A stretch of 64,000 nt of DNA from Mustelus asterias (Eukaryota): assembly GCF_964213995.1 (NCBI RefSeq), contig NW_027590890.1:1-64000 (forward strand). The letters run 5' to 3'. Position 1 is the stretch's first letter. Each line of letters begins with the position of its first letter. The translations under genes were made by a program, and so were the position numbers. This document shows, in pieces, positions 1-64,000 of the stretch. Under the pieces are notes generated by a model, which searched no databases, was not told the DNA's origin, and worked only from the letters and a program-made list of their open reading frames with translations.

Positions 1-3000
1 GTGTGTTGGGGGGGGTCGTGTGTGTGTGTTGGGGGGGTCGTGTGTGTGTGTTGGGGGGGGTCGTGTGTGTGTGNNNNNNNNNNNNNNNNNNNNNNNNNNN
101 NNNNNNNNNNNNNNNNNNNNNNNNNNNNNNNNNNNNNNNNNNNNNNNNNNNNNNNNNNNNNNNNNNNNNNNNNNNNNNNNNNNNNNNNNNNNNNNNNNNN
201 NNNNNNNNNNNNNNNNNNNNNNNNNNNNNNNNNNNNNNNNNNNNNNNNNNNNNNNNNNNNNNNNNNNNNNNNNNNNNNNNNNNNNNNNNNNNNNNNNNNN
301 NNNNNNNNNNNNNNNNNNNNNNNNNNNNNNNNNNNNNNNNNNNNNNNNNNNNNNNNNNNNNNNNNNNNNNNNNNNNNNNNNNNNNNNNNNNNNNNNNNNN
401 NNNNNNNNNNNNNNNNNNNNGGGGGGGGGTCGTGTGTGTGTNNNNNNNNNNNNNNNNNNNNNNNNNNNNNNNNNNNNNNNNNNNNNNNNNNNNNNNNNNN
501 NNNNNNNNNNNNNNNNNNNNNNNNNNNNNNNNNNNNNNNNNNNNNNNNNNNNNNNNNNNNNNNNNNNNNNNNNNNNNNNNNNNNNNNNNNNNNNNNNTCG
601 GGGGGGTCGTGTGTGTGTNNNNNNNNNNNNNNNNNNNNNNNNNNNNNNNNNNNNNNNNNNNNNNNNNNNNNNNNNNNNNNNNNNNNNNNNNNNNNNNNNN
701 NNNNNNNNNNNNNNNNNNNNNNNNNNNNNNNNNNNNNNNNNNNNNNNNNNNNNNNNGGGGGGGGGTCGTGTGTGTGTGTGTGTCGGGGGGGGGTCGTGTG
801 TGTGTGTGTTGGGGGGGGGTCGTGTGTGTGTGTGTTGGGGGGGGTCGTGTGTGTGTGTGTTGGGGGGGTCGTGTGTGTGTGTGTTGGGGGGGGTCGTGTG
901 TGTGTGTGTTGGGGGGGGGTCGTGTGTGTGTGTTGGGGGGGGGTCGTGTGTGTGTGTCGGGGGGGGGTCGTGTGTGTGTGTGTGTCGGGGGGGTCGTGTG
1001 TGTGTGTGTTGGGGGGGGGTCGTGTGTGTGTNNNNNNNNNNNNNNNNNNNNNNNNNNNNNNNNNNNNNNNNNNNNNNNNNNNNNNNNNNNNNNNNNNNNN
1101 NNNNNNNNNNNNNNNNNNNNNNNNNNNNNNNNNNNNNNNNNNNNNNNNNNNNNNNNNNNNNNNNNNNGGGGGGGGGTCGTGTGTGTGTGTGTGTCGGGGG
1201 GGTCGTGTGTGTGTGTGTTGGGGGGGGTCGTGTGTGTGTNNNNNNNNNNNNNNNNNNNNNNNNNNNNNNNNNNNNNNNNNNNNNNNNNNNNNNNNNNNNN
1301 NNNNNNNNNNNNNNNNNNNNNNNNNNNNNNNNNNNNNNNNNNNNNNNNNNNNNNNNNNNNNNNNNNNNNNNNNNNNNNNNNNNNNNNNNNNNNNNNNNNN
1401 NNNNNNNNNNNNNNNNNNNNNNNNNNNNNNNNNNNNNNNNNNNNNNTCGGGGGGGGGTCGTGTGTGTGTGTGTCGGGGGGGGGTCGTGTGTGTGTGTTGG
1501 GGGGGGGTCGTGTGTGTGTGTGTTGGGGGGGGTCGTGTGTGTGTGTGTCGGGGGGGGGTCGTGTGTGTGTGTTGGGGGGGGGTCGTGTGTGTGTGTGTCG
1601 GGGGGGTCGTGTGTGTGTGTGTCGGGGGGGGGTCGTGTGTGTGTGTTGGGGGGGGTCGTGTGTGTGTGTGTGTCGGGGGGGTCGTGTGTGTGTGTATTGG
1701 GGGGTTCGTGTGTGTGTGTCGGGGGGGTCGTGTGTGTGTGTGTTGGGGGGGGGTCGTGTGTGTGTGTGTTGGGGGGGGTCGTGTGTGTGTGTGTGGGGGG
1801 GGGTCGTGTGTGTGTNNNNNNNNNNNNNNNNNNNNNNNNNNNNNNNNNNNNNNNNNNNNNNNNNNNNNNNNNNNNNNNNNNNNNNNNNNNNNNNNNNNNN
1901 NNNNNNNNNNNNNNNNNNNNNNNNNNNNNNNNNNNNNNNNNNNNNNNNNNNNNNNNNNNNNNNNNNNNNNNNNNNNNNNNNNNNNNNNNNNNNNNNNNNN
2001 NNNNNNNNNNNNNNNNNNNNNNNNNNNNNNNNNNNNNNNNNNNNNNNNNNNNNNNNNNNNNNNNNNNNNNNNNNNNNNNNNNNNNNNNNNNNNNNNNNNN
2101 NNNNNNNNNNNNNNNNNNNNNNNNNNNNNNNNNNNNNNNNNNNNNNNNNNNGTGTCGGGGGGGTCGTGTGTGTGTGTGTTGGGGGGGGTCGTGTGTGTGT
2201 GTGTTGGGGGGGGGTCGTGTGTGTGTGTGTCGGGGGGGTCGTGTGTGTGTGTGTTGGGGGGGGTCGTGTGTGTGTGTGTCGGGGGGGTCGTGTGTGTGTG
2301 TGTTGGGGGGGGTCGTGTGTGTGTGTGTTGGGGGGGGGTCGTGTGTGTGTNNNNNNNNNNNNNNNNNNNNNNNNNNNNNNNNNNNNNNNNNNNNNNNNNN
2401 NNNNNNNNNNNNNNNNNNNNNNNNNNNNNNNNNNNNNNNNNNNNNNNNNNNNNNNNNNNNNNNNNNNNNNNNNNNNNNTCGGGGGGGTCGTGTGTGTGTG
2501 TGTCGGGGGGGGTGTCGTGTGTGTGTGTGTTGGGGGGGGTCGTGTGTGTGTGTGTTGGGGGGGGTCGTGTGTGTGTGTGTGTCGGGGGGTCGTGTGTGTG
2601 TGTGTTGGGGGGGGTCGTGTGTGNNNNNNNNNNNNNNNNNNNNNNNNNNNNNNNNNNNNNNNNNNNNNNNNNNNNNNNNNNNNNNNNNNNNNNNNNNNNN
2701 NNNNNNNNNNNNNNNNNNNNNNNNNNNNNNNNNNNNNNNNNNNNNNNNNNNNNNNNNNNNNNNNNNNNNNNNNNNNNNNNNNNNNNNNNNNNNNNNNNNN
2801 NNNNNNNNNNNNNNNNNNNNNNNNNNNNNNNNNNNNNNNNNNNNNNNNNNNNNNNNNNNNNNNNNNNNNNNNNNNNNNNNNNNNNNNNNNNNNNNNNNNN
2901 NNNNNNNNNNNNNNNNNNNNNNNNNNNNNNNNNNNNNNNNNNNNNNNNGGGGGTCGTGTGTGTGTGTCGGGGGGGGTCGTGTGTGTGTGTCGGGGGGGGT

Positions 3001-3026
3001 CGTGTGTGTGTGTCGGGGGGGGGGGT
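1..3026. repeat. Composite (G)n-TC-(GT)n satellite, ~22-24 bp unit, interrupted by many N gaps
   Basis: Repeating GGGGGGGTCGTGTGTGTGTGT(T/C). The three 1000-aa ORFs here are artefacts of low complexity plus Ns. Confidence 0.95.
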
Positions 3027-3754
3027 TGTCTCAGTGTTGGAGGTGGGAGTCAGGATAACATTGTTGCCCTCTGCCAATATGGTTCACAAATATAGATCCG
3101 GTGACGCGGGATGTTACGGCATTGCCCTCTGTGGGATCTTGCTGTGTATCGCAATGTTTACCAGCCACATTTCTGGGATCTTCCTTTGTAAGTCTTCGCC
3201 GCACCCTCCCCAGTGTTTGGATAACCCTTCAATAACGTGGCGACCAGAATTGTGTACAGTTCTCCCCAGTGTGGTCTGAACAAGATTCAACACAGGTTTA
3301 ACATGAAGTACAACTTGGTGTTTTACAGCAAGAAAGAGGCCCTTCTGCCCATCGAGTATGTGCTGGCCCATCGAGCACCGATCTGTTCTCAGCCCATTTT
3401 CCAGCACTTCTTAAATGTTGAGTGTTCCCACCTCTATCACTCTTTCAGGCAGCAAGTTTCAGATTCCCATCACCCTCTGGCTCAAAGAGTTTTTCCCAAA
3501 TCTCCTGCCCCCGATCTGTAAATCTGTGATTCCTCTACCAAGGGGAATGGTTCCTTCCTATCTCTGTCCCTCCTGATTTTTTACACCTCAACAGGTTCTC
3601 CCCGCCTGCCCTCCACCGAGGTGCCTGCCTTGAATTGGGCTCGTCAGCGATGCCACTGCAGTCGAATAGCTCACCTGTTCTGTAATACTGGCTGGAGAGG
3701 CAGGTGAATACGCTTTAACCCAGTCACTTTCTCACTCAGACACATCGGAGGAGG

Positions 3755-3927
3755 ATGAGGGAGGAGATTGGAGCCGGAGTGGTCTTCCTGGTGCGCTTGG
3801 TCAGCAGACGGAGTGATCTGCAACCGGATAAGATTGAGGAGTTTGGGGAGAAACTGCGGGAGGTGCTACGCCAGAGATACCTGGGGCATTGGTACCCAGC
3901 CAATCCCAGCAAAGGACAGGCGTACAG
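3755..3927 (+). CDS. BTG/Tob family (BTG3/BTG4-like) gene, coding exon 1
   Basis: ATG at 3755 gives MREEIGAGVVFLVRLVSRRSDLQPDKIEEFGEKLREVLRQRYLGHWYPANPSKGQAY(R), containing the BTG HW-P--PSKGQAYR motif. 173 nt, donor AG|GTAACC, upstream acceptor ctcactcag at 3738-3739 (a 5' UTR exon lies further upstream). Confidence 0.93.
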
Positions 3928-4121
3928 GTAACCAATCAGCAGAGCTGCTCACTATGTTGACCTCTCTCTGTGATGTGATATTCTGGCCATTCGGCCCCTC
4001 TGCTCCAGGCTGGCATTCCTGCCCCACACCAGCCTCTTCCCACCCCCCTCTCCATCTCCAGCCACCCCTCCCCCCCCCCCCACCCAATCACCATATCTGT
4101 CATGGGAACAGTATGAATATT

Positions 4122-5075
4122 GGGTCAGTGCTGAGGGAGTGCCGCACTGTCAGAGGGTCAGTACTGAGGGAGTGCCGCACTGTCAGAGGGTCAGTGCTGA
4201 GGGAGTGCCGCATTGTCAGAGGGTCAGTGCTGAGGGAGTGCCGCACTGTCAGAGGGTCAGTGCTGAGGGAGTGCCGCACTGTCAGAGGGTCAGTGCTGAG
4301 GGAGTGCCGCACTGTCAGAGGGTCAGTACTGAGGGAGTGCCGCACTGTCAGAGGGTCAGTACTGAGGGAGTGCCGCACTGTCAGAGGGTCAGTGCTGAGG
4401 GAGTGCCGCAGTGTCAGAGGGTCAGTACTGAGGGAGTGCCACACTGTCAGAGGGTCAGTACTGAGGGAGTGCCGCACTATCAGAGGGTCAGTGCTGAGGG
4501 AGTGCCGCACTGTCAGAGGGTCAGTGCTGAGGGAGTGCCGCACTGTCAGGGGGTCAGTGCTGAGGGAGTGCCGCACTGTCAGAGGGTCAGTACTGAGGGA
4601 GTGCCGCACTGTCAGAGGGTCAGTACTGAGGGAGTGCCGCACTGTCAGAGGGTCAGTACTGAGGGAGTGCCGCACTGTCAGAGGGTCAGTACTGAGGGAG
4701 TGCCGCACTGTCAGAAGGTCAGTACTGAGGGAGTGCCGCACTGTCAGAGGGTCAGTACGGAGGGAGTGCCGCACTGTCAGAGTGTCAGTGCTGAGGGAGT
4801 GCCGCACTGTCAGAGGGTCAGTGCTGAGGGAGTGCCGCACTGTCAGAGGGTCAGTACTGAGGGAGTGCCGCACTGTCAGAGGGTCAGTACTGAGGGAGTG
4901 CCGCACTGTCAGAGGGTCAGTACTGAGGGAGTGCCGCACTGTCAGTGGGTCAGTACTGAGGGAGTGCCGCACTGTCAGAGGGTCAGTACTGAGGGAGTGC
5001 CGCACTGTCAGTGGGTCAGTACTGAGGGAGTGCCGCAGTGTCAGAGGGTCAGTGCTGAGGGAGTGCCGCACTGTC
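4122..5075 (+). repeat. 33-bp minisatellite (~29 copies) expanded from a Deu-domain SINE body
   Basis: Unit GGGTCAGTRCTGAGGGAGTGCCGCACTGTCAGA. The last unit runs directly into SINE sequence. Confidence 0.95.
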
Positions 5076-5395
5076 GGAGATGCTGCCTTTCAGGATGATC
5101 CATTAAACCATCCTCTCTCGGGATGGATGTGAAAGAATTATTTGTTAGAACAAGGGTGGGGGTGAGTGGGGTGGAGTTCTCTTCAGCGTCCAGGGGCCAA
5201 TATTTATCCTTCAGTAAAAAAAATTAATTGATATGCTTTATCATCACAGTGCTGTCTGTGGGATCTTGCTGTGCACAAGTTGGCTGCTGTTTTTCCCACA
5301 ACGGTGACCATACTCCCCCCAAAAAATCTTTCCTTGTCTGTGAAACACTTTGGGTGGTCCTGTGTTCGGATAGGCGCTATCGAAATGCAGCTCTG
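5076..5395 (+). mobile_element. Deu-domain SINE (SacSINE1/AmnSINE-like) remnant
   Basis: GGATGTGAAAGA...GCCAATATTTATCC...TGCTGTCTGTGGGATCTTGCTGTGCACAAGTTGGCTGC matches my recollection of the Deu core. Related pieces lie at ~3060-3200 and ~14040-14300. Confidence 0.7.
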
Positions 5396-5710
5396 CCCTT
5401 TGGCAGTTGTCCCTCGTGCTGTGCTTCGCCCTCAATGTGGTTGCGCTGCGCCATCTACTGGCGGTGCCCGTTATTACAGGAAACAAAAAGTAACAACAAC
5501 TTGCATTTATATAGCACTGAACCAAAAGCAAAATATTGGCTGCTGGGAACCTGAAATTTAAACAGAAAATGCTGGATAGAATTTTTGCAGCATTTTCTGT
5601 CTGTGTTTATACATTGCCATTTATATTGTAAAGGTGTTTCTGTGTTTGAGGATTTTGAGTCAGAATGTCAGCCTCGTAGTCAGAATTGGAGGAGTGCAGT
5701 GATCTGGCAG

Positions 5711-7557
5711 TGTTGGAGGAGGTTACAGTGATAGGGACGGTTGTCGGGGCTGGAGGAGGTTACAAGAGATAGGGAGGGGTGTAGGGGCTGGAGATTACAG
5801 AGGGAGGGTTGTTGGAGCTACAGGAGGTTACAGAGATAGGGAAGGTTGTAGGGACTGGAGGAGGTTATGGAGATGGGGAGAAGGAGTGGGGCTGGCAGAG
5901 GTTACAGAGATAGGGACAGTTGTAGGGGTTGGAGGAGGTTACAGAGATAGGGAGGGTTGTAGGGGCTGCAGGAGGTTATGGAGATAGGGTTGTCGGGGCT
6001 GGAGAAGGTTACAGTGATAGGGCGGGGTGTAGGGGCTGAAGGCGGTTACAGTGATGGGGGGGTGTAGGGGCTGGCAGAGGTTACAGCGAGGGGGGTGTAG
6101 GGGCTGGAGGGGGTTAGAGATAGGGAGGGTTTTGGGGCTGCAGGAGGTTATGGAGATAGGGAGGAGGAGTGGGGCTGGCAGAGGTTACAGAGATGGGGAG
6201 GGTTGTAGGGTTTGGAGGAGGTTATGGAGATAGGGTTGTCGGGGCTGGAGAAGGTTACAGAGATAGGGTGGGGTGTAGGGGCTGGAGAAGGTTAGAGATA
6301 GGGAAGAGTGTAGGGGCTGGAGGAGGTTTCAGAGATGAGGGTTGTCGGCGCTGGAGGAGGTTACATAGATAGAAATCATAGAACTCATAGAAACCCTACA
6401 GTGCAGAAGGAGGCCATTCGGCCCATCGAGTCTGCACCGACCACAATCCCACCCAGGCCCTACCCCCACATATTTTACCCGCTAATCCCTCTAACCTACG
6501 CATCCCAGGACTCTAAGGGGCAATTTTTAACCTGGCCAATCACCCTAACCCGCACATCTTTGGACTGTGGGAGGAAACCGGAGCACCCGGAGGAAACCCA
6601 CGCAGACACGAGGAGAATGTACAAACTCCACACAGACAGTGACCCGAGCCGGGAATCGAACCCGGGACCCTGGAGCTGTGAAGCAGCAGTGCTAACCACT
6701 GTGCTACCGGGCCGCCATAAGGTTAGAGATAGGGAGGGGTTGTAGGGGCTGGAGGAGGTTACAGAGATAGGGGTGTAGGGGCTGGAGGGGGTTACAGAGA
6801 TAGGGAAGGTTGTAGGGGCTGGAGGAGGTTACGGAGATATGGAGGGGTGTAGGAGCTGGAGGAGGTTACAACAATAGGGAGGGGTGTAGGGGCTGGAAGA
6901 GGTTACAGAGATAGGGGTGTAGGGGCTGGAGGGGGTTACAGAGATAGGGAAGGTTGTAGGGGCTGGAGGAGGTTACGGAGATATGGAGGGGTGTAAGAGC
7001 TGGAGGAGGTTACAGAGATGGGGAGGGTTGTAGGTGCTGGAAGAGGTTATGGAGATAGGGAGGGTTGTAGGGGCTGGCAGAGGTTACAGGGATAGGGAGG
7101 GTTGTAGGGATTGGAGGAGGTTATGGAGATAGGGTTGTCGGGGCTGGAGAAGGTTACAGAGATGGGGGAGGTGTCGGGGCTGGGGGAGGTTAGAGATCGG
7201 GACGGGATGAAGTTACAGAGATTGGGAGGGTTGTCGGGTCTGGAGGAGGTTACAGATAGGGAGGGGTGTTGGGGCTGGAGGAGGTTACAGAGATAGGGAG
7301 GGGTGTTGGGGCTGGAGGAGGTTACAGAGATCGGGAGGGTTGTAGGGGTTGCAGGAGGTTACAGAGATAGGGAGGGGTGTTGGGGCTGGAGGAGGTTACA
7401 GAGATAGGGAGGGTTGTAGGGGCTGGAGGAGGTTACAGAGATAGGGAGGGGTGTTGGGGCTGGAGGAGGTTACAGAGATAGGGAGGGGTGTTGGGGCTGG
7501 AGGAGGTTACAGAGATAGGGAGGGGTGTTGGGGCTGGAGGATGTTACGGAGATAGGT
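5711..7557 (-). repeat. ~37-bp G-rich minisatellite (L2-derived, antisense copy) with a SINE inserted
   Basis: Unit GGAGGAGGTTACAGAGATAGGGAGGG(G/T)TGTAGGGGCT, the reverse complement of the 8935-13840 array. Confidence 0.93.
6370..6716 (-). mobile_element. HE1-like tRNA-derived SINE
   Basis: Reverse-strand A box (GTGGTTAGCACTG), B box (GGTTCGATTCC) and CR1-like tail ending in (TTCTATGA)n. Confidence 0.9.
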
Positions 7558-7721
7558 AGTTAGTGAGGAGTAATTTGACAGATTTTGAGTGGAGGTTGGA
7601 TTAGGAGCTGCTGTTAATTGGTGAGTGACTTGGGGGGGTGAAAGGTTAATTTGGGGTGAGTTTGGAAATGCGACAATAATGTTGAATATTCCATCAGTTT
7701 ATTTTTCCTTCTTCCTGATAG

Positions 7722-7859
7722 GTGCATTCGGATAAACAGGAAACAGAAAATAGACCCCACACTGCTCCTGGCATGTCAGGACTGTGAGCTGGACTATAAT
7801 CAACTGAAACTTCCCAAGGAGATTACGCTGTGGATCGATCCCAGAGAGGTGTGGTGTCG
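7722..7859 (+). CDS. BTG3/BTG4-like gene, coding exon 2
   Basis: ttcctgatag| CIRINRKQKIDPTLLLACQDCELDYNQLKLPKEITLWIDPREVWC(R) |gtgagt. Carries Box A end CIRIN and Box B LPKE-TLW-DP. 138 nt, phase 2-2. Confidence 0.95.
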
Positions 7860-7959
7860 GTGAGTCTACACACAGATCGATTAGCAACAGAGACCGACAC
7901 AGGGGCTTGTCTACAATCAACCCCAGTCTCAGTCTCGGGTCCAGTTCTGACCTCAATTC

Positions 7960-8350
7960 TCTTTGGGAAGAACGTCAGGACCTTGGAGAGGGAGATTTAC
8001 CAGAACATTCCCAGGGATGAGGGGGCTTCAGTTCACGCGGAGAGACGGGGAGAAGCTGGGATCGCTCCCCTCGGAGCGGAGAAGGTTCAGGGGGAGATTG
8101 AATCGAGGCGTTCAGAATCACGAGGGGGAGGGAGGGGGTTTGGATGGAGTGAATGAGGAGAAAGTGTTTCCAGTGACAGGAGGCTCGGTAACCAGGGGGG
8201 ACACAGATTGAAGAGAATCGGGGAAAGAACCAGAGCGGGGGGGAGATGAGGGGAATTTTATTTTGGACACACAGCGAGTTGTTGTGATCTGGAAGGCGCT
8301 GCCTGACAGGGCGGTGGAAGCAGATTCAACAGGAACTTTCAAAAGGGGGG
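7960..8350 (+). mobile_element. Degenerate CR1 3' fragment
   Basis: Remnant ...QRVVVIWKALPDRAVEADSTGTFKR of the ORF2 C-terminus. Confidence 0.7.
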
Positions 8351-8542
8351 ATAGGGTCTCGGTGTCTCTCGCCCTCGTGCCCATGCGCATGCTGGATCAC
8401 GGTTTGGGGGCCAGACGCACTCAGTCTCTCATTCTCCGTGTAGTGAACTTCTCTGCGCTGTGTGTGGTGTTCGTGCGGGCGGCTGTTTTGTCACGACCCT
8501 GTCTGAGGTTCACACTCAGTCTGGTTTTCTGAATCGCTGTAG

Positions 8543-8753
8543 GTCTGGAGAGGGCAGTCAACCCTTCACCGTGGCTGAGTTTGAAGAGGACTCCAGGAAG
8601 CCGGGATCGCTGGACTCTGAGCAGAGCAGTGAAGTGTCATCGGGGGCCAGCACGTCCGATTACCACTCAGACACCTCGTCAGACGATGAGGAACGTATCA
8701 AGGGACAAACAACCAAGGAGCCGACGGCAAAAGCTGCTGCCTCTCATCACAGG
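8543..8753 (+). CDS. BTG3/BTG4-like gene, coding exon 3
   Basis: ctgtag| SGEGSQPFTVAEFEEDSRKPGSLDSEQSSEVSSGASTSDYHSDTSSDDEERIKGQTTKEPTAKAAASHHR |gtgagt. PFTVA and SDYHS--SSD-E resemble BTG4/BTG3. 211 nt, phase 2-0. Confidence 0.92.
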
Positions 8754-8934
8754 GTGAGTGACAGGAATATCGAGTATCTGGGCTGGAGGTCAGGGGGAGG
8801 TCAGAATGAACAAACTCTCAGCCACATTCACCACTCAATTAAACCTCCAACTGCCCCCATTACCCAGCCCGAACTGAGACCCATTCAACCATCTCCACTT
8901 GTCACGCACTGACCCCACACTGACCTCCCGGTTC

Positions 8935-11900
8935 CAGCAACCCTATCTCTGCAACCTCCTCCAGCCCCTACACCCCTCCCTATCTCTGTAACCTCCTCCA
9001 GCCCCGACACCCCTCCCTATCTCTGTAACCTCCTCCAGCCCCGACACCCCTCCCTATTTCTGCAACCTCCTCCAGTCCCTACACCCTCCCTATTTCTGTA
9101 ACCTCCTCCAGCCCCGACACCCCTCCCTATCTCTGTAACCTCCTCCAGCCCCGACACCCCTCCCTATTTCTGCAACCTCCTCCAGTCCCTACACCCTCCC
9201 TATTTCTGTAACCTCCTCCAGCCCCGACACCCCTCCCTATCTCTGTAACCTCCTCCAGACCCTACACCCCTCCCAATCTCTGTAACCTCCTTCAGCCCCG
9301 ACACCCCTCCCTATCTCTGTAACCTCCTCCAGCCCCGACACCCCTCCCTATTTCTGTAACCTCCTCCAGCCCCTACACCCCTCCCTATCTCTGTAACCTC
9401 CTCCAGCCCCGACACCCCTCCCTATTTCTGTAACCTCCTCCAGCCCCGACACCCCTCCCTATCTCTGTAACCTCCTCCAGCCCCGACACCCCTCCCTACT
9501 TCTGTAACCTCCTCCAGCCCCGACACCGCTCCCTATCTCTGTAACCTCCTCCAGCCCCTACACCCCTCCCTATCTCTGTAACCTCCTCCAGCCCCGACAC
9601 CCCTCCCTATTTCTGTAACCCCCTCCAGCCCCTCCCTACTTCTGTAACCTCCTCCAGCCCCTACACCCCTCCCTATTTCTGTAACCTCCTCCAGCCCCTA
9701 CACCCCTCCCTATCTCTGTAACCTCCTCCAGCCCCGACACCCCTCCCTATTTCTGTAACCCCCTCCAGCCCCTCCCTACTTCTGTAACCTCCTCCAGCCC
9801 CTACACCCCTCCCTATCTCTGTAACCTCCTCCAGCCCCTACACCCCTCCCTATTTCTGTAACCTCCTCCAGCCCCTACAACCCTCCCTAGCTCTGTAACC
9901 TCCTCCAGCCCCTACAACCCTCCCTATCTCTGTAACCTCCTCCAGCCCCTACAACCCTCCCTATCTCTGTAACCTCCTCCAGCCCCTACATCCCTCCCTA
10001 GCTCTATAACCTCCTCCAGCCCCTCCCTATTTCTGTAACCTCCTCCAGCCCCGACACCCCTCCCTATCTCTGTAACCTCCTCCAGCCCCTACACACCTCC
10101 CTATCTCTGTAACCTCCTCCAGCCCCAACACCCCTCCCTACTTCTGTAACCTCCTCCAGCCCCTACACCCCTCCCTATCTCTGTAACCTCCTCCAGCCCC
10201 TACACCCCTCCCTATCTCTGTAACCTCCTCCAGCCCCTACACCCCTCCCTATTTCTGTAACCTCCTCCATCCCCTACACCCCTCCCTATTTCTGTAACCT
10301 CCTCCAGCCCCTACAACCCTCCCTATTTCTGTAACCTCCTCCAGCCCCTACAACCCTCCCTAGCTCTATAACCTCCTCCAGCCCCTCCCTATTTCTGTAA
10401 CCTCCTCCAGCCCCTACACCCCTCCCTATCTCTGTAACCTCCTCCAGCCCCTACACCCCTCCCTATTTCTGTAACCTCCTCCAGCCCCTACAATCCTCCC
10501 TAGCTCTATAACCTCCTCCAGCCCCTACAACCCTCCCTATTTCTGTAACCTCCTCCAGCCCCTACAACCCTCCCTAGCTCTATAACCTCCTCCAGCCCCT
10601 CCAGCCCCTCCCTATTTATGTAACCTCCTCCAGCCCCTACACCCCTCCCTATCTCTGTAACCTCCTCCAGCCCCGACACCCCTCCCTATTTCTGTAACCT
10701 CCTCCAGCCCCTACACCCCTCCCTATCTCTGTAACCTCCTCCAGCCCCGACACCCCTCCCTATTTCTGTAACCCCCTCCAGCCCCTCCCTACTTCTGTAA
10801 CCTCCTCCAGCCCCTACACCCCTCCCTATCTCTGTAACCTCCTCCAGCCCCTACACCCCTCCCTATTTCTGTAACCTCCTCCAGCCCCTACACCCCTCCC
10901 TATTTCTGTAACCTCCTCCAGCTCCTACAACCCTCCCTATCTCTGTAACCTCCTCCAGCCCCTACACCCCTCCCTATCTCCGTAACCCCCTCCAGCCCCT
11001 ACACCCCTCCCTATCTCTGTAACCTCCTCCAGCCCCTGCAACCCTCCCTAGCTCTATAACCTCCTCCAGCCCCTACAACCCTCCCTATTTCTGTAACCTC
11101 CTCCAGCCCCGACACCCCTCCCTATCTCTGTAACCTCCTCCAGCCCCGACACCCCTCCCTATCTCTGTAACCTCCTCCAGCCCCGACACCCCTCCCTATC
11201 TCTGTAACCTCCTCCAGCCCCGACACCCCTCCCTATCTCTGTAACCTCCTCCAGCCCCGACACCCCTCCCTATCTCTGTAACCTCCTCCAGCCCCGACAC
11301 CCCTCCCTATTTCTGCAACCTCCTCCAGTCCCTACACCCTCCCTATTTCTGTAACCTCCTCCAGCCCCGACACCCCTCCCTATCTCTGTAACCTCCTCCA
11401 GCCCCGACACCCCTCCCTATTTCTGCAACCTCCTCCAGACCCTACACCCCTCCCTATCTCTGTAATCTCCTCCAGCCCCGACACCCCTCCCTATCTTTGT
11501 AACCACCTCCAGCCCCGACACCCCTCCCTATTTCTGTAACCTCCTCCAGCCCCTACACCCCTCCCTATCTCTGTAACCTCCTCCAGCCCCGACACCCCTC
11601 CCTATTTCTGTAACCCCCTCCAGCCCCTCCCTACTTCTGTAACCTCCTCCAGCCCCTACACCCCTCCCTATCTCTGTAACCTCCTCCAGCCCCTACACCC
11701 CTCCCTATCTCTGTAACCTCCTCCAGCCCCGACACCCCTCCCTATTTCTGTAACCCCCTCCAGCCCCTTCCTACTTCTGTAACCTCCTCCAGCCCCTACA
11801 CCCCTCCCTATTTCTGTAACCTCCTCCAGCCCCTACACCCCTCCCTATCTCTGTAACCTCCTCCAGCCCCGACACCCCTCCCTATTTCTGTAACCCCCTC

Positions 11901-13840
11901 CAGCCCCTCCCTACTTCTGTAACCTCCTCCAGCCCCTACACCCCTCCCTATCTCTGTAACCTCCTCCAGCCCCTACACCCCTCCCTATTTCTGTAACCTC
12001 CTCCAGCACCTACAACCCTCCCTAGCTCTATAACCTCCTCCAGCCCCTACACCCCTCCCTATTTCTGTAACCTCCTCCAGCCCCTACAACCCTCCCTATC
12101 TCTGTAACCTCCTCCAGCCCCTACAACCCTCCCTATCTCTGTAACTTCCTCCAGCCCCTACAACCCTCCCTAGCTCTATAACCTCCTCCAGCCCCTCCCT
12201 ATTTCTGTAACCTCCTCCAGCCCCGACACCCCTCCCTATCTCTGTAACCTCCTCCAGCCCCTACACACCTCCCTATCTCTGTAACCTCCTCCAGCCCCTA
12301 CACCCCTCCCTATCTCTGTAACCTCCTCCAGCCCCAACACCCCTCCCTATCTCTGTAACCTCCTCCAGCCCCTACACCCCTCCCTATTTCTGTAACCTCC
12401 TCCAGCCCCTACACCCCTCCCTATTTCTGTAACCTCCTCCAGCCCCTACAACCCTCCCTATTTCTGTAACCTCCTCCAGCCCCTACAACCCTCCCTAGCT
12501 CTATAACCTCCTCCAGCCCGTCCCTATTTGTGTAACCTCCTCCAGCCCCTACACCCCTCCCTATCTCTGTAACCTCCTCCAGCCCCTACACCCCTCCCTA
12601 TTTCTGTAACCTCCTCCAGCCCCTACAATCCTCCCTAGCTCTATAACCTCCTCCAGCCCCTACAACCCTCCCTATTTCTGTAACCTCCTCCAGCCCCTAC
12701 AACCCTCCCTAGCTCTATAACCTCCTCCAGCCCCTCCCTATTTCTGTAACCTCCTCCAGCCCCTCCACCCCTCCCTATCTCTGTAACCTCCTCCAGCCCC
12801 GACACCCCTCCCTATTTCTGTAACCTCCTCCAGCCCCTACACCCCTCCCTATCTCTGTAACCTCCTCCAGCCCCGACACCCCTCCCTATTTCTGTAACCC
12901 CCTCCAGCCCCTCCCTACTTCTGTAACCTCCTCCAGCCCCTACACCCATCCCTATCTCTGTAACCTCCTCCAGCCCCTACACCCCTCCCTATTTCTGTAA
13001 CCTCCTCCAGCCCCTACACCCCTCCCTATTTCTGTAACCTCCTCCAGCCCCTACACCCCTCCCTATCTCTGTAACCTCCTCCAGCCCCTACACCCCTCCC
13101 TATCTCCGTAACCCCCTCCAGCCCCTACACCCCTCCCTATCTCTGTAACCTCCTCCAGCCCCTACAACCCTCCCTAGCTCTATAACCTCCTCCAGCCCCT
13201 ACAACCCTCCCTATTTCTGTAACCTCCTCCAGCCCCTACACCCCGCCCTATCTCTGTAACCTCCTCCAGCCCCTACAACCCTCCCTATTTCTGTAACCTC
13301 CTCCAGCCCCTACAACCCTCCCTAGCTCTGTAACCTCCTCCAGCCCCTACACCCCTCCCTATCTCAGTAACCTCCTCCAGCCCCGACACCCCTCCCTATC
13401 TCTGTAAACACCTCCAGACCCTACACCCCTCCCTATCTCTGTAACCTCCTCCAGCCCCTACACTCCTCCCTATCTCTGTAACCTCCTCCAGCCCCTACAC
13501 CCCGCCCTATCCCTGTAACCTCCTCCAGCCCCTACAACCCTCCCTATCTCTGTAACCTCCTCCAGTCCCTACACCCCTCCCTATCTCTGTAACCTCCTCC
13601 AGCCCCTACACCCCTCCCTATCTCTGTAACCTCCTCCAGTCCCTACACCCCTCCCTATCTCTGTAACCTCCTCCAGTCCCTACAACCCTCCCTATCTCTG
13701 TAACCTCCTCCAGTCCCTACAACCCTCCCTATCTCTGTAACCTCCTCCAGTCCCTACACCCCTCCCTATCTCTGTAACCTCCTCCAGTCCCTACACCCCT
13801 CCCTATCTCTGTAACCTCCTCCAGTCCCTACAACCCTCCA
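8935..13840 (+). repeat. ~37-bp C-rich minisatellite, ~4.9 kb, expanded inside an L2-like LINE fragment
   Basis: Unit CCCTCCCTAT(C/T)TCTGTAACCTCCTCCAGCCCC(T/G)ACA(C/A). The flanks 8880-8940 and 13840-13965 (GGCGGCCGTGCCTTCAGCTGC...CCCTAAACCTCTC) look like an L2 3' region. Confidence 0.95.
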
Positions 13841-14395
13841 AGATCTCAGCACTCCTCCAATTCCGGCCTCTTGAGCATCCCCCCGATTCCCATCGCTCCG
13901 CCATTGGCGGCCGTGCCTTCAGCTGCCCGGGGGCCTTCACTTCTGGGATTCCTCCCTAAACCTCTCTGACTTTCTCTGTCGCTCTCATTCTCACTCTCGC
14001 TCTGTCTCTCACTGGCATTTTGATGCCACATTAATCCAAGGCACTGTCTGCCTTAGGGTGGATGTAAAAGACCCCATGGTCACCATCTGGAAGAAAAGGG
14101 AGGGGAGGTCTCCCTGGTGCCCTGGGCCCGATGTTTATCCCTCAAACAACATCACTTTAAAAATGCTCTGGGCCATTGCTGTTTGTGGGATCTTGCTGTT
14201 GCAGATTGGCTGCTGCGTTTCCAACTATTTGGCTGTGATCACACTTCAGCTAAATTCTTTCATTGGTTGCAAAATCTTTGAGGTGGTGACGGGCGCTAGA
14301 GGAATGCAGGTCGGAACACGGGGGACTGGGCTGGGGATGGAAGGGAGTGTGTGTGCTTGGAAATGTTGTTTAGTTGCTTCAATTGATTTTCTCAG

Positions 14396-14602
14396 GTTTC
14401 CGGAAGTTTCTCCTTCCCCGCGGCCACCTGGCCTCAGTACCCTCACAAGCTGGTGCAGTACAGCACTGCCTTCTACCAACCTGTGCCCCTGGTCACTTAC
14501 TACCTGGTGCCCAGACTGGACAGCGCATTGCGACCTCCGCCGGGCTTCCTCCTGCCTCAGGGGCAGCCACACCGTTCAAAGATGGGCAAAAGGCGCAAAT
14601 GA
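14396..14602 (+). CDS. BTG3/BTG4-like gene, terminal coding exon
   Basis: ttttctcag| VSGSFSFPAATWPQYPHKLVQYSTAFYQPVPLVTYYLVPRLDSALRPPPGFLLPQGQPHRSKMGKRRK-TGA. Phase 0, Pro/Tyr-rich tail. Total CDS 729 nt = 242 aa. Confidence 0.75.
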   Translation, partial: VSGSFSFPAATWPQYPHKLVQYSTAFYQPVPLVTYYLVPRLDSALRPPPGFLLPQGQPHRSKMGKRRK

Positions 14603-14719
14603 CCAGCGTCCTGGCTGACCAGATGGATCGGATACCTCACTGTCGCTGAGCTGTGAGCAACCCTATACTTGATCACTCTGTACTAACACCTATGGGCAGG
14701 TCTGCAATCGTGCGTGTCC

Positions 14720-15300
14720 GTGTGAGAGGAATATTGCTGTATACAACACCGTGTGTGGGAGGAATATTGTTGTATACAACACCGTGTGCATGTGTGAGGG
14801 GAATATTATTCAATACAACGTGTGCATAAGGAATATTGCTGTATACAATACTGTCAGAAATATTGCTGTATGCAGTGTGTGTGTACTCGTGTGTGTACTC
14901 GTGTGTGTACTCGTGTGTGTACTCGTGTGTGTACTCGTGTGTGTACTCGTGTGTGTACTCGTGTGTGTACTCGTGTGTGTGTGTGTGTGAGAATGAGTCA
15001 GAAATATTGCTGTATGCATTCTGTGTGAGAATGATTGGGAATATTGCTGTACATAACATTTTATGTGTATGTGAACGAGTCAGGAATTGTACTGTAGATA
15101 ACGTGTGTGTGTAATTATTGAGAAGAATAATGCTGTGTACAACATTGTGTGTGAATGATTGAGAGAGGAATATTGCTGTGTACAACATTCACTGTGAATG
15201 AATATTGCTGTGTACAACATTGTGTGTGTGCGTGTGAATGAGCCGGGAATATTGTTGTATATTACATTCACTCTGCGTGTATGTCACTGTCTGTACGGTT
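14720..15300. repeat. Degenerate AATATTGCTGTATACAAC/(GT)n repeat with an embedded 12-bp GTGTGTACTCGT array, in the BTG 3' UTR region
   Basis: Directly visible. The 12-mer array spans ~14876-14975. Confidence 0.85.
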
Positions 15301-15760
15301 CGTACCATTGCCTGTCTGTGTATATTTTATACAGAAATTGAGGCAGTTTCTGTATTATAAATCTAAACACTCAGGGATATCAGAAAATGTAAGATGTGTC
15401 CACATTGCCTGACAGCTGTTTGTTATTTATAATATTTCTATTGGAGAGTGCATGATATTAAATTAAAATAACCCAGAGTCTCTGTTCAAACGTACCTGTC
15501 AAATCATCATGTTTTTGTACATTTCTTATATTTCCTGATCACTGTCTACGCCCTCCTGTTGAAATCTGAGCCTCTCTCTGGTACGAAGCTTAACTGTGAT
15601 GCCTGTCATAGTCAAATAGCCCGTCCACATCCACCGAGCGAGGCTCCAGCAGGCACCTGGTGTCAGTGGAACGAACTGGAGTTCAAAAACATGGGGACAA
15701 AATCTAGGATTGAAATGATTTTTAAAAATGAATATTGGGTCATTTAAATTATATTTGCCA

Positions 15761-16260
15761 GGGTTGTACAGTGGTTAGCCCTGCTGCCTCACAGCGCCAG
15801 GGACCCAGGTTCGATTCCCAGCTGGGTAACACAGTGGTTAGCACTGCTGCCTCACAGCGCCAGGGACCCAGGTTCGATTCCCAGCTGGGTTGTACAGTGG
15901 TTAGCACTGCTGCCTCACAGCACCAGGGACCCGGGTTCGATTCCCAGCTGGGTAACACAGTGGTTAGCACTGCTGCCTCACAGTGCCAGGGACCCAGGTT
16001 CGATTCCCAGCTGGGTTGTACAGTGGTTAGCACTGCTGCCTCACAGCGCCAGGGACCCGGGTTCGATTCCCGGGGGCACGGTGACACAGTGATTAGCACT
16101 GCTGCCTCACAGCGCCAGGGACCCAGGTTCGATTCCCAGCTGGGTTGTACAGTGGTTAGCACTGCTGCCTCACAGCGCCAGGGACCCGGGTTCGATTCCC
16201 AGCTGGGTAACACAGTGGTTAGCACTGCTGCCTCACAGCACCAGGGACCCGGGTTCAATT
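15761..16260 (+). repeat. Tandem array of 8 SINE 5' heads (~63 bp, A box plus B box)
   Basis: Unit CTGGGT(TGT/AAC)ACAGTGGTTAGCACTGCTGCCTCACAGCGCCAGGGACCC(A/G)GGTTCGATTCCCAG. Confidence 0.92.
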
Positions 16261-17304
16261 GGGTGTTGGAGGGAAAAATCCCTTGTACCAGTGCATTCAA
16301 GAGGTCGAGTCTCAAGGCAAGGTTCAAAGTGTTTTTCTTTATTGTATAATTACTGGGATCCCAGGGAGACCCCCGTAGCCAGCTCAGAAACAGTGGCATG
16401 GCCACGATGATCTCAACTGTTACACATTCGCTCTGGATATTTATAGGAATCCAAATTCGAGCGGGAACATTTGCTCATACATTTTTACAATACCTAAAAA
16501 GTGGCGGGACTCTTTAATTGCTGCCCTGAAGATTTGGCGGGCAGTTTCGATTCGAACAGATTAACACTAAGAATATGTATCCTATCCGGTCAGGAAGTTC
16601 CCTGGTAGACTTTGTCAATTTGCATCTGTATGGTGTGTGTCCGTGTTAATGGGACTGCCTGTTCTTGCCCCGGTGTTTTAATGTGTTTCCCATTATCCTC
16701 TCGATGTGTCCCCTTATCCGATGTTTGTGTCTGTATTCCCTGCTTGCGAGATTAGATGTTAATGTCATTTTGTCCTGCTGTGTGTAGGGGGATTTAATCT
16801 AATCTTTTATTCTTTTTATCCTGGTTTATGTCTCTCCAGCTCGTCACAGATGTTAGAGAAAAAGCAGTGTTACTGCCCCCCAATTTGTGAATGGGGGAGG
16901 CTTTTATAAAACTCAGTATTTATTGACTGTCAGTTAACATGTTGAAGTGTTTAGTCAAATGGATCGTTAGCAGTTTATTCTGAATGTCTTGCCCTTGTGT
17001 GTGTGTAAAGGAAATTAAACCACTACGTTCAAAATAAAATTCACCGGCTGCTGTTTGCGTTTCTGTAAGGGTTGGAGCTCCTCCTATCAGATGTCTCACC
17101 GTGTTCATTGGCTGCGAGACCCTTTGGGATTATCGGGTGAGGGAATATTGGTCAGTCACTGGTGAGAGAGACGAGGCGCTGTACTCTGATCACAGAGTGG
17201 TTCTCCCACGCTGCCCACCCCCACTGCCAACCTGTGTTAATACGGACAAAGTTTAACATTTATTAATACACCAAATTTAACCTCAAATAAAAACATTTAA
17301 CTAA

Positions 17305-17600
17305 AAATTAAAGTTTGTTTATTAGTCACCAGTAAGGCTTACATTAACACTGCAATGAAGTTACTGTGCAACTCCCCTAGTCACCACACTCCGGCGCCTG
17401 TTCGGGTACACAGAGAGAATTTAGCATGGCCATTGCACCTAACCAGCACATCTTTTGGACTGCGGGAGGAAACTGGAGCACCCGGAAGAAACCCACGCAG
17501 ACACGGGGAGAATGTGCAAACTCCACACAGACAGTGACCCAAGCCGAGAATCGAACATGGGTCCCTGGCGCTGTGAGGCAGTAGTGCTAACCCACTGTGT
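17305..17600 (-). mobile_element. tRNA-derived SINE (variant tail)
   Basis: Same head as the HE1-like copies but a different tail (...CTAATAAACAAACTTT). A + strand copy with this tail lies at ~21266-21505. Confidence 0.85.
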
Positions 17601-18144
17601 TACCCACAGACAACTACAAGGGCAAACAATATTTATTAATGCAAAGTTTAACTTTGTATCAGTCAAACTTTAAATTAAAACATTTAATACAAAGTTTAAG
17701 GACAAACAATATTAACACACAAGTTTAAAGGGAGAACAATATTTCTAAGAGAGAATTAAGTTGGGTCTGTGTTGTAGTCCTGATGTGTTTTAAAGTTGAC
17801 ATGTTGTGTTGTCTGAAGCGAAAGGTTTGAAGTTGTAAGAATGTCTCCATCTGTGATGGCTCCTGCAGTCGAGTTGCCAGACATTGGTTCAATAGGTAGG
17901 CTCAGGTTTACAGGGAGGCTCCTCGTTGAGCTGGAACCACTCCTATCTTATCAGATCACAGGATCTAAACACTGGGTGCTGTGCATTTAGTGATCTTTCC
18001 TGAGACTCTACGAGTGACGAGGGCTCGTGGTCAGCGGGAAGTGATTCTGATCTCAATGCTACCCTCAATCACCCACAAGGAACCACTGAGTAACTCCCTG
18101 TCGTGAATTAATTTAACCCTCCCAACCTCAGTGCGGTGGAGACT

Positions 18145-20177
18145 CACTCAGTGTTGGACAGTCCTGTTCCCCAGAAGGTTTTGTTCTCCAGACGCTCCAT
18201 CCTGATGCTCAGGTGCTGTTGTCACAAGGCCCTGTGCTTCACATTAACCGGTCTCCCCTGTCAAAAGGTCATCATTAGATGCTTCATTTTGATCGATCGT
18301 GTGTCTATTTTGATTCCTAGAAGAGAACAAACAGCAGAGTTCAGAACGAAAAGAATCCAACACTTTGGCCAGGTGAGTAAAGGAGCCGTTCAGGAACACA
18401 GACCCATTAAATTCCACTCAACATCCTGGGTCCCAATGGCAGCTGGAAAATGGGTCACAGGAGCTGCACGGTGATGGAGCACAGAGTGTAGAGGAGAGGA
18501 GGCTTATCGGGGAGGCAACGGGCAAGAGCTGGACACTCCACAGGAGCTGTGCAGACCCACAGGGAGGGTCAGAGGATAGAGTTAGAGAACCCTGCAATAG
18601 TTCCTGCTGCCACTGTGAGGGGTGTGTGTGGGGATAGGCGGTGAGCACGGAGATGTGGATATTGAGTGAGACAAGGAAATCCGAGATGGCTTTCCCAGTG
18701 ACTGAATCCTCTGATGTCCGGGTTAAGGGGGAGGTCTGAAAAGTGCAGGAAGAGATTGAACGACAACTGACATTTATAGAGTGTCTTTAACAGAAATCAC
18801 ACCAATTGCTTCACAGGTGTGAAAGCAAAACACCAAAACTCCACCTGGAGAAATTCAGGCAGGAGGGAGGTTTTTAAGGAGCATCTGAAAGTTAGAGATG
18901 GGGCAAGCTGTGGGGACAGTGAAGGGGGAGAGGTACATTTATCCTGCATTAGACATATAAGGAGATACTCCAGAATAAACAAAGAGAAATTCTTATCAAA
19001 GACTCTTGGGGTGAAATGTAATGGTGAATGATAGTATCAAATTGTAAGGTATCAATTCTGTGAAATTAAATGGGAGGTCAGAATGTTGGCTAACAAGTAA
19101 AGAGTAACTTTTTTAAATGTGGAGGAAGGAATTAGGGTGTGAGAGAAAGCTAGCTGGAAATATAAAACAGATAGGAAGAGCTTCTGCAATTATTTAAAAA
19201 GAGCAAGTGTAACTAAAGTAATCACTGGTCCTCTGGAGAGAGAATTTGGGATAATGGGAAATAATCAAACGGTGGAAGCATTGAACAGATATTTTGTGTC
19301 TGTCTTCAGATGAATAACACCCCAGGAATAATTGTAAATCGAGAGGGGCGGCACGGTAGCACAGTGGTTAGCACTGCTGCTTCACAGCTCCAGGGACCTG
19401 GGTTCGATTCCCGGCTTGGGTCACTGTCTGTGTGGAGTTTGCACATTCTCCTCGTGTCTGCGTGGGTTTCCTCCGGGTGCTCCGGTTTCCTCCCACAGTC
19501 CAAAGATGTGCGGGTTAGGTTGATTGGCCAGGTTAAAAATTGCCCTTAGTGTCCTGGGATGCGTAGATTAGAGGGATTAGTGGGTAGGGATATAGGGATA
19601 GGGTCTGGGTGGGATTGTGGTCGGTGCAGACTCGATGGGTTGAATGGTCTCTTTCTGTGCTGTACGGTTTCTAAGATTTCTAAGAGAGGTGAATGGGTGG
19701 GAGGAACTGAAAACAATTAGAAATCGTCAGGGAACGGATACTGAGAAAATGATTAGAACTAAAGACAGACAATAAATAAACTGAACTTACACAGTCTGCC
19801 GGACTTGATCACCTTCATCCCAGGATCTGAAAAAGAAGTGGCTGCCGAGATATAGATTCATTGGTTTTAATCTTCCAAAATCTCTCGATTCGGGAAAGGT
19901 TCCATCAGATTGGAAATGAGGGATTGTGACCCCTCGCCAAGAAAAGATAGAGACGGAAAGCAGGAAACTACAGTTTAGCTAGCTTTAACATCTGTCACAG
20001 GGAGAAGACTAGAATCTATGATTGAGGAGGTTTTGGCAGAGTCAGCATGATCTTGTGAAAGGGAAATCCTGTGTGACTGATCTATCAGAGTTTTTTGAGA
20101 AAGGATCAAGCAAGGTGGATTAAGGAGAACCTGTAGATGTGGTGTTCTTGGATTTCCAAAAGGCAGTTGATAAGGTG
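18145..20177. repeat. Segmental duplication copy A (~2 kb), near-identical to 22695-24730
   Basis: Colinear at an offset of ~4550 bp. Includes the tail exon, intron, old CR1 and SINE. Confidence 0.95.
18244..18316 (-). CDS. Ig receptor candidate terminal tail exon, copy 3
   Basis: ttctcttctag| (R)NQNRHTIDQNEASNDDLLTGETG-TAA. 73 nt, phase 2, matching the TM exon donor. Confidence 0.5.
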
Positions 20178-20720
20178 AATGCAAGCAGGCTTTTTCCGCT
20201 GAGGCTCGGGGAGAAAAAAACCAGAGGGCATGGGTTAAGGGTGAAAGGAGAAAAGTTTAAAGGGAATATTAGGGGGGGCTTCTTCACGCAGAGAGTGGTG
20301 GGAGTGTGGAATGAGCTGCCGGATAAAGTGGTAAATGCGGGGTCACTTTTAACATTTAAGAAAAACTTGGACGGGTTCATGGATGAGAGGGGTGTGGAGG
20401 AATATGGTCCAAGTGCAGGTCAGTGGGACTAGGCAAAAAATGGTTCGGCACAGACAAGAAGGGCCAAAAGGCCTGTTTCTGAGCTGTAATTTTCTATGGT
20501 TCTATCAAAGATGCATATTAAAAGTGCCCCTGGTGTAATGGGTAACATATCAGCCTGGATAAAGGGCGATGGGCTGATAGGGAACAGGCAGTAGAGACAA
20601 TTGGGTCATTTTCTACCAGTGGAGTGTGACAAGGATCAGCGCTGGGCCCCAACTATTCACAATTTATACAAATGAGTTGTATGAAGGGACCAAATGTATA
20701 GTTGCTAAATTTCCTGAGCG
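19020..20720 (+). mobile_element. Old CR1 fragment with nested SINE (19346-19683) and a younger CR1 3' end (20178-20505)
   Basis: DVVFLDFQKA-DKV remnant, SINE A/B boxes and a TQRVVGVWNELP tail. Confidence 0.85.
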
Positions 20721-20809
20721 CAGCGCTGCCCGCGTCATTTCAATGAGACATTGAACTGAGGCCCCATCCACCCTCCCAAGTAGATTTTAAAAATCCCACT
20801 ACCTCACAA

Positions 20810-21060
20810 TGAATCCATGGAATTCCTACAGTGCTGGGGAGGCCACTCAGCCCATTGAGATTGCTCCTATCCCTGTAAACCTGCACATTGATCATCCACC
20901 CAACCTGCCCATCTTCGGAGTGAGAGCACCCGGAGGAAACCCACACAGACACGGGGAGAATCCTAATGCAGACTCCACACAGACAGTCACCCGAGGCCGG
21001 AATCGAACCTGGGTCCCTGGCACTGAGGCAGCAGTGCTAACCACCGTGCCAGCCACGCCC
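20810..21060 (-). mobile_element. Older tRNA-derived SINE
   Basis: Reverse-strand head (GGTTAGCACTGCTGCCTCAG...GGTTCGATTCC). Confidence 0.75.
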
Positions 21061-21839
21061 TCCTCCTGCTAATTCGATTTAAGGAGCATTAGGAGACTCA
21101 CTGCCTGTAGACAGCATTATCTGTGTTAGTGCAGTGATGAGCAGAGTCATTAAACATCAGACTGCAGATCCACTAATATCAGCACCGGCTTCTCTTTAAT
21201 CACAGCTCAGAGTGGAAACTACACAGAAATACAAACCCCCAAATGTCTGCACAAATTTCCCCAGACGGCGGCACAATGGTTCGCACTGCTGCCTCACAGC
21301 ACCAGAGACCCGGGTTCGATTCCAGCCTTGGGTCACTGTGTGGAGTTTACACATTCTCCCCATGTCTGCGTGTCTGAAAGACGTGCTGGTTAGGGTGCAT
21401 TGATCTGAACAGGTGCCAGAATGTGGCGACTTGGGGATTTTCACAGTAACTTCATTGCAGTGTTAATGCAAACCTTACCTGTAACTAATAAATAAACTTT
21501 AACTTTAAAATCAATATAATATTTATAACATATTCTGAACATACATTGACAAACATGACAACCACTGTTGTGACTAAAAACTTCAAATAGAAAGCGACAT
21601 TTAAATTGCTGTTTGGAGTAAAGATATTGGAGTTATAACATCTGACCTATTGCTGTTTGGAGAAAAGGGCAGAATTTTCCGGCCATTCTTGCCGACAGGA
21701 TTTTCCAGACCCGCTGCAGTGGCTCCAACCTCTCTGTCCTCACTTGCAGCGGAAGTGGGGCATGAACAGCCAAAAAATTCCCACCACGATTTCAGTGCTA
21801 TAACAAGTCTGAGATTATATGGTTTAGATCCTGTATATT

Positions 21840-22170
21840 TGTGGTGAACCATCGTTGGTTCCCACTAGATAGTACTGAGCCAGGGTCTGGCCAGTACTAC
21901 GAGTCTGTATATATGTTGCTGTTGGGGTTAGGGATGGGTTGTCCTACTTGTTACTGTTGGGGTTAGGGTTGGGCTGTTACACCTGTATTATAGTTCTTAT
22001 GGTACATCCCAGTCGGGCTCCGCCTCCTGGGAGAGGTATAAAGGTCATTGCTCTGTCTGGGACCCCTCAGTCTGGGATCGTGTACTATACATGGTAGCTT
22101 CGTTGTAATAGTAAATAAAAGCCTTTATTTCCTTGAGCATCTCAAGCCTCGTGTGTGATAACGCGCATCA
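21840..22170 (+). mobile_element. Solo LTR (Gypsy family related to 40765-45338)
   Basis: TGTGGTGAACCA...GCATCA termini, TATAAA and AATAAA, and a perfect 5-bp TSD ATATT/ATATT. Confidence 0.88.
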
Positions 22171-22189
22171 ATATTTAAATGTTGCTTTT

Positions 22190-22590
22190 CTAAATATCTG
22201 CATCAAACACTGTTTGTGACATTCTGGAACCCTCCGTGTGTGACACACACTCTGCCCAGTGTAATTGGTGTTGGAAGAGAAGGTATTCAGTTCTGGACAG
22301 ATTGGTGCTGTTGAGAACATCATTGTTTGTGATGTAGTTCTGCCGTCTGCTGTTCATGATGGATCGAGGGCAGTGTTGATGGAAGCTCTCCATTTGTTTT
22401 CTGTACCGAACCCATCATTCTGACCCACTCAAGAGGGCAGTAATGACAATCTCTCTGTAAACCCGAGTTCTGTTAGACACGGGTAGTGAATGGTTTCAAC
22501 ACACATTCAAGAGGTGGCCAAAGGAGCTGTTAGTCTTCGACAGTCGATTGTCAATGTCCTCATCGACAGTAATACTGAGATACATTAAAT
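22190..22590 (-). mobile_element. Degenerate RTE-clade LINE fragment
   Basis: ESFHQHCPRSIMN...ITNNDVL...QLHWAE resembles the RTE C-terminus. Confidence 0.6.
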
Positions 22591-22792
22591 AAATACTGGT
22601 TGGAAACAATTACAGAAGGGATGTTGGCATCAGTCAGTTTTCTTGAGGCTGTGGTGGTTACCCAGGGCTGTGCAAAGTGATTCAGTGCAAAGTGATTCAG
22701 TGCTGGACAGTCCCATTCCCCAGAAGGTTTTGTTCTCCAGCCGCTCCATCCTGATGCTCAGGTGCTGTTGTCACAAGGCCCCGTGCTTCACA

Positions 22793-22865
22793 TTAACAGG
22801 TCTCCCCTGTCAAAGGGACATCATTAGATGCTTCATTTTGATCGATCGTGTGTCTATTTTGATTC
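22793..22865 (-). CDS. Ig receptor candidate terminal tail exon, copy 2
   Basis: ttctcttctag| (R)NQNRHTIDQNEASNDVPLTGETC-TAA. 73 nt, phase 2. Confidence 0.5.
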
Positions 22866-23897
22866 CTAGAAGAGAACAAACAGCAAGAGTTCAGAATGAA
22901 AAGAATCCAACACTTTGGCCAGGTGAGTAAAGGAGCCGTTCAGGAACACAGACCCATTAAATTCCACGCAACATCCTGGGTCCCAATGGAAGCTGGAAAA
23001 TGGGTCACAGGAGCTGCACAGTGATGGAGCACAGAGTGTAGAGGAGAGGAGGCTTATCGGGGAGGCAACGGGCAAGAGCTGGACAGTCCACAGGAGCTGT
23101 GCTGACCCACAGAGGGAGGGTCAGAGGATAGAGTTAGAGAACCCTGCAATAGCTCCTGCTGCCACTGTGAGGGGAGTGTGTGGGGATAGGCGGTGAGCAC
23201 GGAGATGTGGATATTGAGTGAGACAAGGAAATCCGAGATGGCTTTCCCAGTGACTGAATCCTCTGATGTCCGGGTTAAGGGGGAGGTCTGAAAAGTGCAG
23301 GAAGAGATTGAACTACAACTGACATTTATAGAGTGTCTTTAACAGAAATCACACCAATTGCTTCACAGGTGTGAAAGCAAAACACCAAAACTCCACCCGG
23401 AGAAATTCAGGCAGGAGGGAGGTTTTTAAGGAGCATCTGAAAGTTAGAGATGGGGCAAGCTGTGGGGACAGTGAAGGGGGAGAGGTACATTTATCCTGCA
23501 TTAGACATATAAGGAGATACTCCAGAATAAACAAAGATAAATTCTTATCAAAGACTCTTGGGGTGAAATGTAATGGTGAATGATAGTATCAAATTGTAAG
23601 GTATCAATTCTGTGAAATTAAATGGGAGGTCAGAATGTTGGCTAACAAGTAAAGAGTAACTTTTTTAAATGTGGAGGAAGGAATTAGGGTGTGAGAGAAA
23701 GCTAGCTGGAAATATAAAACAGATAGGAAGAGCTTCTGCAATTATTTAAAAAGAGCAAGTGTAACTAAAGTAATCACTGGTCCTCTGGAGAGAGAATTTG
23801 GGATAATGGGAAATAATCAAACGGTGGAAGCATTGAACAGATATTTTGTGTCTGTCTTCAGATGAATAACACCCCAGGAATAATTGTAAATCGAGAG

Positions 23898-24235
23898 GGG
23901 CGGCACGGTAGCACAGTGGTTAGCACTGCTGCTTCACAGCTCCAGGGACCTGGGTTCGATTCCCAGCTTGGGTCACTGTCTGTGTGGAGTTTGCACATTC
24001 TCCTCGTGTCTGCGTGGGTTTCCTCCGGGTGCTCCGGTTTCCTCCCACAGTCCAAAGATGTGCGGGTTAGGTTGATTGGCCAGGTTAAAAATTGCCCTTA
24101 GTGTCCTGGGATGCGTAGATTAGAGGGATTAGTGGGTAGGGATATAGGGATAGGGCCTGGGTGGGATTGTGGTCGGTGCAGACTCGATGGGTCGAATGGT
24201 CTCTTTCTGTGCTGTACGGTTTCTAAGATTTCTAA
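23898..24235 (+). mobile_element. HE1-like SINE (duplicate of 19346-19683)
   Basis: A/B boxes and tail. Confidence 0.9.
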
Positions 24236-24754
24236 GAGAGGTGAATGGGTGGGAGGAACTGAAAACAATTAGAAATCGTCAGGGAACGGATACTGAGAAA
24301 ATGATTAGAACTAAAGACAGACAATAAATAAACTGAACTTACACAGTCTGCCGGACTTGATCACCTTCATCCCAGGATGCTGAAAAAGAAGTGGCTGCCG
24401 AGATACAGATTCATTGGTTTTAATCTTCCAAAATCTCTCGATTCGGGAAAGGTTCCATCAGATTGGAAATGAGGGATTGTGACCCCTCGCCAAGAAAAGA
24501 TAGAGACGGAAAGCAGGAAACTACAGTTTAGCTAGCTTTAACATCTGTCACAGGGAGAAGACTAGAATCTATGATTGAGGAGGTTTTGGCAGAGTCAGCA
24601 TGATCTTGTGAAAGGGAAATCCTGTGTGACTGATCTATCAGAGTTTTTTGAGAAAGGATCAAGCAAGGTGGATTAAGGAGAACCTGTACATGTGGTGTTC
24701 TTGGATTTCCAAAAGGCAGTTGATAAGGTGCTGCATTGTTCTTTGTTCTTTGTT

Positions 24755-25770
24755 CACACTGGAGGCTGCTGAGTAAGATCAGAGCCCATGGTGTCGGAGG
24801 CAAGGTACCAGCATGGATAGAAGATTGGTTGAGTGGTAGAAGGCAGAGAGTGGGGATAAAGGGGTCTTTTTCAGGATGGCAGCCGGTGACTAGTGGAGTT
24901 GCGCAGGATCCACAAACTTTTTACTTTATATATCAATGATCTCGATGAAGGAATTGAGGGCATTGTGGCTAAGTTTACAAATGAGACAAAGATAGGTGGA
25001 GGGACAGGTAATATTGAAGAGGCGGAAGGACAGGTTAGGAGAGTGGGCAAAGAAGTTGCAGAGGGAATACAACGTGTGAGGTTATAAACTTTGGTGGGAA
25101 GAACAGAGGCATAGACTTTTTTCTAAATGGGGAGAGAATTCAGAAATCGGAATCGCAAAGGGACTTGGGAGTCTTAGTTCAGGATTCGCTCAAGGTTAAT
25201 TTGCAGGTTCAGTCTGAGGAAGGCAAATGCAATTCATTTCGATAGGACTAGAATGCAAAAGCAGGGGTGTACTGCTGAGGTTTTATAAATCAGATCACGT
25301 TTAGAATATTGCGAGAAACTTTGGGCCCCGTATCTAAGGAAAGATGTGCTGGCTTTAGAGGGTTCAGAGGAGGTTCACGAGAATGATGCCGGGAATGAAA
25401 AGCTGAATGTACGAGGAGAGTCTGAGGACTCTGGGTCAGTACTCGATGGAGTTTAGAAGGCTGAGGGGGGGGAATCTCATTGAAACTTACAGAATAATTA
25501 AAGACCTTGATAGAGTGGACGTGGGGAAGATGTTTCCATTAGTGGGAGAGACTAGTATCCGAAGGCACAGCCTCAGAGTAGAGGGACGACCCTTTAGAAC
25601 CGAGACGAGGAGGAATTTCTTCAGCCAGAGGATGGTGAATCTATGGAGTTCATTGCCACAGAAAGCTGTGGAGGCCGGGTCACTGAGTGCATTTAAGACA
25701 GAGACAGATAGGTTTTTGATTGGTAAAGAGATCAAAGGTTACTGGGAAAAGGCGGGAGAATGGAGTTGAG
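24755..25770 (+). mobile_element. CR1 ORF2 3' fragment; its 3' UTR resumes at ~26613-26755
   Basis: RT C-terminal motifs with frameshifts. Confidence 0.88.
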
Positions 25771-25778
25771 AAACTTAT

Positions 25779-26612
25779 AAAGAACAAAGAACAATACAGC
25801 ACAGGAACAGGCCCTTCGGCCCTCCAAGCCCGTGCCACTCCCTGGTCCAAACTAGACCATTCTTTTGTATCCCTCCATTCCCACTCCATTCATATGACTA
25901 TCTAGATAAGTCTTAAACGTTCCCAGTGTGTCCGCCTTCACCACCTTGCCTGGCAGCGCATTCCAGGCCCCCACCACCCTCTGTGTAAAATATGTCCTTC
26001 TGATATCTGTGTTAAACCTCCCCTCTTCACCTTGAACCTATGACCCCTCGTGAACGTCACCACCGACCTGGGGAAAAGCTTCCCACCGTTCACCCTATCT
26101 ATGCCTTTCATAATTTTATACACCTCTATTAAGTCTCCCCTCATCCTCCGTCTTTCCAGGGAGAACAACCCCAGTTTACCCAATCTCTCCTCATAACTAA
26201 GCCCCTCCATACCAGGCAACATCCTGGTAAACCTCCTCTCTACTCTCTCCAAACCCTCCACGTCCTTCTGGTAGTGTGGCGACCAGAACTGGACGCAGTA
26301 TTCCAAATGCGGCCGAACCAACGTTCTATACATCTGCAACATCAGACCCCAACTTTTATACTCTATGCCCCGTCCTATAAAGGCAAGCATGCCATATGCC
26401 TTCTTCACCACCTTCTCCACCTGTGACATCACCTTCAAGCATCTGTGGACTTGCACGCCCAGGTCCCTCTGCGTATCTACACCCTTTATGGTTCTGCCAT
26501 TTATCATATAGCTCCCCCCTACATTATTTCTACCAAAATGCATCACTTCGCATTTATCTGGATTGAACTCCATCTGCCATTTCTTTGCCCAAATTTCCAG
26601 CCTATCCATATC
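25779..26612 (-). mobile_element. 5'-truncated CR1 inserted in the 3' UTR of the previous CR1
   Basis: ORF 25938-26660 (WQMEFNPDKC...RPHLEYCVQFWSP) and a (TTCTTTG)n tail. Same subfamily as 28150-30968. Confidence 0.92.
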
Positions 26613-26837
26613 CTTCTGTCGCCTCTGACAATGCTCCTCACTATCTGCAAGTCCTGCCAATTTTGTGTCGTCATGATATCAGCCATGATGGCATGCTGGA
26701 GCAGTCTCAATGGGCAAAATTACCTAATTCTGCTCCTATATCCTATGGTCTTATAGAGGGCAGTGGAGGTAGGGTCATGGAGTACTTTAATTTTGGAGTT
26801 AAACAGATTTTTATTGATAAGGAAGTCAAAGGGTATT

Positions 26838-27375
26838 AGAAACATAGAAAAACTACAGCACAAACAGGCCCTTCGGCCCCACAAGTTGTGCCGAACATAT
26901 CCCTACCTTTTAGGCCTACCTATAACCCTCCATCCTATTAAGTCCCATGTACTCATCCAGGAGTCTCTTAAAAGACCCTATTGAGTTCGCCTCCACCACC
27001 ACTGACGGCAGCCGATTCCACTCGCCCACCACCTTCTGTGTGAAAAACTTGCCCCTAACATTTCCCCTGTACCTACCCCCCAGCACCTTAAACCTGTGTC
27101 CTCTCGTAGCAGCCATTTCCACCCTGGGAAAAAGCCTCTGAGAGTCCACCCGATCTATGCCTCTCAACATCTTATATACCTCTATTAGGTCTCCTCTCAT
27201 CCTAGAGAAAAGACCGAGCTCCCTCAGCCTATCCTCATAAGGCATGCCACTCAATCCAGGCAACATCCTTGTAAATCTCCTCTGCACCCTTTCAATCTTT
27301 TCCACATCCTTCCTGTAATGTGGCGACCAGAACTGAGCACAGTACTCCAAGTGGGGTCTGATGAGTGTCTTATAT
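26838..27375 (-). mobile_element. 5'-truncated CR1
   Basis: ORF 26916-27440 motifs. Confidence 0.9.
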
Positions 27376-28149
27376 TGAGGGCGGGTAGTCAAAAGAACAA
27401 AGAACAATACAGCACAGGAACAGGCCCTTCGGCCCTCCAAGCCCGCGCCGCTCCCCGGTCCAGGATTGAATCCTGAATCCAGGATCCCCGCCCAATTTTC
27501 CAGCCTATCTACATACCAATATCCTATCCACCGAGCTGTCCCTCACAGCTACGATGCTTTGTTCATTACAACCTATTAACTCACCCCCACCCCCCTATTC
27601 CAGACCATGTGATCCCCAGGGAGAGGCGAAAACCCAGAGTGAAAAACCCCAGGGCCAATATGGGGAAAAAAAAAATCTGGGAAATTCCTCTCCGACCCCC
27701 TGAGGCGATCGAAACGAGTGAGAAAAAATTGTGAGAAAACAGGAAAATAAAATTGAGGCCACTGTCAAGTCCGCCATTAAGTGGTCAAATGGTGATGCAG
27801 GGTTGAGGAGCTGAATGGCCTACTCCTGTTCCGAATTTCTAAGTTCCTGTGTCTTGGATTAGCAGAACAAACTGGACACAGTACTCAATGTTTGGTCTGA
27901 CCCATGCTCCACTTACATTTCAGCAAGATTTCTTTCCTCTTATTCTCCGAGCAAATTGCAATGGAGGCCAACATCCCATTTACCTTGCTGGCTGTTTGCA
28001 GTACCTGGATGTTAACTTGGTGATTGGTGTACAAATCCCTCCAAATGTCATTCATTGGCCTCTCAGCTTTTCCATTCTTCCAAACCATTTCCCACATTGT
28101 ACTCCATCTGCCACCATTATTTCCTGATGTGGAGATGCTGGCGTTGGAC

Positions 28150-30968
28150 AGACGAACTTAGGGCCTTAATGCTCACGAGGAATTTGGATGTGGTTGCGGT
28201 GACAGAGACTTGGTTGAAGGAGGGACAGGACTGGCAGCTGAATATTCCGGGGTACAAGTGTTTTAGGCGAGACAGAGGAGGGGCCAAAAGGGGGTGGGGG
28301 AGTAGCAGTATTAGTTGGAGAGCATATTACAGCGGTGCAGAGGGAGGGCAATTCAGAGGGGTTGTGTAACGAGTCACTCTGGGTGGAGCTTAGAAACAGG
28401 AAGGGCGCAGTCACTATGTTGGGGGTATACTACAGGCCCCCCAACAGCCCAAGGGAAGTGGAAGAACGGATATGTCAGGAGATACTGGATAGGTGCAGGA
28501 AAAATAGGGTTGTTGTAGTGGGAGACTTCAATTTCCCTGGTATAGACTGGAAATCGCTGAGAGCTGGGACTCTGAATGGGGAGGAATTTGTAAAATGCGT
28601 ACAGGAGGGTTCTTTGGAACAATATGTAGATAGCCCGACTAGAGAGGGGGCTATACTGGACCTAGTACTGGGGAATGAGCCCGGTCAGGTCTTCAAAGTT
28701 TTGGTTGGGGAACATGTGGCAAATAGTGACCACAATTCTGTTAGCTTTAGGATAGTGAAGGAAAAGGATGAGTGGTGTCCCAAGGGTAAGGTGTTGGATT
28801 GGGGGAAGGCTAACTTTAGTGGGATTAGGCAGAAATTGGCAGCTCTTGATTGGGAGAGGCTGTTTGAGGGTAAATCCACATCTGGCATGTGGGAGTCTTT
28901 TAAGGAACAGTTGTTAGGGCTACAGGACAGGCATGTGCCTGTAAAAAAGGATAGGAAGGGTAGGATTCGAGAACCGTGGATAACCAGGGAAATTGAGGGA
29001 CTGGTCAAAAAGAAAAGAGAGGCGTATGTTAGGTCCAGGCAGCTAAAAACGGAGGGAGCTCTGGAGGAGTACAAAGAAAGTAGGAAAGAACTCAATGAAC
29101 GGGGAATTAGAAGGGCAAAAAGGGGTCATGAAATGTCCTTGGCAGACAGGATTAAGGACAATCCCAAGGCATTTTATTCATACGTTAGGAACAAAAGGGT
29201 TGTCAGGGAAAAAATCGGACCTCTCAGTGACAAAAGTGGGAAATTATGCTTGGAGCCCAAAGAAGTAGGGGAGATCCTAAATGAATACTTTGCGTCGGTA
29301 TTCACAAAGGAGAGGGACGTGTTGACTGGGAGTGTCTCGGAGGGGAGTGTTGAACCGTTGGAGAAAATCTCCATTACAAGGGAGGAAGTGTTAGGTTTGT
29401 TAGAGAATATAAAGACTGACAAATCCCCAGGGCCTGATAGAATCTATCCAAGGCTGCTCAGGGAGATGAGAGATGAAATCGCTGGGCCTCTGACGCAAAT
29501 CTTTGTCTCGTCACTGGATGCAGGTGAGGTCCCAGAGGATTGGAGGATAGCTAATGTGGTCCCGTTATTTAAGAAGGGTAGGAAGGATAACCTGGGTAAT
29601 GATGGGCCGGTGAGCTTGACGTCCGTGTTCGGGAAGTTGTTGGGAGAAGATTCTTAGAGATAGGATGTATGCGCATTTAGAAAGGAATAAACTCAATAAC
29701 GATAGTCAGCTTGGTTTTGTGAGAGGGAGGTCATGCCTCACTAACCTGGTGGAGTTTTTTGAAGAAGTGACCAGAATGGTTGATGAGGTAAGGGCCGTGG
29801 GTGTCGTCTATATGGACTTTAGTAAAGCGTTTGACAAAGTCCCTCATGGTAGGCTGGTGAAAAAGGTTGGATCTCATGGGATAAAGGGGGAGGTGGCTAG
29901 ATGGGTGGAGAACTGGCTTGGTCACAGAAGACAGAGGGTGGTAGTGGAAGGGTCTTTTTCCGGCTGCAGGCCTGTGACTAGTGGTGTTCCGCAGGGCTCT
30001 GTATTGGGATCTCTGCTGTTTGTGATTTATATCAACAATCTGGAAGAAGGTGTAACTGGGGTGATCAGTAAGTTTGCGGACGACACAAAATTGGCAGGAC
30101 TTGCAGATAGTGAGGAGCATTGTCAGAAGCTACAGAAGGATATAGGTAGGCTGGAAATTTGGGCAAAGAAATGGCAGATGGAGTTCAATCCTGATATATG
30201 CGAAGTGATGCATTTTGGTAGAAATAATGTAGCGAGGAGCTATACGATAAATGGCAGAACCATAAAGGGTGTAGATACGCAGAGGGACCTGGGTGTGCAA
30301 GTCCAAAGGTCCTTGAAGGTGACGTCACAGGTGGAGAAGGTGGTGAAGAAGGCATATGGCATGCTTGCCTTTATAGGATGGGGTATAGAGTATAAAAGTT
30401 GGGGTCTGATGTTGCAGATGTATAGAACGTTGGTTCGGCCGCATTTGGAGTACTGCGTCCAGTTCTGGTCACCACACTACCAGAAGGACGTGGAGGCTTT
30501 GGAGAGAGTACAGAGGAGGTTTACCAGGATGTTGCCTGGTATGGAGGGGCTTAGTTATGAGGAGAGATTGGGTAAACTGGGGTTGTTCTCCCTGGAAAGA
30601 CGGAGGATGAGGGGAGACTTAATAGAGGTGTATAAAATTATGAAAGGCATAGATAGGGTGAATAGTGGGAAGCTTTTCCCCAGGTCGGTGGTGACGTTCA
30701 CGAGGGGTCATAGGTTCAAGGTGAAGGGGGGGAGGTTTAACACAGATATCAGAAGGACATGTTTTACACAGAGGGTGGTGGGGGCCTGGAATGCGCTGCC
30801 AGGCAAGGTGGTGGAGGAGGACACACTGGGAAAGACTTATCTAGATAGCCATATGAACGGAGTGGGAATGGAGGGATACAAAAGAATGGTCTAGTTTGGA
30901 CCAGGGAGCGGCACGGGCTTGGAGGGCCGAAGGGCCTGTTCCTGTGCTGTATTGTCCTTTGTTCTTTG
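28150..30968 (+). mobile_element. CR1 LINE with near-complete ORF2 (APE endonuclease + RT), frameshifted near 29650
   Basis: VTETWL, YYRPP, GDFN, SDHN, PQGSVLG and FADD motifs. Confidence 0.95.
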
Positions 30969-31203
30969 GACTGCTGTGGGAGATCCTCTCCACTTTGAGC
31001 CGGCGCTGTGCAGTATCGGTGGCACACACCAGTCCGACGGCTACCACCGACACCGCAAACCGCTGGCTCAAAGCGGAGAGGATCTCCAAGAAGGTTGTGC
31101 ATATCGCCACTCACCTGATGAAGGAGCAGCACTCCGAAAGCTCGTGATTCCAAATAAACCTGTTGGACTTTAACCTGCTGTTGTGTGACTTCTTACTGTG
31201 CCC
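30969..31203 (+). mobile_element. Rearranged Penelope-like terminal remnant
   Basis: 31105-31200 matches the PLE terminus at 63792-63888. Confidence 0.8.
31111..31147 (+). ncRNA. Minimal type I hammerhead ribozyme (PLE-associated)
   Basis: UCAC-CUGAUGA-A-GGAG(cagca)CUCC-GAAA-GCUC-GUGA. Stem I is UCAC/GUGA. Confidence 0.75.
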
Positions 31204-31390
31204 GTTATTTCCCGATTATTGAACTGGTCAAGATCTGTTTGCAGCCTCGGTGTCCTCCTCACAGCTTACTCTCCCACCCAACTTTCTATCGCCAGTAAAC
31301 TTGGACACATCGCACTCTCTCCCCTGATCAAAGACTGCCCCCCAATTTGTGAATGGGGGAGGCTCTTATAAAACTCAGCAATCTCTAAGG

Positions 31391-31686
31391 CAGTGGTTCC
31401 CAAACGTTTTTCACTGGGCCGCACTTTCGCAATAAAAATTTGCTCGTGCAACACCGAATTTTTTATTGATAAGAAATACATTCCAAAACAAAAAAAAACA
31501 ACTCCGAGCAGTGCTTGATTCATAACATAGAACACAACTAATTTATAATATCATGGGACATCCAGAAAGTATAAAACAATCACTTTGGAAAAATATCTAA
31601 TCCATGTTTAAATGTTTCTTTGATTATCCTTGAATCTTCCCGCCGCACTTGCCACCCTCTCTCGCCGCACCCTTTGGGAACCACTG
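31391..31686. mobile_element. hAT/Charlie-like MITE
   Basis: TIRs CAGTGGTTCCCAAA...TTTGGGAACCACTG. Imperfect 8-bp flanks CTCTAAGG/CTCTTAAG. Confidence 0.82.
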
Positions 31687-32398
31687 CTCTTAAGTGTTTG
31701 TTGAATAATTGTTCTGTATGTCTCACTCACCATCTTTGTTGTATTGTGTGTGTGAAATAAATTAAATCATTCAAAATTCACAGGGTGATGTGTGTTTTTG
31801 TACAGATTTGGGAATCATGACTTCTGATCAGTGACCTCATTGACAATGAGGTACTTAGGAATTTTCTAGGGCAGTTGAAGAAAGGGCAGATGAAGTGGGG
31901 CAAAGCATTAATCTTCACCCCCATTGCAGGGGTGGTGGTCCCCACAGTGGAATTGACCAGAATGGGCACCAGAGAGCAGCTGGTGACCCAGAGTGTTAAG
32001 GTGGTGAAAGCCTGAACCCTCTTAATCCCACAAAGCTGCCATAGTGAACCCACCAAATACAGCTGTACTGGGGAACCCTTAAATATAGTGGACTGTTTGT
32101 TGCAGGTCTTCCTTGATGTCCTGCCTGTTACTGTATTTATTACTTTGTTCCATTTAAGTATCCAGACAAAGTCACAGAGTAGTTCAAAATGATTTATTCT
32201 TAAATTATAGGACTCTGAAAGGTCAGCAAGGCCAGTCAGAATACAGATTTCAGGAATACAGAAGCAGATATAGTTTCAAATTCAATTACAAATAATTAAC
32301 ATATACCAATCAAGGTATAGGAGTTATCTCTATCCACTCACAGCTATTGATTAAGGTTACATCATGCGTAAAATACAGATATCAAAACTAATCACAAT

Positions 32399-33598
32399 GG
32401 GGAGAATTTTACCATTTTGAGTCTAAGTGCCGAATCCGGGCATCAAATAGATCCGCGCCTGGAATCCTCTTTGCAGCGCGCCCATACGCGTTTTGCCGGC
32501 TCCGGCCCAATCCGTGCCATGTCCGGGCCTTAGCGCTGCCGGACAGTTCGAAAAAAATCTGACAGAGCGCGCCCGGGCTCAAAAAAAAGCAGAAAGAGCG
32601 GCTCTCTGACGTTCATCCTCTGGTCGGGGGGGGAGGGGAGGGGGTGTGACCGATCATTCCCTGGGGGGAGTGGGAGGGGAGGGGGTGTGACCGATCATCC
32701 CCTGGGGGGGGGGGGAGAGAGGGGGTGTGATGTCTCATCCTCTGGTCGGGAGGGGGGTGTCGGCTGCCAGTCTGCGGCCAATGCCTCCTGCCGGAGTGGA
32801 CGTGCGGCCATGCCATCCCACGAAACCTTCAGGATGAAGCAATTCCTCGCGAAGAAGATGAAGCAGAACCGGCCGATTCCACCGTGTAAAGGGATACACC
32901 ATCACTGGTACACTACCAGCCACAGCCATCTCTCCCGCTCTCTTGCCCCTGCAGGGAAGAGTAATCTGTGGCTGGTAGTGTACCAGTGATGGTGCCAGGA
33001 GGCATCGGCCACAGACTGGCAGCCGACCCCCACCGCCCCCCCCCCCCACCACCCCGACCAGAGGATGATACATCACACCCCATCCCCCCCCCCCCCTGGG
33101 GTGATACGTCACACCCCCTCTCCTCCCCCCCCACTCCGACCAGGGGATGAGACGTCACACCCCCTCTCCTCCCCCCCCACTCCGACCAGGGGATGAGACG
33201 TCACACCCCCTCTCCTCCTCCTCCCACCCCCCTCCCGCCCCGACCAGAGGATGACCTGGGTCAGAGAGTCGTTGCAGTCTCTGACCCCGCTCTTCGGAAG
33301 CTGCAGCAGCGACTTCAGACTTTTATTTTGCAGGTCGGTTACAGCCCGGACGCGGATCGGGCCGGAAGACGGTAAAGTGGGATTTGGCGGTAGAGTTGGG
33401 CGCGCGGTTCATTAAGTCGATTTAAATATATGCAAATGCATTTAAATCGTCGGGCCGCCCGATTCGGGTGTGGGCCGGACCCATGCCCGAATCGGGTGTC
33501 GGAAAGGTGCGATCTGCTCGTATTCAGGTGCAGATCGCGTTAAAGGCCCGACGCCCAACTTTACCATGATTTCGCGCCCGTTTGGTAAAATCAGGCCC
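32399..33598. mobile_element. GC-rich palindromic non-autonomous DNA transposon (PIF/Harbinger-like)
   Basis: Termini GGGGAGAATTTTACC / GGTAAAATCAGGCCC, 3-bp TSD AAT/AAT and long internal inverted repeats. Confidence 0.65.
32810..32884 (+). pseudogene. rpl39: 60S ribosomal protein L39 N-terminal fragment inside the transposon
   Basis: MPSHETFRMKQFLAKKMKQNRPIP versus RPL39 [24 protein letters not shown] (recalled sequence). Confidence 0.85.
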
Positions 33599-34642
33599 AA
33601 TCATTGCATTCCTGCTTAATTATAATATCCAATCAGTGTGAAGACTTAAATCATGTCAGCTGACCGAACTCATCATTGATGCCAAGTTATCATTGATGTC
33701 CGAGTTTGTGTCTGTGTTTATGGATATCACTCCCTCCTCCCATGTCCAGATGTCTGATTTAATGAATTCTCTCAGACTAAAGTCCTTTACGTTTATCTGT
33801 GTTGGCTTCTATAAAGATTTCTGTTTCTCTTATAGCAGCTTATGTGACTTTTAAACTTGAGTGATTATTAACCCTTTTACCGATGAAAGGAAAGATCATG
33901 AAAAGCAGATAACCTTAATACAAACTTTATACAACACAAAATATGATTTAGAGAATCACTAGTAGATTATTTCATTTGTTGTATGTAAAGTAATGGCAGT
34001 CTTTGGCAGGAATATATTTCTCAAAAATACTGTAGTGAGTTTGAATATTTTGGTCTGATTCAATTTAAACCATGTCATTTGTCTGAACACAATATTTTCA
34101 AGTTACTTTTTGTAGTAAATTTCAGTGTAAACTCAGGTGGCACAGACTTTCCCCACCCCAAAAACAAACACTAGCAGACAGAAGACCGTAATAGTTCAGT
34201 TTTTACTCTTGGGCTTTATGTTGCTGATTGACAATCCAACCACATTATTATTCAGCTATTATAATTATCCTTTTATTAAAGAAAGGAGCAGAAATATGTT
34301 CTCAACTTTTAAAATGATAACTTTGTACACTTTCCACCTCATCCTCCAGTGTCTAATAGAGGGTACGTAAAGATTGACAGCGAATGGAGCTCCGGCAGCA
34401 TCACCCACACTGAGAACAAGTTAATAAATTCATCGGAAACTACCTGATGTTCCCACTCATCAATGGGATATTTTGGAAGTTACCATCTCACACAGCAAGT
34501 GACCAATCGACACAGCTGACTCGGCAGCCTATCAGAATCCAGTGTTTCACTTCACTGACACACTAGGAAGCTTTTATTGAAACAAATTTTATTTCAACAA
34601 TACATTTAAAATATAACAAAAATAATTAGCTTCACTTTTGGA

Positions 34643-34982
34643 AACATAGAAACCCTACAGTGCAGAAAGAGGCCATTTGGCCCATCGAGTCTGCACCGAC
34701 CACAATCCCACCCAGGCCTTACCCCCATATCCCGACATATTTACCCGCTAATCCCTCTAACCGACGCATCTCAAGACACTAAGGGGCAATTTAGCATGGC
34801 CAATCAACCTAACTCGCACATCTTTGGACTGTGGGAGGAAACCGGAGCGCCCGGAAGAAACCCACGCAGAGACGGGGAGAATGTGCAAACTCCGCACAGA
34901 CAGTGACCCAAGCCGGGAATGGAACCCAGGTCCCTGGAGCTGTGAAGCAGCAGTGCTAACCACTGTGCTACCGTGCCGCCCA
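34643..34982 (-). mobile_element. HE1-like SINE
   Basis: Full head and tail. Confidence 0.9.
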
Positions 34983-35064
34983 TATTACCAAATGAAAATA
35001 CTTAATCATGACAAGATACAATTCTTAACTGCTAACTTAGCTCTATTAGTTCATATTTTTAAGT

Positions 35065-35650
35065 ACTGTTGCAACTATACAAGGCCTTGGTGAGACTGCA
35101 CCTGGAGTACTGTGCACAGTTGTGGTCCCCTTATTTGAGAAAAGATGTGGCATTGGAAGCAGTTCAGAGGAGGTTCACTAGATTGATTCCAGAGATGAGG
35201 GATTTGTCGTATGAAGAGAGATTGAACAGTTTAGGCCTGTACTCTCTGGAATTTAGAAGAATGAGGGGAGATCAAATTGAGGTTTACAAGATGATAAAAG
35301 GTATGGATAAAGTAGACGTGGAGCGGATGCTTCCTCTTGTGGGGCATTCTAGGACAAGAGGTCATCGTCTTAGGATAAGGGGCAGCAAATTTAAAACAGA
35401 GTTGAGGAGAAACTATTTCTCCCAAAGGGTTGTGAATCTGTGGAACTTACCACCCCAACGTGCAGTAGATCTGGGACAGTGAGCAAAATTTAAGGAGGAG
35501 TTAGACAGATTTTTAATTGGTAATGGGTTGAAGGGTTATGGGGAGAAGGCAGGAAAATGGGGACGAGGAGCATAGCAGCCATGATCGAATGGCAGAGCAG
35601 ATGCAATGGGCCGAATGGCCTAATTCTGCTCCTATATCTTATGAACTTTT
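35065..35650 (+). mobile_element. CR1 3' fragment
   Basis: ORF 35069-35482 plus 3' UTR. Confidence 0.9.
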
Positions 35651-36729
35651 GAAATTTAAGCAATATTCCTCAGAGGCACAAACCCCTCTTCAAAATCAGT
35701 TCGCAAACAATAGGCCTATGTTCTGGTGCATGGGCTGCCAGACTTCAAGCCTCCAGAACACCTCTGGGGAGAGATATCTATTTTCTAGCAGGTCTCAAAC
35801 TATAGTCACCAGAGAGGGAGAGTCCCCTTGCAGACCCAAGTGTAAGTGTAGCTCCTCCCATTAACTCATGACTCAGCCTGTCAATCAACCTAATTAAACC
35901 CTACTCTAAAACCCCTGGGGACAACCCAAACAATCAACCGAATTGTATCAGCTCAGCTAAATCATATACCCAAATATCTAGGATCAATTATCCTTCTACA
36001 TTCCCAGCATGTGGACTGTCTGGAACAGACAGATTGATACTGATTCAACAAAGTAGGTCTTAATCATACCCTTCCACAAGAACCATGATACAAATACATT
36101 TCTTAAAGGCACAGTATCGTCACAAATTGAACACATACTTTGGTTCACTCTTCACAAAAGAATGCACAAATAACCTCCCAGAGACGTTAGGGAACCAAGA
36201 GGGTGGAATTGAAGGAAATCAGTATTTGTAAGAAAATGGCTAAATTAATGGGGTTCAAGCCTGACAATCAGCAGGGCCTGATGATCTACATCCCAGAGTA
36301 TTAAAGGAAGTGGCCCTCGAAATACTGGATGCATTGGTGGTCACCTGTGAAAATTCGATGAACTCTGGAACAGTTCCTACAGATTGGAGGGTGGAAGAAG
36401 TAATCCATGTTGACTGAGATCCTCGAATGACAAGACACAACACCATTGAATCAAATCACTTCTTAATTAAATATAAAATCACGACTACACCCTGTTTAAA
36501 ACACACAAATGATTCTACCTTCCTCTGCTACCACTACAAATTCCTCAGCATAGGTTTAAACGAACAATACTAATCTAGTGACTTCCAGTGAAGTTGTGGA
36601 GATGTCATTGCCTAATCGTACTGGCCAGGCATGAATGGAGACCAAACTCCCTCTTGAAGCTGAAAGCTTGAGGCTCCCTTCCACAATGGTTCTTCCTGAA
36701 GGTTATCACGGCACGGTGGCACAGTGGAA

Positions 36730-37705
36730 TATAAGAACATAAGAAATAGGAGCAGGAGTAGGCCATCTAGCCCCTCGAGCCTGCCCCGCCATTCAATAAG
36801 ATCATGGCTGATCTGAAGTGGATCAGTACCACTTACCCGCCTGATCCCTATAACCCACAATTCCATTACCGATCAGGAATCCATCTATCCGTGATTTAAA
36901 CATATTCAACGAGGAAGCCTCCACCACTTCAGTGGGCAGAGAATTCCAGAGATTCACCACCCTCTGAGAGAAGAAGTTCCTCCTCAACTCTGTCCTAAAC
37001 TGACCCCCCTTTATTTTGAGGCTGTGCCCTCTAGTTCTAGTTTTCTTTCTAAGTGGAAAGAATCTCTCCATCTCTACCCTATCCAGCCCCTTCATTATCT
37101 TATAGGTCTCTATAAGATCCCCCCTCAGCCTTCTAAATTCCAACAAATACAAACCCAATCTGCTCAGTCTCTCCTCATAATCAACACCCCTCATCTCTGG
37201 TATCAACCTGGTGATCCTTCTCTGCACTCCCTCCAAGGCCAATATATCCTTCCGCAAATAAGGGGACCAATACTGCACACAGTATTCCAGCTGCGGCCTC
37301 ACCAATCCCCTGTACAGATGCAGCAAGACATCTCTGCTTTTATATTCTATCCCCCTTGCGATATAGGCCAACATCCCATTTGCCTTCTTGATTACCTGTT
37401 GCACCTGCAGACTGGGTTTTTGCGTCTCATGCACAAGGACCCCCAGGTCCCTCTGCACAGCAGCATGTTGTAATTTCTTTCCATTTAGATAATAATCCAA
37501 TTTGCGATTATTTCTTCCAAAGTGAATAACCTCGCATTTGTTAACGTTATACTCCATCGGCCAGATCCTCGCCCACTCACTCAGTCTGTCCAAATCTCTC
37601 TGCAGACCTTCTACGCCCTCCACACGATTCACTTTTCCACTTATCTTTGTGTAGTCTGCAAACTTTGTTACCCTACACTCAGTCCCCTCCTCCAGATCGT
37701 CCAGA
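36730..37705 (-). mobile_element. 5'-truncated CR1 abutting the 3' UTR of tail exon copy 1
   Basis: ORF 36823-37746. Same subfamily as 48546-52893. Confidence 0.92.
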
Positions 37706-37764
37706 TCTCCAGACGCTCCATCCTGATGCTCAGCTGCTGTTGTCACAAGGCCCCGTGCTTCACG

Positions 37765-37837
37765 TTAACAGGTCTCCCCTGTCAAAGGGACATCATTAGA
37801 GGTTTCATTTTGATTCATGCTGTATCTGGTTGGTTGC
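37765..37837 (-). CDS. Ig receptor terminal tail exon, copy 1 (nearest the TM exon)
   Basis: tttttttcctctcctag| (R)QPTRYSMNQNETSNDVPLTGETC-TAA. 73 nt, phase 2. Confidence 0.7.
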
Positions 37838-39399
37838 CTAGGAGAGGAAAAAAACAGCAGAGTTCAGGTTACATGAAAAGAATCCAACACTTTGGCCAGG
37901 TGAGTAAAGGAGCCGTTCAGGAGCACAGACCCATTAAATTCCACGCAACATCCTGGGTACCAATGGCAGCTGGAAAATGGGTCACAGGAGCTGCACAGTG
38001 ATGGAGCACAGAGTGTAGAGGAGAGGAGGCAACGGGCAAGAGCTGGACAGTCCACAGGAGCTGTGCTGACCCACAGAGGGAGGGTCAGAGGATAGAGTTA
38101 GAGAACCCTGCAATAGTTCCTGCTGCCACTGTGAGGGGAGTGTGTGGGGATAGGCGGTGAGCACGGAGATGTGGATATTGAGTGAGACAAGGAAATCCGA
38201 GATGGCTTTCCCAGTGACTGAATCCTCTGATGTCCGGGTTAAGGGGAATGTTTTAAAAGTGCAGGAGGTGATTGACTAACAACAACTTGCATTTATATAG
38301 CACCTTTATAGAACACCCAGAAATACTTCACAGAAAGATAAACAATATTTAACATTGAGTTACTGAGGGAGAAATTCAGGCAGAAGGATAAGTTTTAAAG
38401 GAGCATTATAGTGGAGGAGGGAGAGAGAGTCCAAGGTTTAGGAAGGGATTTTCCGAGATTAGAGCCCAGGCTTTTGGAGGCATGATCAGCAATGGTGGAG
38501 CGGTAGAAACCGAGGGACGTGCGAGAGCACAGAATTTCAGAGATCGCAAGAGTTGTCGGATAATCCATTCATAGGATTCTGTGAGAGATGGGAAAACAAC
38601 ATCATTCAAAATTTGGTAAAAATAGAAAATAAACGATAAAATCAGGAGGTGGCCATTCGGCCCCTTGAGTCTGTGTGCCAACATCCCAATTGCCTGCTTG
38701 CCCTGCAGGGAGACTGTGATTCACGCACAAGGACACTAAAATCCTTCAGAATACCAACATTTTCCAGTCTGCCAGCTAATCTGTTTTTCCATTCTTCCCA
38801 GCAAAGTGGAAAATTCAGACTGCCCATATTATAGCTTTGTGTCCTCTTTGTGTCTTTGTGTCCTCCACACAGCTTACTTTCCCATCCAGGGTTACATCTT
38901 CAGCAAACTTCGACATATATGAAGGGATGGAGTGTAATAAGTCACTGACATGGATTGTGATTAGCTGAGGCTCCAGCACTGATCCCGGCAGCACCAGTTA
39001 CATCCTGCCAACCAAAAATCACCCATTGTTCCTCCTCTGTTTCTGTCCACTCACCAATCCTCAATCCATGCTATATTACCCCCAATCCCCTGAGCCCGTC
39101 TTGTGGAACAACCTATTGTGTGGCACCTTATCAAATACCTTCTGAAATCCCAGATACATTCCTCATCCACTGGTTCTCCCAGTGGGATAATATTCGCTCC
39201 TTTCCAGTCCACGGGGACTGTTCAGCAGCAAGAGGATGACAAGCTGGAAGTGACTGGTTAACGCTGCTCAATGATAGGGTGGATTGAAGCATCCTCACAG
39301 CTCAGTAAATGGACAGTTCTGGAGTTCAGCAACATTGAACAAACATTATAAACCAAAAACAGGATCCCAATGGAAACAGTGGAACATTCTGGAACTCAC

Positions 39400-39508
39400 C
39401 GTCTTTGTCGCTTTCGGAATATGTAAATCCCAATTCCAGCAACAACAAAAACAGCAACAAGAATTCCGATTCCCAATCCAACACTTGCTCCAGTAGAGGG
39501 TCCAGGAT
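39400..39508 (-). CDS. Ig receptor transmembrane exon
   Basis: ttctgtctctag| (D)PGPSTGASVGLGIGILVAVFVVAGIGIYIFRKRQR |gtgagt. Hydrophobic span followed by a basic stop-transfer segment. Phase 1-2. Confidence 0.85.
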
Positions 39509-40764
39509 CTAGAGACAGAATGAAGCCATTAACAGACTGGGACACACTCTCAAAACTAACAGCAGAGACCTTCAGCACCGAGTGTTTCAGAACCATCCCC
39601 AGTACAAACAGATCCCTGGTTAATTCTAGTCCTGGAGGGATGTGGGAGTTTAGACACCGATAATCACACACACACCAGGTCACCCCACAGCTCCTTGCAC
39701 ACACACACTGCCCCACAATGTGATCGATACATGCTTTCCAATAGAGATAACTGGACACTGAGCAGCAACAGCGCCCCCTCTTCACTCCCCCTTAAACCCA
39801 AACAGCCCACTACAATAGAGCAAGAACTTCATTCTAATGTCCGGTGGAAAATCTCGGGATTCGGTGGAACATCCGGCGCTGCAACATTGACATGTCCGCC
39901 CTGAGCGAGACACGATGGGCAGGAGGAGGCCAACTTAAAGACCAAGGTGGTGGATACACCTTCTTCCAAAAGAAGACCGTCGTCTCTACAGTGTTGGCTT
40001 TGCCATAAAAAACAAATTGGTCAAAACGTCTCAATGAACCCACCCCTCCCCCCCTTGCAGGGGGAGCAAACAGCTCATGACCCTACGGCTCACCCTGCCC
40101 CAGAAACAGCTCATCACAGCCGTCTGTGCCAACACCCCAACCCGAGACTTAACGGACAAGACAAAAGAAACAGTCCACTCCAGCCTTGACCAATCGCTGT
40201 CCCACATCCCAAAGGGAGACAAGCTGGTTCTCTTCAGTGATGTCAATGCTCGAGTTGGGAGGGGAACAAGCCTTTAGAAAGGTGTGTTCGGCAGGGAAGA
40301 CAAACGCCACCTTCAAGAAAGGAGACGGGTCGGACTGTGGACATAACAGAGGGATTTTCCTACACTCTGCCATGGGAAAGGTCATCGCAACAATACTCCT
40401 CAACGATTCCTCCCAGTGGCTGTAAAGCTCCTCCCTGACTCTCAGTGTGGCTTTGCCTGTTAACAGACACAATGGACATGATCTTCAGCGCGCGGCAAAT
40501 CCAAGTAAAGTGCAGGGAGCAGCATCAATCTCCGTACATGGCCTTCTTCGATCTCACAAAGGCTTTCGATTCTGTCAACCGTGAGGGATTGTGGAACATC
40601 CTCCTCAAACCCGGCTTCCCACAGAAATTCATCACCATTCTCCACCTGCTCCACCATGACATGCAAACGGTGACCCTCACCAGTGGAACCACCACACGCC
40701 CAATACGTGCGCAAACTGGGATCAAACAGGGCTGCATCACTGCACCAACATCTTCTCATTTTCC

Positions 40765-43700
40765 TGTGGTAAACCACTGTTAAGCTTATTGCCTGTGTGT
40801 GTGACATGCCTGGACATGCCCCTGCCGGCCCTGCCTGGGACTCCTCCCCCCCTGGTCCAGGTATAAAGGTGACTGCTTCCCACCCCCTGCCTCAGTCGCT
40901 GGACCAGTTCATCAGCATGGGTGTGCTCCAAGTCTTTTGCTAATAAAAGCCTATTTGTTCTAGCATACAAACTAATCTTTGCTTGATTGATAGTGCATCA
41001 ATTTTATTCGCAATAAGTTTTGGGATGGAGCAGATACTAAAACCCGATAGATTAGAATTGGATCCTCAAGCCGTAGGAGCCTCGAACAGCTTCGATCACT
41101 GGCTGCGATGTTTCAAAACTTTCCTCACCGCCTCAGCCTCCGTCGTCCGGACCGAAACCGACAAGCTCCACGTGCTCCACGCCCGGGTAAGCGATCAAGT
41201 ATTCTCGATGATTAGAGACACTGAAACTTACGAGGATGCAATCAAACTTTTAAAAGGCCAGTACAACAAACAGACTAATGTAATCTACGCCAGACATCTT
41301 CTGGCTACTCGCAGACAACAGCCAGGAGAATTGGGGGACCAATTCCTGCGTGCGTTTCGAGCACTTGGCAGGGCCTGCAACTGCAAGGCCGTAACAGCCG
41401 CCCAAAACACTGAGGACTTAATCAGAGATGCCTATGTCACGGGTATCAGGTCAAACTATATCCGACAACGACTGCTGGAACAGGGTGGGCTGGACCTCCA
41501 AAAGACTGTAGCGCTTGCCGACTCGTTAGAGGTGGCCTTCCGTAATCTCGAGGCCTACACCCCGACCACGGGGGCGCATCGTGGACACCGCGGTCGCCGC
41601 CACCTCTGTACTCGGGAGGGCCGAAGGCCTACGCCACGCCACGTCCCACCAATGACCCGACCGCTGCGGCAGTCTCTGGAGGCCTGAAGTGCTACTTCTG
41701 CGGCCTGGGGAAGCACCCCCGACAACGCTGCCCGGCGAAGGATGCGATCTGCTCCGGGTGTGGAAAGAAGGGCCATTACGCGAAGGTATGCAGGGCGAAG
41801 TCGACCTCCAAGCCCAGTAGCGCCGCCTGCGACCCGCCATCTTGGACGCCGTCAGCCGCGTGTGAGCCATGCGGGCCACCATCTTGGACGCCGTCAGCCG
41901 CGTGTGAGCCATGCGGGCCGCCATCTTGGACGCCTTCAGCCGCGTGTGAGCCATGCGGGCCGCCATCTTGGACGCCTTCAGCCACGTGTGAGCCATGCGG
42001 GCCGCCATCTTGGACGCCTTCAGCCACGTGTGAGCCATGCGGGCCGCCATCTTGGACGCCTTAAGCTGCGTGTGAGCCGTGCGGGCCGCCATCTTGGACG
42101 CCTTCAGCCACGTCGCAAAATCCAATGGTGGCTTCAGTTACCCTGGACCAATCCAGGCCTCACCAACTCGCCAGGTCCATGGTGGACATCGAGGTAAATG
42201 GTCGCACTACAAACTGTTTATTTGACTGTGGGAGTACAGAGAGCTTTATTCACCCTAACACAGAGTCGCTACGCCCTTTACTGCCAGTGAAGCAAACGAT
42301 CTCCATGGCTTCAAAGTCCCACTCGGTGGATGTCCTCGGGTACTGCGTGGCGACCCTGACTGTACGAGGCACAGGCTTCTGGAACAGGGTGGGCTGGATC
42401 TACAAAAGACTGTAGCGCTTGCCGACTCGTTAGAGGTGGCCTTCCGTAATCTCGAGGCCGACACCCCCGACCACGGGGGCGCATCGTGGACGATGGTGGT
42501 CCAAAAAGATTTCCTGTGTCACCTTAAGAGCGTCACCATGGAGTATAACGGGCCTTTTCCCCCACTCTCTGTTTGCAATCACCAGTTCTTAGATCGCCCA
42601 CCGCGCTCCACCTGCAGCCTCTCGACCCTTAAAGTCGCCCCTCCCTCACTGTTTGAAAATCTCACCCCCGACTGCAAGCCCATCGCCACCAAGAGCAGAC
42701 GGTACAGTGCTGGAGACAGGGCTTTTATCAGGTCCGAAGTACAACGGCTCCTAGGGGAGGGGATCATCGAGGCCAGTACCAGCCCCTGGAGAGCCCAAGT
42801 AGCAGTTGTTAAGACTGGGGAGAAACATCGCTTGGTCATTGACTACAGCCAGACCATTAACCGCTACACGCAGCTGGACGCGTACCCCCTTCCCCGCATA
42901 TCTGACATGGTTAATCAGATTGCGCAATATCGGGTGTTCTCCACCATTGACTTAAAATCTGCGTACCACCAGCTCCCTATCCGCCCGGAAGACCGCCAAT
43001 ATACTGCCTTCGAGGTGGATGGCCACCTCTATCACTTCCTTAGGGTCCCCTTCGGCGTCACCAACGGGGTCTCGGTTTTCCAGCGTGAGATGGACCGAAT
43101 GGTAGACCAGAACGGGCTGCGGGCCACCTTCCCGTACCTGGATAACGTCACCATCTGCGGCCATGATCAGCAGGACCACGACGCCAACCTCCACAAATTC
43201 CTCCACACTGCCACACTCCTAAATCTGACCTATAATAAGGAGAAGTGCGTATTCTGCACTCGCCGCCTCGCCATCCTTGGTTGTGTTGTGGAAAACGGGG
43301 TCATCGGTCCCGATCCCGACCGCATGTGTCCCCTCCTGGAACTTCCCCTCCCCACCAGCCTCAAAACACTGAGGAGATGCCTGGGCTTCTTCTCGTATTA
43401 CGCCCAGTGGGTCTCCAATTATGCGGATAAAGCCCGTCCGCTCATCAAATCCACCTCTTTTCCCCTGACGGCAGAGGCCTGCCTGGCCTTCGACCGCATC
43501 AAAGCGGATATCGCGAAGGCCACGATGCACGCTGTAGACGAATCCATCCCGTTCCAGGTGGAGAGCGATGCATCTGACTTCACCCTAGCCGCCACCCTTA
43601 ACAAGGCGGGCAGACCCGTGGCCTCCTTCTCACAAACCCTCCAAGGCCCTGAAATTCGACACTCCTCTGTCGAGAAAAAGGCCCAAGCCACAGTGGAAGC

Positions 43701-45338
43701 TGTACGGCACTGGCGCCACTATTTAGCTGGTAAACGATTCACCCTACTCACGGACCAACGGTCAGTTGCATTCATGTTTAACAACACGCAGCAGGGCAAG
43801 ATCAAAACTGATAAAATATTGAGGTGGAGAATCGAGCTTTCCACCTACAATTACGACATCTAATACTGGCCCGGGAAGCTCAATGAACCCCCAGACGCCC
43901 TGTCCCGGGGAATATGTGCCAGCGCACAAATAGACCAATTGCAGACTCTCCACAACGACCTCTGCCACCCGGGGGTCACCAGGTTTTTTCACTTCATTAA
44001 AGCCCGTAACCTGCCCTACTCCATTGAGGAAGTCAGGTCTATAACCAGACACTGCCAGGCCTGCACAGAGTGCAAGCCGCACTTCTATCGGCCAGACAGA
44101 GCACACCTCATAAAGGCCACCCGCCCTTTTGAACGCCTAAGCGTCGACTTCAAGGGCCCCCTCCCCTCTTCTGACCGTAACATATACTTCCTCAACGTCA
44201 TTGACGAATATTCACGTTTCCCCTTCGCTATTCCCTGCCCGGATATGACCTCAGCCACGGTCGTCAGGGCCCTGCACAGCCTCTTCACCCTGTTTGGTTT
44301 CCCGAGCTATATCCATAGCGACCGGGGATCCTCCTTTGTGAGTGGTGAGCTGCGACAGTACCTGCTCTCCAAAGGCATAGCCTTGAGTAGGACCACCAGC
44401 TACAACCCCAGGGGGAACGGACAGGTAGAGAGGGAGAACGCGACAGTCTGGAAGGCCGTTTTACTAGCTCTGAGATCTAAAGGTCTTCCAGTCACCCGCT
44501 GGCAAGAGGTCCTCCCTGATGCACTACACGCGATTAGATCATTCCTTTGCACAGCTACCAATGCTACCCCTCACGAAAGAATGTTTTTTTTCCCCAGGAA
44601 GTCCTCCTCGGGGACCTCACTACCGTCGTGGCTGACGTCCCCAGGCCCTGTCCTGTTCCGGAAGCACATGAGGACCCATAAGTCGGACCCCCTGGTCGAA
44701 AGGGTCCAGCTCCTCCATGCCAACCCCCAATACGCCTATTTGGCGTACCCCGACGGGCGGGAGGACACGGTCTCCATTTGAGACCTGGCACCCGCAGGTG
44801 CCCCAGGGACCACGACGACCCACAACCCCACACCCCCAACCCCCGTATACAGCACGCCTGAGCCCCAGGAGCCGCCATCACGCACCCGACAATCGGAAGG
44901 GACTACAGACGACTCGAGTGACTGCGGCCTGGCGCCTGAACCAAGACCGCAGCACCGGAACCGACACCACAACCGGCACAACGGCGGTCGCGGCGTCAGA
45001 TCAAGCCCCCAGAGAGACTGAATTTGTAGAATTGTAATTCTGTAAGTATCCAACCACCTCACCCCCGCCGGACTCTTTTTTAAAAGCAGGGGGTGAATGT
45101 GGTAAACCACTGTTAGCTTATTGCGTGTGTGTGTGTGTGTGTGTGTGTGACATGCCTGGACATGCCCCTGCCGGCCCTGCCTGAGACTCCTCCCCCCACC
45201 CTGTCCAGGTATAAAGGTGACTGCTCCCCACCCCCTGCCTCAGTCTCTGGACCAGTTCATCAGCATGGGTGTGCTCCAAGTCTTTTGCGAATAAAAGCCT
45301 GCATACAAACTAGTCTTTGTTTGATTGATAGTGCATCA
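40765..45338 (+). mobile_element. Full-length Gypsy (Mag-like) LTR retrotransposon, defective
   Basis: LTRs 40765-41000 and 45098-45338 (TGTGG...GCATCA), TSD TTTCC/CTTCC, PPT at ~45082-45097. Gag has two Cys/His knuckles; protease LFDCGS; RT-RNaseH ORF 42436-43863; integrase D,D,E to 44781. Frameshift at ~41560 and stop at 43861. Confidence 0.95.
41833..42112 (+). repeat. 42-bp tandem repeat (~6.6 copies) in the gag-protease linker
   Basis: Unit GCCGCCATCTTGGACGCCTTCAGCC(A/G)CGTGTGAGCCATGCGG. Confidence 0.92.
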
Positions 45339-46646
45339 CTTCCTCACAGCAACACTCCATCCCATCACCTTGAAGCTTCCCGCTGGAGTGGAGTGAAACA
45401 GGAAACTGTTCAAACTCCGACGCCTCTGGTGTGTGCAGAGCCAAGACCAAGAGGCCGAGCTACAAACCATCGTCAACACATTCACTGAGGCATATTAGAG
45501 AATGGACCTCAGACTAAACATCTGGAAAACACAGGTTCTCTACCAGCCCGCTCTTCCTACATTAAACTGCCCCCAACCCCCAACCATCAGGATCCACGGT
45601 GAGCCCCTGGACAATGTGGATCATTTCCCACCTCCTCCGGCACGAGCAGACATTGACAATGAAATCCAGCATCAACTCCAATGTGCCAGTGCAGTCTTCG
45701 GACACCTGAGCAACACAGTGTTCGAAGCCTGAGACCTCCAATCCAGCTCATGGTTACAGTGCACCCTCCTGTATGCATCAGAAACATGGACAATGTACAG
45801 CAGACACCTCAAATCCCTGGAGAGATATCACCAACGTTGCCTCTGCAAAACCACTGGCAGGATAGGCGTATCAATGTGAGCATGGCCTCCCAGGCTGTTA
45901 TCCCCAGTATTCAGGCATCAGTCACACTAACCAGCTGCGACGGGCAGGTCACATTGTCCACACGCCCGACACAAGACTGCCGAAACTAGTGCTCTGAGCT
46001 CTGCAATGGTAAGTGATCATGAGGGCACGCAGAGAAAAAGCTGCAAGGACACTCTGAAAACCTCCCTAAATAAATGCTACATCCCCATCGACATGTGTGA
46101 ATCACTTGTCTTAGAATGCACAAACTGGAGATGAAGCATCCGCAAAGGCACCAGTCACCTCGAGCGTCACTGAGTAGAGCCACGCAGAGGCCAAGCGTAA
46201 ACAGCGGAAAGAGAGCGCAGAATCCAGAGCGTCCCACCCACCCGCCCATCTCATCAAACACCAGCTGCCAAACCTGTGGCAGAGTCTGCGGCTCCAGGAT
46301 TGGACTGTTCAGCCAACTGCAGAACCCACCTCCCTGGAGTAGAAGCAACTCATCCTCGACCCTGAGGGACTGTCATAGAAGGAGAAGATGAGTGAACCAG
46401 TTGTGGTTTTACAACAATCCAATAGCTTCATGGTCACTTTTATTGGGACCAACTTTATATTTCCAGATTTTTATTTAATAAACTGAATTTAAATTCTGAA
46501 AGTGTGATGGTGGGATTTGAACTCACATTCTCGGGATTATTAGACCAGGCCTCCAGATTACGGGTCTCGTAACATAACCACTGCACAACTGAACCCATAA
46601 AATCAGAGATTAAATACAGAAACATACTGAAACAGAAACCTCTCAC

Positions 46647-46991
46647 CTGTTACAGAGAGATAGACGAGATCAAATTGCTCCCAATAATATCCTGCACTCG
46701 TCCTCTTGTAAATCTGACACTCGTACTCGCTCTGGTCTGACTCCCTGAGGTCCGAGAGCAGAACTGACCAGTTTCCTTGTTCCAGTTGATCTTTGAACAG
46801 CTTTGTTCTGTTTCTGAACCGTGGATCTTGTTGTGTCAAATCATCGTTTCCATTGACCACTCTGTGTAAGATATCACCCTTGGTAGTTCCCCAGATTCCC
46901 TGTAAATCTGAGATGGTAACATTCCCTTTGTAGGTACAGGGCAGCACAACCTGCTCCCCAAGGAACCCAGAAACTGGGACAGGCGAGTCAC
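46647..46991 (-). CDS. B7/butyrophilin-type IgV exon 2
   Basis: 345 nt, phase 1-1. DSPVPVSGFLGEQVVLPC...W...QDPRFRNRTKLFKDQLEQGNWSVLLSDLRESDQSEYEC..., with canonical C, W and D-x-x-x-Y-x-C. Confidence 0.92.
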
Positions 46992-47312
46992 CTGGAAAAG
47001 ATTGAAAGTATTTATAAATGGATAGAACCTCCTTGTTGAACTCCGTATCTGAGGGACAGGACGGTGAGACTCAGAAACAGAAATAACAATTCTGGGTAGT
47101 TGAAGGACCAGTTACAGGGAACAGTGACCCGCACCACTCACTCTCACACAATCATTCTTTGGTAAAATATCACACAGTATTTCAAACCTTCCAATGTTAC
47201 TCGCTGTCTATCTAGTGAAACAACTGCTGAAATGTTCAAAAGACTCGAAATAATTTTAATAATACAGTCACTGCATCATAAATGTGGAATATCTGAAATA
47301 GAAACCTCTCAC

Positions 47313-47657
47313 CTGTTACAAAGAGATCGACTGAATCAACTTTCTCCCAATGAATTTGCTTATCAATCCTCTTGTAAATCTGACACTCGTACTCGCTCTG
47401 GTCTGACTCCCTGAGGTCCGAGAGCAGAACTGACCAGTTTCCTTGTTCCAGTTGATCTCTGAACAGCTTTGTTCTGTTTCTGAACCGTGGGTCTTGTTCC
47501 CTCAAATCATCGTTTCCATTGACAAATTTGTGCAAAAATTTATGTTTGGGTGTCCCCCAGATTACCAGTAAATCTGAGACTGGGACATTCCCGTTGTAGG
47601 TACAGGGCAGCACAACCTGCTCCCCAAGGAACCCAGAAACTGGGAAATGTGAGTCAC
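47313..47657 (-). CDS. B7/butyrophilin-type IgV exon 1
   Basis: 345 nt, phase 1-1. DSHFPVSGFLGEQVVLPC...W...SDQSEYECQIYKRIDKQIHWEKVDSVDLFVT, flanked by ttttccag| and |gtgaga. Confidence 0.92.
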
Positions 47658-48545
47658 CTGGAAAAGATTGAAAGTATTTATCCACAGATATAACCTCCCT
47701 GCTGGTACATTACATCCCAAGCTTCACATGGTTACACTGCCATGCTTGATTTACAAGAAGCACTGATCAGTACCTCACTGCTTTCATTTGTGTGGGAAGG
47801 TTAAAGCTCAGGCATTGAGGGCCTTCAACTAAACCCAGCTTGTGCTGGATATTTGTATATTTTAAAAATGGACACCAGACAGTGAAGATTGCTGAAAATT
47901 CACAACCTGCCACGGACAGGAATGGCTACAGGGGATTTCTCGAGGGGGGCAATGGAACATTCCTATCTGCTTCCAGATACGTTACTGATAAAAAGCATCC
48001 GAAATCTGAGTGACAAAGCAAGTTTTTCATCTCAAAGTATGTGGGTGCTAATTTCCTGGACAGACCAGTATCCCGTTTTCCTCTTGGAAGAAGGTGTTCT
48101 CCCATTATGCCTGTCAGTCAGTGTGCTGAGAATTAGCAACTGGGTGTTTGCCACATAAACTAGAAACAGGAGTAGACCATTCGGCCCTTCGAGCCTGCTC
48201 CGTCATTCGTTATGATCATGGCTTATCATTGAATTCAAAATCCTGATCCCCCCCCTTTCCCCCCAAATAGCCCCAAGAACTATATCTAATTACTTCACGA
48301 AATCACACAACGTTTTGGCCTCAACTACTTTCTGTAGTATGAATTTCACATTCACCACCCTCTGGGTGAAGAAATTTCTCCTCACCTCAGCTCTAAAAAG
48401 GTTTACCCCTTATCCTCAAACTATGAGTTTGAGGATAAGTTTTGGAGAAAGGCAGAGGTGTGACTGGTGACAGGATTTTTGGGGTAAGATTTAATTTAAA
48501 GTACTTTTTCGCGGGTGTTATTTATTTATTTAATTAATTAAAAAT

Positions 48546-51500
48546 GTTGGCGCGAAACCGGCAGTGGCCGCGGGGTTTACTGGGAAGGGTCTTTTGAGTT
48601 TTTTTTAGTGCACGGGAGGTTTAAAAGGCAGGCCCCACTATCTAACGGGCAGCGTTGGGAGCGGGCAGCGGAGTGAGAGGGAGCTGAGTGAGAACTGAGG
48701 GGCTTTGGCTCATCGGGCTTAGGCAGAAAGGGCGAGCAGGGGTGAGTTTCTTTTTTTCTTAATTTATAATTTACTTTTCTCTGTGTACCTTGGAAGAAAG
48801 GGTGAAATATGTGTGTTAAGCCAGTGTGTTGCTCGCAGTGCAGTATGTGGGAGGTCCTGGAGGTACCTGGCTTCCCGGACATCCACATCTGTGAGGGGTG
48901 TGTCGAACTGCGGTTCCTGAGGGCCCGTGTTAGGGAGCTGGAACTGCAGCTTGACGATCTTAGGCAGGTGAGGGAGAATGAGGAGGTGACAGACAAGAGC
49001 TATCATCAGGTGGTCACACCAGGGCCACGGGAGGAGGCCAAGTGGGTGACAGCCAGGAAGGGTAAAACACAGGTGATTGAGAGCACCCCGGTGGAAGTGC
49101 CCCTACACAACAAGTACTCCTGTCTGACTACTGTTGGGGGGGACAGCCCATCTGGGGGAAGCAGCAGTGGCCGTGTCTCCGGGGTGAAGTCCGGCCCTGT
49201 AACTCAGAGGGCTAAGGAAAAGAGGAGGAAGGCAGTATTAATCGGGGACTCGACAGTCAGGGGGACGGACAGGTGATTTTGCGGAGGCAGGCGGGAGTCT
49301 CGCATGGTGGTCTGCCTCCCTGGGGCTGGGATCCAGGATGTCGCTGGTCGACTCCTGGAAATCCTGAGGTGGGAGGGAGAGGAGCTGGAGGTAGCGGTAC
49401 ATATTGGTACCGCTGATGTGGGTAAGAAGGGGGAAGGGAACATGAAAAGAGAGTATAGGGAATTAGGGAGACAGCTGAGAAGGAGGAAAGCAAAAGTAGT
49501 AATCTCGGGATTGCTGCCTGTGCCACGGGAAGGTGATGACAGGAATGGAGTGAGGTGGAGGATGAATGTGTGGCTGAGGCAATGGTGCAGGGGGCAGGGA
49601 TTCAGGTTCCTGGACCATTGGGACCTCTTTAGGGGCAGGTGTGACCTGTATACTAAAAACGGGTGGCACTTGAATCCCAGGGGGACCAATATCCTGGCAG
49701 GAAGGTTGGCTAAGGCTACTGGGGAGAGTTTAAACTAGATAGGTTGGGGGGAGGGGATCAAAGTGACGTGACTGAGAGTGAGGAAGGTAGCTCGCAAACA
49801 GAGAAGGGTTATAGGCAGTGCAAGAGGGCAGGTGGACTGGGAACAGAGAAGGGGAGAGGTCAGACCATAGGATTGAGAGGTGTCTACTCTAATGCCAGGA
49901 GTATAGTGAATAAACAAGTAGCTAAAGGAGGAGAGGGATTGGGAGATGTTAGTAGCGCTTCAACAAACCGGGTCCAGATAAAGGCTGGCATAAAGACACT
50001 TTGCCTGAATGCACGAAGCATTCGAAACAAAGTAAATTAGTTGATGGCACAAAACCATACAAATGAATATGATCTAGTGTCCATCACAGAAACGTGGTTG
50101 CAGGGTGACCGGGACTGGGAACTGAATATACAGGGTTATCAGGCATTTAGGAAGGATAGACCGGTAGAAAAAGGAGGTGGGGTAGCTTTGTTAATAAAGG
50201 ATAATATCAGGATGGTAGTGAGAGACGACATAGGCTCTAAGGAGCAAAACGTGGAATCGTTGTGGGTGGAGATAAGGAATAGTAGGGGGAGAAAGACACT
50301 GGTAGGCGTGGTCTATAGGCCCCCAAATAATAACTTAGAGGTGGGGAGGGCTATAAACAAGCAAATAATGGATGCGTGCAAAAGTGGAACGGCAATAATC
50401 ATGGGGGATTTTAACCTACATATTGATTGGTCGACTCAAATTGGACGTGGAGGGCTTGAGGAAGAGTTCTTGGAATGCTGTCGGCATTGTTTCATTGAAC
50501 AGTATGTTACAGAACCTACGAGAGAGCGAGCTATCTTGGATCTGGTTCTGTGCAATGAGACAGGTAGGATTAAGGATCTTCTTGTGAAGGATCCTCTTGG
50601 GATGAGTGATCATAATATGGTGGAATTTCTGATACAGATGGAGGGTGAGAAAGTAGGGTCCCAAACCAGTGTCCTCTGCTTGAACAGAGGGGAGTACGAT
50701 AGGATGAGGGTGGAATTGGCTAATGTAGACTGGGCGAGCAGACTGGTAGGTAGGACAGCTGAGGGACAGTGGAGGATTTTTAAGGAGATTTTTTTAAGTA
50801 CTCAGCAAAAATATATTCCGGTGATAAAGAAGGACTGTCAGAAAAAGGATAACCGGACGTGGATAACGAAGGAAATAAAGGAGAGTATTAAAATAAAATC
50901 AGATGCGTACAAAGTGGCCAGAAATAGTGGAGAATTAGTGGATTGGGAAAGCTTTAAAGAAAAACAAAGAACGACTAAGAAAGTGATTAAGAAAGGAAAG
51001 ATAGATTATGAAACTAAACTAGCTCAAAATATAAAAAATGATAGTAAAAGTTTTTACAAGTATATAAAAAGGAATAGAGTGGCTAGAGTGAATGTTGGAC
51101 CCTTGGAAGATGAGAGGGGGGATTTAATAGTGGAAAACGAGGAAATGGCTGAGACTTTAAATAAGTTCTTTGTGTCGGTCTTCACGGTGGAAGACACAAA
51201 TAGTTTGCCGAATATTAGAGATCGAGAGTTGGTGGGAGGGGAGGTCCTTAATACAATTACTATTACTAAGGAGGTGGTGCTTGGTAGACTAATAGGACTG
51301 AAGGTAGACAAGTCCCCGGGCCCGGATGGAATGCATCCCAGGGTACTGAAAGAAATGGCTGAGGTAATAGCAGATGCGTTAGTAGTAATTTATCAAAATT
51401 CGCTGGACTCTGGGGTAGTGCCGGCTGACTGGAAAACAGCTACTGTTACGCCGCTGTTTAAAAAAGGAAGTAGACAAAAGGTGGGTAACTACAGGCCGGT

Positions 51501-52893
51501 TAGCTTAACGTCCGTAGTTGGGAAGATGCTAGAGTCCATTATTAAAGAGGAAATAACAGAGCACCTGAATAAGAATGGTTCGATCAAGCAGACGCAGCAT
51601 GGATTCATGAAGGGAAAGTCGTGTTTGACGAATCTACTGGACTTTTATGAAGATGTCACTAGTGCGGTTGACAGAGGGGAACCGGTGGATGTGGTGTTTT
51701 TAGATTTCCAGAAGGCGTTCGATAAGGTGCCTCACAAAAGGTTGCTGCAGAAGATTGGGGTACACGGAGTTAGGGGTAAGGTGTTGGCGTGGATTGGGGA
51801 TTGGCTATCTAACAGGAATCAGAGAGTTGGGATAAATAGGTGCTTTTCTGGTTGGCAGTTGGTGACCAGTGGCGTGCCGCAGGGATCGGTGCTGGGGCCT
51901 CAATTGTTTACCATTTACATAGATGATCTGGAGGAGGGGACTGAATGTAGGGTATTCAAGTTTGCTGATGACACGAAGGTGAGTGGGAAAGCGAATTGCG
52001 TGGAGGACGCGGAAAGTCTGCAGAGAGATTTGGATAGGCTGAGCGAGTGGGCGAGGATCTGGCAGATGGAATATAACGTTAGCAAATGTGAGGTTATCCA
52101 CTTTGGAAGAAATAATAGTAAATTGGAATATTATTTAAATGGAGAAAAATTACATCGTGCGACTGTGCAGAGGGACCTGGGGGTCCTTGTGCACGAATCG
52201 CAAAAACTCAGTCTGCAGGTGCAGCAGGTGATCAAGAAGGCGAATGAAATGTTGGCCTTTATCGCAAGGGGGATAAAATATAAAAGCAGGGAGGTCTTGC
52301 TGCAACTGTACAAGGCACTGGTGAGGCCGCAACTGGAGTACTGTGTGCAGTTTTGGTCCCCTTATTTGCAAAAGGATATATTGGCCTTGGAGGGAGTGCA
52401 GAGAAGGTTCACCAGGTTGATACCGGAGATGAGGGGTGTAGCTTATGAGGAGAGATTAAACAGATTGGGTCTGTACTCGTTGGAGTTTAGAAGGATGAGG
52501 GGTGATCTTATAGAGACATATAAGATAATGAAGGGGCTGGATAGGGTAGAGGTGGAGAGATTCTTTCCACTTAGAAGGGAAACCAGAACTAGAGGGCACA
52601 GCCTCAAAATAAGGGGGGGCCGGTTCAGAACAGAGTTGAGGGGGAACTTCTTCTCTCAGAGGGCAGTGAATCTCTGGAATTCTCTGCCCATTGAAGTGGT
52701 GGAGGCTTCCTCGTTGAATATGTTTAAATCACGGGTAGATAGTTTTCTGATCGACACGGGAATTAGGGGTTATGGGGAGCAGGCGGGTAAGTGGAACTGA
52801 TTCGCTTCAGATCAGCCATGATCTTGTTGAATGGCGGGGCAGGCTCGAAGGGCCAGATGGCCTACTCCTGCTCCTATTTCTTATGTTCTTATG
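48546..52893 (+). mobile_element. Near full-length young CR1: ORF1 (Zn-finger/coiled coil + SGNH esterase) and ORF2 (APE + RT), inserted in an older antisense CR1
   Basis: ORF1 CSQC...CEGC and IGDS with an internal TGA at 49274. ORF2 50041-52800 (919 aa, FADD) with a TAG at 50038. Tail TTATGTTCTTATG. Confidence 0.95.
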
Positions 52894-53464
52894 ACCACTA
52901 GGCTGGACTTCCCCACCATTCTTTCTGAATCTATCCTGTCTAACCCTGTTAAAGGTTTCTGTGAGATCCCCTCTCACTCTTCTAAACTCCAATGGAGTAT
53001 AATCCAAACTGACTTAGTCTCTCCTCATGTGATAGACCTGTTATCCATTTCAAGGTGCTATAGTAAGGCAGGGCACCTGTAAAACAATAGGCAGTTTTGC
53101 AGGCCTATCTAAAACTTGCTCCGAAAATCAATAAGCCAGCAGAAGGATCGCAGCTAGGTAAAGAACAGAAATCGCTACCAAACCAAAAGAATCAACTGTT
53201 TACCAACAAAAGCCAAATATACTGAAAAGAATCGCAACGGCTACAATGCATCATCATCATCATCATCTATTCCTCGTAAATCAAGGATTGTTCCCTGTAA
53301 TCTTTTTTTCTTTATATTTACTAACTATTGACCTAATTTCTAAAACTTATGAATGCAGACGCATGTGTTTTCCCATTTCTTTTACCCTTTTAATAATTTA
53401 TAATCTTATTCCAGCTTAATTTAAGAAAACCTGGTTGAATTTGTCCCTTTGAAGCTATTGGCTC

Positions 53465-53618
53465 GGGAAAAGGGGTCCCAGGGAAAAGGGGTCCCAGGGA
53501 AAAGGGGTCCCAGGGAAAAGGGGTCCCAGGGAAAAGGGGTCCCAGGGAAAAGGGGTCCCAGGGAAAAGGGGTCCCAGGGAAAAGGGGTCCCAGGGAAAAG
53601 GGGTCCCAGGGAAAAGGG
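53465..53618. repeat. 16-bp tandem repeat GGGAAAAGGGGTCCCA, ~9.6 copies
   Basis: Perfect units are directly visible. Confidence 0.95.
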
Positions 53619-54020
53619 AACCTTGTTAGATGAAACCTTTGTTGTTACCAGGGTGGGTTGAGTAAAGACATGGGGCCACACATCCCTCCTCACCCTGGTT
53701 TGTGACAATAGGGGGCTATCCCAGCCAGACAGCTCAGCCCAACCTGGGAATCGTCAAAACAACTCATGATCATAGTGTGTGATGTGAAGCTGCTGTGATG
53801 ACTCCCTCAATGACAGACTCTGTCCCCTCCAAGGACCCAAAGCCCAATTCCCAGTCCTGTTGACTCTACTCCCCATGCTCCCAGACAATTCCCAGTTCAA
53901 TCCCCCACTCTCTCAATGGCTCCACTTGCAGTTCACACAGCAGCTTAAAGCAAAATGTATTCCTGATCCCCCCCATCCCTTTGATCAGAGCTGAAATGTT
54001 GCAGCAGTCACAGCTCTTAC

Positions 54021-54084
54021 CTGGAACAGCAGCAACAACACTAAGCAGCAGCAGCAGGAGGAGTAGTTTGTGGAAGGTGTGTCC
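54021..54084 (-). CDS. Ig receptor signal-peptide exon
   Basis: ttttcttgttgcag| GHTFHKLLLLLLLLSVVAAVP(G) |gtaaga. The phase-1 donor matches the IgV acceptor. There is no in-exon ATG. Confidence 0.75.
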
Positions 54085-54149
54085 CTGCAACAAGAAAACA
54101 CAGTTACCCCCTTTACAACTGATTCACTTCCTGATGATGGATCAGAGCT

Positions 54150-54368
54150 GGGCTCAGCGCATGCGTGTTCGGGCCCGCCCCTGGGTGAAGGTGGACAGGG
54201 GCGCATTCGGCTGGAGCCAGGTCCGCGCCCGCAAGTGGAGCATGCGCACTGACGCAGCAGCGCCGCTCCCGGGAGGAGCCTGCGCAGTGACACAGCAGTG
54301 CCGGTCCCGGCAGAGGAGCCTGCACAATGACACAGCAGCGCCGGACCCGGGAAAGGATCATGCGCAGA
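54150..54368. promoter_or_regulatory. CpG-rich patch with NRF1-like GCGCATGCG motifs and GC boxes next to the signal exon
   Basis: GCGCATGCGT at ~54157, GCATGCGCAC at ~54240 and CCCGCCC. Includes a ~40-bp repeat that continues at 56373-56451. Confidence 0.4.
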
Positions 54369-56372
54369 CCATAAGACCATAAGACATAGGAGCGGAAGTA
54401 AGGCCATTCGGCCCATCGAGTCCACTCCACCATTCAATCATGGTTGATTTCAACTCCATTTACCCGCTCTCTCCCCATAGCCCTTAATTCCTCGAGAAAT
54501 CAAGAATTTATCAATTTCTGTCTTGAAGACGCTCAACGTCTCGGCCTCCACAGCCCTCTGTGGCAATGAATTCCACAGACCTACCACTCTCTGGCTGAAG
54601 AAATTTCTCCTCATCTCTGTTCTAAAGTGACTCCCTTTTATTCTAAGGCTGTGCCCCCGCGTCCTAGTCTCCCCTGCTAATGGAAACAACTTCCCTACGT
54701 CCATCCTATAGAACATAGAACAGTACAGCACAGAACAGGCCCTTCGGCCCACGATGTTGTGCCGAGCTTTATCTGAAACCAAGATCAAGCTATCCCACTC
54801 CCTATCATCCTGGTGTGCTCCATGTGCCTATCCAATAACCGCTTAAATGTTTCTAAAGTGTCTGACTCCACTATCACTGCAGGCAGTCCATTCCACACCC
54901 CAACCACTCTCTGCGTAAAGAACCTACCTCTGATATCCGTCCTGTATCTCCCACCACGAACCCTATAGTTATGCCCCCTTGTAATAGCTCCATCCACCCG
55001 AGGAAATAGTCTTTGACTATTTCCTCGGGTTCATTATCTTGTAAGTTTCTATTAGATCTCTCCTCAACCTCCTAAACTCCAATGAATATAATCCCACGAT
55101 CCTCAGACGTTCATCATATGTCAGGCCTACCATTCCTGGGATTATCCGTGTGAATCTCCGCTGGACCCGCTCCAGTGCCAGTATGTCCTTCCTGAGGTGT
55201 GGGGCCCAAAATTGCTCACAGTACTCCAAATGGGGCCTAACCAGTGCTTTATAAAACCTCAGAAGTACATCCCTGCTTTTGTATTCCAAGCCTCTTGAGA
55301 TAAATGACAACATTACATTTGCTTTCTTAATTACGGACTCAACCTGCAAGTTTACCTTTAGAGAATCCTGGACTAGGACTCCCAAGTCCCTTTGCACTTT
55401 AGCATTATGAATTTTGTCACCGTTTAGAAAATAGTCCATGCCTCTATTCTTTTTTCCAAAGTGCAAGACCTCGCACTTGCCCACGTTGAATTTCATCAGC
55501 CACTTCTTGGACCACTCTCCTAAACTGTCTAAATCTTTCTGCAGCCTCCCCACCTCCTCAATACTACCTGCCCCTCCACCTATCTTTGTATCATCGGCAA
55601 ACTTGGCCAGAATGCCCCCAGTCCCGTCATCTAGATCGTTAATATATAAAGAGAACAGCTGTGGCCCCAACACTGAACCCTGCGGGACACCACTTGTCAC
55701 CGGTTGCCATTCTGAGAAAGAAACTTTTATCCCAACTCTCTGCCTTCTGTCTGACAGCCAATCGTCAATCCATGTTAGTACCTTGCCTCGAATACCATGG
55801 GCCCTTATTTTACTCAGCAGTCTCCCGTGAGGCACCTTGTCAAAGGCCTTTTGGAAGTCAAGATAGATAACATCCATTGGCTCTCCTTGGTCTAACCTAT
55901 TTGTTATCTCTTCAAAGAACTCTAACAGGTTTGTCAGGCACGACCTCCCCTTACTAAATCCATGCTGACTTGTCCTAATCCGACCCTGCACTTCCAAGAA
56001 TTTAGAAATCTCATCCTTAACGATGGATTCTAGAATTTTGCCAACAACTGAGGTTAGGCTAACTGGCCTATAATTTTCCATCTTTTTTCTTGTTCCCTTC
56101 TTGAACAGTGGGGTTACAACAGCGATTTTCCAATCCTCTGGGACTTTCCCTGACTCCAGTGACTTTTGAAAGATCATAACTAACACCTCCACTATTTCTT
56201 CAGCTATCTCCTTTAGAACTCTAGGATGTAGCCCATCTGGGCCCGGAGATTTATCAATTTTCAGACCTTTTAGTTTCTCTAGCACTTTCTCCTTTGTGAT
56301 GGCAACCATATTCAACTCTGCCCCCTGACTTTCCTGAATTGTTGGGATATTACTCATGTCTTCTACTGTGAA
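54369..56372 (-). mobile_element. 5'-truncated CR1 with a second CR1 3' end nested at ~54707-55014
   Basis: ORF 55017-56417 RT and two separate tails. Confidence 0.92.
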
Positions 56373-56843
56373 GACACAGCAGTGCCGGTCCCGGCAGAGG
56401 AGCCTGCGCAGTGACACAGGAGTGCCGGACCCGGGAGAGGAGCATGCGCACTGTACAAGTTCATCCTCCGGATCTCCACATTCCCCCCACCATCATCCTC
56501 GCTCCGGATTTTACTGACAGCACAAAACCATTGCAGAGCGGAAAACCCAAATCCATTCCTTGTTCCAAAATCAAACTGAATCCAAATGTTCCCCAAAACA
56601 GAGACAAACAAGATCCAAACTGACAAGACAAGGCATTGTACCCCACCTTGGGCTGGATCGCAACCAAAAGACCAACAACTCATTCACCCCGAACCCCCCC
56701 CCCAAAGCTCACAGCCCCCCCGCCCCCCCTGGACATTTCCAGCTGCTTCACACCATCCTGACTCTGGTCACTTTGCAGCCTCTCTGACTAATCCCCACAC
56801 TGTCTCCAGGAGCAAACCCTCATTCCCAACCCAGAGCCTGAAC

Positions 56844-57155
56844 CCCGGCTCTGAGACACTGACAGTCCCTGCAGCTCCTTTCCATCCATTCCACCCCGGA
56901 TCTGAGGCACTGACAGTCCCTGCAGCTCCTTTCCATCCATTCCCCCCCGGCTCTGAGACACTGACAGTCCCTGCAGCTCCTTTCCATCCATTCCCCCCCG
57001 GCTCTGAGACACTGACAGTACCTGCAGCTCCTTTCCATCCATTCCCCCTGCACAGGGATCAGCCCTGGGGCTGTGAAACATCTCACTGTCCCAGGCCGCC
57101 ATCTCCATCCGGACAACAGGCAGCACGCACTCACGCACAGGGGGGCGGGACCTGG
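56844..57155. repeat. 54-bp tandem repeat x4 plus flank; a single-unit paralog lies at ~59290-59460
   Basis: Unit CCCCGGCTCTGAGACACTGACAGTCCCTGCAGCTCCTTTCCATCCATTCCC. Confidence 0.88.
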
Positions 57156-57676
57156 TGTCCATGGCAACAGGGGGTGGGTTTACGACATATTTTTACTCAC
57201 ATCCTGTCTTTGTATTTACTGTTGCTGAGCACGTGATCTGGGTGAAGTTATACTGTGTACGTGACCGATTGCTGTAGAAAGAGTATAAAGGGAGGAACTT
57301 CCCCCCCTGTTCGGAGAGTATTGCTTAGCGAAATTCAGCGCTGTGCTGAGTTAGTAAAGCAATCCTCCAAAAGCTTGTACTTGCTTGAAAATAAAGGACT
57401 GGGTTTTCTTGTACAGATCAGTGTCTTGCTCTTGCATCAAGTACGTAAGGGTCTCTGAAAAACGAACCTTGACAAAACAACACAGCTTTCAAGCTAAGAA
57501 TTTACTTCACTTTATCTTACAGCAACCAGCTGCGTTTGCACTTTTGCAGGAGCTCACTTTTTCTTTTACAAATGGCCAAGATCATTGGAGATTCATGGGA
57601 TGTTCACCCCTCAACACCTCACAGCCAGCAGATGGCGATGTTGTCGAGCTCACGTGGTGAATAAAAACTGAACAAG

Positions 57677-57821
57677 AGCGACACGGTAGCACAGTGGTTA
57701 GCACTGCTGCTTCACAGCTCCAGGGACCCGGTTCGATTCCCGGCTTGGGTCACTGTCTGTGTGGAGTTTGCACATTCTCCTCGTGTCTGCGTGGGTTTCC
57801 TCCGGGTGCTCCGGTTTCCTC
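57677..57821 (+). mobile_element. 3'-truncated HE1-like SINE
   Basis: Head only. Confidence 0.85.
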
Positions 57822-58751
57822 AGGGATCCCACACCCACTGTTGGAAGTGGAATCGCTGAGTTGTTACTAGTTTATTTGCAGTATTTATACATCAATCTCC
57901 ACCTCTAACAGGTGATAATTGTTAAATAAACCGCTATAAAAATTCAGATCACTCTTTAATATTAGAACAATGTTCAAATGAGGAGAAAAAACTGACACTT
58001 ACCTTTGAGACAGACTGAACTGTTGGCTGGGGAGGGCTCTCCTCATGTTGCTGTGATTTGGAACATGTTTTACTGTCCGTGTGGTCTCAATGCTCACGGT
58101 TTGTAATAATATCCACGCTTCAGAATAAACAAGCCCTTCCTCATTGTTGTGATTGAGTTGACTTCAGTGCCCAGGACACATTGATCGCTCCATTTAGTTG
58201 CTGTTGGTCTTGTTTCAGTGTCCAAGGTGGTGATGGGGCTTCTTCTTGAACGGTTTCAGTCCCGTGTGGTGAAGGTGCTCCCACGGTGCCGTTAGGGAGG
58301 GAGCTCCAGGATTTTGACCCAGTGACGATGAAGGAACGGCCGATATATCTCCAAGTGGGGACGGTGTGTGTGAGACTGGGAGGGGAACTTGGAGGTGATG
58401 GTGTTCCCCATGTTCCTGCTGCCCTCGTCCTTCTCGGGGAGACTGGAGGTTGTGGCTTTGGGAGGTTTTATTGAAGAATGTGGCACTGGGAACAGAAGAG
58501 AAAGATAATCATTATAATTACTCTCAATAGAATTGACACTAAAAATACTTGACCTGCTGGAAATTGATGTAAAGACAGAAGTTCTGAAGAGAAATGCCAT
58601 TGGAAAGCTCAACTCTGAGAATTTCCACCACTTCATTGAATGGAGACTCAGCGGGACAGCCAATCAGATTCTGAATCCGGCTGTCAATCAGAAACAGCCC
58701 CGCCTCCCGCGGCCATTTTGTTTCCCGTTGAAAAACAACTCAGTGACACCG

Positions 58752-59130
58752 CCCCCCCCCCCAACATCCCCCCACCCCAAATCCCCTCCCCCCCAACATC
58801 CCCCCACCCCAAATCCCCTCCCCCCCCAACATCCCCCCACCCCAAATCCCCTCCCCCCCAACATCCCCCCACCCCAAATCCCCCCCCCCAGCCACACACA
58901 CCCCCCCCTCACCCCAAATCCCCTCCCCCCCAAACATCCCCCCACCCCAAATCCCCTCCCCCCCCAACATCCCCCCACCCCAAATCCCCTCCCCCCCAAC
59001 ATCCCCCCACCCCAAATCCCCTCCCCCCTCACCCAGCCCCACCCCCTCTCCCAGGCTCCCTCCTCCCCCCCCACCCCAGCCACACACACCCCCCCTCACC
59101 CCAAATCCCCACCCAGGCTCCCCCCCCCAG
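58752..59130. repeat. C-rich ~31-bp minisatellite
   Basis: Unit CCCCCCCAACATCCCCCCACCCCAAATCCCCT. Confidence 0.9.
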
Positions 59131-59914
59131 CGCGGATATCAGGCCCAGATCCAGTGGATGCTAAAGGAAAGGTTTCTCCCTCAGGGGGAGAAACACAAAA
59201 CTCCTGAAATAAACAAACTCTCCCCCGGCTCAGAGACAGAGAATAAAGAGCTGAATGGGGGTGAGGATGAAGGAAAGTTTCCCCCTTTCCCCCGGCTCTG
59301 AGACACTGACAGTCCCTGCAGCTCCTTTCCATCCATTCCCCCCGCACAGGGATCAGCTCTGGGGCTGTGAAACTTCTCACTGTGTTTCCCCCAGTCCCAG
59401 ACCGCCATCTCCACCCCGACAACAGGCAGCACGCACTCACTGTCAGGGGGCGGGACCTGCTGCGGTTCCATCCACACAGAGAGAGGGGGGTGCTGACCAT
59501 CCCCGCTCTCTGCTCCCTCTCCCCGGGTGTGGGGTGGACAGTTTCCCGGGAGCCGGCACTCGGATTGTTGTTTCACTCCAATCCCTTCAGGGGAAAAGCA
59601 GCTTTTAACCCGGCTTTTCCTGACAGAGGCTGGGACATTATTCCTCACTCCCCCCTGTCCCACAATGGCACAGTCCAGACTCCGCCCTCAGCCCCAGGGG
59701 AGGATGACGAAGGCGGTGCAGACTCAGTGCAGAGTGGGAACAGATCCAGAGACACAGACTGAGCTGGTGGCTGTCCAATGCAAACCAGGACAATCGGTTT
59801 CCACTGTCAGACCGACAGCGCCGCAGGGATTAAACAATACAGAATAAATTAAAAATAAACAGAATAAAAACATCAGATAAACCCAGAGTCTGGTTCCTGT
59901 ATTAAAGGGGTTCA

Positions 59915-62692
59915 TGATCTGGAGATGCTGGTGTTGGATTGGGGTAAACACAGTAAGAAGTCTCACAACACCAGGATAAAGTCCAACAGGTTTATTTGGT
60001 AGCAAAAGCCACTAGCTTTCGGAGCACTGCTCCTTCATCAGGTGAGTGGGAGTTCTGTACACGAACAGGGCACAAAAGACACAAACTCAATTTACAAAAT
60101 AATGGTTGGAATGCGAGTCTTTACAGGTAATCAAGTCTTAAAGGTACAGACAATGTGAGTGGAGACAGCGTTAAGCACAGGTTAAAGTTGGACGGCACAG
60201 TCGGACAGTGGTTAGCACTGCTGCTTCATAGCTCCAGAGACCTGGGTTCGAATCCCTGCTCGGGTCACTGTCTGTGTGGAGTTTGCACATTCTCCCCGTG
60301 TCTGCGTGGGTTTCCTCCGGGTGCTCCGGTTTCCTCCCACAGTCCAAAGATGTGCGGGCTAGGTTGATTGGCCATTCTAAATTGCCCCTTAGTGTCCCGC
60401 GATGCATAGGTTAGAGGGATAAGTGGGTAAATATGTAGGGATATGTGGATAGGGCCTGGGTGGGATTGTGATTGGTGCAGACTCGATGGGCCGAATGGCC
60501 TCTTTCTGTACTGTAGGATTCTATGATTTAAAGAGATGTATATTGTCTCCAGATAGGACAGTGAGATTTTGCAAGCCCAGGCAAGTCGTGGGGGTTACAG
60601 ACAGTGTGACATGAACCCAAGATCCCGGTTTAGGCCGTCCTCATGTGCGCAGAACTTGGCTATCAGTCTCTGCTCAGCGACTCTGCGCTGTCGTGTCGTG
60701 AAGGCCGCCTTGGAGAACGCTTACCCAAAGATCAGAGGCCGAATGCCCATGATCGCTGAAGTGTTCCCCAACAGGAAGAGAACAGTCTTGCCTGGTGATT
60801 GTCGAACGGTGTTCATTCATCCGTTGTCGTAGCGTCTGCATGGTTTCCCCAATGTACCATGCCTCGGGACATCCTTTCCTGCAGTGCATCAGGTCGACAA
60901 CGTTGGTCGAGTTGCAAAAGTATGTACCGTGTACCTGGTGGATGGTGTTCTCACGTGAGATGATGGCATCCGGGTTGATGATCCGGCACGTCTTGCAGAG
61001 GTTGCTGTGGCAGGGTTGTGTGGTGTCGTGGTCACTGTTCTCCTGAAGGCCGAGTAGTTTGCTGCAGACAATGGTCTGTTTCAGATTGTGCAGTCGTTTG
61101 AAGGCAAGATGTGGGGGTGTGGGGATGGCCTTGTCATTGATGAAGACGAGCATCTGGCCATGTTGAAATCATAGAAATCATAGAAACCCTACAGTGCAGA
61201 AGGAGGCCATTCGGCCCATCGAGTCTGCACCGACCACAATCCCACCCAGGCCCTACCCCCACATATTTACCCGCTAATCCCTCTAACCTACACATCCCAG
61301 GACACTAAGGGGCAATTTTTTTTTAACCTGGCCAATCAACCTAACCCGCACATCTTTGGACTGTGGGAGGAAACCGGAGCACCCGGAGGAAACCCACGCA
61401 GACACGAGGAGAATGTGCAAACTCCACACAGACAGTGACCCGAGCCGGGAATCGAACCCGGGACCCTGGAGCTGTGAAGTAGCAGTGCTAACCACTGTGC
61501 TACCGTGCCGCTCCGGAGAAGATGTTGTAGCTTCTCCGCTCCGGGGAAGTACTGGACAACGAAGGGTACTCTGTCCACCGTGTCCCGTGTTTGTCTTCTG
61601 AGGAGGTCGGTGCGGTTTTCCGCTGTGGCGCATCGGAACTGTTGATCGATGAGTTGAGCGCCATATCCTGTACTTACGAGGGTGTCTTTCAGCGTCTGGA
61701 GGTGTCTGTTGCAATCCTCCTCATCCGAGCAGATCCTGTGTATACGGAGGGCTTGACTGTAGGGGATGGCTTCTTTAATGTGTTTAGGGTGGAAGCTGAA
61801 GAAGTGGAGCATCGTGAGGTTATCCGTGGGCTTGCGGTACAGTGAAGTGCGGAGGTGACCATCCTTGATGGAGATGCCTGTGTCCAAGAATGCAACTGAT
61901 TCCGGAGAGTAGTCCATGGTGAGTCTGATGGTGGGATGGAACTTGTTGATGTCATCATATAGTTGTTTCAGTGATTGCTCACCATGAGTCCAAAGGAAGA
62001 AAATGTCATCGATGTATCTAGTGTATAGCATCGGTTGAAGGTCCTGTGCGGTGGAGAGGTCTTGTTCGAACCTGTGCATGAAGATGTTGGCATATTGAGG
62101 TGCGAATTTGGTCCCCATGGCTGTTCCGTGTGTCTGGATGAAGAACTGGTTGTTGAAGGTGAAGACATTGTGGTCCAGGATGAAGCGGGTGAGTTGTAAA
62201 ATTGCATCTGGAAACTGGCAGTTGTCGGCGTTGAGCACTGAGGCCGTTGCAGCAATGCCATCGTCGTGGGGGATGCTGGTATAGAGTGCCGAGACATCCA
62301 TTGTGACGAGGAATGTTCCTGGTTCAACTGCTCCATGTGTGCTGAGTTTCTGTAGGAAGTCTGTAGTGTTGCGACACAAGCTGGGAGTTCTTTGTACAAT
62401 GGGTTTCAGGATGCCCTCGACATAGCCGGAGAAGTTCTCGCACAGGGTTCCATTGCCTGATACGATGGGACGGCCGGGTGTGTTGGCCTTGTGTATCTTC
62501 GGGAGGCAGTAGAGATCTCCAACGTGGGGAGTACGTGGGATGAGAGCACGGAGGGTGCTCTGAAGGTCCAGATCAAAGGTCATGATCAGTCTGTTGAGCT
62601 GACGGGTGTGTTTTTTGGTCGGATCTGCGGGTAACTGTCTGTAATGTTCCCCGTTGTTCAGTTGTTGGTACACTTCTTTGCAGTAATCCGTT
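59915..62692 (-). mobile_element. Penelope-like element (RT + GIY-YIG), with SINEs inserted at 60191-60527 (+) and 61165-61511 (-)
   Basis: LPKIHK, GRPIVS, MDVSALYT, GTAMG and RYIDD; GIY-YIG-type VV-L--C...YIGET. Confidence 0.95.
60009..60045 (-). ncRNA. Minimal hammerhead ribozyme
   Basis: UCAC-CUGAUGA-A-GGAGC(agu)GCUCC-GAAA-GCUA-GUGG. Confidence 0.78.
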
Positions 62693-63888
62693 CTGCACCG
62701 CAAGCCCATGGATAACCTCACGATGCTCCACTTCTCCAGCTTCCACCCTAAACACGTTAAAGAATCCATCCCCTACGGACAAGCCCTCCGTATACACAGG
62801 ATCTGCTCGGATGAGGAGGATCGCAACAGACACCTCCAGATGCTGAAAGGTGCCCTCATAAGAACAGGATATGGCGCTCGACTCATCGATCGACAGTTCC
62901 AACGTGTCACAGCGAACAACCGCACCGACCTCCTCAGGGACACGGTGGACAGAGTGCCCTTCGTCATCCAGTACTCCCCCGGAGCGGAGAAGCTGCAACA
63001 TCTTCTCTGGAGCCTTCAACACGTCATTGATGAAGACGAATATCTCGCCAAGGCCATCCCCACACCTCCACTTCTTGCCTTCTAACAACCGCACAACCTC
63101 AAACAGACCATTGTCCGCAGCAAACTACCCAAGCCTTCAGGAGAACAGTGACCACGACACCACACAACCCTGCCACAGCAACCTCTGCAAGACGTGCCCG
63201 ATCGACACGGATGCCATCATCTCACGTGAGAACACCATCCACCAGGTACACGGTACCTACTCTTGCAACTCGGCCAACGTTGTCTACCTGATACGCTGCA
63301 GGAAAGGATGTCCTGAGGCATGGTACATTGGGGAGACTATGCAGTCGCTACGACAACGGATGAATGAACACCACTCGACAATCACCAGGCAAGACTGTTC
63401 TCTTCCTGTTGGGGAACACTTCAGCGATCATGGGCATTCGGCCTCTGATCTTTGGGTAAGCGTTCTCCAAGGCAGCCTTCACGACACACGACAGTGCAGA
63501 GTCGCTGAGCAGAGACTGATAGCCAAGTTCCGCACACACGAGGACGGCCTCAACCGGGATCTTAGGTTCATGTCACAATATCTGTAACCCCCACAACTTG
63601 CCTGGACTTGCAAAATCTCACTAACTGTCCTGTCTAAAGACAATACACATCTCTTTAACCTGTGCTTAACGCTCTCTCCATTCACATTGTCTGTACCTTT
63701 AAGACTTGATAACCTGTAAAGACTCGCATTCCAATCATTATTTTGTAAATTGAGTTTGTGTTTTTAAAAGCCCCGTTTGTGAACAGAACTTCCACTCACC
63801 TGAAGAAGGGGCAGTGCTCCGAAAGCTAGTGGCTTTTGCTACCAAATAAACCTGTTGGACTTTAACCTGGTGTTGTGAGACTTCTTAC
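62693..63888 (+). mobile_element. Inverted Penelope-like 3' arm (pseudo-LTR)
   Basis: Inverted copy of ~59950-61840. VVYLIRCRKGCPEAWYIGET. Confidence 0.93.
63796..63832 (+). ncRNA. Minimal hammerhead ribozyme
   Basis: UCAC-CUGAAGA-A-GGGGC(agu)GCUCC-GAAA-GCUA-GUGG. Confidence 0.72.
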
Positions 63889-64000
63889 AAGGTAAATCAG
63901 GACAATCGGTTTTTAGTCTCAGACCTTCAGTGTCAGATTGGCAGCGCCACAGGGATTAAACAACATAGAATAAATTAAAAATAAACAGAATAAAACATCA

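What the first reader, a model, noticed from the sequence alone, without database searches (positions are those of the whole stretch)
40937..41013. Gypsy element lacks a tRNA PBS; the post-LTR 12-mer pairs with its own LTR poly(A) signal
Seen: the 5' LTR is followed by A-TTTTATTCGCAA (41002-41013), not a TGG-type PBS. This is the exact reverse complement of TTGCGAATAAAA in the 3' LTR (45285-45296) and an 11/12 match to the 5' LTR copy (40937-40948). Known: Tf1/sushi elements self-prime by pairing their PBS with LTR RNA, and HIV-1 occludes AAUAAA in a hairpin. Inference: this may be tRNA-independent priming in a Mag-like lineage, and/or a fold that hides AAUAAA only at the 5' LTR to prevent premature polyadenylation.
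Basis: partly seen in the sequence, partly recalled or inferred. Interest (0 to 1): 0.7.

Follow-up and report, generated by a model that had tools for sequence, protein, structure and literature searches.

The report
Self-priming Gypsy clade using poly(A) signal
This decayed jumping gene and dozens of related families have no tRNA docking site: the spot where DNA copying must start pairs with a piece of the element's own end-repeat that usually carries the poly(A) signal, so the group likely starts copying itself with its own RNA.

Summary
Observation confirmed and generalised. The element is a dead 4.6-kb Ty3/Gypsy retrotransposon (LTRs 40765-41000 and 45098-45338) in a cartilaginous-fish genome. 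One base (A) after the 5' LTR, a non-TGG 12-mer pairs with a site in its own LTR. The pairing holds and co-varies across relatives: 41 of 48 elements with both LTRs, and 146 of 178 5' junctions (36 Gag clusters, 45 different 12-mers) match their own LTR at 11 or 12 of 12; shuffles give about 8. The helix starts exactly at LTR+2 (+1 pairs in 1 of 36 clusters) and ends before R-C-C. Other Gypsy clades of the same genome keep TGG sites. tRNA priming is therefore unlikely and self-priming likely (about 0.8). Unlike Tf1, the partner is predicted to lie about 40-55 nt inside R. It overlaps A[AT]TAAA in 31 of 36 clusters but not in five, so poly(A) masking looks secondary. Mag membership is untested. 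No transcript ends or primers were mapped. The scan noted this clade before on other DNA.

The parts
40760..40764 (.). 5' target-site duplication (4 of 5 identical to 45339-45343)
   Evidence: 5-bp TSDs in family copies
40765..41000 (+). 5' LTR, 236 bp, TG..CA
40862..40897 (+). TATA box (40862) and Inr-like TCAGT, predicted start at about 40894 (predicted, not mapped)
   Evidence: same spacing in other G000 families
40935..40948 (+). LTR arm (candidate self-primer 3' end), containing AATAAA at 40942-40947; one mismatch at 40941 in this copy
40949..40951 (+). conserved R-C-C right after the arm; predicted cut point 40948/40949 and start of a second hairpin
41001..41001 (+). single unpaired A between LTR end and primer site
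   Evidence: A in 41 of 41 and 145 of 146
41002..41015 (+). primer-binding-site position, complementary to own LTR arm, no TGG
41025..41800 (+). gag with two CCHC knuckles; frame broken near 41560
41786..42163 (+). 42-bp tandem repeat (7 units) between gag knuckles and protease
42811..43848 (+). RT (motif YLDN at 43135-43146) and RNase H; stop at 43861-43863
43864..44781 (+). integrase (rve core), no chromodomain hit
45082..45097 (+). polypurine tract and spacer before the 3' LTR
   Evidence: conserved
45098..45338 (+). 3' LTR, 241 bp; arm 45283-45296, AATAAA 45290-45295; 10-nt deletion after the arm

Best explanation
The sequence just after the 5' LTR pairs with a site in the element's own LTR, in a fixed register that co-varies across its clade, and this helix likely primes minus-strand DNA synthesis in place of a tRNA. 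Shown by sequence: no TGG site; a 12-18-bp helix from LTR+2 to a site ending before R-C-C; a different sequence in each family, matched to its own LTR. Inferred steps: the transcript starts about 40-55 nt upstream of the arm (TATA/Inr prediction, ray/shark families only); the leader folds back; the element's RNase H cuts at arm|RCC, as described for Tf1; the freed 3' end, opposite the single unpaired A, primes copying of U5 and the short piece of R behind the cut. Because the arm usually holds the poly(A) hexamer, the same helix would also hide the 5' signal while the 3' copy stays open, a likely side benefit rather than the root cause.
For: Co-variation: 41 of 48 paired-LTR elements match at 11 or more of 12, all with +1 = A; 96 of 108 G000 and 50 of 70 metagenome junctions, against a shuffle mean of about 8 and no shuffle reaching 12. 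In 36 Gag clusters, positions +8 to +13 pair 5.9 of 6 with the own arm and 2.8 with other clusters' arms; most columns show 3-4 Watson-Crick pair types. Positions not used for selection: +1 pairs in 1 of 36, +14 in 31, +15 in 25, +16 in 22, a sharp edge where a primer's 3' end must sit. The hexamer variant itself is compensated (ATTAAA with TTTAAT). Seven elements of other Gypsy clades in G000 have TGG within 5 nt of the LTR end and self-matches of 5-8 of 12. Second hairpin from RCC: pairing 0.64 against 0.30 in shuffles, higher in 27 of 36. Precedent: Tf1's first 11 bases pair with the PBS and RNase H cuts between 11 and 12 (PMC7175516, passages).
Against: No primer, cut site, start site or poly(A) site was observed. 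The start-site prediction rests on motifs seen only in G000 families; most metagenome elements show no TATA, so their arm could be the very 5' end, as in Tf1. A cut at arm|RCC leaves only a short R piece for strand transfer (inferred). Clusters are not fully independent (several look like decayed copies of one family), and representatives were chosen for 11 or more of 12, so +2 to +13 are high by construction. 20 of 70 metagenome and 12 of 108 G000 junctions scored 10 or less; most look decayed or truncated, but L150, L158, L174 and L175 show no arm. Co-variation could arise partly by copying the primer into the PBS, which supports self-priming but not this cut geometry.
Confidence: 0.62

Rival explanations
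1. Self-priming, but by another copy of the arm: the 3' R copy of the same or a co-packaged RNA, or short LTR-only transcripts acting in trans, trimmed to end at the arm.
For: The 3' LTR arm is as complementary as the 5' one (in this copy better). It would leave all of R for strand transfer (inferred). The 3' arm is predicted to be open.
Against: The 5' arm is only 24-72 nt from the primer site and would fold first; the conserved hairpin at RCC stacks on the local helix in many predicted folds.
Confidence: 0.2
2. The helix exists to hide the 5' poly(A) signal, and priming uses some other, unidentified RNA or protein.
For: A[AT]TAAA lies in the arm in 31 of 36 clusters; the hexamer is unpaired 0.07 with and 0.54 without the post-LTR arm.
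Against: Five clusters (L121, L148, L155, L181, L200) keep the helix without the hexamer, and L121 has ATTAAA in the loop. Masking needs no nucleotide-exact start at +2, and no other primer site is left: the ATG can follow within 16-18 nt of the LTR end.
Confidence: 0.1
3. A host tRNA, tRNA half or other small RNA primes, and the LTR match is incidental.
For: tRNA halves prime some copia lineages (PMC6317226, passages). The tRNA set tested here was incomplete.
Against: 45 different 12-mers each match their own LTR. In 49 G000 tRNA-like sequences of 11 anticodon labels the longest exact match to six G000 12-mers was 6 nt.
Confidence: 0.03
4. The inverted repeat is a by-product without a role in priming (for example repeated template switching, or a DNA or packaging structure).
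For: Copies with mismatched arms exist, this one included.
Against: Register, +1 A and RCC persist across proteins only 54-62% identical in RT; mismatches concentrate in older, decayed copies.
Confidence: 0.05

Closest known systems
Tf1/Tf2 (S. pombe), Tj1 (S. japonicus) and the Tf1/sushi chromoviruses
   Same: PBS position complementary to the element's own LTR RNA, no tRNA; Ty3/gypsy domain order; Tf1 needs an RNase H cut and added RNA structure (PMC7175516, PMC4600332, passages; the primary Tf1 papers were not held).
   Different: [quoted passage not shown] No chromodomain in 120 homologs, two CCHC knuckles, mostly YxDN RT.
Plant Tcn1 (gypsy) and TAR/Houba/Osr-1 (copia) lineages
   Same: Self-priming predicted from sequence, for 12% of surveyed plant elements (PMC6317226, passages).
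   Different: Plant lineages, chromovirus or copia; the passages seen mention no poly(A) overlap.
Mag lineage (A/B/C clades, Cigr-1)
   Same: Short LTRs, compact single ORF, two CCHC knuckles (Mag traits recalled); Cigr-1 is listed under Mag and as a small clade in tunicates and molluscs (PMC6238403, passages and supplement rows).
   Different: G000 elements with Mag-type RT motifs (label recalled) keep a TGG site and are 26-30% identical in RT-RH; sister grouping has SH-aLRT 90 in a quick tree.
HIV-1 poly(A) hairpin (recalled, no call)
   Same: AAUAAA held in a helix.
   Different: That hairpin lies within R and occurs at both ends; here the partner lies outside the LTR, at the primer site, so only the 5' copy can pair locally.

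Membership tests
Ty3/Gypsy LTR retrotransposons | TG..CA LTRs, TSD, PPT, gag then PR-RT-RH-IN | tested here: met
   best PDB match Ty3 RT, E 3e-46
Tf1/sushi self-priming group | PBS position complementary to own LTR, no tRNA PBS | tested here: met
Tf1/sushi self-priming group | primer is the extreme 5' end of the transcript | tested here: inconclusive
   motifs put the start about 50-55 nt before the arm's end in G000 families; RNA contigs gave no ends
Tf1/sushi self-priming group | RNase H cut of the RNA duplex makes the primer | not testable with these tools
   needs biochemistry
Tf1/sushi chromoviruses | chromodomain at the integrase C-terminus | tested here: not met
   no chromo family on the window's integrase or among the Pfam lists of 120 homologs
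Mag lineage | two CCHC knuckles in Gag (trait recalled) | tested here: met
   80 of 86 homologs over 1130 aa
Mag lineage | RT-RH-IN groups with named Mag, SURL or Cigr-1 references | tested here: inconclusive
   no named reference available; own clade with support 100, sister to unnamed TGG-primed G000 elements at 90 (quick tree)
tRNA-primed LTR elements | TGG-led PBS matching a tRNA 3' end | tested here: not met
   the two TGG counts are mis-trimmed rows running into the ATG
half-tRNA-primed elements | PBS matching an internal tRNA segment | tested here: inconclusive
   at most 6 nt in a partial set of 11 anticodon labels; family-specific co-variation argues against

The most novel reading that the evidence does not exclude
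A widespread non-chromovirus animal Gypsy clade evolved self-priming apart from Tf1/sushi and uses one RNA switch twice: the helix hides the 5' poly(A) signal so full-length RNA is made, and is then cut at a three-way junction to release a capped primer of about 55 nt, extended by an RT that mostly carries YxDN in place of YxDD.
Probability: 0.3. Interest if true: 0.8.

Novelty: new variant of a known kind. Interest (0 to 1): 0.6.

Why it matters
Self-priming has been shown in fission-yeast Tf1 and inferred for its chromovirus relatives and some plant lineages. A second, abundant animal clade would make tRNA-free priming a repeated solution, place these elements out of reach of tRNA-fragment silencing aimed at the PBS (inferred), explain why PBS-based annotation would miss them, and give a precise, testable cut site. 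A primer inside R that carries the poly(A) signal would link 3'-end choice to the start of reverse transcription.

Tried and rejected
RNA ends: no RNA holder listed with raw reads; four contig runs gave no start or end. A search for retroposed copies ending in poly(A) behind the arm found none in G000. Viral contigs held no relative. Inheritance within the window's family: arm and PBS variants are linked (8 of 13 against 3 of 43; Fisher p about 1e-4, where the last cell was entered as 39 instead of 40), but the site is a CpG and discordant copies could be new mutations, so copying versus selection and 5' versus 3' primer stay open. A suspected return to a TGG site in L135 was rejected: its arm pairs with its 3' LTR end; L141 also has a 14-bp arm at its contig end. 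YxDN is not tied to the helix: 3 YLDD elements have full arms. The first tRNA run included a spurious 1371-nt intron call and was redone. One fold used wrong coordinates for L003 and was redone. Saci2/lennie were considered and dropped, as lennie has a tRNA-Leu PBS (PMC4558846, passages). Clade naming through supplements of PMC6238403 and PMC8556966 failed: no YLDN hits; FASTA files and some PDFs could not be read. Five Tf1 papers were not held. The careful tree did not finish; the quick tree is cited.

Full report
Observation. The coordinates are right. 41002-41013 is the exact reverse complement of 45285-45296 and matches 40937-40948 at 11 of 12; 2000 resampled LTRs never gave more than 9. 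The LTRs are 40765-41000 and 45098-45338, TG..CA, with seven substitutions and several indels between them, one A before the 12-mer, a polypurine tract and a 5-bp target duplication matching 4 of 5. Pfam finds RT, RNase H and integrase in Gypsy order; the best solved relative is Ty3 RT. This copy is dead: gag frame break near 41560, a duplicated gag piece in pol, stops after RNase H and in integrase. The nearest named proteins are from rays and catsharks, then Trichuris, a sea anemone and a tunicate, so the host is inferred to be a cartilaginous fish.

The family. Of the 30 best copies, 22 carry the same 12-mer and 21 the same LTR site; the perfect helix is usually 14 bp. Gag searches in G000 (30 loci each of 150 matches) found sister families whose post-LTR sequence differs yet pairs with their own LTR, including one with ATTAAA opposite TTTAAT. 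A Gag alignment gave 80 metagenome loci. Their hosts are unnamed; a quick tree puts them beside named nematode, anemone and tunicate proteins, in one clade with the window (support 100), so the invertebrate range of the pairing is inferred, not shown.

Tests. With the LTR end set by the two LTRs alone (48 of 112 elements had a pair), 41 match at 11 or more of 12 and all 41 have A at +1. Of the seven misses L121, L126, L137, L208 and L234 look like boundary errors, L130 has a deletion and L150 no arm. A scan of 5' junctions gave 96 of 108 in G000 and 50 of 70 in metagenomes, with shuffles averaging 8, reaching 11 in five loci and never 12 (seven metagenome loci matching only deep in Gag were left out, three had too little upstream DNA). 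The 146 passing loci fall into 36 Gag clusters, not all independent. Positions +8 to +13 pair 5.9 of 6 with the own arm and 2.8 with other arms. Outside the selected 12-mer, +1 pairs in 1 of 36 and +14 to +16 in 31, 25 and 22. The arm is followed by R-C-C in 133 of 146, and these bases tend to open a second hairpin (0.64 against 0.30). Seven elements of other Gypsy clades in G000 have TGG sites and self-matches of 5-8. A partial host tRNA set (49 sequences, 11 anticodon labels) matched at most 6 nt.

Mechanism. Shown: the place where the primer must bind is complementary to the element's own LTR, with an exact edge at +2, and no tRNA site exists. Inferred: the leader folds back, RNase H cuts at arm|RCC, and the freed end primes, as reviews describe for Tf1 (PMC7175516, PMC4600332; passages). 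In G000 families a TATA box at -78 to -87 and an Inr-like motif at -51 to -55 from the arm's end recur, predicting a primer of about 55 nt rather than Tf1's 11; family B also has a TATA-like motif at -33, and most metagenome elements have none, so this is tentative. The arm holds A[AT]TAAA in 31 of 36 clusters, and folding predicts the hexamer closed at the 5' end and more open without the post-LTR arm (0.07 against 0.54). Five clusters keep the helix without the hexamer, one with ATTAAA in the loop, so masking is likely a side benefit. Odds: cut 5'-R primer 0.62, 3'-R or trans self-primer 0.2, masking only 0.1, other 0.08.

Against and open. No start site, poly(A) site, primer or cut was observed. 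Inheritance patterns within the family could not separate the models. 32 of 178 scored junctions fell at 10 or below. The clade could not be named: two CCHC knuckles fit Mag (trait recalled; 80 of 86 long homologs), but RT-RH is only 26-30% identical to TGG-primed elements with Mag-type motifs, and there is no chromodomain. Cigr-1 is a recalled lead only.

Literature. Ten full-text searches returned no paper describing self-priming in a non-chromovirus animal Gypsy clade or its overlap with the poly(A) signal. I saw passages of PMC3601003, PMC6317226, PMC7175516, PMC4600332, PMC4558846, PMC12471100, PMC6238403, PMC2774666, PMC554778, PMC2864245, PMC5006619 and PMC7472051; PMC8556966 gave no hits for the terms; the rest only as listings. 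They place self-priming in Tf1/sushi chromoviruses and plant Tcn1 and TAR lineages. Subscription papers, the primary Tf1 and sushi papers, Repbase and GyDB entries and unreadable FASTA supplements were not seen and may already note it. Six earlier notes of this scan reached the same reading on other genomes; they came after my reading was set and are not independent support.

Verdict. Real, clade-wide and probably self-priming; a new variant of a known kind. Interest 0.6.

Noticed in passing
window 43135-43146: RT catalytic motif is YLDN, aligned to Ty3's YLDD; 93 of 120 homologs have YxDN. PMC554778 (passage) notes YVDN in C. elegans Cer7-12 and calls its activity untested.
   Followed up: partly
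window 41786-42163: Seven 42-bp repeats encoding a Cys/Pro-rich unit between the Gag knuckles and the protease.
   Followed up: no
window 42359-42491: A duplicate of gag 41455-41586 sits inside the pol region.
   Followed up: no
window 40300-40764 and from 45339: The element interrupts an older RT-coding repeat, probably a LINE (RVT_1, E 9e-10).
   Followed up: partly
window 46627-47666: A 666-bp-spaced duplication whose ORF (46603-47070) looks like an immunoglobulin V-type exon (label by eye).
   Followed up: no
L148, L155, L200, L121, L181: Relatives whose paired arm has no A[AT]TAAA; useful natural controls for priming versus masking.
   Followed up: partly
L291-L297, L308, L309; L298-L303: G000 holds two other Gypsy clades with TGG primer sites, and retrovirus-like elements with a YVDD motif.
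   Followed up: partly
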